64,000 nucleotides of DNA from NCBI GenBank assembly GCA_963737155.1, contig CAVTRN010000002.1, positions 3,014,662-3,078,661 of the forward strand. Reading direction: 5' to 3'. The notes beneath the pieces are model-generated. The model was not told the origin of the DNA, made no database searches, and saw nothing but the letters and a program-made list of their open reading frames with translations. Position 1 is the stretch's first letter, and every line of letters starts with the position of its first letter. The position numbers and the translations under genes were made by a program. Source of the stretch: Nitrospirota bacterium (GTDB lineage: Bacteria > Nitrospirota > UBA9217). This document shows, in pieces, positions 1 through 64,000 of this stretch.

Positions 1-968
1 AATTTAAAAAAAAGATTCTCAGCCACAAGCTGTGCGCTGACGCGGCGATCGATCAGATGTCTGCTCGCGATGATCAGGTCCAGATCGGCGAGCATCGCCG
101 GAAGAGGGAACCGACCCGCTCCCCGTCGATATTGTTCTCCGGACCCGGTCTGTACAAGCAGCCGCTCTTCCTCTGTTTCCCGATAGATAAGCGCATCGCG
201 AATGCTTTCAACCCCGATTTCGAGCAGCCGGTCGAACTGTTCCCGGTCTTTCGCGTAACGTTCAGCGAGGTTGAGCACCTCAGAGGCACTCATCTGGCCG
301 ATATCGTTCCACAACGACAGGAACTGCTCCCGCTCGGCTTTTTCCTGCCCCGCATCCATTTCCAGGCTGCGGCCGATACTCCCACGGGCAAGTGCCGCAA
401 GAAACCAAGCATCCTCCTTAGAAAGACCGCGTTCCCTCACGAGAAACTGGGCCAGCGTCCTGCGCGGGAGGGGCTGGAAACGTATTTCCTGACACCGCGA
501 GCGAATGGTTGGCAGTAAGCTTTGCGGAATTGACGTGATCAGAATGATGAGCGCATCGCCCGGCGGCTCTTCGAGTGTTTTCAGGAAAGCGTTCGACGAC
601 GGCCGGTTCATACTCTCTGCGAAATCGACGATCAGCGTCTTTTTTGTTCCCTCAAAGGGCCTGAGCGACAAGCTCTCTTGTATCTGTCTGATCTGGTCGA
701 TCTTGATTTCCTCACCATCCGGAACCAGCAAGTGAATATCAGGGTGTCCCCCCGATGCAGTCTTGCGGCATGACGGACAAACACCGCATCCGCCCTGAGG
801 CCCTCGGTTCTGACAATTAACGGCGGCGGCAAGCGCGAGTGCCGTCAGCTTCTTGCCGATCCCCACATCACCGGAAAAAAGATATGCATGGGCGAGAGTG
901 TTGTTTGCCAAAGCCCGCTTCAAAATGGCAACAGGCTGTTCATGCCCTTCTATCCCTGCAAACGACAT
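1..968 (-). CDS. holB: DNA polymerase III subunit delta' (3' end outside window)
   Basis: Manual translation from ATG 968: MSFAGIEGHEQPVAILKRALANNTLAHAYLFSGDVGIGKK...CGVCPSC...HPD...IKIDQIR...NAFLKTLEEPP...LLPTIRSRC; lies downstream of tmk as usual. Missing from the ORF track because it has no stop in the window. Confidence 0.93.
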   Translation of the reverse strand, partial: MSFAGIEGHEQPVAILKRALANNTLAHAYLFSGDVGIGKKLTALALAAAVNCQNRGPQGGCGVCPSCRKTASGGHPDIHLLVPDGEEIKIDQIRQIQESLSLRPFEGTKKTLIVDFAESMNRPSSNAFLKTLEEPPGDALIILITSIPQSLLPTIRSRCQEIRFQPLPRRTLAQFLVRERGLSKEDAWFLAALARGSIGRSLEMDAGQEKAEREQFLSLWNDIGQMSASEVLNLAERYAKDREQFDRLLEIGVESIRDALIYRETEEERLLVQTGSGEQYRRGAGRFPLPAMLADLDLIIASRHLIDRRVSAQLVAENLFFK

Positions 969-1140
969 GTTTTATGCACCATTCCTAGAACTATAGTCTT
1001 TTATTTCTAATAACTATGACGGCAGCCGAATAGCACTGCTATTATAGGTTAATGTCGGGAGTTTCCGTCCTGTTTAATCCAAACCCCGTTTCTTGATAAT
1101 CGGGATTCTTTTCAGCACCTTCAATAAGACTTCAAAACTT

Positions 1141-1782
1141 CTACGATCTCAACAATTCATCGACCAGATTGCGAAGCTCGTTCTGAATTACTTCGGGATC
1201 GGGCGACGCATCGACAATTCGGAAACGGTCCGGCTCTTGACTTGCCAGAACAAGATAACCCTGCCGTACCCGCTCATGAAACGAAAGGTGCTCATTCTCG
1301 AAACGTGCCTCCGCCTCCAGTCCCCCACGGCTGTTTCTTCCACGCGCCCTAGCCAGCCCCGTTGCCGCATCGATATCAAGGAGAATGGTCAGGTCAGGCC
1401 GAATATCGTCCGTCACGATCCTGTCCAGAGACTTGATTAGTCCAAAATCGAGCCCGCGCCCGTACCCCTGGTATGCAAGCGTTGCGTCCGAGAAGCGGTC
1501 ACAGAGCACGATCCATCCGGCTGAGCGTCCAGGAACGATAACCGCCGCCAAGTGCTGCGCCCTGCCGGCGGCGTAGAGAAGCAATTCCGCCTTGGGATCA
1601 AGCGAGGTATTCGCCGGATCGAGCAGAATTTTTCTTATCTGGTCGCCGATCGATGTTCCCCCGGGCTCACGGGTGAGCGTTACGGACTTGCCGAGCGTGG
1701 AGAGGTAGTTCGCGAGCAAAGCGATCTGGGTGGACTTGCCTGAGCCTTCGATTCCCTCGAAGGTTATGAAGGGACCCACCAT
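1141..1782 (-). CDS. tmk: thymidylate kinase
   Basis: FITFEGIEGSGKSTQ P-loop, TREPGG and LCDRF motifs. Confidence 0.97.
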   Translation of the reverse strand: MVGPFITFEGIEGSGKSTQIALLANYLSTLGKSVTLTREPGGTSIGDQIRKILLDPANTSLDPKAELLLYAAGRAQHLAAVIVPGRSAGWIVLCDRFSDATLAYQGYGRGLDFGLIKSLDRIVTDDIRPDLTILLDIDAATGLARARGRNSRGGLEAEARFENEHLSFHERVRQGYLVLASQEPDRFRIVDASPDPEVIQNELRNLVDELLRS

Positions 1783-3675
1783 CTATTTGAGCTCCACAAC
1801 AACATCGTTCGCCGCTTTAAGCGAGGCATTCGATGTGAAGAAGAGCACTTGTGTTTTCGAACCGAGTGCACGCAGTACCTGACATGCGGCATGCTGCCGT
1901 GCCGGGTCAAAACCGGCAAGCGAGTCATCCAGAACAAAAGGCAACCGCAGTTTCCCCTCTAGCGCCTCCACCAGCCCGACTCTGAAGCAGAAGTAAACGA
2001 GCGCCTTCGTACCATGACTGAGGTCTTCGAATTTGACAACTGAATTATCCGTAGTATAGACGACCGTCGGGCCCTCATGATCGGCGAGCTCAATCCGCAC
2101 ATACCTGCTACTCGTGACGGCTGATAAATATTTCTGCGCCGCCACCTCGGCGGCAGGGACAAGCGTATCCATTTCGATACCGCTAATCCTGCTGGCAATG
2201 GCCAGTTCAGCAGGCCAGCCCGTTGAAACAGGGGGTGCCGCGTTTAATTTAACTGGCAATGCCGCGTCGCCGCGAACACCGGTCCACGCCGTCCCGGAGG
2301 ACGAGCACTCGGAATCCAGGCGTTCGATATTCTGCCTTATGCTGTAAGTATCCGCTTCATGATGGGAAACAGCCCTCGCTGCTGCTCCTAGCCGAAGAAC
2401 CTCGTCCTGCTGTTTCTGGCTCTGCTGCCGCAAGGATTCGGGTGTCAAGTTTCCGAGGATGCGTTTACGCGTCTCTTCCTGGTCTTGCAGCAGTGAACAC
2501 AAATAGCGGTAGTTCTCTGCTTTTTCCTTAAGCTCTCCTGTGGTTGCCGCACCAATGGAACGTATGTAGGACGCGACAAGAGCCCCGTCGTGCACAGCCT
2601 CTCGTTCTAGCTCAGTTAGTTCACTCTGAACGGTGAACGCTTCTTTTTTCACGGCCTTAAATTGCGCGTTCTTTCGCGAACCGTTGTACCAGGCCGTTGC
2701 CATGAGTATTAGAGAACCAATTATCCCTAGCGGAAACAAATAGGCATAAGCATCAGTCAATAAGTACATTCCAACAACTAGCGACAGAATGCCGAGCACC
2801 ACTCCGAGAAGAAACAATTTGTCAGTTACGAGGTTGGTCATCGGCATGCTTGACAGCCGCATGTTCAATCCTTCAAGCTCCCTGCGGAGGTCATCGGCAT
2901 CTGCCCCTTTCTGTGCCTGGTGGCGTTCGTGATCTTCGAGCACCTCGCTCAGATTCTCGGGGAGAACCTCGCATACATTGAGTTCGGCTAAAGAAGATTG
3001 AATCTCGGCGTTCTTTTTTTCCATCTCGTCAAGTGCGGCCAGTTTTTTATTGATTTCGTCCTGGGCGAGTTTGGCAGACTGGTACCGGTAGTCTGCATCC
3101 GCTGCCTCCTCTGCCAGACGCAGGGTCTCGCGAAGTTCGACGAGCCTTGACCGAGCAGCGGAATCTTCTGGCGCGGCCACCTGAGCGGCTGGTAACTGCT
3201 GTTTTTTTTCTGCAGCAATCGGTGCTCCGCACAATGAACCGTTGTGTAAATGCTCCCGCCGAATCACGAACACCTTCCCGTAGTCCTCCTCCGACAGGTC
3301 GGCCGTAAGCCCCCTCATGAATTTTGTCGCATTGTCCCAGTCCTTGTGAAGAAGGTTAAACTCTTTAGTAGCCGAATTATATTTGGAAAGGTTCACCGCG
3401 CTCTTCACGAAATCCTGGATCACGCGGTAGTACAGCCCGTCATCGGAGCATATCACCAGGGCACTCCGTGAAGCATCATGCGTGTATCTTGATTTGAGAG
3501 ATTCCCCATGCTCTGGCTGTGCGGATGGGAAAAGAAGGCGTTGCAGTGTGTCGACAGCTGTGGTTTTCCCTGATTCGTTGCCGGCTATAACCATGTTAAA
3601 ACCGTTCTCGAATCTCAGGCGCGCAAGTTCACGGATTCCGCGAATGCCCTGCATCACAAGCTCCACAAGGAACAT
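1783..3675 (-). CDS. Rad50/SbcC/YhaN-like ABC ATPase with coiled coils and two central TM helices
   Basis: N-terminal Walker A GNESGKTT; C-terminal LSHGTK signature and VLDD Walker B; long coiled coils; two hydrophobic segments at about aa 288-330. Confidence 0.75.
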   Translation of the reverse strand: MFLVELVMQGIRGIRELARLRFENGFNMVIAGNESGKTTAVDTLQRLLFPSAQPEHGESLKSRYTHDASRSALVICSDDGLYYRVIQDFVKSAVNLSKYNSATKEFNLLHKDWDNATKFMRGLTADLSEEDYGKVFVIRREHLHNGSLCGAPIAAEKKQQLPAAQVAAPEDSAARSRLVELRETLRLAEEAADADYRYQSAKLAQDEINKKLAALDEMEKKNAEIQSSLAELNVCEVLPENLSEVLEDHERHQAQKGADADDLRRELEGLNMRLSSMPMTNLVTDKLFLLGVVLGILSLVVGMYLLTDAYAYLFPLGIIGSLILMATAWYNGSRKNAQFKAVKKEAFTVQSELTELEREAVHDGALVASYIRSIGAATTGELKEKAENYRYLCSLLQDQEETRKRILGNLTPESLRQQSQKQQDEVLRLGAAARAVSHHEADTYSIRQNIERLDSECSSSGTAWTGVRGDAALPVKLNAAPPVSTGWPAELAIASRISGIEMDTLVPAAEVAAQKYLSAVTSSRYVRIELADHEGPTVVYTTDNSVVKFEDLSHGTKALVYFCFRVGLVEALEGKLRLPFVLDDSLAGFDPARQHAACQVLRALGSKTQVLFFTSNASLKAANDVVVELK

Positions 3676-3752
3676 AGACGTGCTCCTCTCTCATAATTCA
3701 GCTTCTTACTATATCGTATGCAGGCTAAAGATGCAACAGGGAAAAGCGGCGA

Positions 3753-5282
3753 CTACAGCATCGCGAGTGCATTCTTAAGCGCCTCCGCCTTCTGGAGCGT
3801 CTCCCGGTATTCCGCCGCGGGGTCGGAGTCGGCAACGATCCCGGCACCGACCTGCAGGTACGCAGTTCCGTCCTTTATGACAAAGGTCCTGATGATGATA
3901 TTCATATCCATATCGCCATCATTCGAAAAATAACCGATGGAGCCGGTATAAAGTCCGCGCGATACCGGTTCAAGTTCGTCGATGATCTCCATACACCGCA
4001 CCTTAGGCACTCCAGTTATCGTACCGCCAGGGAATACAGAACGTACAAGGTCGAAAGCATCCTTCCCCGGCGCAAGGTCACCACGAACATTGGAAACAAT
4101 ATGAATCACATGGGAATAGTCCTCGACGGCCATGATTTCATCGACCACAATCGACCCGTAAGAGCACACTTTTCCAAGATCATTCCGCTCTAGATCCAGA
4201 AGCATTATATGCTCCGCGCGCTCCTTCTCACTTGTCAGAAGCTCCGCGGAGAGCTCCCGCATTTCCGACTGATCGCTCCCTCTGCGGCGGGTGCCCGCGA
4301 TCGGCCGCGTATCGGCAACCCCTTCGCGCAACCGAATAAGCCGCTCCGGCGAGGAACTCGCAAGTTGGAGATCACCAAAATCAAGAAAAGCGGCGAATGG
4401 TGACGGGTTGACGGCGCGCAGTATTTTGTACAAGCTGAATGAGTCGGCCCCGTCGATAAACGCAGAGAACCGCTGGGACAAATTGGCCTGATAAATATCT
4501 CCTGCCGATATGTACTCTTTGCACCGGATGACCATGGCCTCAAACTCGGTCTGGCTCAAACCGGCTGAAAGCTCGAACTCTTTCACAGGCTCTCTTGCAT
4601 TCGGTAGCGGGGCGCTATCACGATGTGAAGCCGATTCCAGCCTGACTACGGTTGTCCGCAATCTTTCCCCAGCCTCATTAAAAAGCCGGTCCCACTGGTT
4701 TGGCTCAGGCCGTCTGAATCCCAGTTCCTGCTCACGCGCCCCGGGGTTCACGATCACCCAGGCCTTGTCCAGAATATGGTCAAAAGCAACCACGAGATCG
4801 ACAAAAATGAAGCAGGCTTCGGGAAAATCAACATCGACTGCTGCCCGGCGAGGCAGCTTTTCAAACTGGCGGGAGAAATCGTAAGAAAAGTATCCAACAG
4901 CGCCACCGGTAAAAGGGGGCAATCCGGCAATTCGGCTGGTCCTATAATTATTAAGCAACTCACGGAGTTTTTCCAGCGGCTTACGCTTCGTCATTGCCCG
5001 CCTGCCAAATTTCCTCTCGAGAGTTTTCGGTAGAATAAGTTCCACCGTTTCGCCGCGGGATTTAAAAATTAGATAAGGATCGGCAGTTACGAACGAATAT
5101 CTTCCGATCTTCTCGTTAACGCGTGCGCTTTCGAGCAGCACGGGACAACCGTCCTGACGCAGAGCTTCGAAGGCAGTTAACGGTGAAAGTCCAGGTATGC
5201 AGATTTCCGATGTGAGGGGCATGATAACGTCATGCCGGAGCTGCTCGAAAAATTCTTTTTTTGTGGGGTTTAGAATATACAT
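3753..5282 (-). CDS. chorismate-utilising enzyme, anthranilate synthase component I / ADC synthase (TrpE/PabB) family
   Basis: LLES, PPFTGGAVG, IYQANLSQR, SSPE, PIAGT, KERAEHIML, FPGGTITGVPK, GAGIVADS. Confidence 0.92.
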   Translation of the reverse strand: MYILNPTKKEFFEQLRHDVIMPLTSEICIPGLSPLTAFEALRQDGCPVLLESARVNEKIGRYSFVTADPYLIFKSRGETVELILPKTLERKFGRRAMTKRKPLEKLRELLNNYRTSRIAGLPPFTGGAVGYFSYDFSRQFEKLPRRAAVDVDFPEACFIFVDLVVAFDHILDKAWVIVNPGAREQELGFRRPEPNQWDRLFNEAGERLRTTVVRLESASHRDSAPLPNAREPVKEFELSAGLSQTEFEAMVIRCKEYISAGDIYQANLSQRFSAFIDGADSFSLYKILRAVNPSPFAAFLDFGDLQLASSSPERLIRLREGVADTRPIAGTRRRGSDQSEMRELSAELLTSEKERAEHIMLLDLERNDLGKVCSYGSIVVDEIMAVEDYSHVIHIVSNVRGDLAPGKDAFDLVRSVFPGGTITGVPKVRCMEIIDELEPVSRGLYTGSIGYFSNDGDMDMNIIIRTFVIKDGTAYLQVGAGIVADSDPAAEYRETLQKAEALKNALAML

Positions 5283-5296
5283 ACATAACCTACGAA

Positions 5297-5325
5297 ATTG
5301 TAAAGATAATTCGTCAGTTGGTCAA
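5297..5325 (-). promoter_or_regulatory. sigma70-type promoter of the TrpE/PabB gene
   Basis: TTGACC-N17-TACAAT on the minus strand; -10 ends 14 nt before ATG 5282. Confidence 0.65.
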
Positions 5326-5346
5326 GACAATTTTAGTAAAATAATT

Positions 5347-5419
5347 CTGCAACCGAGCGATAAATATGGTATAGTATCATTAGATTAACGCATTAAGAAG
5401 TGCATTAACGTTCTTTGAA
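5347..5419 (+). promoter_or_regulatory. extended -10 promoter plus boxA-like element upstream of the candidate ncRNA
   Basis: CTGCAA-N17-TATAGT (5347-5375) with TG at 5367-68; GTTCTTTGAA at 5410-5419. Confidence 0.5.
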
Positions 5420-5436
5420 GATACGGCAGTTTGCAT

Positions 5437-5757
5437 GGCGTTGCCGAACCAGCACCGTTAGGTGTACAGATGATAACCCGTTATAAAGGGGATCAAGCAC
5501 CGGAAATGATGGAGTGCCGAAGCCGGGAAGAGGACAGCAAGTTGAGCGGTCAGTCTCCCGATTGATACACAGGCATCCACAGGACGGAAGAGCCGAAACC
5601 CCTAAGTTGCGTGCGTACACGGGAAGAGGCGAGGAGGCCTTTCACACACGACGCTTCACAGGGTCTGCAAAGCGGAGCCGCAGAAGCAGGATGTACTTCC
5701 CGAAGTAGACACAGCTCAGCGGAATATCAAGACCGGTTCGGGGGCAACGCCTTTTTT
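5437..5757 (+). ncRNA. candidate large structured ncRNA (unassigned; GGA-rich, possibly CsrB/Rsm-like)
   Basis: GGCGTTGCCGAACC (5437-50) pairs with GGTTC-GGG-GGCAACGCC (5735-51), followed by T6; many internal helices; 12 GGA; no credible ORF. Confidence 0.65.
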
Positions 5758-5982
5758 ATTGCCTTTTACGTTTCAACCAACCAGAAAGGTTCTTCTCTTG
5801 CTGAAATTTATCAATACATCCCTTCCTCACTGTAATTGCAGCACTCTCCATAATTTCTTAAGACCCTTAGTAAAATAATGCATATCCCATCGATCTACCC
5901 CTCGACAAAAAGCAAATTTTATTTTAAACTGATCCCGTTTCCCGAATTCGCGATCTGATTACGTTTCAAAAGGGAGCTGGCC

Positions 5983-6375
5983 ATGAACCATGCCATTGAC
6001 GTACATATCTATTATGAGGATACCGATTGCGGCGGTGTGGTGTACTATGCCAACTATCTGCGCTACATGGAACGGGCACGAACCGAATATCTAGCGTCGC
6101 GAGGGTTCTCGGTAAAAAAACTCATGGACGAGGGAACAATCTTCATGGTGCTCCGGGTCGAGATCGACTATAAATCCCCTGCGCGGTATAGCGACACCAT
6201 CGAAATCGAGACAGGGGTAAGAGACGTGACCCGAGTGACCATGATGTTTGAGCATACCATGCGAGAAAAGATCTCGGGCCGGGTCTTTGTGGAATGCCGC
6301 GCAAAAGTTGTATATGTCGACAAGCACGGCAAGCCGAAACGCCTAGCCGAAGATTTCGTGGAAAAAATGAAATGA
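5983..6375 (+). CDS. ybgC: YbgC/FadM family acyl-CoA thioesterase
   Basis: YYEDTDCGGVVYYANYLRYMERARTE signature. Confidence 0.9.
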   Translation: MNHAIDVHIYYEDTDCGGVVYYANYLRYMERARTEYLASRGFSVKKLMDEGTIFMVLRVEIDYKSPARYSDTIEIETGVRDVTRVTMMFEHTMREKISGRVFVECRAKVVYVDKHGKPKRLAEDFVEKMK

Positions 6376-7100
6376 AGGCTGTTACCCACGACCAAATCGC
6401 GCTTCGCGGTGCAGGCACAGTGAACATCACACAGCCTGAAAAAGGCGCCCGCTTCACGCTGGACAGCCTCCTTCTCGCAGATTTCTGCCGCATCAAAGCC
6501 CGGGACACCATTCTAGAACCAGGATCGGGTACAGGAATCATATCCCTCCTTCTTGCAAAAAAGTTTCCCTGCGCCTCCATTGTTTCCGTCGAGGCGCAGA
6601 CCTCCGTTGCTGATCTTTGCTCCCGAAATATATCGGACAACGGCCTCGATGACCACATTAAACTGCTCAACCAGGACATCCGGGAGATGCAACACATCGT
6701 GAAACCCGCCTCCTTCGATGCCATTGTTGCTAATCCACCCTTCACGCGGACAGGAACCGGCAGACAAAGCCCCATTCCGGAAAGGCTGGCGTCACGTCAT
6801 GACCGGATGGGGACAATACAGGCTTGGCTGGATCTCCGGATTTTTCTCAGGAACACAGGTCGCTATTTCCTCGTCTTCCCTGCGGGCCGAGCAGCGGAAA
6901 TTCTGTCTCTGCTGCACGAGGAAAAGTTGGAGCCTAAGCGTGTGCGGTTCGTCCATCCCCGGCAAAATAAGTCTGCTTCCCTTATCCTAATCGAAGCCAT
7001 AAAATCAGCCGCCGCCGGCCTCGAAGTCCTACCACCGCTCATTGTACATGAAGCCAGAGGCTATTCCCAGGAGATGCTGCAAATCTACGACCTTTCTTAA
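6372..7100 (+). CDS. tRNA1(Val) (adenine37-N6)-methyltransferase-like (YfiC/TrmN6)
   Basis: FTLDSLLLA, EPGSGTG SAM motif, NPPF; ATGA overlap with ybgC places the start at 6372. Confidence 0.85.
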   Translation: MKAVTHDQIALRGAGTVNITQPEKGARFTLDSLLLADFCRIKARDTILEPGSGTGIISLLLAKKFPCASIVSVEAQTSVADLCSRNISDNGLDDHIKLLNQDIREMQHIVKPASFDAIVANPPFTRTGTGRQSPIPERLASRHDRMGTIQAWLDLRIFLRNTGRYFLVFPAGRAAEILSLLHEEKLEPKRVRFVHPRQNKSASLILIEAIKSAAAGLEVLPPLIVHEARGYSQEMLQIYDLS

Positions 7101-7260
7101 AGCCATCTTATTCTTGAATCTGCGCTTTTTCATAGCTCCTGCATCTCCTCCAACGAACTGTGATATAGTTATAATAGCTCATAAAACAGACGTTTCTCCC
7201 GTTCCGTTGAGAAACATATGGGGCGCGAGGGGAGAAAGGAATGACCGTAGGAGGTTCTCG

Positions 7261-8466
7261 ATGGCCGGAGATACATACCCTTATATAATAGTAGGAGCAG
7301 GTCTCGCAGGAACATCAGCCGTGGACGGCATCCGGGAGGAGGACAAAAATGGCGCCATTATGCTCATCGGCGCAGAAAGACACCTGCCCTATGATCGCCC
7401 GCCGCTTTCGAAAAAACTCTGGTTCGGCAAAAAGAAAGTCGAAGAGATATTTCTTCATGACCAGCGCTATTACGACCAGAACGGCGTTACCCTCGCCTCA
7501 GGCATTTCGGTGACTTCGATTGATACGAAGCAGAAGTCAATTACAACACACGACGGGAACACCTACTTTTATCGAAAGCTCCTGCTCGCAACCGGCGGCA
7601 TGCCTCGAACCCTACCTCTACCGGGAGGCGACTTGGAAGGCATTTTTTATTTTCGGACGCTCGACGATTACTTGAGGTTACGGCAGGAGTCATCAGCGGG
7701 GAAAACCGCCGTTGTAGTCGGCGGCGGATTCATCGGTTCGGAACTCGCCGCAGCCCTGACAATCAACAGAGTAAGTGTGACCATGATTTTCCCTGAGCCC
7801 GTCCTTGTGCGTCGGGTTTTCCCTGAGTCTCTGGGCAGAGCTATTCAGGATGATTACCTCAAGCGGGGCGTAACGCTTCTATCAGGAGAAAAACCCGCTT
7901 CCTTCAACAAAAAAGGAAACACTTTTATTACCCGCACTGAAAGCGGTAAGAAGATCGAATCGGACATGTTGATTGTGGGCATTGGAATTGCGCTTTCCCT
8001 TGGGTTGCCACGCAACGCCGGCCTGCAGACTGCCAATGGAATCATCGTGGACGAATATCTTCAAGCATCGATGCCTGATATCTACGCGGCCGGGGACAAT
8101 GCTCTCTTTCCCTACCAGGCGCTAGGAAAACAAACGCGCGTTGAACATTGGGACAATGCCCTAAACCAGGGAAAGTGGGCGGGGAGAAACATGGCCGGCG
8201 CCGGCGAGCCTTATACGCACATGCCCTACTTTTTCTCGGATCTTTTCGATTTCGGATACGAGGCTGTGGGGGAAGTCGACTCGCAGCTCGAAACCTTCGC
8301 AGATTGGCAGAAGGAAAATGAGAAAGGTGTGATTTACTACCTCAGGGACAGCAAGGTCAGGGGTGCGATGATGTGTAATGTATGGGATAAAGTCGAGGCT
8401 GCACGCACGCTGATTCGGGCCGACCAACACGTAACAAAGGAAGGATTGCGTGGGATAATCCGGTAA
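7261..8466 (+). CDS. FAD/NAD(P)-dependent oxidoreductase (ferredoxin reductase/AIF-like)
   Basis: GAGLAG, PYDRPPLSK, LLATGG, GGGFIGSE, YAAGD, RVEHWDNA, PYFFSD; AGGAGG SD before ATG 7261. Confidence 0.88.
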   Translation: MAGDTYPYIIVGAGLAGTSAVDGIREEDKNGAIMLIGAERHLPYDRPPLSKKLWFGKKKVEEIFLHDQRYYDQNGVTLASGISVTSIDTKQKSITTHDGNTYFYRKLLLATGGMPRTLPLPGGDLEGIFYFRTLDDYLRLRQESSAGKTAVVVGGGFIGSELAAALTINRVSVTMIFPEPVLVRRVFPESLGRAIQDDYLKRGVTLLSGEKPASFNKKGNTFITRTESGKKIESDMLIVGIGIALSLGLPRNAGLQTANGIIVDEYLQASMPDIYAAGDNALFPYQALGKQTRVEHWDNALNQGKWAGRNMAGAGEPYTHMPYFFSDLFDFGYEAVGEVDSQLETFADWQKENEKGVIYYLRDSKVRGAMMCNVWDKVEAARTLIRADQHVTKEGLRGIIR

Positions 8467-8571
8467 AAACAAGCATCACCGATGAACGCAGGAATATACC
8501 ATAACTATTTTTTCAATATTGATCCGTGGTCATCGGTAATTATCAAGGGTTTCAATTCTCAGGAGGCTACC

Positions 8572-8919
8572 ATGAAACTCGCACTGCAAACATCACAACC
8601 CATAACAAAAAACACCCCTCCCCTTTCACGGCAGGACGTTGTGTTGCTCCTTCGTGAAATTCCCGAATGGTCGCTGGGAGAACGGACAATCGGAAGAGAA
8701 TTTCTTTTCAAGGATTTCAGGACCGCCATGGACTTCGTAAACAGCGTCGCCCAGATTGCGAACAAGCAGGATCATCACCCCGACGTGTTCATTTCGTACA
8801 ACAAGGTACAGCTAACCCTGTCAACGCATAAGATTGGCGGTTTGACGCTGAACGATTTTATCGTGGCTGCGAAAATTGACGCTCATTCCAACCAGCCGCG
8901 AATTAAGAAGGCTGCGTGA
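8572..8919 (+). CDS. phhB: pterin-4-alpha-carbinolamine dehydratase
   Basis: DHHPD and THKIGGLTLNDFIVAAKID; AGGAGG SD. Confidence 0.92.
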   Translation: MKLALQTSQPITKNTPPLSRQDVVLLLREIPEWSLGERTIGREFLFKDFRTAMDFVNSVAQIANKQDHHPDVFISYNKVQLTLSTHKIGGLTLNDFIVAAKIDAHSNQPRIKKAA

Positions 8920-8954
8920 CGAGCCATATCACCCACAGGGGCATCGATAAACCG

Positions 8955-9701
8955 ATGGGGAAAGTCGCGCTTATTACCGGCGCAAGCAAGCGCATTGGCC
9001 GCGCAATCGCGATGGCTCTAGCGGAAGAGGGTGTAGGCATCGTAGCCCATGACCGAGGAGCCCTGGAGACGGAGATTGAAAATATCTGTGAGGAAGTAGC
9101 TGACTGCGGTGCGAAGTCGTGGAAAGTCATGGCGGATTTGGAGAAGCCTCAAGAGTATGAGTCTCTGATCGCGCGGTCGATCAAGACAGCGGGATCGCTC
9201 GACATCCTCATAAACAATGCGGCGATCTTTCTACCCAGTACGATAGTAGACGTAGGCTTTGATGACGTAAGACGGCATCTGCAAGTGAACGCTTGGGCAC
9301 CCTTTGTTTTAAGCCGCGAATTCGCAAGGCTTGCGGGGCGCGGTAAAATCATAAACCTGCTTGACACAAGGATTGCCGGCTATGACCGGGAGCACACGGC
9401 ATACGTTCTAAGCAAACAAATGCTCGCAACAATGACTAGAATGTGCGCGCTGGAATTCGCACCGGCAATCACAGTAAACGGCATTGCTCCCGGCTTGATC
9501 CTCCCCCCCGCAGAAAAGGATGAGGGTTATCTTGACCGGCTTGCGCAGACTGTACCGCTCAGGAAGCACGGCGAACCCGGCGATGTCACCAGCGCAGTGC
9601 TCTATCTGCTCAGAAGTGACTTCATCACGGGCCAGATAATTTATATCGATGGCGGCCGGCATTTACTGGAGGACGGCAATGGACCGGATTCTGATAAGTG
9701 A
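8955..9701 (+). CDS. folM: pteridine/dihydromonapterin reductase (SDR)
   Basis: TGASKRIG (Arg typical of PTR1/FolM), INNA, YVLSK, VNGIAPGLIL, DGGRHL. Confidence 0.82.
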   Translation: MGKVALITGASKRIGRAIAMALAEEGVGIVAHDRGALETEIENICEEVADCGAKSWKVMADLEKPQEYESLIARSIKTAGSLDILINNAAIFLPSTIVDVGFDDVRRHLQVNAWAPFVLSREFARLAGRGKIINLLDTRIAGYDREHTAYVLSKQMLATMTRMCALEFAPAITVNGIAPGLILPPAEKDEGYLDRLAQTVPLRKHGEPGDVTSAVLYLLRSDFITGQIIYIDGGRHLLEDGNGPDSDK

Positions 9702-10044
9702 TCTTCTGGTACGGTGTATTATCGGGATCGGCGAGGAAGAGCGGCGCGAAAGGCAGGATATCGTGATAAACTTGTCCCTTTCAACAGATTTAAGCAAAGC
9801 GGCAAGAAGCGACAATCTTGATGACGCTGTGGACTACCGGGAATTGAAAAAGCGGATTGTGAATATGGCTGAGCTATCGAGTTACCGCCTCGTAGAAGCC
9901 TTGGCCCAGGCTATTGCCGATATCTGCCTCGTCCATCCGGCCATATCGCAGGTTCAAGTTCGCGTGGAAAAACCCGGTGCCCTACGATTCGCCAGGACCG
10001 TGGGCGTGGAAATCACGCGGAACCAGAGTAAGAAGGAGTTATGA
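9679..10044 (+). CDS. folB: dihydroneopterin aldolase (FolB/FolX family)
   Basis: IIGIGEEERRERQ, VDY, LVEALA, VEKPGALRFA. Confidence 0.85.
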   Translation: MDRILISDLLVRCIIGIGEEERRERQDIVINLSLSTDLSKAARSDNLDDAVDYRELKKRIVNMAELSSYRLVEALAQAIADICLVHPAISQVQVRVEKPGALRFARTVGVEITRNQSKKEL

Positions 10045-10604
10045 TCCGAGCGTTCATAAGCGTGGGGTCCAACATCAAACCCGCGACCAACACCGAGCAG
10101 GCGATCCACATGCTCGCCAACGAAACACAAATAACTGGCATATCGATGGTGTATCTCACGGCGGCCGAAGGCAGACCCGGGCAGCCGTCTTACTATAATT
10201 GCGTGGTCGAAATCGAAACAGATTTGCCGCCCACTGTATTGAAGAATCAGGTTCTCCGCGATATCGAGGCAAAGCTAGGACGCGTCCGGACCGAAGACAA
10301 ATTCGCCGCTAGGACAATCGACCTCGACCTGATTCTCTACGGGGAACTTGTTATGACCTCCGACGACCTTACGCTCCCGGATCCCAATATCCTTCGCAGG
10401 CCGTTTTTAGCGATCCCGCTGCGAGAGCTCATTGCGGGATCGATCCTGCCGGGATCCGACCTCCGCATCGACGACATTGCCGAGAGTCTCGTGGGAAGCC
10501 CGATGAAACCGCTCGCAAGCTACACCAAGCAAATCCGAAAGGACCTTCTCCATGGTCGAAAACAAGGAACGAGTCGAGAAGCTGGTACGAGAGTTACTGG
10601 TTGA
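10041..10604 (+). CDS. folK: 6-hydroxymethyl-7,8-dihydropterin pyrophosphokinase
   Basis: [24 protein letters not shown]. Confidence 0.9.
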
Positions 10605-11130
10605 GTTGGGCGAGGACCCCGACAGAGAAGGCCTAGTCAAAACTCCGAAGCGCGTAGCCGAAGCCCTCGCCTATCTGACGTCTGGGTATCACGCCGATAT
10701 CCAGCGGCTGATCAACGAGGCCATATTCGAGCAGAAAACGACTAGCATGGTCGTGGTCAAGGACATTGAAGTCTACAGCCTCTGCGAGCATCATATGCTT
10801 CCGTTCTATGGTCGCTGCCACATCGGCTACATCCCCCGGGGTCGGGTATTTGGCATTAGCAAGCTAGCCCGTCTCGTCGACATGTATGCACGACGGCTCC
10901 AAATCCAGGAGCGGCTGACGGAGCAGATTGCCTATGCGATCAAGGACTCCATTAATGCCGATGGTGTCGGCGTGATGATCGAAGCGCGCCACCTGTGCAT
11001 GATGATGCGTGGCGTCGAAAAACAGAATTCGATGTTCGTGACTTCGTCAGTGCTCGGGGTTTTTCGATCCATCCCGGCGACAAGAGAGGAATTCTTGTCG
11101 ATCATCAACAGGCCGAGAACGGACATTTAA
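10552..11130 (+). CDS. folE: GTP cyclohydrolase I
   Basis: [37 protein letters not shown]. Confidence 0.97.
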
Positions 11131-11291
11131 TTTCGATAAGCCATTGAAGGGCGAATAAAAATCTCAGCGCGGGACGGTCAAAGGAATCGATTTTTTCGGG
11201 CAGCGAGTCATAGGGCCCCCTTCGAAATCCCCAGCGACCGCAAAATGCAGCTTCGGGCGTGTTCGAACTTGTTAGTAGACAATGCTCACTT

Positions 11292-11328
11292 GGACGCTGC
11301 CCACAGCTGAATCGTCCGTTCTTTTTTT
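11292..11328 (+). terminator. possible intrinsic terminator after folE
   Basis: GGACG...CGTCC stem followed by a T7 run. Confidence 0.35.
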
Positions 11329-11453
11329 GCTTAAAAACAGTCCGAAACAACACTTCGATTTGACCCGATTCGGCGTCCTTTACGCCTGGAATACATCAGA
11401 GTCAGGGCAATTGAGGACTCAACAGAACATTCAACCCAGTCGGGCAGCCAGCA

Positions 11454-11927
11454 TCATCGTCCGGATTCCCGTTTCGTTCTGAGGAGGTGCTTTTCGATCA
11501 TTCGTTTGATTGCTTCTCTGAGTTCATCGTCTCCAACCGCATGAACGGACTGATCGATCATTTTCCTTTCCTCTCGAGTAATAACCTCAGGAAACTGCTC
11601 CCTCTCAGGCAACTGTGCAGGTAACGATGCGATCTCACCGAGCTTGAGCGTGATGTCCCGAACTGTATCGGCACCCAGGTTGCTGTTCAGTTTCCCGATA
11701 ATTTCCGGCTTCATCAGCGAGAGCTGCTGCATCCACGCCGGGCTGTCCACGATCAACAAAAGCCTGCCCCCGCGAAGCGTACGCGGTTGTGCATGCTGGG
11801 CAATTGCCGGACCCACCGTGCTGGCCCACCGACTTGAAATGCGATACTCGGGAAGCCGGCTTTGCATGCCACGCTCTTTGAGGATCTTATAGATGGTTGC
11901 CGAAAGTTTATCGATCTTCCGCGCCAT
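11454..11927 (-). CDS. dciA: DUF721/DciA family protein
   Basis: WASTVGPAIAQHAQP...LLLIVDSPAWMQQL...KLN pattern. Confidence 0.8.
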   Translation of the reverse strand: MARKIDKLSATIYKILKERGMQSRLPEYRISSRWASTVGPAIAQHAQPRTLRGGRLLLIVDSPAWMQQLSLMKPEIIGKLNSNLGADTVRDITLKLGEIASLPAQLPEREQFPEVITREERKMIDQSVHAVGDDELREAIKRMIEKHLLRTKRESGR

Positions 11928-12350
11928 GGTTACACATAGCCCCTCAGAAAATGTGAATAATTGGTTTTGAACATGTGCTGTTATTGCCTAATCGATGACT
12001 GACGGCCAGTATGCTACCGTCCGTCGCCGATAGTAAACATCACGTAGATTCACTCCATGTTTAAACATCAAAGATGTTTTTTATTACCGTCCACACCCAT
12101 CTTTTCAGACTCTTTTCGCGATTGTTTTCTATACGCTCGACCGTCGGTACCTCCTGGTAGTCGCATGCCGTCTAGTTACACCCACGATAATCCCCGCGAC
12201 CGCATCCGTCGATTTTTGCACCTTGTGACCGGGTGAATACCCTCCGTTGCCTTCTTTCATGATCTTGCATTCCGGATTGTTTTCATTCACATGGGCTTCA
12301 GCCTTTATCGCGATTCACTGTTCCTTGGTTCATTCCCTGCGGCGTGTAAC

Positions 12351-12402
12351 ATCATAACATATCAAGAGTTGTTTTGACAACCGGGAATGAGATGGATATA
12401 AT
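12351..12402. promoter_or_regulatory. back-to-back sigma70 promoters with overlapping -35 boxes
   Basis: Plus strand: perfect TTGACA(12374)-N17-TATAAT(12397). Minus strand: TTGTCA(12380-75)-N18-TATGAT(12356-51) with TG extension. Confidence 0.7.
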
Positions 12403-12447
12403 AGTAAAATCCGCTGTGGTGAAATGACGCGGAGTCAGGAGCGAACA

Positions 12448-13443
12448 ATGCCAGAATTACGGAAAGACCCCATAACGGGTCGGTGGGTCATCATTTCATC
12501 TGAACGGGGCAAACGGCCGAACGAATTTCTGGACCAGCGCAACAAAAAAAGGACAGGGTTCTGCCCTTTCTGCGCAGGCAATGAACGAACCACGCCGCAC
12601 GAAATCCTTGCTTATCGGGACAGCGGACAACCCGACGGGCCGGGCTGGCGGTTGCGGACCGTACCAAATAAATTTCCCGCTCTCCAAATCGAGGGGGACC
12701 TGGACAAGCAGGGCGAAGGCATTTTCGACAAGATGAACGGAATCGGCGCCCATGAAGTCATCATCGAAAGTCCTGACCACAGTGCGACCCTCTCCACGCT
12801 GCCGGCGAAAGCCATGGAGGATGTGCTCTGGGCTTATCGAGACCGCATGGAGGACCTGAAAAGGGACAAACGATTCCAATATACTCTGATCTTCAAGAAC
12901 GAAGGCCTTATCGCGGGCGCTACGCTCGAGCACACCCATTCGCAGCTCATCGCCCTGCCTATCGTGCCGATACAGGTGCAGGAGGAGATCGAGGGCGCCA
13001 AGCGGCATTACAAACTCAAGGAGCGCTGCATTTACTGCGATATCATCAGGCAAGAGATGCAGAGTGCGATGCGAGTCATCCTCGAAACGCAGCTCTTCAT
13101 CGCCCTAGCCCCCTATGCGCCGCGGTTCCCCTTCGAGACGTGGATCCTTCCCAAAAAGCACCTTTCCTGTTATTCTTGTTCCACGAATGATGACTTTCGG
13201 GACCTCGCCGGAGTCCTGCAGAACATCCTGCGCAGGATCGACCGGGCACTTTCGAACCCGCCCTACAATTATGTTATCCATACCTCCCCGTTCCGCGACG
13301 AGAATAATGACTACTATCACTGGCACATCGAGCTGATGCCCAAGCTTACAAATGTTGCCGGTTTTGAGCGAGGATCGGGATTCTATATTAATCCCACGCC
13401 GCCCGAAGATGCCGCCAAGTTTCTTCGAGAAATCAAACTATGA
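12448..13443 (+). CDS. galT: galactose-1-phosphate uridylyltransferase (GalT/ADP-glucose phosphorylase family)
   Basis: MPELRKDP, CPFC, VPNKFPAL, GAHEVIIE, EHTHSQ catalytic motif. Confidence 0.92.
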   Translation: MPELRKDPITGRWVIISSERGKRPNEFLDQRNKKRTGFCPFCAGNERTTPHEILAYRDSGQPDGPGWRLRTVPNKFPALQIEGDLDKQGEGIFDKMNGIGAHEVIIESPDHSATLSTLPAKAMEDVLWAYRDRMEDLKRDKRFQYTLIFKNEGLIAGATLEHTHSQLIALPIVPIQVQEEIEGAKRHYKLKERCIYCDIIRQEMQSAMRVILETQLFIALAPYAPRFPFETWILPKKHLSCYSCSTNDDFRDLAGVLQNILRRIDRALSNPPYNYVIHTSPFRDENNDYYHWHIELMPKLTNVAGFERGSGFYINPTPPEDAAKFLREIKL

Positions 13444-14921
13444 AGATTCTTTTTGCGGCTTCGGAAGCCACCCCCTTCGCGAAAACTGGCGGCCTCGCCG
13501 ACGTCGCCGGGAGCCTTCCGCCCGCTCTTGCAGCGCTCGGTCATGACATCAGCGTCGTTCTGCCCCGCTACCGGCAGGTGGACGTCGCCCGGTACAAACT
13601 CAAACCTGTTGCCTCCTTCTTCGTCCCGATCGGCGCCTGGCAGGAACGCTGCGAGGTGCTCAAAGGTGCTACCAGTGGCGGGGTAACAGTCTATTTTATC
13701 AGCAAGGATATTTACTTCGACCGACCCGAGCTTTACGGGACGGGGCGGGCGGATTATTCCGACAACGCAGAGCGTTTCATTTTTTTTTCGCGAGCCGTTC
13801 TCGAATTGTGCATTGCCTTGGACTTGCGGTTCGAAATCGTGCACTGCAATGACTGGCAGACCGGCCTCGTTCCGCTCTACTTGAAGCAAGTCTACTGGAG
13901 GTCCGAAACGCTGCGCCGGACGCGATCGATATTCACGATCCACAATCTCGGGTACCAAGGTCTGTTTCGGCACGAGGATATGCGCCTTACCAACCTTACT
14001 TGGGACGTCTTTACGCCTGAAGGTTTTGAGTTTTGGGGCAAAATGAATTTTTTAAAAGCGGGTCTCGTTTATGCCGACCTGATTACGACAGTGAGTAGAA
14101 CCTACAGCCGGGAAATTCAGACACCGGAATATGGCTCCGGACTCGAAGGTGTGCTCAGAAACCGCTCTGCCGATCTTTTCGGGATAATGAATGGCATCGA
14201 CTATGCCGAGTGGGACCCTTCGCGCAACCATATCATACCCCAGGCTTTCAGCGCATCTCGGCTCGCCGGGAAGACGGTCTGCAGAAAAAAGATCCTCGCG
14301 CGGCTCGGCATGCCCGATTCCGATAGCCCGGTCGTTGGCATGGTCACACGCCTCGTTGACCAGAAGGGGCTTGATATCGTGACGGAAGCACTGCCGGAAA
14401 TCATGTCCATGGGAATACAGCTCATTATCCTGGGTACGGGCGACGAAAAATATCATCTCATCCTGAGCGACGCTGCAAGCCGTTACCCCGGTAGGATGCG
14501 CGTGCTGCTGCAATACAACGACAGTCTTGCGAAGAGCATCTATGCGGGCTGCGACATGTTCCTGATGCCATCGCGGTACGAGCCTTGTGGACTCGGGCAG
14601 ATGATTGCCCTCCGGTATGGGGCTGTTCCACTCGTGCGCAAAACCGGTGGGCTTGCGGATACGGTCGTGGATTATTCCGTGAAAACCAGCCGCGGAACAG
14701 GCTTTGTCTTTGAAGAATATTCGTCGTCCGCGCTCGTTGAATGCTTACGGCGAGCGATCAAGGTCTTCAGCAGTGGGATAAAATGGAAGCAAATCATGCA
14801 AGCCGGCATGAAGCAGGACCTGTCCTGGGAGCGATCCGCAAAAGAATACGTAAAGGTGTATAAAAAAGCAATGAGAAAAATTGAGGGTCACGGGTCATCG
14901 GGCACGCAGCAAGTCAAGTAA
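13440..14921 (+). CDS. glgA: glycogen synthase
   Basis: KTGGLADV, HCNDWQT, TIHNL, PSRYEPCGL. Confidence 0.96.
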   Translation: MKILFAASEATPFAKTGGLADVAGSLPPALAALGHDISVVLPRYRQVDVARYKLKPVASFFVPIGAWQERCEVLKGATSGGVTVYFISKDIYFDRPELYGTGRADYSDNAERFIFFSRAVLELCIALDLRFEIVHCNDWQTGLVPLYLKQVYWRSETLRRTRSIFTIHNLGYQGLFRHEDMRLTNLTWDVFTPEGFEFWGKMNFLKAGLVYADLITTVSRTYSREIQTPEYGSGLEGVLRNRSADLFGIMNGIDYAEWDPSRNHIIPQAFSASRLAGKTVCRKKILARLGMPDSDSPVVGMVTRLVDQKGLDIVTEALPEIMSMGIQLIILGTGDEKYHLILSDAASRYPGRMRVLLQYNDSLAKSIYAGCDMFLMPSRYEPCGLGQMIALRYGAVPLVRKTGGLADTVVDYSVKTSRGTGFVFEEYSSSALVECLRRAIKVFSSGIKWKQIMQAGMKQDLSWERSAKEYVKVYKKAMRKIEGHGSSGTQQVK

Positions 14922-14956
14922 AAACCTTGGCGAATGCTTCTTGACCTTATTCAACC

Positions 14957-17341
14957 ATGGAAGCGCTCGAAAAAGCAGGGCTCAGCATCCTGAGCGATAT
15001 CAGCCGCATATCGAATTCCACCATCGATCTCACCGAGAAGCTCCGGCGCATCGAGGAAGTCGTTGTCCGGGGAATGGTCAAGGACGGCGCATCCGTTTTT
15101 CTGGTTGACCCGTCCGGAAAAACGGTCACGCTCACCTCGGCAATCGGCCTGAACCAGGAATCGGTGGGCAGGATGAGCTTTCCCCTTGGCATGGGGATCG
15201 CGGGATGGGTGGCGGAGCAGAAGGTGCCACTTGCACTCGAAGACCCCTACTCCGACCCGCGGTTCGTGTATGTGCCCGAATCGGGCATCGAAAAATTCAA
15301 GTCCATTGTGGCCGCGCCCATCATGGATGAAGACCGCTGCCTCGGCGTGATCTTCGTGCTCTCTCTGTCGGCGTGGCAGGCCACATCGTCGGAGCTGACG
15401 CTCCTTACGACCACGGCAAACGAAATCGCAGGGGTGATCAAAAGCGCCCAGCTGATTCGGAACATCCAGGACCGCCTATCCGATCTTTCTACTATCTATG
15501 AAATCGGAATGGCGCTCACCTCCACGCTCGACCTAGAGCAGCTTCTGTCGCTCATCGCTAAGAACAGTGTTCAGTCTTTACGGGCCCAGGGTTGCACCAT
15601 CCGGCTTATGAACATCCCTGAAATTCCTTCCAGCAAGACGTTCGCATCGTATAATATCGCGGGCAATGTGATTATGGATATCGATGCACGAATCGGACAG
15701 GCCGTAACCGACCGAGTAGCGGGGGAAAAACGTCCGATTCTGATCAAAAACGCGCATCAGGATGCCGCTCTCTGCGAACAGCTTTCTGCCGTCGCCTGCT
15801 CTCTCATCAGCATCCCCCTGCTTTTCCGTGAAAAGGTTATCGGAATTATCACAGTATACACTACGGATGAAAACCGGCCCTTCAAGGAGGACGACCTACA
15901 ATTCCTGACCACCGTGGCCAGCGGCGCAACGGTGGCCATCGAAAACGCGGCCATGTATGAGCGCATGGAATCCCTTGCAATAGAGGCGCGAACCCGTGCT
16001 CAGGAACTTGCCATTCTTAACGACATAGGCACGGCCATGAGCACCACGCTCAACCTCGACCGGCTTCTCAGAATCATTCTTACGGCAGCCACCATGGGAG
16101 GCAGCGGCCTAGGATTCAACCGCGCAATCCTTCTGCTCACAAACGAGCGGACCGACATGCTGCAAGGAATGATGGGCGTCGGGCCAGCGAGCTGGGATGA
16201 GGCTGGCCGGGCCTGGAGCGAGGTGTCAAGCAAGCATCAGAGCCTCATGGAATGGATCCAAACCGGTGAGCTTTTCGAACACCGTGAGTCTGCGCTCAAC
16301 ACACTCGCGCGAAGTATCAGGGTCTCACTGGACCCGGCTGAAGGGGTCTTGGCACTTACGGTTCTGGACAAGCAGCCCCACAATATCACAAATGCCGCCT
16401 CGGACCCACTCGTCCGCCGTGAGTTGCGCGACATACTCGCAGTGAACAGCTTCGCCACGGTCCCGCTTATCGCAAAGGACCGCGTCATCGGCGTCATCCT
16501 CGTCGACAACATGTTCAATCAGCGGCCTATCACGAATGGAGATATCCGCTTCCTCACTATGTTTGCGCACCAAGCGGCCCTTGCTATTGAAAATGCCATC
16601 ATCCATACGAACCTCGCAACCATGAATAAGGAAATGCGCGCCTTGCACGAGCAACTCGTTCAATCCGAAAAAATGGCCGCTCTCGGCGCAATGATGGCTG
16701 AGATAACTCATGAGATCAGAAACCCCTTGGTCTCGATCGGCGGTTTCACGCGAAGACTCGCAAAAAAGCTGCAGAATAGCGAGGAAAAAAAATATATCGA
16801 TATCATCCTGAGCGAGGTCACCCGACTCGAAGGGATCATCCATGACAATCTGACCTATATTAAAGAGGTGGCCCCACAGCCGGCCAAGACGGACATTTCT
16901 GCCCTCATCCGGGAAATCCTCATGCTCTACGAGGACGAGATAGCTCTGCGGCATATCAACGTGGAAACGGATTTTGCTCCGGCACTCCCAGAGCTAATGA
17001 TTGATGCCACTCAGATCAAGCAGGCCGCCATCAACATCCTGAAAAATGCCATGGAAGCCATGGAAAACGGCGGCACTCTGACCGTCAGGACTTATCCGTC
17101 CGACGCAACAAAGGAAGCCTCGATCGAATTTGGAGACACGGGGCCGGGCGTATCCTCGAAAGCCATGCACAATGTCTTTAATCCCTATTACACCACGAAG
17201 ACACGCGGTACGGGGCTGGGGCTTCCTATCACGAACCGGATCATTAAAGCGCACCGGGGCAGGATCGAGCTGCGGAACAAGGACACCGGAGGGGCGGTCT
17301 TTACCATCAAGCTGCCCTACGGCGATTGGAGAGAAAAATAG
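14957..17341 (+). CDS. triple-GAF sensor histidine kinase
   Basis: Three GAF-like repeats; HEIRNPL H-box; N box, DTGPG and GTGLGL boxes. Confidence 0.92.
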   Translation: MEALEKAGLSILSDISRISNSTIDLTEKLRRIEEVVVRGMVKDGASVFLVDPSGKTVTLTSAIGLNQESVGRMSFPLGMGIAGWVAEQKVPLALEDPYSDPRFVYVPESGIEKFKSIVAAPIMDEDRCLGVIFVLSLSAWQATSSELTLLTTTANEIAGVIKSAQLIRNIQDRLSDLSTIYEIGMALTSTLDLEQLLSLIAKNSVQSLRAQGCTIRLMNIPEIPSSKTFASYNIAGNVIMDIDARIGQAVTDRVAGEKRPILIKNAHQDAALCEQLSAVACSLISIPLLFREKVIGIITVYTTDENRPFKEDDLQFLTTVASGATVAIENAAMYERMESLAIEARTRAQELAILNDIGTAMSTTLNLDRLLRIILTAATMGGSGLGFNRAILLLTNERTDMLQGMMGVGPASWDEAGRAWSEVSSKHQSLMEWIQTGELFEHRESALNTLARSIRVSLDPAEGVLALTVLDKQPHNITNAASDPLVRRELRDILAVNSFATVPLIAKDRVIGVILVDNMFNQRPITNGDIRFLTMFAHQAALAIENAIIHTNLATMNKEMRALHEQLVQSEKMAALGAMMAEITHEIRNPLVSIGGFTRRLAKKLQNSEEKKYIDIILSEVTRLEGIIHDNLTYIKEVAPQPAKTDISALIREILMLYEDEIALRHINVETDFAPALPELMIDATQIKQAAINILKNAMEAMENGGTLTVRTYPSDATKEASIEFGDTGPGVSSKAMHNVFNPYYTTKTRGTGLGLPITNRIIKAHRGRIELRNKDTGGAVFTIKLPYGDWREK

Positions 17342-17428
17342 CCGGCGTAATTCGATGTTTTTTCCTTATCCATAGCGGATTTCAGAAGCGGGACTATAAA
17401 GAATGGAGTTATCTACAAGGAGGCACTG

Positions 17429-17779
17429 ATGAAAAAAATACTGGTTGTCGATGATGAGGAGAACATCCGGGAGTTGTACCGGATCGAATTCGAGGACATG
17501 GGGTATGCTGTGACCGTTGTCTCCGACGGAATTCAAGCGCTCAAGAAGATGGATACGGACAAGTTCGACCTTGTCACGCTGGACATGCGCATGCCAGATA
17601 TAGACGGAATCGAGACGCTGCGCAAGATGAAGGAAAAGGATAACGCGCTGCCGGTTATCATCTGTACGGCCTATGAAGAGTACAAACAGGACTTCGGCAG
17701 CTGGTGCTCCGAAGCTTACGTCGTAAAATCGGCGGATACATCACTCCTCCGCGAAACGGTCAAGAAGATTCTCGGATGA
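17429..17779 (+). CDS. single-domain response regulator
   Basis: ILVVDDE, LDMRMP, TA, VVK. Confidence 0.93.
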   Translation: MKKILVVDDEENIRELYRIEFEDMGYAVTVVSDGIQALKKMDTDKFDLVTLDMRMPDIDGIETLRKMKEKDNALPVIICTAYEEYKQDFGSWCSEAYVVKSADTSLLRETVKKILG

Positions 17780-19065
17780 ACGAGCGCGTCGAGCTCACTA
17801 TTGAAAAACTGGTCTGTGGCGGAAACGGGCTGGCACGTCTAGACACGGGCCAAGTCGTGTTCGTCTCCGGCGTCCTGCCGCGCGAGCGAGTTGCCGTGGT
17901 TATCAGGCGGAAGCGAAAAGGCATTCTCGAGGCCGACCTCGTCAAAGTTCTGTCTTCCTCTCAGGACCGCAATGATCCGCCCTGCAGCGGGGAGAAACAA
18001 TGCACCGGTGCGACATGGCCGCATATTGCCTACCCGGCACAGCTTCGGTACAAGCAAGAGATTCTGCTCGATACGCTGGAGAAGATTGGCGGCATGAAGC
18101 CAGCCCGTCCCCTTCCCATTCTACCCTCTCCCCGGATTGACCATTACAGGCTGCGCGCACAGTTCAATGTTCGCTCATCAGAAGGAAAACAACGGATTGG
18201 TTTTTTCCGACAGGGTTCCTATGACCTCATCGAGGTCGAAGATGCCTTTCTCATTGAGCCGCTCATCAACAAGACGCTGAACGCCATCCGGTTTCTGGAA
18301 CCGAAACTGCCACCTCTGAAGGAAATCCATATCAACGCAACCTCGGCCGGGGAAGTTCACTTGTTATTTTTCAGCGAGCAGAACACTCTACCTTCAGTGG
18401 ATACATTCTTTGGCGAACTCAGAAAGGCAATACCCGAAGTGATCGGGATCACGGGATTCGCAAACCGCAAAAAAGCGTTCACCATCGGGAATAACCAGCT
18501 GACACTCGAAAATCAGGAGTTGACGTTCCACACTACGGAGGGGAACTTTTACCAGGTCAACTGGGAGCAGAACAAGAACATGGTGAAAACCGTGCTCGAA
18601 TTCGCTTCCCTCACAGGGAATGAAACCGTGCTCGACCTCTACTGCGGAATCGGAAATTTCGCTTTGCCCCTCGCAAAACGGGCTAAAACCGTTATCGGGA
18701 TTGAATCGGGATATTCGGCCATTGAGGATGCTAAAGCCAACGCCATATTAAATGGCATCAAGAATACCGAATTCATTGCCGATGACCTCCAGAAGGGGCT
18801 GAAGACCTTGATACAGCGCAAATTGCGAGCCCATACCATCGTCCTCGATCCGCCTCGCGCCGGAGCAACCTTAAAAACACTGGAACGTGCGCTCGCCTTT
18901 GTCCCGCAGAAGATCATCTATGTTTCCTGTAATCCCTCGACGCTCGCGCGAGACCTCAATTTTTTCCACCTTTTCGGCTTTTTCCTTGACCGGCTTCAAC
19001 CGGTGGACATGTTCCCCTGGACCTATCACATAGAATGCGTAGCGGAAATGGTGAGAACAGCTTGA
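17776..19065 (+). CDS. rlmD: 23S rRNA (uracil-C5)-methyltransferase, RlmD/TrmA family
   Basis: TRAM N-terminus, FYQVN, DLYCGIGNF, DPPRAG, YVSCNP, DMFP..HIE. Confidence 0.9.
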   Translation: MNERVELTIEKLVCGGNGLARLDTGQVVFVSGVLPRERVAVVIRRKRKGILEADLVKVLSSSQDRNDPPCSGEKQCTGATWPHIAYPAQLRYKQEILLDTLEKIGGMKPARPLPILPSPRIDHYRLRAQFNVRSSEGKQRIGFFRQGSYDLIEVEDAFLIEPLINKTLNAIRFLEPKLPPLKEIHINATSAGEVHLLFFSEQNTLPSVDTFFGELRKAIPEVIGITGFANRKKAFTIGNNQLTLENQELTFHTTEGNFYQVNWEQNKNMVKTVLEFASLTGNETVLDLYCGIGNFALPLAKRAKTVIGIESGYSAIEDAKANAILNGIKNTEFIADDLQKGLKTLIQRKLRAHTIVLDPPRAGATLKTLERALAFVPQKIIYVSCNPSTLARDLNFFHLFGFFLDRLQPVDMFPWTYHIECVAEMVRTA

Positions 19066-19496
19066 AATCGGAAACAGCTATCGTTCAGTAAATGGCCATT
19101 TCCCACCAGTGCCGCCTGTAAGATTTTTCGATAACGTTTTGCGCGGCATTCATGATGACCTTCTTTTTTTCGTGCTTCCGAAATCGGTATCCGTATTTGT
19201 TGATTGTTTCTCGATGATTCACTGTAGAATGATCTGCTCATCCTTCCTGCCAATCAGCGAAGCCCTATGATTCACGAAATGCACTTCGGTGATAACTCTT
19301 TTCACCATCGTAATATTCGTGATAGCTTTATCATGTCACGAGCGGAGATTTTTTTCATATATCCCACTCTCCGCTTTTCCCATCCGTACAGAAGTCTCAC
19401 CTAGAAGGTTTGCGCATGTGCAACCCGCAGGAGACAGGGGCAAAGCAAGAACCAGCATCAGCAGGCTGGTTATTTCCGACTTTCGTAAACATACTT

Positions 19497-20543
19497 TCAC
19501 CTTTCACCTAATGATCCACTGACTCTTAGAACCTTTGCTCCTCTGATCTTCCGTTCTTTCAGTTCGAGAAGCGCCCTGTTAGCCTGATCAAGCGAATACT
19601 CCTCAATTTCCGGCCTGATCCGCATCTCAGCCGCAAGCGAGATAAATTCCTCGACATCCCTGCGTGTTATATTTGCCACGCTCTTAATCTCCTTCTCCAT
19701 CCAGAGATCACGTGGATAATCAAGAGCAAGGAGCGCATCCCTATCGCGCTCTTCTTTGCGGATTGCATTGATAACGAGACGGCCCCCTCGTTCAAGATGT
19801 TTCAAAGACTCGACGACCGGTTTCCAGGCCGGCGTTGTATCGATAATAGCATGGAGTTTTTCAGGCAGATTATCTGATGTATCACCTGCCCATTGGGCAC
19901 CGAGTTCCCGGGCAAATGCCCGCTCTTGTTCCGTGCGGGAAAAGACGAATATCCCCGCCTTTGGATAGAGATGCTTTACCATTTTGAGCACAAGATGGGC
20001 CGATGCACCGAAGCCGGTAAGCCCTATGTTCTCGCAGTCATGCATGTCGGCGAGCTTGAGCGACCGATATCCGATGGCACCGGCGCACAAAAGCGGCGCT
20101 GCTTCGGCATCGGAAAACTGCTCCGGAATCGGGTAGGCGAAAGCATCTGGGACAGTCGTGTATTCTCCATATCCGCCGTGTGCATCCCGGCCTGTTGCTT
20201 TGAAATCATCGCATAGGTTTTCCATTCCTTCCTTGCAGTATTTACATCTGCCACAGGCTGAATGGATCCAGGCGATGCCGATCCGTTCTCCGATGGTAAA
20301 CCGGCTTGCTTTGCTCCCAATCTTTTCTACGCGGCCCACGATCTGGTGTCCCGGAATGATCGGAAATCTCGAAGGTGGCATTCTGCCTTCGATCTCGTCC
20401 AGTTCGGTGTGGCACACGCCGCAAATCGAGACCTTGACAAGAATTTCATTCTCACCCGGTGACGGAGCGGGCAATTCAACGAGTTCGAGCGGTGATTTGT
20501 TGACTTCAAGGCTGGTAATTTTTTTAAGCACCATGGCTTTCAT
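19497..20543 (-). CDS. zinc-dependent alcohol dehydrogenase family protein
   Basis: GVCHTELD, GHQIVG, CGRCKYC...C, LCAGAIGY. Confidence 0.9.
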   Translation of the reverse strand: MKAMVLKKITSLEVNKSPLELVELPAPSPGENEILVKVSICGVCHTELDEIEGRMPPSRFPIIPGHQIVGRVEKIGSKASRFTIGERIGIAWIHSACGRCKYCKEGMENLCDDFKATGRDAHGGYGEYTTVPDAFAYPIPEQFSDAEAAPLLCAGAIGYRSLKLADMHDCENIGLTGFGASAHLVLKMVKHLYPKAGIFVFSRTEQERAFARELGAQWAGDTSDNLPEKLHAIIDTTPAWKPVVESLKHLERGGRLVINAIRKEERDRDALLALDYPRDLWMEKEIKSVANITRRDVEEFISLAAEMRIRPEIEEYSLDQANRALLELKERKIRGAKVLRVSGSLGER

Positions 20544-20988
20544 GATTTCACTCCAGCACGTAACGTTGATGAAAGCATCAATAACTCCTGATGAAACCTG
20601 CGGGTACAATAATGGAGAACCAAATGACAGGTGTGTATCTGTTGGAGCGTGAGATCAGTCTTCTGAAACTTATTATAGCAGGATCGAAACGTCCGAAGGA
20701 CACAAAGGGGATTGATGAGACGGCAAACTGCAGCTTCCTCAGCAGATCTTCAGTTCAGTCTTTGCGTTTGGTGGAATGTAGATGCGGCCTTGATGATTTC
20801 GTGCAGATGTTCCCGGTCCACCGACTGATCGGTGAATTGACGAATGTTAGAACGTATGTAACTCCCTTCGGGAAGGTTCATGCGAAACGTTTCCGTTACA
20901 CCGCGCTATGGCCCTTTTCCGGCAATGAACCATGCTCGCTGGACTGTCTGGAAATAGCGTTCTGAAAGGGCTTCGCTGCTAAACGATG

Positions 20989-21795
20989 CTACTTAACCAT
21001 ATCCCCGTATTCCAGAGGTCTGCGGTGCTTGAGAAACCCCCAGGTATCAGCCGCGTCTTTGCGCTCCGCCAAATCAATGTTTGCGATGACAATGGCTTCC
21101 TTGCCTCCTGCCAGATCCGACGCCATCTCGCCCCAGGGGTTGGCGCAGAAGCTCCTTCCATAGAACGAGATTCCCTCTTCCTGTCCCACCCGATTAACAC
21201 GGAAAATGAATAGATTGTTTGCAAAAGCGTTTGCCATGATCGCCCGTTCCCACAAATTGTGAGTATTGTTCGACGATGCAGTGGGCGAGAAGATGATATC
21301 AGCCCCTTTGAGCGCTAGGATACGCGCACCCTCGGGAAGCAGGTTGTCCCAGCAGATCTGGACGCCGATTCTGCCGCGCGATGTTTCGAAAACAGGGAAT
21401 CCCAATGATCCGGGAGAGAAGTAGTATTGCTCCCGGTAGAACGGGAGGTCCGGAACATGTATTTTACGGTATACGCCGGTCAGCTTGCCGACATCGATCA
21501 CCGCCGCGCTGTTATAGTACGCGCCGTCTGCGGACTCGAAAAAAGGGACGATGATGACTGTTTTGGACTTTTCGGAGAATGCCTGAAATTGCTTCAGCGA
21601 TTCGCCAGAGGCGTCCTGCGCCCGGGAGAGCTGCGACTTTTCCTCCTCCCGGGGAAACCAAGGATACAGAAACAGTTCAGGATAGCAAATGATTCCTGCG
21701 CCCTTTTCAACTGCAATTTCTGCCATCTCCAAGGCGCGCTGGATATTCCGGTTAATATGCTGATTTGGAATCATTTGTATACCGGCGATACGCAT
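20989..21795 (-). CDS. carbon-nitrogen hydrolase (N-carbamoylputrescine amidase/beta-ureidopropionase-like)
   Basis: E-K-C triad: YPELF, YRKIH, ICWD. Confidence 0.88.
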   Translation of the reverse strand: MRIAGIQMIPNQHINRNIQRALEMAEIAVEKGAGIICYPELFLYPWFPREEEKSQLSRAQDASGESLKQFQAFSEKSKTVIIVPFFESADGAYYNSAAVIDVGKLTGVYRKIHVPDLPFYREQYYFSPGSLGFPVFETSRGRIGVQICWDNLLPEGARILALKGADIIFSPTASSNNTHNLWERAIMANAFANNLFIFRVNRVGQEEGISFYGRSFCANPWGEMASDLAGGKEAIVIANIDLAERKDAADTWGFLKHRRPLEYGDMVK

Positions 21796-22770
21796 GGTAT
21801 TCGAATTAAACAGTGACATGGTGATTCCAGAAACCGTTTTCAGGATTACGTTTCCGCACTTCGCGGGCAACGTGATAATTGGCAGACTGTTTCGGCAATT
21901 ATATCGATTTTAACAGAAAATGTAAATTAGATATTCTTGGTCTTTCAAAGCCTTCGATTTCGAAACAATCTGCAGAAGACAGGATTGACGGATATCCAGG
22001 AATTGCCAAACCATCTCATTTCACGCTGATGTTTCAAAAAGGAAGGGTTTGAAATTATCCAGAGAATGAGTGGTAGCAGAAGCTTCAGACTTTGAAACAT
22101 AACTTCAGCGCCGCTTTATTATGAGTGGTATTCTGGGAGTCATCACCATGAAGGACATGACGATAATCATATTAATTTATATCCAGCAGATCAGAAGATC
22201 ACCTTTTTCCGATAGCTCGTAGGATAAGGTGATGTGCGCCACAAGCCAATTCAGTATAATTATCTATGCTCGTAAAACGGGATACCAGATTATAATAATG
22301 AGTCCTTTTGAGAAGAAAAGGTGTACGTTCTCATAACTCGTGGGACTCCAGCGTGCTAAGTAATGAGTACATCAGTCATAAATGATAATTCCACGATAAG
22401 ATTGTTCTATAAGATAATATATTCCAGCATTTTCGCACAAAAAAAGACTGAAATTAAAGCTAGAGGGAATAAAATAAAGATAAATGTCTTTCGCGATATA
22501 ACATGACATTTAAAATAAACAAAAGTACGCACAATATCTTTATTTTATTCAGACGTCCCCGTTGAGCTGCAACGTTTCCCAGAATATTCAAAGATAGAAA
22601 TTATCTCAGGCGAGCCCGATATTTTCGGGAAGACATGAATAGCTAATGAAACCGATACATTTGGTCGTGCCTTGCAACCTGCGGGGCCCATGAAATTATT
22701 TGCGACTGTTGCCGGTAAATCTGTCCTGATCTTTTACATCACTTTTATGAATCTATCTATCGAAAGAGCT

Positions 22771-23631
22771 TCAAGTCTCAAAGCCGGATAGGTCCTCCTT
22801 GCCTATTTCATCGGTCCTTCGCTCGAGTTCCGCGATGACCTGAGCACCCAGCAAAAGGATCAATGCTATAGCTTCAGTAGTTAGAAGCGCCACCACTGCC
22901 GTGGCGAAGGATCCATAAATTAAATTTACCATGGAGATAACCGTGTAATACCAAACCAGCACTCGTCGAGTGATTTCCCATAAAATCGTTGCGGCTACCC
23001 CTCCAATCAAAGCGCGCCGGAACGTAATATGGACAACAGGCATGACCAGATAGATAGATGTGAGCAACAGCACCTCACCAATGATCCCCATGATATACAA
23101 AGCAATGCCGGAGATTCCTTCCAGGCTCAATGTCCAACCAAACAGGATCAATTGTCTTCTTTCAAGGGTCTCTATTGCTCCAGTAATGAATGATACCAGC
23201 AAGATGCCAAGACCTAACACGAAGATGTATACATAGGGAAGAAGCGTGGAAATCAGGAAGGGGCGGTGTTTTACTCTGACCCGGTGAAAAAAGATAACTG
23301 ACATAGCATTTTCAAGAACGGTAAATGCTATAGAACTAAAAAAAAGCATCGCCAGGAATCCAATTGCACCAATCATATTCCGATGCACAAGAAATACCCG
23401 CACCTGCTCAGTCAAGGTTGTGGCATAGCCTGGAATAATCATTTCCAGATAGATGGATAAGGTATGAAATAACTGGTCTTCCTCGATAAAATGAGACAAC
23501 CCCACAAGAGCGAGAATCGACATGGGCACAATCGACAATAGGGTGTAATAGGCAACAGCACCGCATAACAGCAGGCCCTGATTGCGCTTGAAATCGCGTA
23601 GAATACTCACCAGGAAGCTGATAAACCGCAT
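22771..23631 (-). CDS. YihY/BrkB family membrane protein
   Basis: AVAYYTLLSIVP, multiple TM helices, YGSFA, LLLGAQ; GGAGG SD. Confidence 0.88.
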   Translation of the reverse strand: MRFISFLVSILRDFKRNQGLLLCGAVAYYTLLSIVPMSILALVGLSHFIEEDQLFHTLSIYLEMIIPGYATTLTEQVRVFLVHRNMIGAIGFLAMLFFSSIAFTVLENAMSVIFFHRVRVKHRPFLISTLLPYVYIFVLGLGILLVSFITGAIETLERRQLILFGWTLSLEGISGIALYIMGIIGEVLLLTSIYLVMPVVHITFRRALIGGVAATILWEITRRVLVWYYTVISMVNLIYGSFATAVVALLTTEAIALILLLGAQVIAELERRTDEIGKEDLSGFET

Positions 23632-24004
23632 CAGTCCCCTCCTCCCTAAGTATCGATAGTCCATCATAGGTCAGGAAGAAAATAATCATCCCTTTTTCTT
23701 CTGCTATCATTTCCCCGTGAAAGAGGATAAGGTGAACCCCGATCGAGATCGTAATGATTACAGCGCTCTTGCAGTCAGAAGAGTAGATAATTTGCATGTC
23801 GTACGTCTCAAGTTGGACCACGGAAAAGAGGAAGCGTATTCACAGTCTCCACCCTTTTTCTCCGGACGTATGCATAAATCACATAAAGAGGAAATGTGTG
23901 CGTATATGCATACCCTCTCTTCAAAATAACCTTCTGGATCTTTCCCCCACCTCAGAGGAGGTTGGCCTCGCACAACGCTGAATTATTCACTCTCCCTACA
24001 CGGC

Positions 24005-24283
24005 TCATGCATGCTGCCACTTTTCTTTCTCCTGGATATATGCGTTTTTACCCGCATCGATGGCGTTCGCAACTGCTGTTCTGCCTTCATCATAGAGGTT
24101 CTTCCCCTTATCGATGGCCACGGTAACTCGGTCCTTCGTCGTAGTGGCGAACCGCTTCATGTCGTTCCTTATTTCTTTCCCCGGCTTTGGTGCAAGCAGA
24201 AATGCTAATCCTGCCCCCACAACACCTCCCACGAGAAATGATAGTATCAGGGTGCTACCCTTATTCGTTAGTTCTTCTTTCAT
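24005..24283 (-). CDS. YtxH domain protein
   Basis: FLVGGVVGAGLAFLLAPKPGKEIR. Confidence 0.88.
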   Translation of the reverse strand: MKEELTNKGSTLILSFLVGGVVGAGLAFLLAPKPGKEIRNDMKRFATTTKDRVTVAIDKGKNLYDEGRTAVANAIDAGKNAYIQEKEKWQHA

Positions 24284-24744
24284 AGATCATCGCTCCTTTC
24301 TTTGTCCATAATCTTCTCCAGCGTTATTACGAGGCCAGTACCCCCTGGCTAATGCCACATACAGTTTCTCCTTTATTACAAGTTCTCTACGAACTCTAAT
24401 TCTACTATAAGTATATCACCGGTTTTTAAATTGAGTTACGGATGTGAAGAATAAACCCATCTTTTTTAAAAGTAACAGATAGGTGAAGACTGTCTCTTTA
24501 TTCACGATAACGATTCATTTTTGGTTGCTTATAAACCAGCACCTCATATCCCCACTCTGGTGAGACGGGGTATAACGGCGCAGAAGGATAATATCGCCTC
24601 TACCGGCAATTGTCCGCTATTCTATGAAACACTGGAGGATCCCATCTTCGGGGCTTTTATTGTGACCTAGTGAACAGGGGGGTAGGCATTCAGGAACATA
24701 AGCAATATTTAGCAGAATGACATGGAAATGAACTGAAATTTATG

Positions 24745-25077
24745 TCAGGCGCCAGTGATGGCTTTTTTCTTGGCGGCATGCTGCTCGAAGAGAACTTCCT
24801 TCATCAGCGTGCATGCTTCAATAACTTTTGGATTCGCCACGCGGTAGAAGATGTTCACACCTTCGCGCCGCGTCATGAGGATACCTTTATGCCTCATTAC
24901 AGCAAGATGCTGCGATACATTCGCCTTCGAGGCGCCGAGTACCATTACTAGTTCGGTAACGGTCTTCTCTTCGTTTTTCAGTACATTTAATATTTCGATT
25001 CGCTTCGGATTGGTGAGAGTCTTGCAAATATCTGCCTGCATTTCGCAAATAAATTTATTACTAGTAAGCTGTTTCAT
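24745..25077 (-). CDS. ArsR/SmtB family transcriptional regulator
   Basis: LTNPKRIEIL, VSQHLAVMR, RREG..IFY. Confidence 0.9.
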   Translation of the reverse strand: MKQLTSNKFICEMQADICKTLTNPKRIEILNVLKNEEKTVTELVMVLGASKANVSQHLAVMRHKGILMTRREGVNIFYRVANPKVIEACTLMKEVLFEQHAAKKKAITGA

Positions 25078-25083
25078 GTTTTC

Positions 25084-25112
25084 TTTGTACAGTGAACAGC
25101 ATTTTTTGTCAA
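25084..25112 (-). promoter_or_regulatory. promoter of the ArsR gene (leaderless geometry)
   Basis: TTGACA-N17-TACAAA; -10 ends 6 nt before ATG 25077. Confidence 0.6.
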
Positions 25113-25410
25113 GTAGTAAATAACTTATTATTCTTTTGCCAATTATAGAACGGATGTTTTTAATTTTTAAAAAGCAGGAATCAACCTGTTTCGTAATGGG
25201 CATACCTTGAGCTGAGGTTTAAAACCAATAGTCATGCAAGATGTAGAAGTTGTTTGTGGCGATCGTGCTGGTACAACAAAGCATCATTATGTCTCCATAT
25301 TTTTGTACAAATCAGCTGGACTACATGACCGATTATTTTCTTGAAATCCTGTGTAAAAATGATAATATAAAAAATTGCCATAAGAGGATATCGTAAATGG
25401 AGAAGATATA

Positions 25411-28047
25411 ATGATCGGTTCGTTGCTGAAAAAAATATTCGGCACTGCAAATGACCGCGAACTAAAACGCATTCAAGTGCACATAGACCGAATAAACAGT
25501 TTCGAGGGAGAAATTTCCAAACTCACGGACGAAGCGCTTCGCGCCAAAACCGGCGAGTTCCGGAAGCGTCTGGAGAGCGGAGAAACGCTTGATGATCTAC
25601 TTTCCGAAGCTTTTGCGGTGGTGCGCGAAGCATCGAAGCGGGCGCTCGGCATGCGCCACTTCGACGCCCAGCTTATCGGCGGTATCGTACTCCATTCAGG
25701 GAAGATCGCCGAGATGAAGACCGGCGAGGGAAAAACGCTGGTAGCCACACTTCCCGTGTACCTGAATGCATTATCAGGCAACGGCGTACACGTGGTCACG
25801 GTTAACGACTACCTCGCTCGGCGCGACGCCCAGTGGATGGGGCCCGTGTATCAGTTCCTCGGCCTGAGCGTCGGTGTCATCGTGCACGGTCTTTCCGACG
25901 AAGAGCGGCAGATAGCCTACGGCGCCGACGTAACCTACGGTACGAACAACGAGTTCGGATTCGACTACTTGCGCGACAACATGAAATTCGATCTCAAGGA
26001 CTATGTGCAACGCGAGCTAAATTTTGCCATTGTCGACGAAGTAGACTCGATCCTCATCGACGAAGCCAGGACTCCGCTTATCATTTCCGGCCCGGCGGAA
26101 GAATCCACGGACAAGTACTACAAAATCAACCGCATCATTCCCAGCCTCAAGAAAGACATTGACTACACTATCGAGGAAAAGACCAAGACCTCGACCCTGA
26201 CTGAGGAAGGAAACATCAAGGTCGAGCGCATGCTGGATTCGGGAAACCTTTACGACCCCTCGAATGTCGACTTGGTGCATCATGTACACCAGGCTCTCAA
26301 AGCACATGCGCTCTTCCACCGAGACGTAGACTACGTGGTCAAGGACGACCAGGTTATGATTGTGGACGAGTTCACAGGGCGTCTTATGCCGGGGCGCCGC
26401 TGGAGCGACGGTCTGCATCAGGCCATCGAAGCCAAGGAAAATGTCAAGATCGAGAACGAGAACCAGACTCTAGCTTCGATCACCTTCCAAAACTACTTCC
26501 GGCTTTTCGGCAAGCTCGCAGGCATGACCGGCACCGCCGAGACCGAGGCTGCGGAATTCTCGAAGATCTACAATCTCGATGTGGTAGTTATTCCTACCCA
26601 CCGGCCCATGGTCCGCATCGACAATGCGGATTTTATTTATAAAACCGAGCAGGCTAAGTTCAACGCCGCCATCAAGGAAATTGAGGCGCTGAACAGAAAG
26701 GGCCAGCCCATCCTCGTTGGTACGATCTCCATCGTCAAATCCGAAATCCTGTCCTCGATGCTGAAAAAAAAGGGGATCAAGCATACGGTCCTGAACGCAA
26801 AGTTCCATGAGATGGAGGCTGAGATCGTGGCCCAGGCCGGCCGGTACAACTCTGTCACTATTGCCACCAACATGGCAGGCCGTGGTACGGACATTGTTTT
26901 GGGCGGTAACCCCGAGGGACTCGCACGGCAGGCGCTCAAAAGCAAGGAGTATACCAAAGACGAGTGGGACAGGACGCTTGAACAATTCAAAACCGTCTGT
27001 GCCGGGGAGAAAGAAAAGGTCATCGGCGCGGGTGGACTCCATATCCTGGGAACGGAGCGGCACGAATCGCGGCGAATCGACAATCAGCTTCGCGGACGTT
27101 CGGGTCGCCAGGGAGATCCCGGATCATCGCGGTTCTATCTCTCACTTGAGGATGATCTCCTGCGCATCTTCGGTTCGGACCGAATCTCCGGTCTCATGGG
27201 CAAGCTCGGAATGGAGGAAGATGTACCCATCGAGCACCGTATGGTATCGCGTGCTATTGAGAACGCCCAAAAGAAGGTTGAAGAGCACAACTTCGAGATA
27301 CGCAAGCATATCCTTGAATATGACGATGTGATGAACCAACAGAGGAAGGTGATTTATGAGCAGCGGCGCGAGATTTTGGCCGGCGAGAACCTGAAGGAGG
27401 AAGTGCTCGGCCTCGCTGAGGAGATGTTGGACGGCATGATCGGCATTTACTGCCCCGAGGACGCCTATCCCGAAGCGTGGGATACCACGGGCCTGACTGA
27501 TGCCCTTGCAGCCAAATTCTCTTACCGATTGACCGGCATCGATCTCCAATCCAAGACGCGCGAGGATCTCCGGGAAAGCCTATGGGGAGCAGTCAGAAAG
27601 AGCTATGACGAAAAGGAGCTGGAAATTGGCCCGGAGGTAATGCGCCATCTCGAAAGAGTCTTCATGCTACAGGCCGTGGACCATCAGTGGAAGGATCACC
27701 TTCTAGCCATGGACCACCTGAAGGAAGGTATCGGCCTCCGGGGCTATGGACAGAAGGATCCGCTCATCGAATATAAAAAAGAAGGCTTCGACATGTTCGA
27801 GGAGATGAAGCTCCGCATTGTCGAGACCACGGTTGAGAGCCTCTTCCGCATTAAAGTCGCGGCAAAGGAGCAGAGCCAAGAAATCGAGCGAAAGCAGCGA
27901 CGTCAAATAGCGAACCTGAGGTTTGTGAGTTCCGGAGACGCGGCATCATCCAAACCCGAACCAGTGCATGCAGCACAGAAAGTCGGACGTAATGATCCGT
28001 GCCCCTGCGGAAGCGGACTCAAGTACAAGAAATGCCACGGAAAGTAA
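25411..28047 (+). CDS. secA: preprotein translocase ATPase SecA
   Basis: [38 protein letters not shown]-terminal [11 protein letters not shown]. Confidence 0.99.
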
Positions 28048-28315
28048 CTATTTTGTTGTAAGAACCGTTACGGGGATCAGCACACTTCCCGCCATGACGT
28101 TACTCACGGAGAAATGTAATATAGATCGATTTGGATCACCAGACAAACTTGCGAGCTATGCCGGCCTCATTCCAAATACGGACTTCAGCGGAGAAAAGGA
28201 CACTACGACAGGCATCACCGACCAACGCAAACGAACACTGCGACATCTAATTATTGAAAGCTCATGGATTGCTGTACGGAAAAACCCAGTAATGATCATT
28301 AACAAAAACAAATAA
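28048..28315 (+). pseudogene. IS110-family transposase C-terminal remnant
   Basis: RTVTGISTLPAMTLLTE..NIDRFGSPDKLASYAGLIP....SG.....GIT.....LRHLIIESSW; no N-terminal domain. Confidence 0.78.
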
Positions 28316-28535
28316 AAAATGGGATAATCTGTCGATCAGTCTATCCAGTCTAAAACAGATTTGACTTTTAACATAAAGGAAGAACCGACCTGCGGTAATG
28401 GTTTAATGTAAAGAGAGGAAGCTCTCCCATGTACCAATCCCAAGCCCACCCGGTTCGCGATAAACTATATAGATTATAAATGGAATATGAAGGATCTGAA
28501 AAAGAAAAGGACTGTGGTCTTATCAGGAGAGCCTC

Positions 28536-29465
28536 TTAATTCAAGTACTTTACGGGGTTCACGGGCAATCCGTTTAATCGCACTTCGTAGTGAAGATGCG
28601 GTCCCGTGCTGGCTCCGGTATCGCCAATGTAAGAGATCACATCTCCCCGCTTGACCTGCTGACCCGCTTTCACATTAAGCCGCGAGTTATGCGCGAAAAC
28701 AGTCTTGATTCCGTACCCATGGCTGATTTCAACCATATTCCCGTATCCTGGACTAAATTCCGCTTTGACCACGACACCGTCGGCCGGCGCAACAACCGGC
28801 GTTCCAACTTCTGCCGCAATATCAATCCCTTCATGGAATGAATGGAGACCGCTAAACGGTGAAATGCGGGGGCCGAATGGAGATGTAACCCAACCCCGAA
28901 CAGGCCATGTCGATGGCGTGGAAGCATAGAGCGATCGCTTGTCCTCAAAGTATTCGATCAGCGTCTGGAGGCTGGTCTCCTGCCGTGTTGCAGCACCCTT
29001 AAGTTGCGACAGCTCCTGATGCATTTCCTTGAGCGCCTCATCCTGTTTCTTTTCGCCCATTTGCGTAAGATTCTGGAGTCCCATTTCATCGGGCCCGCCT
29101 ATACCGAGCACCTGTTGTGCCCGGTCTCGGGGCCCGAGACTCACTACGCGGCGGAGTTTGGTATCCAGGTCGCGTAGAAGAAACATCTGGCGCCTATAAT
29201 CCAGAAGATTGAGAGCAAAGCCCTGAACCTGAGCTTTCTCTTGCATCAACTCCTCACGAGCGGACTGTAGCTCCCAGACTTTATCCTTGGCATCATTATA
29301 TTCATAAACAAGATAAAGAGAAAAAAAGCTGATTACTGCAAGGGAAAGAAGCACGGTTTTAAGAACCGATTTTGATATGCTCAAAGTCCGGACCCTTTCG
29401 TTCGGGCCAGGCAGAAACATAAGGGTGTAATATTCTTTTTTCTTGAGCTTAGTTACCCTCATCAT
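28536..29465 (-). CDS. M23 family peptidase
   Basis: N-terminal TM and coiled coil; HEGID, YGN, STGPHLHYEV. Confidence 0.92.
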   Translation of the reverse strand: MMRVTKLKKKEYYTLMFLPGPNERVRTLSISKSVLKTVLLSLAVISFFSLYLVYEYNDAKDKVWELQSAREELMQEKAQVQGFALNLLDYRRQMFLLRDLDTKLRRVVSLGPRDRAQQVLGIGGPDEMGLQNLTQMGEKKQDEALKEMHQELSQLKGAATRQETSLQTLIEYFEDKRSLYASTPSTWPVRGWVTSPFGPRISPFSGLHSFHEGIDIAAEVGTPVVAPADGVVVKAEFSPGYGNMVEISHGYGIKTVFAHNSRLNVKAGQQVKRGDVISYIGDTGASTGPHLHYEVRLNGLPVNPVKYLN

Positions 29466-30120
29466 TCCTCCGAAAAAATATAAAAAAACGTTAGCATAAA
29501 GTACTCAATATTGTCAAGAGATTATTATCAAACACGTCATAATTTTGACAGATAAAAATATGGCTGGAATTAAATTCATTTTTGGAATCCAGCCAAAACC
29601 CAAGTTGTGTACATCTCCCATTTCCATAATTTAGACTAAAAATTTAAATAAATCAGTTACTTATTTTTTATATTTAGAAAAAACAAGAGGCTTCTTCACT
29701 GCCACCAGATGGATTCCGGTTCTGCTGGTTGACACACCCAAGGCCATGCTCTATAAATTAGAGCATGCGCTACTTGCTGTGAGCTGTCAATATTCCAGCA
29801 CTAGGCGGAGAGCCAGGTCAAGATCGACCACAGTACTTTTTCCCACCCAGCCATGGGCGAGAAATTGGGAGTTTCTGCCCAACGTCCAATTTTTCTGGAA
29901 CTCTTGATGCTTGCCTCTGGAAATTCTCCGTATATTATGTGTTTTAAACAATGCAAAAAAAGCTAATTATGACTTGTCCCGTTGCTCGAAATGACGGCAT
30001 GGCATTATTTAACTCGCAAAGTAATAACTCCATGAAAGAAAAAAAGCATGCTCCAGATCGTTCTTTTTCCTGGTATTAATTCTCTAGTCTTCAATTCTGG
30101 ATCAGGATATTATGCCGTAA

Positions 30121-30441
30121 TTATCCTTTTGTCATATCTTGAAGCCACGAAAGGTAATCGGACGAACCACCTATGACAGGTAGAGCCAGTATCTCGGGTA
30201 CACTATAAGAGTGAAGCTCTTTCACGCGTGAGATAAGTTTGTTCAGGAGATCATGCCTACTTTTACACAGGAGAAGCGTTTCTTGCTCGACCCGATTCTT
30301 TCCTTCCCATAAAAACAAAGATCGTATTCCGGGCACAATATTCACGCACGCAGCAAGGTGCTCCTCCACGAGAAATGTCCCGATTTTTACGGCTTCGTCG
30401 TTCGAAGATGCAGTAATCAGTACGATAATTTCCCCTGCCAT
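30121..30441 (-). CDS. cutA: divalent-cation tolerance protein CutA
   Basis: LAACVNI, WEG, HSYSVPEI. Confidence 0.93.
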   Translation of the reverse strand: MAGEIIVLITASSNDEAVKIGTFLVEEHLAACVNIVPGIRSLFLWEGKNRVEQETLLLCKSRHDLLNKLISRVKELHSYSVPEILALPVIGGSSDYLSWLQDMTKG

Positions 30442-30461
30442 TTATCTCTCTCCGCATATTC

Positions 30462-32513
30462 TTACTGGGTTTTATCTTTACTGCCGAGTCCTCTCAGATC
30501 AAAGAGCACCTTGTACGAGTAGTCTCCAGGTCTCTCGATCACGAGCACTTTGACTCCCCAGCACTGCGTAGTATAATTTATGGAAAAATCCTGCTCCGTA
30601 TATTGCTTGTTTTCTATATTTCGCCATAACTCAGTGTTAAAGCTCCACTTGCCGTGTTTCAGAGTACCGCCTCCGATTAAATAATTTTCCGCCGTAGTGG
30701 TCGCCGTACTTTGCACATAATTATTTGTGAGGTTCAGCGATATGACGCCTCCGTTGTATGTGGCTCCCACAGACCGGTCCGTTATGACGTGGGAATAAGG
30801 ATCATAGTCAGTGGTTGCGGTCATAGTAAACGCTTTAGGAGTCCTTAAATACAACTCGCCAATAAGGACTGAAAAAGGATGGGCCGCAGCATTCTGTTCG
30901 CGCGCCTCTTTCAGGTCATAGGCCTCGGATAGTTTAAAAACCATCAAGTCGAAGGTTGAGTATTGCTGCGATCCCTTTGATTCCTTGTAGTGGGCGGTCA
31001 GGCGGTTGATAATCGAAACAGTTGTCGTGTTTTGCGCAACCAGGCTGTCCACGGAATCGAATTGGGGTATGTTTTGCTGATTATTAACATAGGGAATATA
31101 GGCATAGGAGATCGTGGGCTCGATTGAATGCCGGATGCGTCCGATCCCGCTATCGCCATCGGTTCCAAAGACTCTTGATAATCTCGCGTTCAGATCTGCT
31201 TCCGCGTAAGCGTATTCCCGCTCTATCGGCTCGTCACTCGTAGCGCTCCGGCCGTAATACGTCGCACGAGCTCCTGCACGCGGGGTTAGGTTCAACCCGC
31301 TGCTACCGAAAGCAGCATCCAGTTCCGGATTAAAATCTACGCGCTGCGTGCTGCCAACGGCCTGCTCATAGAAATTCGTCGCCAATCCTTCGAAATTGAG
31401 ATGAAACGGGCCTGCAAGATTTTCCTCATAAATCGTGTAGCGAAGTTCGGGCAATTTCTGGACCGTGTTCTCGTTTGTTTGCGTAAGGTCCGTCGAGTAC
31501 TGCCCCAGGAGATAAAGAGATGCGGTGCTCCACCGCTCGATATAGAAGGCGTTGGAGTCAACATAGGGCTTGGACTTCATCTCAAGATCGTACTCGAGAT
31601 CGTGATAGTAATTGTAATCGCTCACCTGATTGATGTCTACACGTGCGGATAGGTCATCCGCGAATTCCTCCATGTGTTTTAATTGAAAATCCCACCGCGA
31701 TACCTCGGTATGGTACATATCCCAGAATTTAGCATATAATTCTCCGCGGGATTCATGGGAGTTGTTGTAGCGGTAATCGATGCCCGTTCCCAGCCCGATC
31801 GCCGAGCGGTAATCAGACGAAATTGTCGCATCTTTTGAATCAGAGATGGCCCAGAAGAACGTGTTTGTGAGCGTAATTCCTTCACTTCTGCTGTATCCCG
31901 GCTCTGGGAGCAGAAAACCGGACTGCCTGTGGACCGGAAAAAGAAAATAAGGTGAGTAGAACACCGGCACACCCTCCATGTTAAAGTACACATCGTTGCC
32001 CGTGGCATACCCGGCCATATCGATGTTCATCTCCTTGGCCTTGATGAACCAGCCGTCCTCGTTGCAGGTCGTGAACTCGCCGTGCTCGACATGATAAACG
32101 GTTTCTGATTTTCTCTCGATGACATCACCCTTAAGATGAATGTTGTCTTTTTTCATGAAAAGTTCGCCCTTGTAGATGACGCCTTCAGAGGTCCGGAGAT
32201 TCGTTTTCAGTTTCGCTGCGCGAACAACGTTCCCCTGGTCCTGGAGATAAACGTTTCCTTCCGCCTCAGCCACGCCGGTCTTATTGTTCAAAATAACCTT
32301 GTCCGCTTCGAGCCTGATCCCCCCCTGCTCAATTTTTACATGACCCGCAGCAATATAAACGTCAGTGGCCCGGTCATAATCGAGTTTGTCGGCAGCCACG
32401 GTAACGGGAATTTTCTTCGGCAGCGGCTCGGCAGAGGCGCGCTGTAGCGCACCAGCAAGCAGACAAGCTGATACCGAAAGAACCAGTATGATTGCTTTCC
32501 AGAGATTCCCCAT
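30462..32513 (-). CDS. lptD: LPS-assembly protein LptD
   Basis: Signal peptide, OstA-like beta-jellyroll, FTTC, SGFLLP, beta-barrel, QCW near the C-terminus. Confidence 0.88.
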   Translation of the reverse strand: MGNLWKAIILVLSVSACLLAGALQRASAEPLPKKIPVTVAADKLDYDRATDVYIAAGHVKIEQGGIRLEADKVILNNKTGVAEAEGNVYLQDQGNVVRAAKLKTNLRTSEGVIYKGELFMKKDNIHLKGDVIERKSETVYHVEHGEFTTCNEDGWFIKAKEMNIDMAGYATGNDVYFNMEGVPVFYSPYFLFPVHRQSGFLLPEPGYSRSEGITLTNTFFWAISDSKDATISSDYRSAIGLGTGIDYRYNNSHESRGELYAKFWDMYHTEVSRWDFQLKHMEEFADDLSARVDINQVSDYNYYHDLEYDLEMKSKPYVDSNAFYIERWSTASLYLLGQYSTDLTQTNENTVQKLPELRYTIYEENLAGPFHLNFEGLATNFYEQAVGSTQRVDFNPELDAAFGSSGLNLTPRAGARATYYGRSATSDEPIEREYAYAEADLNARLSRVFGTDGDSGIGRIRHSIEPTISYAYIPYVNNQQNIPQFDSVDSLVAQNTTTVSIINRLTAHYKESKGSQQYSTFDLMVFKLSEAYDLKEAREQNAAAHPFSVLIGELYLRTPKAFTMTATTDYDPYSHVITDRSVGATYNGGVISLNLTNNYVQSTATTTAENYLIGGGTLKHGKWSFNTELWRNIENKQYTEQDFSINYTTQCWGVKVLVIERPGDYSYKVLFDLRGLGSKDKTQ

Positions 32514-32613
32514 GAATTCCCTTATAAATACCGATATACAATCGGCGTAAGCCTCGCTCTTTCATGCTTCTCTTCCGGTGACTCTGCGCATAGTAACCAC
32601 GACCTCGTTCTGA

Positions 32614-33966
32614 TCATCCCTTAAGATCCGCAAGCGCAGCGGTACGGCCCCCGCCGGCAAAAAAAAGCGTCCGTGCATCACCCACAACATAGAGCGAACC
32701 CGTAACAAGGATTATGTCGTCCACTGATGCGATGTTCCTTGCCTGGGACAGGGCTTCATCAACCGTCTCCGCAGTGGCCACCTGAGCATGCAGCCTGCCG
32801 ATTTCAGCAGCAAGGACCTTTACGTCAAGTGCGCGGGAATACTGAGGCTTCGTTACCACTATGCGGTCGGCCAGTGGAACAAGTTCAGCGACGATCCCGC
32901 AATAGTCCTTGTCGCTGAGAATACCGATTATAAGAATCAACCGCCGATAGGCGGGCATTAAATCTCTGACGAGCACAGCGAGCTTTTTTGCCGAAGCCGG
33001 ATTGTGCGCGCCATCCAGAAAAATATCGGGCTTCTGAGCCACGCGCTCCATCCGGCCTTCCCACCTCGCGTGTTCAAGAGCAACTCTGACCGCGTTTTCC
33101 TCGACTAGAATGCCGTCATTCCGAAGGCATTCGACTGCCGCCAGCGCGAGACAGGCATTGTCAATCTGATGTCGACCAAGCATCTGCAACCTCAGGCCGT
33201 GATAGTGTTTCTGGATTCCGTGGTAATTAAAAATCTGTCCACCGTCCTTATCAATACAATATTGGGCAGAAAAGTCTTTTCCCAGGCGGAATACCCGCGC
33301 TTGCTGCGCCACTGCTGCGCTTTCGATTACTCTGATCGCCTCCGGCTGAGCAACTCCGGTGATGAGGGGGACGCCGGGCTTGATGATTCCCGCCTTCTCG
33401 CCGGCGATCTGTTCTAGTGTGCCGCCCAGAAACTCCGTATGTTCGAGATCGATATTGGTGATCACCGATACCAATGGACTTATCACATTCGTCGAGTCGA
33501 GCCGGCCGCCCATACCCACTTCGACAACCGCAATCTCGATACCTTCTTCCGCGAAGTAGGTAAAGGCCATTGCTGTCGTTACCTCAAAGAAAGTCGGGCT
33601 CATTTCACCGGAACTTTCCGCCGCCGGGAGTCGGCGATATACATCGCGCACGCGCTGTGCCAGATCGATGACCCGTGTTTCCGCGATCGGAATGCCGTTG
33701 ATCCTGATCCGTTCCGTGAAACTCACGAGATGGGGAGAAGTGTAAAGGCCGACCCGGAATCCCGCGGCCATAAGCATGCCGGCGATATACACTGACGTTG
33801 AACCCTTTCCATTGGTTCCCGCAACATGGACAGTGCGGAATTTCCGGTGAGGATAGTCCATGAGCTCCATGAGGCGGTTGCTGTTTGCAAGTGCCAGCTT
33901 GATCCCGTGCTTTTGGAGTGTATAAAGGTACTCTATAGTTTCCAAATATGATCGGTCGTCGGACAT
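32614..33966 (-). CDS. folC: folylpolyglutamate synthase/dihydrofolate synthase
   Basis: HVAGTNGKGS, YTSPHL, EVGMGGRLDSTN, DGAHN, GSLYVVG. Confidence 0.97.
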   Translation of the reverse strand: MSDDRSYLETIEYLYTLQKHGIKLALANSNRLMELMDYPHRKFRTVHVAGTNGKGSTSVYIAGMLMAAGFRVGLYTSPHLVSFTERIRINGIPIAETRVIDLAQRVRDVYRRLPAAESSGEMSPTFFEVTTAMAFTYFAEEGIEIAVVEVGMGGRLDSTNVISPLVSVITNIDLEHTEFLGGTLEQIAGEKAGIIKPGVPLITGVAQPEAIRVIESAAVAQQARVFRLGKDFSAQYCIDKDGGQIFNYHGIQKHYHGLRLQMLGRHQIDNACLALAAVECLRNDGILVEENAVRVALEHARWEGRMERVAQKPDIFLDGAHNPASAKKLAVLVRDLMPAYRRLILIIGILSDKDYCGIVAELVPLADRIVVTKPQYSRALDVKVLAAEIGRLHAQVATAETVDEALSQARNIASVDDIILVTGSLYVVGDARTLFFAGGGRTAALADLKG

Positions 33967-34030
33967 TCTCGTAGTTTATCGTTCCTTCTGGCTGCCAGTA
34001 TGCTTGTTGTTGCAGGATTAACCGGACCGG

Positions 34031-34915
34031 TCAGTGAACAACCGATTGTGACGGCACGGTCTTCACTGCAGGAGGCGCCGGCTGCTCCTCAGGATGGGGT
34101 GCCGGTGCTGATGGCACGGCTTGCTCTGCCCGTTGTGGCTGCGTGTGTTCTGCAACTGGTTTTGGCGCAGCCTTCAGTTTCAGAACAAAAGAGATCGGCG
34201 CGACTGCCGGGAATGAATTAAATCGTTGCCGGTTATAACTTATTTTTGTCGTTGGCTCAAGCTGGTTGAATAAAACGGCAAGCTCGCTGGCCGTTAGACT
34301 AGCGGAGACCTCCTTTATTGTATCAGAAAAACTCATCTTTCGCAGCTTGCGATGCCTATGGATGATTTTATTGATCTTCCGGATTGCCAGCGTGTTGTTC
34401 TCGGGAATGAGGGTAACGATTAGCGGTTCTGAAGCAGGGGCCAGCACAGCAACGGGCAAGTCCGAAGTGTGTTGCAGCGTTGCGGTGGGCGAAGAGGATG
34501 CCGTGGCGCTTAATGCGGATAAGATCAGATTGTTGCCTACCGTCGTGCCGGAAGGCGCAGTCTTGGTTATGCGCTCAATCTCAATATCGAGTTGCCGAGG
34601 GGTTACCTCATAATAATAAACAAGGCCAGCGATCAGCATGATCCCGATGATCCAGAGCGGCCGGTAGAGAACCTTCTTCATTAGTTTGTCAAGGATCGAA
34701 ACACCTTCCTTCATCCTGCCAATGACTCCACCCGGCGCATTGATATCCTTTAGTATCTGCTGGGTCTCTTCCGCGCGTCTGAGCCCCTCATACTCTGACA
34801 GGCACACCACGCACTGTGACAGATGACGCTCGATTCTTTTCCGGTTTGTCGCGAACACATGACCACGCAGATATTTCTGTAGCGCTCGCCTGGTCCTTTG
34901 ACATTCTTTTTCCAT
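34031..34915 (-). CDS. zf-HC2 (anti-sigma-like) membrane protein
   Basis: HLSQCVVC (HxxxCxxC), single TM, C-terminal extracytoplasmic region. Confidence 0.7.
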   Translation of the reverse strand: MEKECQRTRRALQKYLRGHVFATNRKRIERHLSQCVVCLSEYEGLRRAEETQQILKDINAPGGVIGRMKEGVSILDKLMKKVLYRPLWIIGIMLIAGLVYYYEVTPRQLDIEIERITKTAPSGTTVGNNLILSALSATASSSPTATLQHTSDLPVAVLAPASEPLIVTLIPENNTLAIRKINKIIHRHRKLRKMSFSDTIKEVSASLTASELAVLFNQLEPTTKISYNRQRFNSFPAVAPISFVLKLKAAPKPVAEHTQPQRAEQAVPSAPAPHPEEQPAPPAVKTVPSQSVVH

Positions 34916-35145
34916 GGTTACTACCTCTACGCCCCGGAGCTTCACCCTGCTGTCCCGATGGCTTTCAGGTAACATCGGGCGTTTCGTTTCATTCCCTGCC
35001 GTTTGGATACCTCCCACCTTGCGCAAACAGTGAAGCAACGTTAATGATTTCGTAAACACCGGATCGCCTGTTCTTGACGCTTTACGATATCATCGCCTTT
35101 CCCAGCTCCAAAACAAAATCCTCAATTCCCCATTCATCCGCGCGT

Positions 35146-35949
35146 TTACACACCACCCACTCGCACCTGTTGGACATGGTGAAGCGAATCGCCAAAAAAC
35201 CGCTTCCCGATCTTTTCGAAACGCGAAGGTAGATCGGTGACATAGAATTTTCTCACGCCTTCGCCTGGCCCGTTTATGTGCCATTTCAGCTTATCGAGCA
35301 CATCCTCGACCTCCTTGGCCGTCTCCGTAGCCGAATCAATGAGCCTTGTGGCTGGGTCAATCGCACGAGAGATGACTGATTTAAACAAGGGGTAGTGCGT
35401 GCATCCCAGTACCAGCGTGTCGATGCCCATTTTCCGAAGCGGCGCGAGGTATTTCCTGGCCACAAGCTCCGCCACATCGTTGTCCGTCCAGCCCGCTTCC
35501 GCAAGGGGAACAAAGAGCGGACAGGCCAAACTGTGGACCTCAACATCCGGCGCCAACCTTTTTATCGCAGACTCATAGGCGCCACTTGCAATCGTTGCCT
35601 CCGTTCCGATGACGCCGAGCTTCCTCGTTCTCGTGGCTGCAACGGCTGCCCGCGCGCCAGGCTCCAGCACGCCGATGACCGGCAGGGGAAATTCCTTCTT
35701 CACTGCGTCGAGGCTGATGGCAGACGCCGTATTGCATGCGACGACAAGCAGCTTGATCTCTTGGGAAAGGAGGAATTGCGTATTCTCGAAGCTGTATCGT
35801 GTTACCGTCTCGGGGGAGCGGATACCGTAGGGCACACGCGCCGTATCGCCGAGATAGATGATGTTCTCCTCCGGCAGCGTTGCCACGATCTCCTTGACCA
35901 CTGTGAGCCCGCCGATGCCGGAATCAAATATGCCGATAGCTTTTTGCAT
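35146..35949 (-). CDS. murI: glutamate racemase
   Basis: FDSGIGGLTV, ACNTAS, LGCTHYP. Confidence 0.97.
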   Translation of the reverse strand: MQKAIGIFDSGIGGLTVVKEIVATLPEENIIYLGDTARVPYGIRSPETVTRYSFENTQFLLSQEIKLLVVACNTASAISLDAVKKEFPLPVIGVLEPGARAAVAATRTRKLGVIGTEATIASGAYESAIKRLAPDVEVHSLACPLFVPLAEAGWTDNDVAELVARKYLAPLRKMGIDTLVLGCTHYPLFKSVISRAIDPATRLIDSATETAKEVEDVLDKLKWHINGPGEGVRKFYVTDLPSRFEKIGKRFFGDSLHHVQQVRVGGV

Positions 35950-36066
35950 GGCAATAATTTATGCTTTTGAATTTTACTGTCTTGGGTTCGGCGGCATGTT
36001 TTCTGGATTACCGAACCCCTGAACAGAATACTTGACACCCGGAACACAAAACTTGAAATGTGTAAG

Positions 36067-36663
36067 TTACGGCCTTATCAAGTCCATCCTTTTACCGTAC
36101 CTTCGTGCCAGATCCATGTGTCCTGCAAGGGTCCCGGCTTCCCCACCATCCAGGAGAAACACAACCTGTTTAATCTCTTCGAAGTTTTGCGTGAGAGTAT
36201 TTACTAGTGCATAGATGGCGAGTTCTTCATCCCAGGCGGACGCCTTCACAGCCTGTTGCTGGTCCGTCGCGATGTCGATATAGGCAGTTCCCTGCGAGTC
36301 GAGATAAAAAGCGCGAAGCTTGACGTCCCGCAGCACAGGGGCCTGTGCAGCCCGTTGGTCCTGAAAAAGAGCCAGAAGAGTTTCCCTTGCCTGAGTCTGC
36401 GCGTCGGGCTGCCGCTTTACAGGCGCTAGAGAGGAAACAAGCATGCCATCCAGGGGATAATAAAGCGTAACCGAGAGCGGTTCGGTGCGGAATGCCGGCT
36501 GGATGAGCGGGCTCAGGCTCTGCTCCGCCTGCTTCGGGGCCACATTCGAGAAAGTCCCGCGGGACCAATAGAAAAATGCGCCAGCAGCTACGATGAAAAC
36601 CAAGCCAATGACGATCATAAGCAGCCGGTTGTCCCGGATAGCCCTATCGGTTGTCAACGACAT
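36067..36663 (-). CDS. GerMN domain protein
   Basis: N-terminal TM; AIYALVNTLT....IKQVVFLLDG....LAGH; amidase-GerMN-murI synteny. Confidence 0.82.
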   Translation of the reverse strand: MSLTTDRAIRDNRLLMIVIGLVFIVAAGAFFYWSRGTFSNVAPKQAEQSLSPLIQPAFRTEPLSVTLYYPLDGMLVSSLAPVKRQPDAQTQARETLLALFQDQRAAQAPVLRDVKLRAFYLDSQGTAYIDIATDQQQAVKASAWDEELAIYALVNTLTQNFEEIKQVVFLLDGGEAGTLAGHMDLARRYGKRMDLIRP

Positions 36664-37672
36664 ACTTCTCAATCCCTCCCGCGATAGCTTCTGCCGCACG
36701 CTCCCGGTCTTGCCCCATGCCGACCTCGACCATGACCGCAGCCGCATCCACGGCCTTCAGGCCTGCAAGAGGCGCCTGAATAGGCTCTGCGCTTTCACTA
36801 CCCTCAATCAGCTTCGCGATCTTTCGACCCAGCAGTCCGCTCTGCTCAGCATGAATCGCCTGCTGGCTCCCCCAGGCCATGTTCCGCTGTTCACTCTCCA
36901 GTTCATTACCGATAGAGTCGCCTCTCACAGCTTGGCCTTGAACCATCGAATCGCCCATTTCATCGACGAGGTCCTGGATATAGACCCGTGCGCCATGAGC
37001 CGGAGCCGCATGGATGCTCACAAAAATCGACTCGCCCACCGCATTGGCAAGAGCCGCCCGCTCGTCGAGCGTGAGAGACAGGTCCTGATCGCGTGTGAGT
37101 ACAACCTTGAACTGGTAGGGTTTATATTGAAGCAGAATTTTCCTCACGGCAAGCGCAAGTTCAAGGTCTATGTTTTTCTCAATCCCCTGTTCCGTGACCA
37201 GACCCACGTCCTTGCCGCCATGTCCAGGGTCAAGAACGACCACGATGGGGCGGCCAGCTGCTGGGACGGGGAGCACGGCGTTCCCAGTCTTAGAGATATC
37301 GAGCACAATTCGGTCCGGACTGCGAAGCGTAAAATCCTTAACCTGGCCTGCCGATGCTTCCAGCCTGACCATGGCGAAGGTCTTGCCTGCTGCCTCCCAA
37401 GAATCTATACCCGCCACAATGCTGTCATGAATCATGGGCAACGGAGACTTGAAGACAAAGGGCCCTTCATAGGAGCCAAGCATGATGTTGCGTCCATCCT
37501 GGGACCGGGTTAGGACGTAAGGCGCTGCCACGTCGACATCGAATACGATGCGCGTAAATGCTGCATAAGCCGAATAACGCACGCCTGTGACAATCAGTCC
37601 CTTTTCTGACGCCCCAATGCTGGCAGGGAACAGGAGAACAAGAAGGAACAGGATTTTTTTCCATGTCTGCAT
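36644..37672 (-). CDS. N-acetylmuramoyl-L-alanine amidase (AMIN + Amidase_3)
   Basis: Signal peptide, RIVFD/RIVLD, DPGHGG, EK, SIHA, VEVG. Confidence 0.87.
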   Translation of the reverse strand: MQTWKKILFLLVLLFPASIGASEKGLIVTGVRYSAYAAFTRIVFDVDVAAPYVLTRSQDGRNIMLGSYEGPFVFKSPLPMIHDSIVAGIDSWEAAGKTFAMVRLEASAGQVKDFTLRSPDRIVLDISKTGNAVLPVPAAGRPIVVVLDPGHGGKDVGLVTEQGIEKNIDLELALAVRKILLQYKPYQFKVVLTRDQDLSLTLDERAALANAVGESIFVSIHAAPAHGARVYIQDLVDEMGDSMVQGQAVRGDSIGNELESEQRNMAWGSQQAIHAEQSGLLGRKIAKLIEGSESAEPIQAPLAGLKAVDAAAVMVEVGMGQDRERAAEAIAGGIEKYVVDNR

Positions 37673-37796
37673 AGAATCATTTATAATAACATAACAAATA
37701 AAATACTGCAACTATAACGCGACAAAAACCCATAATAAACGGGGCGATGCAACTAGAATTTGCATTATCACCAGCCCCGTGTTAATCTGCTGCCTG

Positions 37797-39755
37797 ATGA
37801 ATGCCTTAAAGATTTTCGGCGAATCAGGAATGATCGCCAAAGCCATGAATCGGGCTTACGAGCTCCGACCCCAGCAGATCAATATGGCCAGCGCTGTGGA
37901 AGAGGCCCTCTCCACGAAAACGCACCTTATTGTCGAAGCGGGAACAGGCGTGGGCAAGAGTCTCGCCTATCTCGTGCCTCTCATTCTCTGGACGCGCGGC
38001 GAAAACTGCCGCGCCGTCGTCGCAACGTATACAAAAGCCCTCCAGCAGCAACTCGTGGGCAAGGACCTGCCCTTTCTGAAAAACGTGCTCGGCGATTTCC
38101 GATACGCTCTGTGTGTGGGTGGTGAGAACTATCTGTGCCTCCGCCGGTTCGACTATCTCCGTATGGGGGACCTCTACGAGCAGAACGAACGAGAACCCCT
38201 GAACCGGCTTTTCGAGTGGTCCACTGTGACGCGAACCGGCCTGCGGAGCGAACTCGCCGTCGAAGTACCCGCGGGACTCTGGTCAAAAGCATGCCGTCAG
38301 ACCGATCTCTGCTTCGGCAAAGATTGCTCCTATTACCGAGACTGCTTTTACATGAGGGCAAAATCGATCGAGCAGCAAGCCCATATCCTCGTTGCAAACC
38401 ACCATCTTTTCTTTGCCGACATGGCAACGAACGGCAATGTGCTTCCGCAGTACAAGGCCGTCGTGTTCGATGAAGCGCACCAGGTCGAGGACGTGGCCAC
38501 TGATTATTTAGGCGTTGCAATATCAAACTCTTCTGCCCGTTATCTTCTAGACACACTTATAAGCCAGCGCACGCGCAAAGGACTGCTTACTCGTCTTACC
38601 GCTCAGGGACCGGAGACGCAGATGCTCCGCGGCATGGTCGACGGTCTGCGGGTTGTCACGGATAATTTCTTCCTGAACCTTCTTCCCCTTCTTTCGAAGG
38701 ATTCGGCAGTCCGGATCAGACGAAGTAACGTTATTCCGGATATCCTAAGCGAGCCACTCATGGAGCTCGGCGATGCGCTGCTCGAACTGCTTGCCGAATC
38801 CCAAGAGGAGGAGCTTGAGGTCAAAGCTTTCGCGTCACGAGCCCGGTCTCTTGCATCGGCCGTGCGGATGAACCTGGACCAGAGCGCTGAAGGCTTCGTT
38901 TACTGGGCAGAGCGCGAGAATCAGCGGTATCGACTCGTAGCTTCACCCATCGATGTCGCCGCGACACTGCGGGAGGAACTCTTTGAGAAAACGGATACCG
39001 TTGTGCTTACATCGGCGACGCTCTCCTCCGCAGGAACCTTCACCTACCTGAAAAGCCGCCTTGGCCTCGACGCTCCCGCAGAACTCCTGCTCGACTCACC
39101 CTTCGATTTTGAAAATCAAACCATGCTCTACGTCGCGCCAGGACTGGACGATCAGCAGGCGGAAGAGTATCAGGAAAAATTCGATAATGAGCTTCAGGCC
39201 GTACTGTCCATCACTCGAGGGAGGACTCTCACGCTCTTCACGAGCTACAGCCAGCTTCGAAAAAGTTCGGAGAAACTGCGGCGGGAGCTGCCAGACCTCG
39301 GATTCCTCTGTCAGGGGGAAATGTCGGCCTACCGCCTGATCGAACAATTCAAAGGCGCACCGAATAAGGTGCTTATGGGCACTGCGTCCTTTTGGCAAGG
39401 GATCGATGTCCCTGGCGATGCACTCCAATGCGTCGTGATTGCCAAACTCCCCTTTGCCGTGCCTGACGATCCGATCGTCGAATCACGCATGGAAAAGCTC
39501 AAAAACCCCTTCTACGAATACCAGATTCCGCAAGCCACCCTTCTATTCCGCCAGGGCTTCGGCAGACTCATCCGCACAAAAACAGACCGGGGCGCCATTG
39601 CGGTCCTCGATTCCCGGATCATAACGCGGAACTACGGCAAGTCATTCCTGAAATCGATCCCGAAGTGCAGAATGACCGACGACCGAGAAGAGTTCGAGCA
39701 ATTCTTCGACCTCCTCAAAACTGACAATCAGCGCAACCAGGCAGCGAAACCATAA
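37797..39755 (+). CDS. DinG/YoaA family ATP-dependent DNA helicase
   Basis: EAGTGVGKS, FeS-type cysteines, DEAH, TSATL, QGFGRLIR. Confidence 0.93.
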   Translation: MNALKIFGESGMIAKAMNRAYELRPQQINMASAVEEALSTKTHLIVEAGTGVGKSLAYLVPLILWTRGENCRAVVATYTKALQQQLVGKDLPFLKNVLGDFRYALCVGGENYLCLRRFDYLRMGDLYEQNEREPLNRLFEWSTVTRTGLRSELAVEVPAGLWSKACRQTDLCFGKDCSYYRDCFYMRAKSIEQQAHILVANHHLFFADMATNGNVLPQYKAVVFDEAHQVEDVATDYLGVAISNSSARYLLDTLISQRTRKGLLTRLTAQGPETQMLRGMVDGLRVVTDNFFLNLLPLLSKDSAVRIRRSNVIPDILSEPLMELGDALLELLAESQEEELEVKAFASRARSLASAVRMNLDQSAEGFVYWAERENQRYRLVASPIDVAATLREELFEKTDTVVLTSATLSSAGTFTYLKSRLGLDAPAELLLDSPFDFENQTMLYVAPGLDDQQAEEYQEKFDNELQAVLSITRGRTLTLFTSYSQLRKSSEKLRRELPDLGFLCQGEMSAYRLIEQFKGAPNKVLMGTASFWQGIDVPGDALQCVVIAKLPFAVPDDPIVESRMEKLKNPFYEYQIPQATLLFRQGFGRLIRTKTDRGAIAVLDSRIITRNYGKSFLKSIPKCRMTDDREEFEQFFDLLKTDNQRNQAAKP

Positions 39756-40262
39756 GCGTCTTAAACAAAGAAAGGGTATTTCTTCATGAACGATTTAGTG
39801 TTCGCCAATCCCTTCTCATATTTGCTGCTTAAGGTTGTTATCGAAACCATGGCCAATGACATCTCTGTTGCCGACGCGCACGGAGACTACCTTCTAATAG
39901 CGACATCAATGTCGGGGTAAGTGGGTATCTTGCTTATGGTGTCCAAGACTTCTTTTTTGCCACACTGCTGTGTTCCACAGCTTTTTTGCAGTGAAACTAG
40001 ACAGAAAATCAGTGATGTCGTGAACGTTGTCAACTAATGCTTTACCGACAACAATCATTGTTTGGACCCTCACTATCTTTAATTGGGCTCAATCATCTTT
40101 GTTAAAAATATCACACTAGTGAACATCTACTCACCCATCAGTGGTAATATTTTATTTGGTTACTTCGATACCAGCGCCTTATCTTCCCTGACAGAAGAGA
40201 CGGATTTTTACGGCGCAGGAGGACAAAATAAAGAAGTACCGGATCAGAAGCCAGGCCGATGC

Positions 40263-40775
40263 CTAGGCTTTCCTCAGTACCCTGATGGCTTTCTTGTCAT
40301 CGGCGGTCTTGATCACCGAGATCGCTGTCTTCCCGGAACTGGTTGTTGAGTAGAAATAGTAGATGTTGATGCCGGCATCGGCAATGATTTTCGCGATTCT
40401 CTCCAGCGCTCCCACCCTGTTCGGCGTCTTAACCATGATAATCGAAGATTCATGAATCTCCTCGGCACCGATCCTTTCGAGCGCCTTCTCTGCTTTGGCA
40501 AAGTCATCCACAATCAGGGTAAACGTAGCATTCCGGCGCAAGGTGCTAGCCGAAGTGCCGGTCGCGGCAAGTATGTTCACATTCTCCGCGGCCACAGCTG
40601 CCGCTACTTTCGCCGTCAATCCGATTGTGTCAGTGAATTTGGCAGTGATTTCCGTTGCAGTCCTGGCGCTATACTCAGATCCGACATGATTTCCCGCAGA
40701 CGCGACTTTCTTCACCGCAAGTTTTTTCAGGATTTTCCTTGGTTTTAAAACCCCTTTTTTCGCCTCTTTTGCCAT
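40263..40775 (-). CDS. tandem ACT-domain protein
   Basis: Two ACT repeats (DTIGLTAKV...VNI; NRVGAL...AGINI). Confidence 0.8.
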   Translation of the reverse strand: MAKEAKKGVLKPRKILKKLAVKKVASAGNHVGSEYSARTATEITAKFTDTIGLTAKVAAAVAAENVNILAATGTSASTLRRNATFTLIVDDFAKAEKALERIGAEEIHESSIIMVKTPNRVGALERIAKIIADAGINIYYFYSTTSSGKTAISVIKTADDKKAIRVLRKA

Positions 40776-41560
40776 GGATTCTTTCTCCTCTCTATGAAAA
40801 CCTACCGCCGGCAGGAAGGTAATTAAATAGCATGAAGAAATCTATTTCCAACTGCCGGTCGACCTTACTTTACTATAGAAAAAAGTGTGTGGCAAGCGGG
40901 GAAATAGCTGGTTCCAATGAATGCAAAAGCTTGCCTGCAAATATTTTTAAAAATGACGACCGTTGTATAAGGGCAATCTATCATCATTCCGCACAATTTC
41001 TTAATACACTTTTTATTCAGAGCGAAGCAGAAGACCATGAGCGTTAGCTCGTGGATGAATGCGTCCCTTATGTTTCCCACAACCTTCCAGGGGGTTAGGA
41101 GTGGGTGTTTCTTTCGCATTCAAGTACCACGGACGCCCGTGGGTAGCTACTTCAACAATTTGCTATTTTCGTCGATTCTGGGTTTAGTGGGAGACCGCCA
41201 TGTAGTGCTAACATTTAGGGGCCTAGAACTGCATAAGTAATTGAGAGTTAAAATAAATCCCTTTTAACAGCCAGGGGTTCCGCTTTCTTTCTTATGCTTT
41301 ATTTTGGGGCTAGCCACACTCGTTCCGGAAGGGCACTATTTTTTCTTTTGTCAAAGTACTTTGCCGATACGATGCTTGCTGATAAGACGCATTAAACATT
41401 CCGCTATAATCCAGTCGTCATGCATCCGAATACCACTTGACTTCGGAGAGCAAGGACACATATATTAATAGTAATCAAACATCCAGCACGAATGCCGTAC
41501 CAATATCCACTGTCAAAACGATGGAATTGCGGGACATGCTCTCAAAATAGGAGGGATTGA

Positions 41561-42451
41561 ATGATAAAAGCAATTTCAGCCGGCTCCCGATTCCGAGCCG
41601 CGCTCAGGGAAGAAAAGCCACTCCAAGTGGCCGGCGTGATCAATGCCTATGCAGCACGGCTGGCAGAGAGAAGCGGGTTTAAGGCATTATATATCTCGGG
41701 CGGAGGCGTTGCCGCAAGTTCACTTGGCATTCCGGATCTCGGCATCAGCACCATGGACGACGTACTAACCGACGTGCGGCGAATTACGGATAACACCAAC
41801 CTCCCGGTTCTGGTGGACATTGACACAGGCTGGGGCGGCGCGCTCAACATTGCCAGAACGATCAAATCCATGATTAAGTTCGGCGCAGCCGCAATCCATA
41901 TTGAAGACCAAGTCCAGGCTAAGCGCTGTGGCCATAGGCCGGGCAAGGCGATTGTTCCAAAGGAAGAGATGGTGGATCGAATCAAGGCAGCAGTTGACGC
42001 GAAGACCGATTCCGATTTTGTCATCATGGCTCGGACTGATGCCATCGCCATCGAAGGTATCGAAGCAGCCATTGACCGTGCAGTTGCATGTGTCGCGGCT
42101 GGCGCTGACATGATATTTCCCGAGGCTGTGAAGGATCTCGGGACGTACAATAAATTCGCGCAGGCGGTGAAGGTCCCGATCCTGGCCAATATCACAGAAT
42201 TCGGTTCAACACCGCTCTTTACCGTCGAAGAGCTTCGCAGCGCCAATGTGTCTCTTGTGCTCTATCCGCTCTCCGCGTTCCGTGCCATGAGCAAGGCTGC
42301 ACTCGCGGTCTACCGTGCGATTAGGACTGAAGGAACGCAGAAAAGTGTTATGGACCATATGCAGAGCCGCACGGAACTCTACGATTACCTCGGCTACCAT
42401 GCCTTTGAACAAAAGCTCGATGCAATCCTTTCCAAGGAGGAAAAACCATGA
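41561..42451 (+). CDS. prpB: 2-methylisocitrate lyase
   Basis: [26 protein letters not shown]. Confidence 0.97.
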
Positions 42452-43623
42452 GTTCAAATACCGGTGTACCACTACCTGGTGATACCCCTGTTCCAAAAGT
42501 GAAGAAATCCGTCGCCCTATCCGGCGTTATCGCGGGCAATTCGTCGGTCTGTACCGTGGGACGGACCGGGAATGACCTCCACTACCGGGGGTACGATATT
42601 GTCGAGCTTGCGAAGAAATCGACGTTCGAGGAAACCGCCTATCTTCTGGTCCACGGAGAGCTTCCGACTGAGTCTCAGTTAAAGGACTACAAAAAAAAAT
42701 TGAATAAGCTGCGCGGCATTCCAACCCAGGTGAAGGCGGTCCTGGAGCAGATTCCTGCTGCCGCCCATCCCATGGATGTGATGCGGACCGCCTGCGCCTG
42801 CCTCGGAACGGTACTGCCTGAGAAGGACGACCAGAACATCCAAGGGGCGCGCGATATCATCGATCGTTTAATCTCGTCGTTTGGCTCTATGCTGCTCTAC
42901 TGGTGGCATTTCAGCCAGAACGGACGCCGAATCGACGTGGAAACGGACGATGACACTGTGGCAAGCCACTTCCTGCACCTGCTTCACGGAAAGAAACCCT
43001 CTTCACTTCATGAACGGGCCCTCGATCAGTCCCTCATCCTCTATGCTGAACATGAATTCACGGCATCAACCTTCACCGCCCGCGTGATCAGTGGGACACT
43101 GTCCGACGTTTACTCCGGCGTAACCGGCGCCATCGGTGCCTTGCGCGGCCCCAAACACGGTGGCGCAAACGAGGCAGCCCGCGAAATCCAGCGGCGGTAC
43201 CGCACTCCTGATGAAGCCGAAACCGATATCATGGCGCGGGTTGCCAGAAAGGAGATAGTCATCGGCTTCGGCCACCCTGTGTACACCGTAAGCGACCCAC
43301 GGAATGCCACGATCAAAACAATTGCAAGGGGATTGTGCGAGGAAGGAGGCAATATAAACCTTTATCATATCGCCGACCGAATCGAGGCAGTTATGAAGCG
43401 CGAGAAAAACATGTTCTCGAACCTTGACTGGTATTCCGCCGTGACCTATCACATGCTGGGGGTGTCCACGTCCCTATTCACACCTATCTTTGTGATCTCC
43501 CGCACCTCGGGCTGGGGTGCACACATCATTGAACAGCGAATGGATAACAAGATCATCCGGCCGTCAGCCAACTATACTGGGCCTGATGACCGGGTGTACG
43601 TGCCAATGAAGGAAAGGGGATAA
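42448..43623 (+). CDS. prpC: 2-methylcitrate synthase
   Basis: [39 protein letters not shown]. Confidence 0.96.
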
Positions 43624-43645
43624 ATAGGGGCAAACTGCAAATTTT

Positions 43646-45004
43646 GGTTCTTTCGTATAAAAGTTGAAAATGCCGTAGTGTTGTAAAAAAGAGACATCGG
43701 ATTAACCAATTCTGGTAAAGTTAGGTTTCCCGACCAAACTTTTCTCAGAAAGGAAAATCCGATGCAGCTCCATACTATCACAGAACTGCTTGCAATTCCA
43801 AACTATCACGTGAGTCATATGGTCAATCATTCAGACAACCGCCTCGATTTGTTGTTGGAACAGTCCGCATTCACTCCTGCCGTCTGCTCTGGTTGCGGTC
43901 ACGTCCACAACACACCGGTACACAGCATAGGAGTGATCATCGTCGAGGACCTCCCCATAAGCGGCAAACGAGTGTTCTTGCACATCCCGAAACGCAAGTC
44001 CCTCTGCATCGAAGACGACAGCAGACGGGTCGAGGAACTTGACTGGCTCAGGGGCCGGTTCACCAAGCGATTTGCCGAACAGGTATACCGTCTTACTTCC
44101 ATCACCACCAATCAGGAAGCAGGATGGTTTCTCGGCCTCGATGACGAGGTGGTCTACCGGATCGACCGGCAGCGCCTCGAAGAACTTGCCCGGGAAAAGC
44201 TTTCGCCGGTTCCCTCGCCCACATATATGAGCGTTGACGAGGTAGCCTGGCAAAAGTGGCATCACTATGTCACCAACGTGGTGGACATCGAAAAACGCAA
44301 GGTCATCTGGAATCATGATGGCCGAGGCAAATCCGTACTCGATTCCTTCTATGATGCTCTGGGTGAGGAATCCTGCGCCGCCATCGAGGCCGTCGCCAGT
44401 GATGGTGCTCGCGGGTTTCTGTCGGCCACCCAGGAACATGCAAAAAACGCGTTGATCGTTCTTGACCACTTCCACGTCAAGAAATACTTAAACGATGCTG
44501 TAGACACAGTGCGTAAGGAGGAGCTGAACAAAGCCCGGAAGGAGAAGAATACCGATCTCGCCTCGCTCCTCCATTGCAACAAACGCTTTATCCTGATGCA
44601 GAACAAACCATCAAAGAGGAAAGAGAATCTCCTTGATAAGCTTGCTGATCTCAATGACCCCATTTATAAGGCTATGCTGCTCAAAGACCAGTTCCTGACG
44701 ATCTACACATCGCCTGACCGCACCACAGCTCAAAAAAATCTCCGCCAGTGGATTGTTTCAGCCATTACCTCGAAGATTCCGCCGTTCATCGAACTTGGGT
44801 TCAAGTTCTTTAGGAAAAGGCATTTTGTACTGAACTACTTTCTCTGCAAAATAACAACAGCGATCTCCGAGGGCATCAACAACAAAATAAAGCGTTTAAA
44901 GCGCATGGCATACGGCTATAAAGACGTAAAGTACTTTTTACTCAAGATCCACCAGCATTGCGGACTGCTTAACCCAAGGCTTTCAACTTAAACACGAATG
45001 ACGG
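43646..45004 (+). mobile_element. ISL3-family insertion sequence
   Basis: 24-bp imperfect terminal IRs (17/24 matches: 43646-69 vs 44981-45004); 8-bp direct repeat CAAATTTT at 43638-45 and 45005-12. Confidence 0.9.
43762..44991 (+). CDS. ISL3 transposase
   Basis: CSGCG zinc finger, SVDE, DHFHV, SEGINNKIK..KRMAYG. Confidence 0.95.
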   Translation: MQLHTITELLAIPNYHVSHMVNHSDNRLDLLLEQSAFTPAVCSGCGHVHNTPVHSIGVIIVEDLPISGKRVFLHIPKRKSLCIEDDSRRVEELDWLRGRFTKRFAEQVYRLTSITTNQEAGWFLGLDDEVVYRIDRQRLEELAREKLSPVPSPTYMSVDEVAWQKWHHYVTNVVDIEKRKVIWNHDGRGKSVLDSFYDALGEESCAAIEAVASDGARGFLSATQEHAKNALIVLDHFHVKKYLNDAVDTVRKEELNKARKEKNTDLASLLHCNKRFILMQNKPSKRKENLLDKLADLNDPIYKAMLLKDQFLTIYTSPDRTTAQKNLRQWIVSAITSKIPPFIELGFKFFRKRHFVLNYFLCKITTAISEGINNKIKRLKRMAYGYKDVKYFLLKIHQHCGLLNPRLST

Positions 45005-45102
45005 CAAATTTTTAAGTTCCTTGCCCCTTGCTACTCGTTGCGTCATGAAGTACGCTATTGTACACAAGCTACTTAAACGATCATCGAAAAGGAAAATCAT
45101 CC

Positions 45103-46554
45103 ATGTCTTCTCACCTCTCCAACGTCCGGCCTGCTCCGGACAAGGTCCTCGTAGACATTGCAGACTATGTTCATGATTATAATGTTACCTCAGACGAGGC
45201 CTTTGACACGGCCAGGTATTGCCTCATCGACACCATCGGCTGCGGCATAGAGGCTCTCGGCTATGCGGCCTGCACCAAGCTCCTGGGGTCGATCGTACCG
45301 GGCACCATCGTGCCGAACGGGGCAAAAGTACCGGGCACGCAGTTCGTTCTTGACCCGGTGCAAGCAGCTTTCAACATCGGAGCTATGGTGCGTTGGCTCG
45401 ATTTCAACGACACTTGGCTTGCAGCGGAATGGGGCCATCCGTCGGATAACCTAGGAGGGATACTCGCAACCGCTGACTGGCTTTCGCGTACCCATGTTGC
45501 GAACGGGAAACCCCCGCTCGTAATGAGAACTGTGCTGGAAGCCATGATCAAGGCCCACGAAATACAGGGCGTCATGTCCCTGGAAAACGCATTCAACGAA
45601 GTCGGCCTCGACCATGTTGTGCTGGTAAAAGTCGCTTCTTCCGCCGTATGCGCATGGCTCATGGAAGGAACTAAGGAAGAAATAATCAACGCTGTGTCTC
45701 AAGCCTTTGTGGACGGCCAATCTCTGCGAACCTATCGCCATGCACCGAACACAGGATCGCGAAAATCCTGGGCAGCAGGCGACGCTACAAGCCGGGCAGT
45801 TCGCCTCGCTCTCTTCACACTAAAAGGGGAAATGGGCATCCCGAGCGTGCTCACAGCAAAAGGCTGGGGCTTTTACGATTCTCTCTTCAATGGCAAAGAA
45901 TTCAAATTCCAGCGACCCTATGAATCGTATGTGATGGAGCATGTGTTGTTCAAGATCTCTTTCCCTGCTGAGTTCCACTCCCAGACTGCGGTCGAGTGCG
46001 CCATGACGCTGCATCAAAAATTGAAGCATATGGGCAAGACGATCGATGATATAAAAAAGATCACCATCCGAACCCAAGAAGCAGCCATCCGCATCATCGA
46101 TAAAAAAGGGCCCTTGAACAATCCCGCTGACCGCGATCACTGCATCCAGTACATAGTAGCCGTGCCGCTCATCTTTGGACGGCTCACGGCATCTGATTAC
46201 GAGGACAGTATCGCAGCTGATCCGCGCATCGACAAGTTGCGCGACAAGATTACCTGCGTTGAGGATCCGCAGTTCACGAAGAATTACCACGATCCTGAGA
46301 AACGATCCATTGCCAACAGTCTAACCGTGGAATTGAACGGGGGCATGAAGTTGCCGGAGGTCACGGTCGAGTACCCCATCGGTCATCGCCGCCGTCGTAG
46401 TGAAGGCATGCCTTTGCTGGTCGAAAAATTCAAAACCAATCTTGCGCGCCACTTCCCGTTGAAGCAGCAGAAGGCAATACTCGATGTCAGTCTCGACCAG
46501 CGAACGCTGGAAACCTTGCCAGTGAATGAGTATGTTGATTTGTTCGTAATCTGA
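45103..46554 (+). CDS. prpD: 2-methylcitrate dehydratase
   Basis: [42 protein letters not shown]. Confidence 0.97.
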
Positions 46555-46849
46555 CAGTCCAATGGCATTTACCGCGGCGCGAAGAACTCAAAAAAATATT
46601 TTTTATGGCCGAAAAAATGTCGCATTTCCTTTCCTCGTCTTTATCAAGAACTGAATGAGTGGCGGCGGTTTTTCTGCTTTATTTTGATAAAAGTCATAAA
46701 AATCAGCATGTTGTTTATATAAAGCAAAACAATTCTTGACATTGTTTATAAAATGTGCAATTATAGTTATAATTATAAAAAAATCAATCATGCTACAAAG
46801 CATATGTCTTTGTGGCTTTTTTGTTTAATTTCAATAAGTTAGGGGAAAA

Positions 46850-47245
46850 ATGCCCACCAACCAAAGTTATAAGGAAAAACTGGAAACCAAAAAAAATGCC
46901 ATTCTTGCTTCCGGCCGGGTTTCCGAACGCCTACCTGATGTATCAAGCATTGTATTCCGTATGATCTATTATCAGAGAACCGCCGGACCGGTACTGATGA
47001 CACGCACGGTCAATTTCGTTCCCACCGATTATGCCTGCTTTCACATGGATTGTACAAGAGAAGAGTGCACTAACGGTGGCTTTGATCTCGCCCCTATAGT
47101 AGCCAGCCTAGTAAAGAACCGCAAGAAGTCGGTTAAAGGGAACCTTTCGTGCCGGGGAAAAAGCGAATCCCTCCGCCTCGGCCATGCGAGCATCACCTAT
47201 GAAGTGAGTATAGAGTACAATAAACGGAACAAATCCTCTAGGTAA
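46850..47245 (+). CDS. hypothetical Cys-containing basic protein
   Basis: 131-aa ORF with an AGGGG SD and AT-rich upstream region; CFHMDCTREECTNGGFDL motif. Confidence 0.7.
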   Translation: MPTNQSYKEKLETKKNAILASGRVSERLPDVSSIVFRMIYYQRTAGPVLMTRTVNFVPTDYACFHMDCTREECTNGGFDLAPIVASLVKNRKKSVKGNLSCRGKSESLRLGHASITYEVSIEYNKRNKSSR

Positions 47246-47338
47246 TTATATAGTTAGCCCATCGACAGTTTCTCATCGTACCGCGCCTTTCGATTGTCAG
47301 GACATCTCACCGGGACTCGTCACAAATAAAGGATGTTT

Positions 47339-49396
47339 TTAATTCCTCTCGCTGTGACCATTCTCCATCCCGTTACTTTTCGCTTTTTCAATCACAAACA
47401 ATAACTGGCCTTCCTGCACTGTATCGTTGAGCTTGATACAGACCTCGACAATTTGTCCGTTCATAGGCGCGAGGATCGCGTTCTCCATCTTCATAGCCTC
47501 AAGGTTCGCGATTTCTTCTCCTTTGTGTACGATGTCCCCGACCTTGAGAACACCTCTCGCGGGATTTCCCGTGCGCCAGATATTACCGTTGATCGGAGCA
47601 CCAATGTCGGTCGGTTCCTTGGCCAGCCTGATCTCGGTTTTCTTGGCTCTCGGAGTCATTACGGTGTAGACCCTCGTTTTGTTGTTCACACGCATCACAA
47701 CATGAACGACACCTTCATGCTCCGCGCCAATCGATACCAGCTGGATAGAATATGGTTTACCCCAGAGCTCAAAATCCACCTTATCACCAGGTTTGGTCAA
47801 CCCCTTTTTCCAGACATTCGTGGGAAGCACAAGCGGCGCTTCGCCGAAGGCCCCCCGAAACTCGATGAATTCCAGTGCGTCCTTCGGGTGCATCAGATAA
47901 AGAATGAATTCCTCTTCCGTCGCCGTGCGCCCCAACCTGTTCTGGAGTTCACCGCGCAGTTTTTCGATATCATCATCGGGCACTGAATCGAGCGGCGACA
48001 GCTCTTTTCGCTCCGCTATTTTCTCTTTACCATCGTCGCCGAAGGTGCTGAAGTAAACCCATTCCGCAGGCCAGCCCACAGGGAGTTTCCCATAGTTACC
48101 AAGCAGCAGGTTTTTGAAATCACCGGGTGCATTGCGGAACAGCGCCAGCAATTCTGCCTGCTCCTCCGGGGTCATCGCCGTGAAGTCCTGCGATTTTTTC
48201 TCCACAAACTTCGTCAGGAGATCGATAGCGTGCGCTACCCCGGCATCTCCGCGCTCTTTCGCGTACCGGTTCACAATGCCGCTGCAGGTGACCCAGGTGA
48301 TTTGCGAGCCGGGCGTTACATCGAAATATCTTACGATCCTGTTATAGAGAGACATGACTTTCAGGATTGCTGGCATAAGATGAAGGAACTCACCTTTATC
48401 GGCCTGTTCAAAGGAACTGGGGAATGCACCACCCGGCATGCGGTGCAATGTCACCGTGTGATCTAGGCCCTTGAACGGCGACTCCGCCCAGTCATAATGG
48501 CCTATCCACTCCCTGACCTTTCTCACTGCGGCTTCCGCTTCCGTCCTGTTAAGATGAACGGGGATGCCTGACTCCTCAAAAATCGCCTGCACGGCGAGAA
48601 TGGGTGAATGCCCGTAGAATCGGACGAGTGAGTCTTCCTCCACGTCGAAGATCGTCGCACCGGCTTTCGCGGCCGCCAGAAATGCGGGGATCGCAAGCCC
48701 ATCGGTGATATGGCGGTGATAGTTGATAACCAGCTCCGGATAGTCCTGCTTGACGGCACTGATAAGATTGCCGATGCGGCTCACGTCGCCGACTCCCGCC
48801 ATGTCCTTGATACACAGCACGATCTCGTCAATGCCTCCACTAAGGGCCACTATCTCGCGGACCACACCGAGGTAATATGCATTCGTGGCCCAGTCAGCCA
48901 CGGTAAACGATATGGTCGGCTCGAACAGCCTTCCCCGCTTCATGACCACTTCTGCGACTGTGCGCATGTTTCGCACATCGTTAAGGAAAGAAAAGCACCT
49001 CCACACGTCGATGTCCACCTGGGATACGGCCTGCTCAATCACGTTCCTAGGATAAGGCCGATAGCCCCAGAGGTTCGTTTCGCGGATGAGAGTCTGCTGC
49101 AGTACATTCGGCATAAGTTTTCTGAGGATGGCGCCCTCTTCGAAGGGGCTTTCCCGCCGGTTCATGATTCCTACGTGCCAGCGCGCGCCGCCGTGCGTCT
49201 CTGCGCTGAACAGCCCCATGGCATTGTAATAGGGAGCAAGAGTCTTCAGATCGTAGATCCGGTGGCGATTCTTGAAGTCGGACTGTCCCGCATCCCGCAT
49301 CCCTACCGAGGTGAGGCAAACACCTTTCAGTGAGCGTACGGCGCTCACAATCTCTTTCGGCGACATGCCGGGCTTGACGAATATCGTGTCTATCAT
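47339..49396 (-). CDS. pyruvate/2-oxoacid carboxylase subunit B (carboxyltransferase + biotin carrier)
   Basis: RDAGQS, IKDMAG, HRH, MPGG, VTP and the C-terminal EAMKM biotinylation motif. Confidence 0.87.
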   Translation of the reverse strand: MIDTIFVKPGMSPKEIVSAVRSLKGVCLTSVGMRDAGQSDFKNRHRIYDLKTLAPYYNAMGLFSAETHGGARWHVGIMNRRESPFEEGAILRKLMPNVLQQTLIRETNLWGYRPYPRNVIEQAVSQVDIDVWRCFSFLNDVRNMRTVAEVVMKRGRLFEPTISFTVADWATNAYYLGVVREIVALSGGIDEIVLCIKDMAGVGDVSRIGNLISAVKQDYPELVINYHRHITDGLAIPAFLAAAKAGATIFDVEEDSLVRFYGHSPILAVQAIFEESGIPVHLNRTEAEAAVRKVREWIGHYDWAESPFKGLDHTVTLHRMPGGAFPSSFEQADKGEFLHLMPAILKVMSLYNRIVRYFDVTPGSQITWVTCSGIVNRYAKERGDAGVAHAIDLLTKFVEKKSQDFTAMTPEEQAELLALFRNAPGDFKNLLLGNYGKLPVGWPAEWVYFSTFGDDGKEKIAERKELSPLDSVPDDDIEKLRGELQNRLGRTATEEEFILYLMHPKDALEFIEFRGAFGEAPLVLPTNVWKKGLTKPGDKVDFELWGKPYSIQLVSIGAEHEGVVHVVMRVNNKTRVYTVMTPRAKKTEIRLAKEPTDIGAPINGNIWRTGNPARGVLKVGDIVHKGEEIANLEAMKMENAILAPMNGQIVEVCIKLNDTVQEGQLLFVIEKAKSNGMENGHSERN

Positions 49397-49544
49397 AATT
49401 CTCCCAATTTCACCAATCAGACAAAACTTCTGAAACCGCCAAGGCGCAAAGAGCATGAAATATTATCAAATTTCTCAACAGTGCAGGAGAAGGCTTTCTT
49501 TCAACCTTGGCATCTTCGCGGAAAATCTTCCTGCTCGTTTCTTT

Positions 49545-51002
49545 CTACATCCACTTCTGCGGCCCTAGTGCCGAGATTTCCGCCACGTATCGGGCAATCT
49601 TGAGCACCTCGTCCTCGCTGTCCTTTTCCAGAAACATGGATATCAGTTCACTCATGTGCTCTTCGATGAATCTCGTCGAAAATTCCCCGGCAATAAACGC
49701 AGGATGACGAATGATGCTGAGCAGGAGCGGGGCCAGCGTTTTCACTCCCTCCACCCGCAGGTTTCTGCTGATCGAGCGATCCATGGCCCTCACCGCGTCC
49801 TCGCGGTCGGCACCCGCGGTCATTAGCAGCATGAATAGGGAGTCATAATAGGGGGGAATGTCGCCGCCTTCGTAAATGCCCGATGCAACCCGGACACCCG
49901 GACCCATCGGCACTTGAAGTCTCGTCACCTTTCCGAAAGAAGGGCTGAAGGTCTTCGGGTCTTCGGCATTCATGCGGACTTCTAGCGCCCACCGGTTCGG
50001 TCGTATATCGGACTGTTTGAAGGGAAGCCTCCTGCCCGTCACCACATCGAGCATGATGCCGACGATGTCCAAGCCCGTGATCAGTTCCGTGATGCCGTGC
50101 TCCACCTGCAGCCGCGTGTTCACTTCCAGAAAATAGAACTTGCGCGTCAGTGAGTCAAAAATGAACTCCACGGTGCCCGCCGTAGTATAACCGATTTCGC
50201 GCATTAGGCGTGTGGCAGTGAAACAGATCTCCTGTCGCAAGCCATCGTCCAATGTTGGTGAAGGAGCTTCTTCAATGATCTTCTGATTCCGGCGCTGGAT
50301 GGTGCATTCCCGTTCATAAAGGTGAATGACATTTCCCTGCTCATCGGCAACAATCTGAACCTCGATGTGTCTGCCCCGTTCGATATATTTCTCAACCAGT
50401 ATCGTATCATCGCCGAAAGACTTTTTGGCCTCGGACCGGGCCTGAGCCAGGCCGTGCGCCATCTGGTCATCGTTCTCCACCTTCACCATGCCCTTGCCGC
50501 CACCCCCCGCAGCGGCCTTGATCATGATCGGAAAAGCTACTTTTTCGTCGTGCATCCACTTCCTGATCTGCCCGATATCCATAACATTGCTGATACCTGG
50601 TATGGTGGGAACATTGGATTTCTGAGCAAGTACTTTAGCCTGGATCTTGTCCCCCATCATCCGGATGACTTTCGGAGATGGTCCGACCCAGATCAGGCCC
50701 GCATCGATAACTTTCTGGGCGAAGACGTCATTCTCCGCCAGGAAGCCCCATCCCGGATGGATTGCGTTGGACCCGCTTTGGATTGCTGCATCGATCATTT
50801 TATCCATGTTGAGGTAGGACTCGATTGGCGGCGCCTCACCGATATGCACGGCCGTATCCGCCATGAACACATGGTGTGCAAGGCGGTCAGGAGTGCTGTA
50901 GACGGCAGTTGTCGGTATCTTTCGGTCCCTGCAGGTGTGCATTATCCGTACGGCCGGAACGCCGCGGTTTGCGATCAATAACTTCTGAATTATCGTGCTC
51001 AT
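49545..51002 (-). CDS. biotin carboxylase subunit A
   Basis: LIANRG, HPGWGFLAEN, GGGGKGM, RECTIQRRNQK, EVNTRLQVEH. Confidence 0.94.
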   Translation of the reverse strand: MSTIIQKLLIANRGVPAVRIMHTCRDRKIPTTAVYSTPDRLAHHVFMADTAVHIGEAPPIESYLNMDKMIDAAIQSGSNAIHPGWGFLAENDVFAQKVIDAGLIWVGPSPKVIRMMGDKIQAKVLAQKSNVPTIPGISNVMDIGQIRKWMHDEKVAFPIMIKAAAGGGGKGMVKVENDDQMAHGLAQARSEAKKSFGDDTILVEKYIERGRHIEVQIVADEQGNVIHLYERECTIQRRNQKIIEEAPSPTLDDGLRQEICFTATRLMREIGYTTAGTVEFIFDSLTRKFYFLEVNTRLQVEHGITELITGLDIVGIMLDVVTGRRLPFKQSDIRPNRWALEVRMNAEDPKTFSPSFGKVTRLQVPMGPGVRVASGIYEGGDIPPYYDSLFMLLMTAGADREDAVRAMDRSISRNLRVEGVKTLAPLLLSIIRHPAFIAGEFSTRFIEEHMSELISMFLEKDSEDEVLKIARYVAEISALGPQKWM

Positions 51003-51342
51003 GGAAAACACCTTTCCCGAGGCGACTTTTCCGCCACTTCGAAAAGAACGAATTATAACACAACTGAACCCCAATGAACGCTATGGACTACGTTGGAACA
51101 AACAACGGTTTTGTTGAGTAAAAAAGGAAGACATCAACATCTTCATCGACAATTCACTCTGCCCGGATATATGAATCTGATAGTAAGAAAAAGACTGCTC
51201 CGCTTCATCGAATATTCCTATTGCCGGCCATCGGTCGAATAAGAAGAAAGTCCTCGGAGTAAGCCGCTGTGCCCTTCGCCGCATCTGCTTTCGAAATCTG
51301 TGGCACTTTCGTGCAGAACTTCGCATAAAAACGAGGGATGCC

Positions 51343-52950
51343 TCACCGGTCTGGCTTCTGCTTGTCGTCATGACGTAGCGATTGCCTGGTCGCGATCACA
51401 ATCTGATCACGCAGTATCTTGAGGTAGCTCAGGTAGCTTCGTGAAATGTTCAAGTACCCCTTGCTGCCGCCCTCGATACTGATAAGACCGATGTTCTTTT
51501 TTTGAATAGATACCGGGAAGAGAATTATATAACCGTCAGCAGGAGCGTTTTTCCGATACCAAGATGGTATGAATTTTTTGATATCTGGCGAAGCCGTGTT
51601 TTTCACAACAAGTTCCGTATCCCTGGACACGGCCATATTAAATATATCGCTGTCTTCACTCAAATGGATGATAAACCACTTTTTCGTATCGTTGACAGTG
51701 CTGCCGAAGCCGAACCGGATCTCCATCTGCGGGCTTTTGAGGTTCTTTACGAAAAACAACACCCGCAATACGTGGGACGTCTGCAGGCTCCGATAGATGG
51801 TTTCTATCGCTATATGGATGATGTCATTCAGAGCATAGGACCCCAGCATGGAGTTGTTGATGTCCTGGATCCCCTTTGAAAAAACGGCCTCCGGGCTTTC
51901 TTCCTCTCCTCCGAAGAGCGTATCGAGGGTTTTGAGGGAATCGGTCCGAAAGGAGAGGACTTCCGCATCAGAAGCGGATGCCGCCCCTGTTTCCGACCAG
52001 GTTTCCAACTGTTCGGCAAACAACGATTGCTTGAGATTGAGATCCATTGATGTTGCGAGATCATTGAAATCCTTTATGGAGAACTTGATCAGGCCCTCGA
52101 TGTGACGAGGCTGGGTCGGAATGCTGTCACGGTATGCCGTCAAGAGGCCGGAGATCTTTCGCTCCTTTTCCTTCTTGTCTGCATTGTTCGCAAGGATATT
52201 TGACATTTCCGTTGATACTGTCGCCACGAGGCTGAGTTTCGTGCTTTCCTGCAGGCCGGTAGGGACATCGGGGGCGGCCGCATGACGCATGCTTTGGACT
52301 ATCGTTTGCGGATAATTCCATTCCGTGGCGATGGTGGTCCCTATTTGTTCGTAGGAGATGCCGAGCACGGAGGCCGACGCCTGTTCTTCCGTAATCGCCC
52401 GTTCGGCGCTCACCTTCCTGATTTCGGTTATTTTTTCCGGCATTGTGTGAGCAATGATAATTTTCCCGAGAGGGTGGAGCAGAGCGCAAATAAAGGCTTC
52501 TTCCTCCTCAACAAAATTTAAGTCCTTGATGATCCGTCTGGCAATAACTCCTCCGCAGAAAGCCTGAATCACGGCGTCCATCATTTCGGTCTGGGAGGTT
52601 TGTTTTTGCAGGCTGTCAAACAGCATGAGGGTCAGCGCGATGCTCTTGATGTGATCGATGCCCATAAGGAAGATTGCTCGCGATATGGTTGTGACCTGGC
52701 CAGACTGCATGAAATGAGCGCTGTTCACGACCTTCAGAATTTTCGTCGTCAACGCATAATCCTTCAAGAGGATATTGGCGAGTTCTGAAACCGAAGTGTC
52801 TTCCGAGGCTTTAAACTGTTTGATGACGCTGACCGTTTCGGCCATGGCGGGAAGATCGCTGGCTTGGCGTACCCTGAGCAGTATCTTTTCTCTCCGACTA
52901 TTATCCGAATAATCTGTCACAACAATTCCCGCCTGCCGAGAAGATTGCAA
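51343..52950 (-). CDS. HDOD domain protein with GAF-like C-terminus (true start may be GTG 52920)
   Basis: LPAM, ILKDYALTTKILKVVNS, ISRAI, LLHPLGK, WNYP. Confidence 0.85.
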   Translation of the reverse strand: MQSSRQAGIVVTDYSDNSRREKILLRVRQASDLPAMAETVSVIKQFKASEDTSVSELANILLKDYALTTKILKVVNSAHFMQSGQVTTISRAIFLMGIDHIKSIALTLMLFDSLQKQTSQTEMMDAVIQAFCGGVIARRIIKDLNFVEEEEAFICALLHPLGKIIIAHTMPEKITEIRKVSAERAITEEQASASVLGISYEQIGTTIATEWNYPQTIVQSMRHAAAPDVPTGLQESTKLSLVATVSTEMSNILANNADKKEKERKISGLLTAYRDSIPTQPRHIEGLIKFSIKDFNDLATSMDLNLKQSLFAEQLETWSETGAASASDAEVLSFRTDSLKTLDTLFGGEEESPEAVFSKGIQDINNSMLGSYALNDIIHIAIETIYRSLQTSHVLRVLFFVKNLKSPQMEIRFGFGSTVNDTKKWFIIHLSEDSDIFNMAVSRDTELVVKNTASPDIKKFIPSWYRKNAPADGYIILFPVSIQKKNIGLISIEGGSKGYLNISRSYLSYLKILRDQIVIATRQSLRHDDKQKPDR

Positions 52951-53234
52951 TCCTGAGTCATGATATCATAAAGCCGCACAGCCCGCAACCAGGATGAGGG
53001 ATCGGACGCCACCGTTTCCGGGGAGTTGGTGCCATTTCCGTCGATCAACCTTGCTGCGGCACAGAAGAACACAATCGCCGATAAGGTCAGCAATAATACT
53101 TTAATTGGCTTGACTTCACTCCTCTCTCTCGTTTTAATTAATGATATAGGGATAATTAATTGTTATCGCCCTCGGGAGCCGTTTATAGTCACCTAAGTCA
53201 CGGAGTCGCCGGATCGCCGATGAGGAGAAGTGGG

Positions 53235-53624
53235 ATGAGACAGCCATTCAAAATCGAGGGTGTAATCAATATAAGCAGCGCCTTCGGAGTCACTGAGACC
53301 ATGGACCGGATTGAATCAGTTGTCTGGGCACGGTGCATGAAGGTCTTTGCCCGGGTCAACCAGCAGCAGGAGGCAAAGCTTTCCGGTCTCGAAATGAAGC
53401 CGATGCAACTCTTGATCTTCGGCGATCCGCGGACCTGTGTTCCGCTCATGGAGGCCTACCCGTCCATCGCCCTTGACCTGCCGCTCAAGGCACTGGTATG
53501 GGAAGCACCGGAGGGAGAAGTCTGGGTCAGCTTCTACAGCACGGAATACCTGAGCCTACGGCACAACGTCGAGGAAACCCGATTTCCACGTATCGAAACC
53601 CTGATCCGGAAAGCCCTAGAATGA
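53235..53624 (+). CDS. DUF302 family protein
   Basis: LLIFGDP, IALDLPLKALVWE. Confidence 0.85.
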   Translation: MRQPFKIEGVINISSAFGVTETMDRIESVVWARCMKVFARVNQQQEAKLSGLEMKPMQLLIFGDPRTCVPLMEAYPSIALDLPLKALVWEAPEGEVWVSFYSTEYLSLRHNVEETRFPRIETLIRKALE

Positions 53625-53670
53625 ATAAGGCGCACGCGCGACTGCCTGGTTCCTCGTCTTAACCTTCGGA

Positions 53671-53708
53671 TTTTCCCACCGCCAAATAGCAGGGAAAGGG
53701 TGGGAAAA
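53671..53708. terminator. inverted repeat between convergent genes
   Basis: TTTTCCCACC...GGTGGGAAAA. Confidence 0.4.
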
Positions 53709-53896
53709 GTGCGTATTTTATTAGATGCTTATGATATATTCCCCGGTGAAAGCGGGGTACTATTCTCCGACTGATGGTCCTCCACAGGACTTAAAGAAGA
53801 ATTTCAAGAGATCCGTGCTGTTGCGGATCAGAAGTTGTGGAACATAAGCCGGGACGCTTCAATTTTACGAGTAGTATAACAGGCGATCCCGTCCGT

Positions 53897-55072
53897 TTAC
53901 TTATCATCCATCGAATACCAAAGATAAAGAGATGCGATGCTTCGATAAGGCTTCCAGAGTTCGCCGTATTTCTCGACCGCTTTCGGCTCTGGTACTTTTG
54001 TCAGGCCGTAAAGCTTAGCGACTGCCTTGCGAATGCCGTAGTCCAGTATCGGGAAAATATCCGCACGGCCGAGATTGAAGATAAGGTACATTTCGACCGT
54101 CCACCTGCCCACCCCTTTGACTTGCGTAAACTCTTTGATAATCTGTTCATCCGACATTTGCTTCAGCTTTTCCAGGGGGGACAATTTCCCCTCCAAATAT
54201 TTCCGGGCCAGGTCCTTTAAAAAAGACGCCTTCATGAAAGAAAGACCTGCTTTGCGCAGATCGGCGTCGGGAGTGTTCAGGATTCCGCTGGGATCAGGAT
54301 TGCCGTCTTCGGCAATCAGCGCGTTCACCCGGTTTAAAATGGTTGCCGCAGCCTTTGATGAAAGCTGTTGACTGGTTATTGCCTGGATAAGCGCAGCCAG
54401 GGGCTCATTTTTCAGGAGAGGTTGAAATTGTAATGGTCCCACCTTTTTTATCAACCGGGCAATGGACTTGTCCTGTTTTTGCAATGTTTTGACTGCCTTT
54501 TTCCATTGCGCCGGCGTTGCTATGACGACGGGTCTTGTCAAACTGACGCCTTCAAGTTCAAGGAGCGCGGCTTTCATTTCCACGCCTCCGGGAGCGGAAT
54601 ATCCGCCCAACTTCCCTGAAGAAGTGACCACGCGATGACAAGGTACGATAAGCGGTATCGGATTTTTGCCAAGAGCGGTTCCCACTGCCCGCGTGGCATT
54701 AGGTCTGCCAATACTAATGGCCATTTCACCGTAAGTCGCAACCTCCCCGGGACGGATTTTTTGTGCGGCCCGGTATACTGAAAGTACAAATTCCGATTTC
54801 TCAACAAAGTGCAAAGGCAAGTTGGAGAATTCCTTGGACTCGCCTTTCAGATGGGCTTTCACTTTTTCGATAAGCTCCTTTATCCAAGAAGGCGGAATTG
54901 AGGATGCGCTCTTACTCCCCGTCATCCTTTTTAGGCGCGTCTCGACACTCTTTCCCGGTGCCTCGGGAAGAAGGAACGACATTATCCCTTGGGCGTCCCA
55001 ACTCACCCCGCAAGTACCCAGCGCAGTCGAAAAGGAAACCCAAGCGACTTCTTGTTTTTGTATCCTCATCAT
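53897..55072 (-). CDS. Ogt (methylated-DNA-protein-cysteine methyltransferase) fused to an AlkA-type 3-methyladenine glycosylase
   Basis: N-terminal half TYGE..RAVG..NP..PCHRV; C-terminal half SQQLS, KGVGRWT HhH motif, LD, WKPYRS. Confidence 0.9.
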   Translation of the reverse strand: MMRIQKQEVAWVSFSTALGTCGVSWDAQGIMSFLLPEAPGKSVETRLKRMTGSKSASSIPPSWIKELIEKVKAHLKGESKEFSNLPLHFVEKSEFVLSVYRAAQKIRPGEVATYGEMAISIGRPNATRAVGTALGKNPIPLIVPCHRVVTSSGKLGGYSAPGGVEMKAALLELEGVSLTRPVVIATPAQWKKAVKTLQKQDKSIARLIKKVGPLQFQPLLKNEPLAALIQAITSQQLSSKAAATILNRVNALIAEDGNPDPSGILNTPDADLRKAGLSFMKASFLKDLARKYLEGKLSPLEKLKQMSDEQIIKEFTQVKGVGRWTVEMYLIFNLGRADIFPILDYGIRKAVAKLYGLTKVPEPKAVEKYGELWKPYRSIASLYLWYSMDDK

Positions 55073-55535
55073 ATTACCTTTTATATCTAGACCACGGCTG
55101 CTTTCGTATCTCGGGTCTACATTATGACCAATCTTTTTCTAAAAGTCTATCAGAATAAACCCGCGGGAATCAATTCTTCCCGATATGACCAGAATTATTT
55201 TGTAGTCAGTAGGTCATTCGGCAATAAAATCTCAGACAGTTCAGAATAACACTTTTCATGAATGCATTAAATTATATGGAGGAGGCGTACAAAAAAGTGC
55301 GTAAGAATTTCGAGCAGATAGACACTGATGCCGATTTCAGCCATTCCATATTCAGAGCCAGAAACAAGTTCGAACCATGATTATCGGTGTATAATACCAT
55401 CCTTGTTTATGAGTAGAGATCAGTATCATTTGCATATAACCGGATATCGAACAGACTTCGGAGCTTTGCTGAACGTCCGGACGGGAAGGGCGAAACCAGG
55501 GGAGTGAATACCTTAATTCAAAGCTTGAGCTCTTC

Positions 55536-55584
55536 AAAAAAGCACCCTCCGTTCCCGTCTGATCGTTTCGGGAAGGGAGGATGC
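55536..55584 (-). terminator. intrinsic terminator of the ferritin-like gene
   Basis: CCTCC.TTCCCG / CGGGAA.GGAGG stem, followed by U6 on the minus strand. Confidence 0.6.
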
Positions 55585-55602
55585 ATCCTTATGGGAGAAC
55601 GG

Positions 55603-56043
55603 CTAGGATACAAATACCGTGGCGCGCTTTAGCTCATTTAGCTTTGCGAGAAGGGAGTGGTGCTTCTGTTCATCGGCAATCAAATAGGAGAGAATATACC
55701 GAGTCACGAAAAGCTTGCTTTCGTTCAGAGCTGCATCGGCGATTTCGAGTGTTTTCGCCTCCGCGGCCAGGTGTTTGTTGAGTCCGTCGGAAAGATCCAT
55801 GAGATCATCGGGCGTGAGGATAAGCGCTTCCTTGGTAAGGCTGTCGGCCAGGAGTTTCTGCATGGCCTTGTGTTTCTGCGAGTCATTCTTGATCATTTCC
55901 ATCGTCATCTTCACAAGCTTGTTCTTCGTTTTCTTCAGCGTTGCATCAGCATGCTTGATCGTCTCATCTTCAAGTTCCATCCAGTCTTCCAATGCTGCGA
56001 TAAGTTTATCCGTGTCTTCTGCTGATGATTTCTTTTTTGCCAT
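55603..56043 (-). CDS. ferritin/rubrerythrin-like four-helix protein
   Basis: Duplicated E...D(S/E)QKH pattern; GGGG SD. Confidence 0.7.
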   Translation of the reverse strand: MAKKKSSAEDTDKLIAALEDWMELEDETIKHADATLKKTKNKLVKMTMEMIKNDSQKHKAMQKLLADSLTKEALILTPDDLMDLSDGLNKHLAAEAKTLEIADAALNESKLFVTRYILSYLIADEQKHHSLLAKLNELKRATVFVS

Positions 56044-56642
56044 GATTCATCCCCTTTCGTTCCATGAAATGGTGTCGTTTTCCACCTCAGAGTATCGTGT
56101 TCTGCATTGAGGCGAGCCATTTTTATACCATACAAACCATAATTCTTTCAACATGAAAATGATTTTAAATTAAAAACCAAAGGAAAGGTAAACCGATTTT
56201 GAAAACCTCCAAGGGGCTTGTCCGATCATGGCTCATACACCATCAGATTGCTCGTTTCCGCAGCTATCAACTTCTGATTCCCGTTGTGGGCCTCTGTATA
56301 CACCCGCACAGCCTTTTTGCCTTTTCGATTTTTATTCCGCGTGTACCGTCGCATTTTCTCCCAGCCTTGTCGGTCTCACGAAATTCACATTCATATAGAT
56401 CGAAACGCATTTTTAAGCAGTATGATAAAAAATAGAGCGACCGAAAACATTATTGATATAACTGTACAGAATTCCCCTCTTGCAGACATCCCAAGGGATT
56501 TGTCTCCTTATCATGCGCCGTGAATTCCACTCTCAGGCTCACGTTTACTTCGCGTTCTGATCTTCACACCCAAGTCCACAAAGCGGACCGAAGACTATCA
56601 CTCCGGATACTGATTCTGGAACTTTTCATTATAAGTAAATAA

Positions 56643-57166
56643 CCCCGCAGCAAGCTGCGAGGCATTTTGACTAGAATCTAAAACCTATTTGCTCATCATG
56701 CTGATACCGAATATAGTTTCTAATCACTTCCGCCGTTACTTTGTCGCCAACCGAACGGACAAAGTAACCATCGTTCCACAGTTCCCTTCCCCAGAGCTTT
56801 TTCTTTATCTCCGGGAACTCTTGGAACATTATTCTGGCGGAGATACTTTTAATCATTTGTACTACCTTCGCAGGCGCATACTTCGGAGGAACAACCAAAA
56901 ACAAGTGTACATGGTCATCCATGACTTCCATCGTATCTATTTCCAAATCGTACTGTTCAGCTATCTCACGAAAGATTTCTTTCAATCGTTTCGTCATCCG
57001 AACGTCGAACAGTTTTTTACGATATTTCGGTATCCATACGAAATGGTACTTGAGATCATAGACACAATGTCTGCTTCTTCTCAATGGGCTCATGGCCCGT
57101 ATTGTATCAGAAAATCATCCTGACTTCGTCAGGATATCCTTTTCATCCCAGCAGCAAGCTGCTGGG
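56643..57166 (-). mobile_element. IS200-like element (tnpA only); ends approximate
   Basis: Related hairpins CGCAGC-AA-GCTGCG (~56646) and CCCAGCAGC-AA-GCTGCTGGG (57147-66) flank tnpA. Confidence 0.8.
56671..57093 (-). CDS. tnpA: IS200/IS605 HUH transposase
   Basis: YHFVWIPKYR, DHVHL, LW..GYF, YIRYQ. Confidence 0.95.
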   Translation of the reverse strand: MSPLRRSRHCVYDLKYHFVWIPKYRKKLFDVRMTKRLKEIFREIAEQYDLEIDTMEVMDDHVHLFLVVPPKYAPAKVVQMIKSISARIMFQEFPEIKKKLWGRELWNDGYFVRSVGDKVTAEVIRNYIRYQHDEQIGFRF

Positions 57167-57320
57167 TATTCAAGGATGTTTTTTATAAAAAAGACTCCTC
57201 CTCGAAATCCGATGCATGTTTCTCTCTTGCCAAAAGTCATTCACTCCCTCTTGGACGATAAATTATCCTGCTTACCTATATCTCGTATCCGGACGCCACG
57301 TTTTTATATATTCCTTTTTT

Positions 57321-58292
57321 TCAGCCGGCAACCGTGAGTACAATTTTGCCTGTCGATTGCCTACCTTCAAGCAGTCGATGCGCTTTTTCAGCATCGCCTA
57401 GCGGAAGGACCTGGCCGATGCGCAACTTCAGCCATCCTTCCCGTATAGCTTGCAGAACATCCTTTGATCTGCGGGCCAGATCTTCCCGAGATGCGATGAA
57501 ATTGTCCAGTCTGCCGCCGGAGATGGAGATCGATTTCGTCCCGAGCGAATTAGGCAGAACTGGGTCTGCGGGTCCGCTTGCGGAACCGAAAACCACGATA
57601 TGCCCACGGGTTGCTATTGCTTCCAGATCGCCCGAAAACGTAGTTTTCGCGACTCCGTCAATGATGAGATCAGCTCCCCGTCCGCCCGTGATTCGTTTTA
57701 CCTCGCCTGCAAAATCCTGCCGGGTGTAAAGAATCACGTGATCTGCGCCAGCCTCTCTAGCGATGAGTGATTTCTCTTCAGTGGAAACCGTACCGATTAC
57801 GCGGGCACCGAGATGTTTCGCCCATTGCACCAGAAGCAGACCCACCCCCCCTGCGGCCGCGTGTATCAGGACCGTGTCGCTTTTATTTGGCATGCGGAAC
57901 TCATGGATCAGATAATGCGCCGTCATTCCCTGCAACGGAAATGCTGCCCCCTGCTCAAAAGACATCCCCTTCGGTAGCGGGATCAGCTTATTCGCATCGA
58001 TAACCGTGAACTCGCTATAACTCCCTAGATGTCCGGTGTATGCAACGTGGTCACCGGGAAGCACATCCGTAACACTGTCGCCAGCGACTTCCACAACCCC
58101 AGATGCCTCCAACCCCGGGATGACGGGTAGTTTCACCGAGTAGGTTCCCCGCCGCTGGTAGATGTCTACGAAGTTCACGCCGGCCGCGTGAATCTTTATG
58201 AGAACCTGTCCTGCGGCAGGCGTCTGTTTCGGCACCTCCACCAATTTCAAAACACCGGCATCGCCATAGTTTGCAATTTTGATGGCCTTCAT
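57321..58292 (-). CDS. qor: NADPH:quinone oxidoreductase (zeta-crystallin family)
   Basis: GVNFVDIYQRRG, GMTAHYL, HAAAGGVG, STGKIVL. Confidence 0.9.
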   Translation of the reverse strand: MKAIKIANYGDAGVLKLVEVPKQTPAAGQVLIKIHAAGVNFVDIYQRRGTYSVKLPVIPGLEASGVVEVAGDSVTDVLPGDHVAYTGHLGSYSEFTVIDANKLIPLPKGMSFEQGAAFPLQGMTAHYLIHEFRMPNKSDTVLIHAAAGGVGLLLVQWAKHLGARVIGTVSTEEKSLIAREAGADHVILYTRQDFAGEVKRITGGRGADLIIDGVAKTTFSGDLEAIATRGHIVVFGSASGPADPVLPNSLGTKSISISGGRLDNFIASREDLARRSKDVLQAIREGWLKLRIGQVLPLGDAEKAHRLLEGRQSTGKIVLTVAG

Positions 58293-58399
58293 TATATTAT
58301 CTCCATCCTTCTCGGCTTGCGCATTCTTTCTGGCGCTCGCGAAATTCGCCAAAACCCGGACTCCGTTGCTGCGGAATAATAGGTTGCTGCTCCGAGACC

Positions 58400-59455
58400 C
58401 TACGCCGCTTTGTTCACTTCGGTCGTCACCTCTGCATGTGGTCTCCGGTCACGATCCTGTCGGTCAACCATCCAGCCTGGGTATTCCGGCGGCAGTGCGC
58501 TCGCAGCGTCAAGCTGAGCCATATGCTCGGTGGACAGCTGCACATCACTCGCAGCCAGGTTGTCCACAAGTTGTTCACGCGTCTTCACTCCGATGATAAC
58601 ACTGGTAACGAAGGAACGAGTCAACAGCCAGGCAAGAGCTACACGCGCAACGGAAATGCCCATGGACAGGGAAATAGTCCTCATTACAGCAAGTACTATC
58701 TTTGTACGCTCGCGACTAACGGGAGGAAAATCATAAGAGGTCCTACGAGCGCCATCGGGGCCGGGCTTCTCAAGGTCGAACTTTCCAGAAAGAAGTCCCC
58801 CTGCAAGTGGACTCCACGGGAGTATTGCAAGACCCTGGTCTTTTGCTAGCGGTGTTACTTCACGTTCGATATCCCTGCTGGCAATCGAGTAGTACATCTG
58901 TGCGCTAACGAACCGTGGCAGGTCGTGGGCATCGGAATAGGCAAGGGCCTTCATTGCCAGCCAGGCCGGCAGATTGCAATAGCCGATGGAGCGCGTCTTG
59001 CCGCTGCGCACCACATCGTCGAGCGCACGCAGCGTCTCTTCAATGGGCGTGTCGAGGTCAATGCCGTGGATCTGGTAAACGTCGACATAATCCAGTCTCA
59101 GACGATGAAGGCTTGCGTCGATTGAGTCCATAATGTGCTTGCGCGATAGCCCGATCTGATTCGGGCCCGGCCCGGTGCGGCCCCGCACCTTTGTCGCGAC
59201 GATGAATTGATCCCGAGGCCGCCCTAGCGAGGCGAGCGCCGCGCCGATGTGCTTTTCCGATTCTCCCTCGGAGTAGACGTCCGCCGTGTCGATAAAATTC
59301 ACGCCTGAATCGAGCGCCGTACCAATGATTCCCTCGGCTTCGGACGCCGTAAGATTGCCGATGACTTCCCAGAATCCCTTCCCGCCGAATGTCATGGTTC
59401 CGAGACACAATTCAGATACGTAGAGACCGGTTTTCCCAAAGAGACGATAACGCAT
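58400..59455 (-). CDS. aldo/keto reductase
   Basis: LCLGTMTFG, DTADVY, ATK, WSPLAGGLLSGK. Confidence 0.93.
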   Translation of the reverse strand: MRYRLFGKTGLYVSELCLGTMTFGGKGFWEVIGNLTASEAEGIIGTALDSGVNFIDTADVYSEGESEKHIGAALASLGRPRDQFIVATKVRGRTGPGPNQIGLSRKHIMDSIDASLHRLRLDYVDVYQIHGIDLDTPIEETLRALDDVVRSGKTRSIGYCNLPAWLAMKALAYSDAHDLPRFVSAQMYYSIASRDIEREVTPLAKDQGLAILPWSPLAGGLLSGKFDLEKPGPDGARRTSYDFPPVSRERTKIVLAVMRTISLSMGISVARVALAWLLTRSFVTSVIIGVKTREQLVDNLAASDVQLSTEHMAQLDAASALPPEYPGWMVDRQDRDRRPHAEVTTEVNKAA

Positions 59456-59874
59456 AATTATTCCCCGCTTTCTTTGCAGACTCGTTCTACTATATCAGCA
59501 TTTACAGGTCAGCAATACTAAATCATCACCTTATATGGAAAGCATATCAGATATTTGATGAAAAGGAGCATTGAAATATCGCGAAGTCTAACAGGATAAG
59601 CCGGCTGGAAGACAAACGTCCCAGATTCCATGTAAGCGAGACAATACCTTGGTCCGCTTAAACTCATTATTAATATCTTCAACTTTCTATTGAAATAATT
59701 GTCTGAGTCTTTCATTGAGCCAGTATTCATGCAACTATAATATTAGTAAATAATTTTTGAACCATTGGCGGGACAGATCATTAAACGAAATTCGTTCACC
59801 AGTGTCAGATATTGAAAAGAAATAATGAAGCGCATCAACGAGATTGTTTATCAATATCTTAAGGAGGTGCACCC

Positions 59875-60330
59875 ATGAAAAAAGAAAGGTTTATGTTGTT
59901 TGGCTTTATCGCGTTGCTTTGGATGCTCGGAGTCGGTTTCCCGATTCCAAGCAACGCCGGAGTTAATGTCGGTATCACAATTCCCCTCCCCGGCTTGATG
60001 ATTCCAGCTCCGCCGGCAATGGTCATAGTTCCCGGAACTAATGTGTATTATCCACCCGATGTCGGAGCGGACATCTTTTTCTACCATGATCACTGGTATC
60101 GCCCCTATGGCGGCCATTGGTTCATAGCAGCTGGCTATAACGGACCATGGGGTGCCATCGGTATCGGGAGGGTCCCCCGGCCTTTGCTCAGTATACCTCC
60201 GAATTTTCGCCGCGCTGCGCCTGGATACGAACGAGTGCCTTACGGCGTCATGACAAAAAACTGGCGCACCTGGGAGCGAAACAGGCATTGGGAAAGAGGA
60301 AGGGGACGAGAAGAGCGGAGATATAGGTAA
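59875..60330 (+). CDS. exported Pro/Trp/Arg-rich hypothetical protein
   Basis: AAGGAGG SD; signal peptide ending in SNA; Pro/aromatic-rich body; Arg-rich tail. Confidence 0.75.
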   Translation: MKKERFMLFGFIALLWMLGVGFPIPSNAGVNVGITIPLPGLMIPAPPAMVIVPGTNVYYPPDVGADIFFYHDHWYRPYGGHWFIAAGYNGPWGAIGIGRVPRPLLSIPPNFRRAAPGYERVPYGVMTKNWRTWERNRHWERGRGREERRYR

Positions 60331-60362
60331 CGAGCTCTGAATGACCGCTGCAGGGAGATGAA

Positions 60363-60403
60363 CCGATAGGATGTTTTCAACCTCCTTGAAAACATTCTAT
60401 CGG
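60363..60403. repeat. 18-bp inverted repeat downstream of the exported-protein gene
   Basis: CCGATAGGATGTTTTCAA-CCTCC-TTGAAAACATTCTATCGG; no U-tract. Confidence 0.7.
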
Positions 60404-60563
60404 CAGCCCGGCAAAATGTGACTTCAAAGATTCATCATGCAATAATATTCATTAAATTGTGTGCCTCCCAATCATTCTCGGCAATCAAAAACGGTTCGGG
60501 GAAAGACAGTTCTCTGGGCATGCATTCACGCTCTCTGTTTGGCGGATATATGCGAGGGCCTTA

Positions 60564-61370
60564 ATGGCAACCGAGCATCCCACCGTTGAACAGAATCCTC
60601 TACTGCCGAACAAATCAATAAACTCAGCCCTCCTGATAGACAGTTATGTCAGGGATTTTTTTTGCAACCTAGAGGATGCTCTTACGGCTCGACTATGACG
60701 TATTCATTGCGTCCACGAGCGAAGATGCCGTTAAACTTTTCGATGTGGCCTTGCGGAAACTGGTGATTACCGAACTTTCCCTACACAATATGTCGGGCCT
60801 AGAACTGCTGTTTCATCTCAAGCACACTCCTGCTATGTGGGACATGCCTGTTATTATCCATGCGGCGATCGGAGATGAAAAGTGGGAAGATCACTGTTGC
60901 GCCACGGGATGTGCCGCATTTCTTAGAAAACCGGTGGCCCTCGACGAACTCTACTGTGCCATTCAGCGGGCGACCGAGGATAGACCAAAATAGTATGTTC
61001 GGCTGTGGACGCTGCTGCCCTCAGAGCAGGCAGTCATAAATCTCCGATGCGGCTTCCAGCGTCGAATATTTCTCGGAGCTGTCTGAGAACGGCATCTTTA
61101 TCCGCATGTTTACGTCCCCGTCCGGTCAATGCCGTTCTCCCGGTAAATATCATTGTCAACTCGTTGCCGATCAAGCTGAAAGCAGCCGTCGTGCGCAGTG
61201 TAAACATCGGCCTGGGATTGTTCAAGGAGCCGGACATGGGGATGCAATTCGTTAAAATTTCCGATCCTCAACGGGATCTGTTGCGAAATTTCATCACGGA
61301 ACAGATAATGATGGATATCGTGCCAGATCAAATGGCCTACATTGCGCTTACTAAAGCATTAGGAGAGTAA
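60564..61370 (+). pseudogene. disrupted receiver(REC)-PilZ protein
   Basis: REC N-terminus (SALLIDS) is in a different frame from the REC body (LRKPV); in-frame TAG at 60991 within PK*YVR; the PilZ half (VVR...MGMQF) is in another frame. Confidence 0.7.
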
Positions 61371-61457
61371 ATTTCTCCGGGAAATTCTCTTTTCATCGAT
61401 TCCGGCTTTATGTTGAAGCCTCCCCAATTCGCGGACAAATACTTGCTTTATCAATAA

Positions 61458-62414
61458 TCAGGATCCCGGTGTTTGTCCTTTCCGCAACTCCACGTAGCGC
61501 GCCGCACCTAATGCCGCTATGCACCCATCCGCTGCCGCGACAACAATCTGGTTCGCGAATTTCTGTCTCAAGTCTCCAGCAGCGAATATCCCCGCCACAC
61601 TTGTAGCGCCTTTATCATCGGTCACCACAAATCCGAATTCGTCGGTCCTGACCGTGGAGGGGACCAGCTGATTATTGGGAAAGTACCCGATAAAAATAAA
61701 AACTCCGTCCGTCGGCAATTCACCCTTTGCTCCAGTAACAATATTTTCGAAGGAGACCGCTCGGACGGTTTTCCCGTCACCTAAGACCGAATTTATGAAT
61801 GTGTTCCAGAGGATTTGAATCCCCGTTTCAGCCGCCAGACGGTTTTGGAGCAGCTTGCTTGCCCGCAACGCGTCTCTCCGATGCACTAGGTATACTTTCT
61901 TGGCAAGCCTTGAGAGATAGAGCGCTTCCTCCACTGCCGTATCTCCGCCGCCGACAACAACGACTGTTTTGTTCCGGAAAAAAAAACCATCGCAAGTGGC
62001 ACAATAGGAAACGCCGGCACCGAGATATTCAGCCTCACCGGGAATGCCGAGTTTGCGGGCGGTACTCCCCGCGGCGAGGATCAATGAAACTGTATGCAGC
62101 CGATCTCCGTTCGCGAGGTCCACGGTATGAATGTCAGTCCCAGCGTTGACTGCAACAACTTCCTGCTGAACAACGGGAAGATCAAATGCTCCTGCGTGAT
62201 GAACCAGCTTCTCGGCAAGGTCAAATCCCGTTATCCCCTCCACGCCAGGGTAATTTTCAACCTCTTTAGATATAGCGATCTGGCCGCCGAGTACCCCTTT
62301 TTCGAGAAGAACGGTTTTCAGCGCGGCCCTTTTGCAATAGAGCCCGGCAACAAGCCCTGCCGGTCCCCCACCTACTATTATCACTTCATAGATTTCCTTC
62401 ATCATTTTAGTCAT
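61458..62414 (-). CDS. trxB: thioredoxin reductase
   Basis: GGGPAG, GVSYCATCDG, GGGDTAVEEA, FAAGD. Confidence 0.96.
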   Translation of the reverse strand: MTKMMKEIYEVIIVGGGPAGLVAGLYCKRAALKTVLLEKGVLGGQIAISKEVENYPGVEGITGFDLAEKLVHHAGAFDLPVVQQEVVAVNAGTDIHTVDLANGDRLHTVSLILAAGSTARKLGIPGEAEYLGAGVSYCATCDGFFFRNKTVVVVGGGDTAVEEALYLSRLAKKVYLVHRRDALRASKLLQNRLAAETGIQILWNTFINSVLGDGKTVRAVSFENIVTGAKGELPTDGVFIFIGYFPNNQLVPSTVRTDEFGFVVTDDKGATSVAGIFAAGDLRQKFANQIVVAAADGCIAALGAARYVELRKGQTPGS

Positions 62415-62883
62415 GCTTTAGAGAGTGGCCACTTCTTTTCTTCTTTATATTATTATACATCGGATAATTCTTCGCAAAGGCATATCTACTAAAAAATAAT
62501 CGATACTTTTTGACGCTCTAGCAGTCGTATAAGAAGGCACCCATTAATGACGCAACGGACCAAGATCGGATAATCGATACCGTTACCTGACTTTTTATCG
62601 GCATGGGCAACAGAGACTGGCCTTGTGTCAGAACCCTGTTCAAGACCCGCCTCCTACTCGACATGTCATGTCTAAGGGCGAACAACCCTTGACCATTACG
62701 CCCCGGGAACTCGTCAACGTCTGGGACCAGGGGCAAACATTTGAAAGTCCATACGCCATCAGGCAGGCACTTTTTCTGTTTGACTTCGGAAGCAAGGAAG
62801 CCTCGTCGTTTCTGTTACGGCGCTGCCTTACTTTATTTGCCAAACAGGACGAGCAACAATACTAGAATCTTCGTCGTCAATTA

Positions 62884-63998
62884 TTAATCGTCTCATAATA
62901 GTATTAACACTAATTATGCCGCATACTTTGTTGTTTCGTTATTAAAGTAAGCGCGCACACGATCAGGAGACTTTTGGATAAACCTCAAATGACTGACTAC
63001 TGCACCATGTAATTGTTCCGGTGAACTAATTGCCTGACGACCAACTGCATTGTTCTTCAGGTCATTCCAGACTCTCTCATCGGGATTCAGCTCTGGAGAA
63101 TACGGCGGTAAAAAGAACAGACGAAACTTTTCCTTAATGGTTTCAATATAGTTAGAAACCTTGCGAGACTTGTGTGACGGATGACCATCAACGATGAGAA
63201 ATATCATCCGTTTGCTGCCTTGAATAAGCCGCTTTATGAATTCAATAAATTGCTGCGACGCTACGCGACCTTTGACTACCATGAACCTAAATTCGCCTTG
63301 TGCACTAACAGCCGAAATCATATTCAATCCGAAGCGCGCTCCTGTGCTGCTCACAATCGGGGTCTCACCCTTCATGGCCCAAGTGGTGCCCGCATGATGA
63401 TCAGAGCGAACGCCAGCTTCATCTCCAAAGAAGATTTGAGCCTTCATGCGACGCGCCATGCTTCGTATCCGAGGATACTCCTTCTCCAGCCACTCCTGAA
63501 CCGCTGCCGGCTTTTGCTGATAGGCACGCCAAACAGGACGCTGTGGAGTCAATCCCAACTGTCCCAGCAAACGACAAACGGATGCTTTGCTCAATCTCAT
63601 ACCAAATCGCTTATATATTACCTGCCCAATGATCTTCGCTGTCCACAGGGCATAGGTAAACTTCAACTGAAGCGGATTTTTCGTGGTCACAGTACGATAA
63701 ACCCATTCTATAGCCTTAGCATCCATTTTTGGCGGGCGACCGCCTCGTTTGTTGGCATCAAGAGCACCCCAGCCCCCGTTTCGATATCGTGCCAACCAGC
63801 CATAGATGGTGACGCGATTTATACCCAGGGCTTTGGCCACCAGTTCGGGGCTTTGTCCTTCCTGGACACTATTTACCGCACGCTTTCTGAGCTCAGTCAG
63901 AGTTTTATGGTCAAGATTTCTCGCATCTGCTTTTTTCTTCATGAAAATAACTATACCACAGATGCAAGATTATGTCAATACTATTATGAGACGGTTAA
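62884..63998 (-). mobile_element. IS630-family insertion sequence
   Basis: 26-bp IRs TTAA(T/C)CGTCTCATAATAGTATT(A/G)ACA (24/26 matches) flanked by TA at 62882-83 and 63999-64000. Confidence 0.92.
62914..63942 (-). CDS. IS630 transposase
   Basis: HTH N-terminus; DE, VD..H, LPPYSPELNPDE DDE motifs. Confidence 0.95.
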   Translation of the reverse strand: MKKKADARNLDHKTLTELRKRAVNSVQEGQSPELVAKALGINRVTIYGWLARYRNGGWGALDANKRGGRPPKMDAKAIEWVYRTVTTKNPLQLKFTYALWTAKIIGQVIYKRFGMRLSKASVCRLLGQLGLTPQRPVWRAYQQKPAAVQEWLEKEYPRIRSMARRMKAQIFFGDEAGVRSDHHAGTTWAMKGETPIVSSTGARFGLNMISAVSAQGEFRFMVVKGRVASQQFIEFIKRLIQGSKRMIFLIVDGHPSHKSRKVSNYIETIKEKFRLFFLPPYSPELNPDERVWNDLKNNAVGRQAISSPEQLHGAVVSHLRFIQKSPDRVRAYFNNETTKYAA

Positions 63999-64000
63999 TA

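Follow-up and report, generated by a model that had tools for sequence, protein, structure and literature searches.

A large structured noncoding RNA family confined to one order of the Nitrospirota

Large, intricately folded bacterial RNAs of open function are, to our knowledge, rare, and earlier RNAs of this kind proved to be ribozymes, cores of ribonucleoproteins (RNPs) or RNA-only machines. The closest described counterparts of the RNA reported here are OLE, ROOL, GOLLD, and the raiA motif RNA. Like them, it stands alone, measures several hundred nucleotides, contains many covarying helices together with conserved unpaired stretches, has a narrow phylogenetic range, and is of open biochemical function. 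Unlike them, it occurs in one Nitrospirota order only, is preceded by a leader with a boxA-like motif, and is closed by a helix that abuts a U run; it matches none of their Rfam models in sequence or structure and is smaller than OLE, ROOL, and GOLLD. A second comparison is with the rRNA operon, where a long-range helix likewise brackets a structured, untranslated, processed RNA and its 5' strand is closely preceded by a boxA-like motif. The core of the motif found here is identical to that of the organism's own rRNA leader, but the bracketed RNA is 315 nt long, its closing helix appears to stay in the mature RNA, a U run follows the helix, and the boxA is a candidate recognized from its sequence. 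Y RNAs share the property that the most invariant part is a bulged terminal helix formed by the 5' and 3' ends; the new RNA is about three times larger and has no Rfam Y RNA match, and the Ro60/TROVE domain (PF05731) is absent from the genome, which is 100% complete. Stable RNAs with paired 5' and 3' ends and with paralogues that have different promoters are also known from the 6S/Ms1 group.

The gene occupies positions 5437-5757 of the plus strand in a 64,000-nt stretch of a Nitrospirota genome (hereafter the window) and specifies an RNA of ∼315 nt. It is a genuine stand-alone ncRNA gene and the first member of a new family. An earlier note, prepared from the letters of the window, had proposed an independently transcribed structured RNA and offered two identities for it, an unusual sponge of the Csr type and a new class of large ncRNA; the independent structured RNA and the new class have stood, and the sponge has fallen with the finding that the genome encodes no CsrA domain. 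When the whole window was searched with Rfam 15 at gathering thresholds, nothing matched the element, and at E≤10 the region 5200-6000 returned two junk hits only, each of which either missed the element or had the wrong orientation. A search of 20 homologue loci at E≤1 gave two sub-threshold hits, one antisense and one just upstream of the RNA. The OLE, ROOL, GOLLD, raiA, and HEARO models matched neither the window nor these 20 loci at E≤1, and the rRNA models, run over the window, did not match the 315-nt RNA. The hallmarks of RNase P, tmRNA, SRP, and 6S RNA, which the earlier note had failed to find, are indeed missing from the locus; the genes for RNase P RNA (RF00010; C1:305289-305658, 265 bits), SRP RNA (C1:780200-780300), tmRNA (C1:1636748-1637100, 200 bits), and a canonical 6S RNA (C2:1131951-1132132, 97.6 bits) all lie elsewhere in the genome. 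Literature on large noncoding or novel structured RNAs and on Nitrospirota contained no description of the element, and the word 'Nitrospir' does not occur in the accessible portion of a survey of ncRNAs in 50 genomes (PMC11109978).

The locus does not behave as a coding sequence or as unstructured DNA. No conserved ORF is present, the longest ORFs varying in strand and place between homologues, and 451 of the 485 indels in the homologue alignment are not multiples of three. The 321-nt stretch 5437-5757 folds with a minimum free energy of -116.7 kcal/mol, compared with -95.4 ± 4.9 kcal/mol for 100 dinucleotide shuffles, none of which folded as well (z = -4.33); the fold is thus better than chance. 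The opposite strand gives a similar value (z = -4.07), so folding energy alone cannot assign the strand.

The distribution of the element was followed by DNA searches and covariance models. Among 41 related genomes, a DNA search found it in 22 of 24 from the same family, whereas the 16 that belong to other families gave no match. Alignments start at window position 5437 (query base 18) and stop at 5757-5764, and conservation therefore coincides exactly with the segment that the terminal helix P1 encloses. A covariance model (R1) built from 20 sequences gave a full-length match in 61 of the 64 genomes available for the order, which comprises one family only, including all 32 high-quality genomes (≥90% complete, ≤5% contaminated); the three genomes that gave no match are 63-83% complete. 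In a phylum-wide sample, R1 matched 27/27 genomes of this family (f1) and one of 123 genomes from 21 other families, the lone outside match being weak and partial (19.5 bits, E = 0.005). A model of a divergent class of copies, termed type 2 and described below, matched 26/27 genomes of the family versus 0/123 of the others; copies of the class found at the present locus are termed type 1. Three public Nitrospirota/Nitrospiria records carry the RNA at 262-324 bits. A degenerate pattern scan of public genome contigs yielded at least 120 matches, with three genuine among the first 100 loci, and a gapped-pattern scan of metagenomes yielded 10 genuine elements (eight type 1, two type 2) among the at least 120 matches listed, the remaining listed matches being chance occurrences in GC-rich coding DNA. 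None of 14 candidate matches in viral contigs was genuine, and distant-mode blastn found no match in phage and plasmid collections. The element is therefore conserved throughout this uncultivated order and, as detailed below, its helices show compensatory changes, in line with the conservation and covariation expected if the earlier note's ncRNA were real.

Secondary structure was evaluated on an alignment (A4) of 59 type-1 homologues made with MAFFT, blind to structure. The structure scored comprises the RNAalifold consensus and one helix added by hand, 81 pairs in total. Standard pairs fill 89.1% of cells, compared with 32-43% when the 3' partners were slid by 1-3 columns and a mean of 84.0% in shuffles. 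Changes on both sides were seen in 52/81 pairs (27-33 when slid; shuffle mean 29.7), and the covariation score was 0.223 (0.034-0.071 when slid; 0.137 ± 0.004 in shuffles). For each of these three measures, 0/500 shuffles reached the observed value. G-U cells (323) exceed A-C cells (168) in the homologue alignment, and this excess, together with the promoter and the T run described below, indicates that the RNA is read from the plus strand, to which all coordinates here refer.

The two ends of the RNA are joined by P1, in which the 5' arm GGCGUUGCCGAACC (5437-5450) forms 14 pairs with the 3' arm CGGUU-GGG-GGCAACGCC (5735-5751); CGGUU (5735-5739) and GGCAACGCC (5743-5751) are separated by a 3-nt bulge, and pairing is seen in 98% of cells. 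The outer 9 bp hardly vary and the inner 5 bp covary, with three inner pairs exchanged in ways such as A-U 42, G-C 14, and U-A 2. Within P1 lie the hairpin P2 (CACC-GUUA-GGUG, 5453-5464; 96.6% paired, double changes in 2/4 pairs) and the long-range helices P2b, formed by UGAUA (5471-5475) and UAUCA (5725-5729), and P3, formed by CCGUU (5478-5482) and 5718-5722 (92.5% paired); the 3' strands of P3 and P2b together take up 5718-5729. Variants of P2b between genera are complementary (UGAUA/UAUCA, UGGUA/UACCA, UUUUAAAC/GUUUAAAA, and GUUGAC/GUUAAC). P1 is thus stacked on P2b and P3, with P2 as a side hairpin, and the resulting rod opens into two multi-helix domains.

Domain A (5487-5603) contains P4 to P9. 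P4 pairs AGGGG (5487-5491) with CCCCU (5599-5603), P5/P6 pair 5497-5502 with 5585-5593, and the P7-P8-P9 arm (5523-5560), with double changes in 10/14 pairs, carries the near-invariant terminal loop AAGUUGA. Helices 6-11 of this domain are 85-93% paired, with the exception of helix 9 (72%). Domain B (5605-5716) contains P10 to P12 and a variable hairpin at 5627-5640. Double changes occur in 6/7 pairs of P10 (5605-5612 with 5709-5716) and in 8/11 pairs of the P12 hairpin (5653-5687), which is 95-98% paired; P11 (5620-5623 with 5699-5702) is weaker, at 76%. Along with the AAGUUGA loop, CGGAAGAGCC is a near-invariant stretch that is unpaired.

This structure was compared with the stems that the earlier note had drawn from the single sequence. 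Its 14-bp closing helix, with the 3-nt bulge and trailing T6, was borne out in full; CACC/GGTG at 5453-5464 is retained as P2, CGGGA/TCCCG as P7 in the register C5524-G5560, and the AGGC-GAGGAG-GCCT hairpin at 5627-5640 is confirmed as a variable insert that is absent from many homologues. About half of the set gave way to covarying long-range helices. TATCAA (5725-5730), which had been assigned to TTGATA (5562-5567), pairs instead with UGAUA at 5471-5475 and covaries with it. The local stem TGAT..CCC/GGG..ATCA is replaced by the covarying helices 5478-5482/5718-5722 and 5487-5491/5599-5603, and GCAC/GTGC by the pairing of 5497-5502 with 5585-5593. In place of TCTGC/GCAGA (5680-5684), TCTGC pairs locally with 5672-5676; CCCT/AGGG (5600-5663) is unsupported in the homologue alignment, and TACTTC/GAAGTA has no support beyond the genus. 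Two further pairings were considered and set aside. One, between GUUGA in the P9 loop and UCAAC at 5716-5720, was dropped because loop variants are mostly uncompensated and the site overlaps P3; the other, between leader and trailer (GGCAGU, 5425-5430, with AUUGCC, 5758-5763), is not kept in homologue G003.

Upstream of the RNA, the sequence TGGTATAGT at 5367-5375 is a putative extended -10 element with a predicted start at ∼5382-5384, and homologues keep aTGtGGTATAnT at a distance of 43-72 nt before the RNA begins. A transcript initiated from this element would have a leader of ∼54 nt (5383-5436), which is probably removed by processing from the mature RNA; homology and RNA contigs both start at 5437/5438. 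The only conserved block within the leader is a boxA-like motif, GTTCTTTGAAGA, at 5410-5421. Both the 16S leader (GGTCTTTGAAAAC) and the 16S-23S spacer (TGTTCTTTGACAAC) of this genome contain the same boxA-like core. The leader motif also resembles the boxA consensus GYTCTTTAANA, which PMC5725501 gives for gamma-proteobacteria. At a position 22-36 nt before the RNA, it was found in 54/59 type-1 homologues and in 0/22 type-2 copies. With 72 copies in the genome versus 37 expected, the boxA-like 10-mer is not a rare sequence, and the argument for boxA therefore rests on its conserved position.

At the other end of the RNA, P1 and the T6 run that directly follows it (5752-5757) make up a candidate intrinsic terminator. 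At least five T residues within 8 nt after P1 were found in 54/59 type-1 homologues versus 2/22 type-2 copies. The boxA-like motif is missing from its usual place in 5/59 type-1 copies, and these mostly retain the T run, so boxA is not needed for the P1 terminator. The contrast between type 1 and type 2 in both boxA and terminator nevertheless suggests that boxA may be linked to formation of the long-range helix. A tether between boxA and NusB has been proposed to favour the rRNA leader-trailer helix (PMC10250234). The leader places a boxA sequence much as the organism's rRNA leader does, and by this analogy Nus factors may be recruited to it.

The type-2 copies are full-length (294-322 nt) and score 26-90 bits with R1; the copy in this genome is at C2:1770522-1770824. 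They retain the near-invariant P1 ends (GGCGUUGC...GCAACGCC) and several internal motifs. Their model, R2, is based on a poor RNAalifold structure (26 pairs) and so acts mostly as a sequence profile; it recovers type 1 reciprocally at 30-133 bits. The type-2 promoter has the form TTGACA / TGnTATAnT (TGTGGTATAnT) and ends 6-9 nt before the first G, and the RNA begins right at P1, with no boxA-like motif in any of the 22 copies. A separate GC-rich hairpin and T run stand 15-25 nt downstream in 16/21 copies. The two classes are thus distinguished by their flanks, with a boxA-like leader and P1-U terminator in type 1 and a leaderless RNA followed by a separate terminator in type 2. Internally, the P2 loop of type 2 is GAGA or GAAA (GNRA-type) and P3 is CCGUUG/CAACGG. 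Genomes carry between one and five copies of the element; three copies stand in tandem in one genome, and in another a distance of 2.6 kb separates two type-1 copies. The flanks of type-2 copies have nothing in common beyond ∼90 nt upstream and ∼75 nt downstream, and their neighbours are unrelated (prismane, peptidase, IS110 transposase, NmrA-like, ABC transporter, and others).

RNAs of this family are present in RNA libraries. Between 5 and 8% of the sampled words were found in 24 runs from 15 studies, 23 of which are recorded as RNA; the RNAs are those of relatives and not of this strain. Contigs of four runs (two freshwater, one peat, one soil) were aligned at ≥80% likeness, and relatives' contigs cover 5437-5754 in 4/4 metatranscriptomes, with summed k-mer depths of tens to ∼16,000; contigs report presence only, not level, strand or ends, and low-likeness joints in metagenomes are unreliable. 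Contig X3 (327 nt) covers 5438-5741 and continues as Illumina adapter, and other relatives' contigs have an unaligned leader before 5437, including TCTTTCAAAAA, in which a boxA-like leader is present. The contigs are compatible with ends at 5437 and ∼5754, and the transcript foreseen in the earlier note is matched by cover of exactly the element in relatives. Relatives' flanks would not align in any case, so bounded contig cover is weak evidence for the ends, and the missing cover at 5200-5415 and 5767-6000 carries no weight. In the soil run, two contigs lead from the 3' end (5754, or 5707 followed by 50 unaligned letters) directly back to 5437 with 'AG' between; these junctions may reflect a circular form, template switching by reverse transcriptase, or an unseen tandem arrangement.

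We regard it as rather probable that the locus specifies a stable, trans-acting, compactly folded ncRNA of ∼315 nt with an rRNA-like biogenesis. Transcription would begin at an extended -10 promoter belonging to the gene itself and would include a leader of ∼54 nt. By analogy with rRNA operons, the boxA-like motif in the leader would recruit NusB/NusE, and the Nus factors would protect the untranslated transcript. The Nus tether could also hold the 5' arm of P1 close to the polymerase during synthesis of the ∼285 nt that precede the 3' arm, whereupon the long-range P1 helix and the U run would terminate transcription. The leader would then be trimmed to the base of P1, and the near-invariant terminal helix may serve as a protein-recognition and stability element. 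As to function itself, the RNA scaffold of a lineage-specific RNP is our best, though tentative, guess.

Neighbouring genes were analysed for a protein partner. Divergently upstream, beside the RNA, is a four-gene operon for a chorismate-binding enzyme (TrpE/PabB-like), a Rad50/SbcC-like ATPase of 630 aa without an NCBIfam match, thymidylate kinase (tmk), and DNA polymerase III delta' (holB); the second chorismate-binding gene of the genome is at C2:2587989. The pabB/trpE-like neighbour is kept at 45 of the 46 type-1 loci that were fetched with flanks, and the sole exception (L016) belongs to a genome with two copies, the other of which, 2.6 kb away, adjoins the gene. Close homologues of the ATPase (45-78% identity) are present in 26/27 genomes of the family and lie ∼1.4-3.5 kb from the RNA in the 24 cases where the two share a contig; other families have distant relatives only (21-27% identity). 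The operon is a housekeeping one, and linkage to the ATPase is therefore a lead and not evidence for a partner; the synteny of type 1 may be inherited rather than functional. The neighbour analysis of type-1 and type-2 loci yielded no partner protein and the neighbours of type 2 vary, both of which weigh against an RNP scaffold. In addition, the GNRA loop on P2 of type 2 and the compact multi-domain fold suit a ribozyme or an RNA-only assembly equally well.

The alternative that survives best, though we consider it unlikely, is accordingly that the RNA is not a protein scaffold but is catalytic or, like ROOL, GOLLD, and OLE, forms a homo-oligomeric assembly of RNA only. The size of the RNA, its many helices and two domains, and the near-invariant unpaired AAGUUGA and CGGAAGAGCC would all fit, as would the GNRA-type loop, which suggests tertiary docking, and the high representation in RNA libraries, insofar as contigs that give presence and not level can speak to it. 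RNA-only complexes have been reported for large ornate bacterial RNAs (PMC12286853). However, no Rfam ribozyme or ornate-RNA model matches, and a substrate, cleavage site or oligomer interface is not readable from the sequence. A more elaborate version, which we think quite improbable, would make the RNA a new functional class specific to this order: a ribozyme, self-assembling RNA or RNP core with rRNA-like maturation, a boxA tether and a terminator helix spanning 285 nt, whose ends are circularized in vivo. The circular form is proposed because the two soil contigs run the 3' end of P1 into the 5' end and the genome encodes RtcB.

It is very unlikely that the element acts in cis as a giant leader, that is, as a riboswitch or attenuator of the operon downstream in which ligand-stabilized P1 and the U run would form a switchable terminator. 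A YbgC-like 4HBT thioesterase gene does begin at 5983 on the same strand, followed by one for a TrmN6-like methyltransferase, the two are found downstream in many, but not all, genera, and P1 abuts the U run. Between the T run and the thioesterase ORF, however, are 225 nt and a separate promoter-like site, and in several genera no 4HBT gene is found within 1.5 kb (L014, L015, L017-L020, L173, L175, and L179). The surroundings of type-2 copies are unrelated, and each class member of this kind brings a promoter and terminator of its own; the RNA contigs of relatives end at P1, with the leader apparently trimmed. Downstream genes thus differ among genera and among type-2 copies, and the element appears to have its own terminator, contrary to the pattern of a riboswitch.

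An RNA polymerase-binding regulator of the 6S or Ms1 type seems to us highly improbable. Ms1 is ∼300 nt long and Bacillus has two paralogues, 6S-1 and 6S-2, so the size and the two paralogue classes of the new RNA have precedents, and it shares with this group its paired ends and good representation in RNA libraries. The genome nevertheless encodes its canonical 6S RNA elsewhere, RF00013 does not match the locus even at E≤10, and the fold branches into two domains, unlike the single rod and central bubble of 6S RNA.

It is barely credible that the element acts at the DNA level as a MITE-like repeat whose terminal inverted repeats are the P1 arms, or that it is a diverged version of some known housekeeping RNA: the variable contexts of type 2, one of them beside an IS110 transposase, and the presence of several copies in some genomes would suit a MITE, but there are only 1-5 copies per genome, type 1 holds the same place beside the pabB/trpE-like gene throughout the order, covariation and a surplus of G-U mark the internal helices, homologues retain the promoter and terminator, RNA contigs cover the element, phages and plasmids gave no match, and RNase P, SRP, 6S, and tmRNA genes are all located elsewhere. 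The chance that the RNA is a Csr/Rsm-type sponge titrating CsrA is negligible: like CsrB/RsmZ it is rich in GGA (12 GGA versus 3 TCC, with GGAAGAG at 5526, 5586, and 5622 and CAGGATG at 5687, all as counted in the earlier note), but the CsrA domain (PF02599) is absent from the 100%-complete genome by a search whose control found it in E. coli, B. subtilis, and T. maritima, conserved GGA triplets lie in helix strands and internal loops while the conserved hairpin loops are GNNA (P2), AAGUUGA (P9), and CAAAG (P12), the only GGA hairpin loop (5631-5636) is in the variable insert that many homologues lack, a closing helix takes the place of a local terminator hairpin at the 3' end, and a single CsrC hit of 18.9 bits against a threshold of 61 falls outside the RNA.

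Taken together, order-wide conservation, dense covariation, and two paralogue classes make this an unusually well supported candidate among large structured bacterial RNAs, and one that is strongly represented in soil, peat, and freshwater RNA libraries. It raises the mechanistic question of whether a boxA/Nus tether may enable a helix spanning 285 nt to act as an intrinsic terminator, for which type 2, with a separate terminator hairpin and without boxA, offers a natural comparison. In metatranscriptomes of habitats rich in Nitrospirota, the RNA is an unannotated transcript that is currently left unassigned.

The Rad50/SbcC-like ABC ATPase encoded near the RNA gene (630 aa; window 1783-3675, minus strand) contains AAA_23 and SMC_N domains and had no match in NCBIfam. 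Its gene is flanked by a PabB/TrpE-like gene on one side and by tmk-holB on the other. Close homologues were found in 26 of the 27 genomes of the RNA-bearing family, and in the 24 cases where both genes are on one contig they are located ∼1.4-3.5 kb apart; relatives from other families of the phylum share only 21-27% identity. The assembly (GCA_963737155.1) consists of two contigs, and the window is the final 64 kb of the second, C2, with position 64000 coinciding with its end (3,078,661 bases).

Relatives can carry more than one copy of the RNA. A tandem trio in G015 (contig C90; locus L183, 9986-11184), composed of one type-2-like and two type 1 copies separated by 83 and 163 nt, adjoins a PabB/TrpE-like gene. 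In G016 (contig C67; locus L198, 2999-6237), an ABC amino-acid transporter is located between two type 1 copies, the second of which is without the boxA-like motif. Head-to-tail joints between the RNA 3' and 5' ends (5754>5437 and 5707>5437, one with two letters between) were present in two contigs from soil run X8, the only one of the four metatranscriptome runs examined to show them. These joints could reflect a circular RNA, template switching by reverse transcriptase, or an unseen tandem arrangement.

Some of the sites recovered by scanning the source genome (contigs C1 and C2) for the boxA motif belong to several repeats that are scattered in multiple copies and share the same 45-nt context between copies (e.g., C2:636664, 1023395, 2069824 and 2142845, and, on the minus strand, 2156077, 2061191 and 187442). 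One of these repeats is present in seven copies and two others in three each; they are probably IS or repeat elements. Further GTTCTTTGACAA sites, at C1:1693055 and C2:1913022 and on the minus strand at C1:440958, C2:1573880 and C2:1953542, are similar to the boxA of the 16S-23S spacer (…GTTCTTTGACAAnnGAATAGC…) and may mark other Nus-dependent transcripts.

The type 2 paralogue of the source genome lies outside the window at C2:1770522-1770824 (L180:3023-3325). In several genomes a conserved block of ∼60 nt precedes the type 2 promoters and contains a GTAC-N4-GTAC-like palindrome (…ctaaagtactaacaaggcgatcg…). This palindrome block is a candidate operator and, if it functions as one, would imply that type 2 is regulated and type 1 is not.
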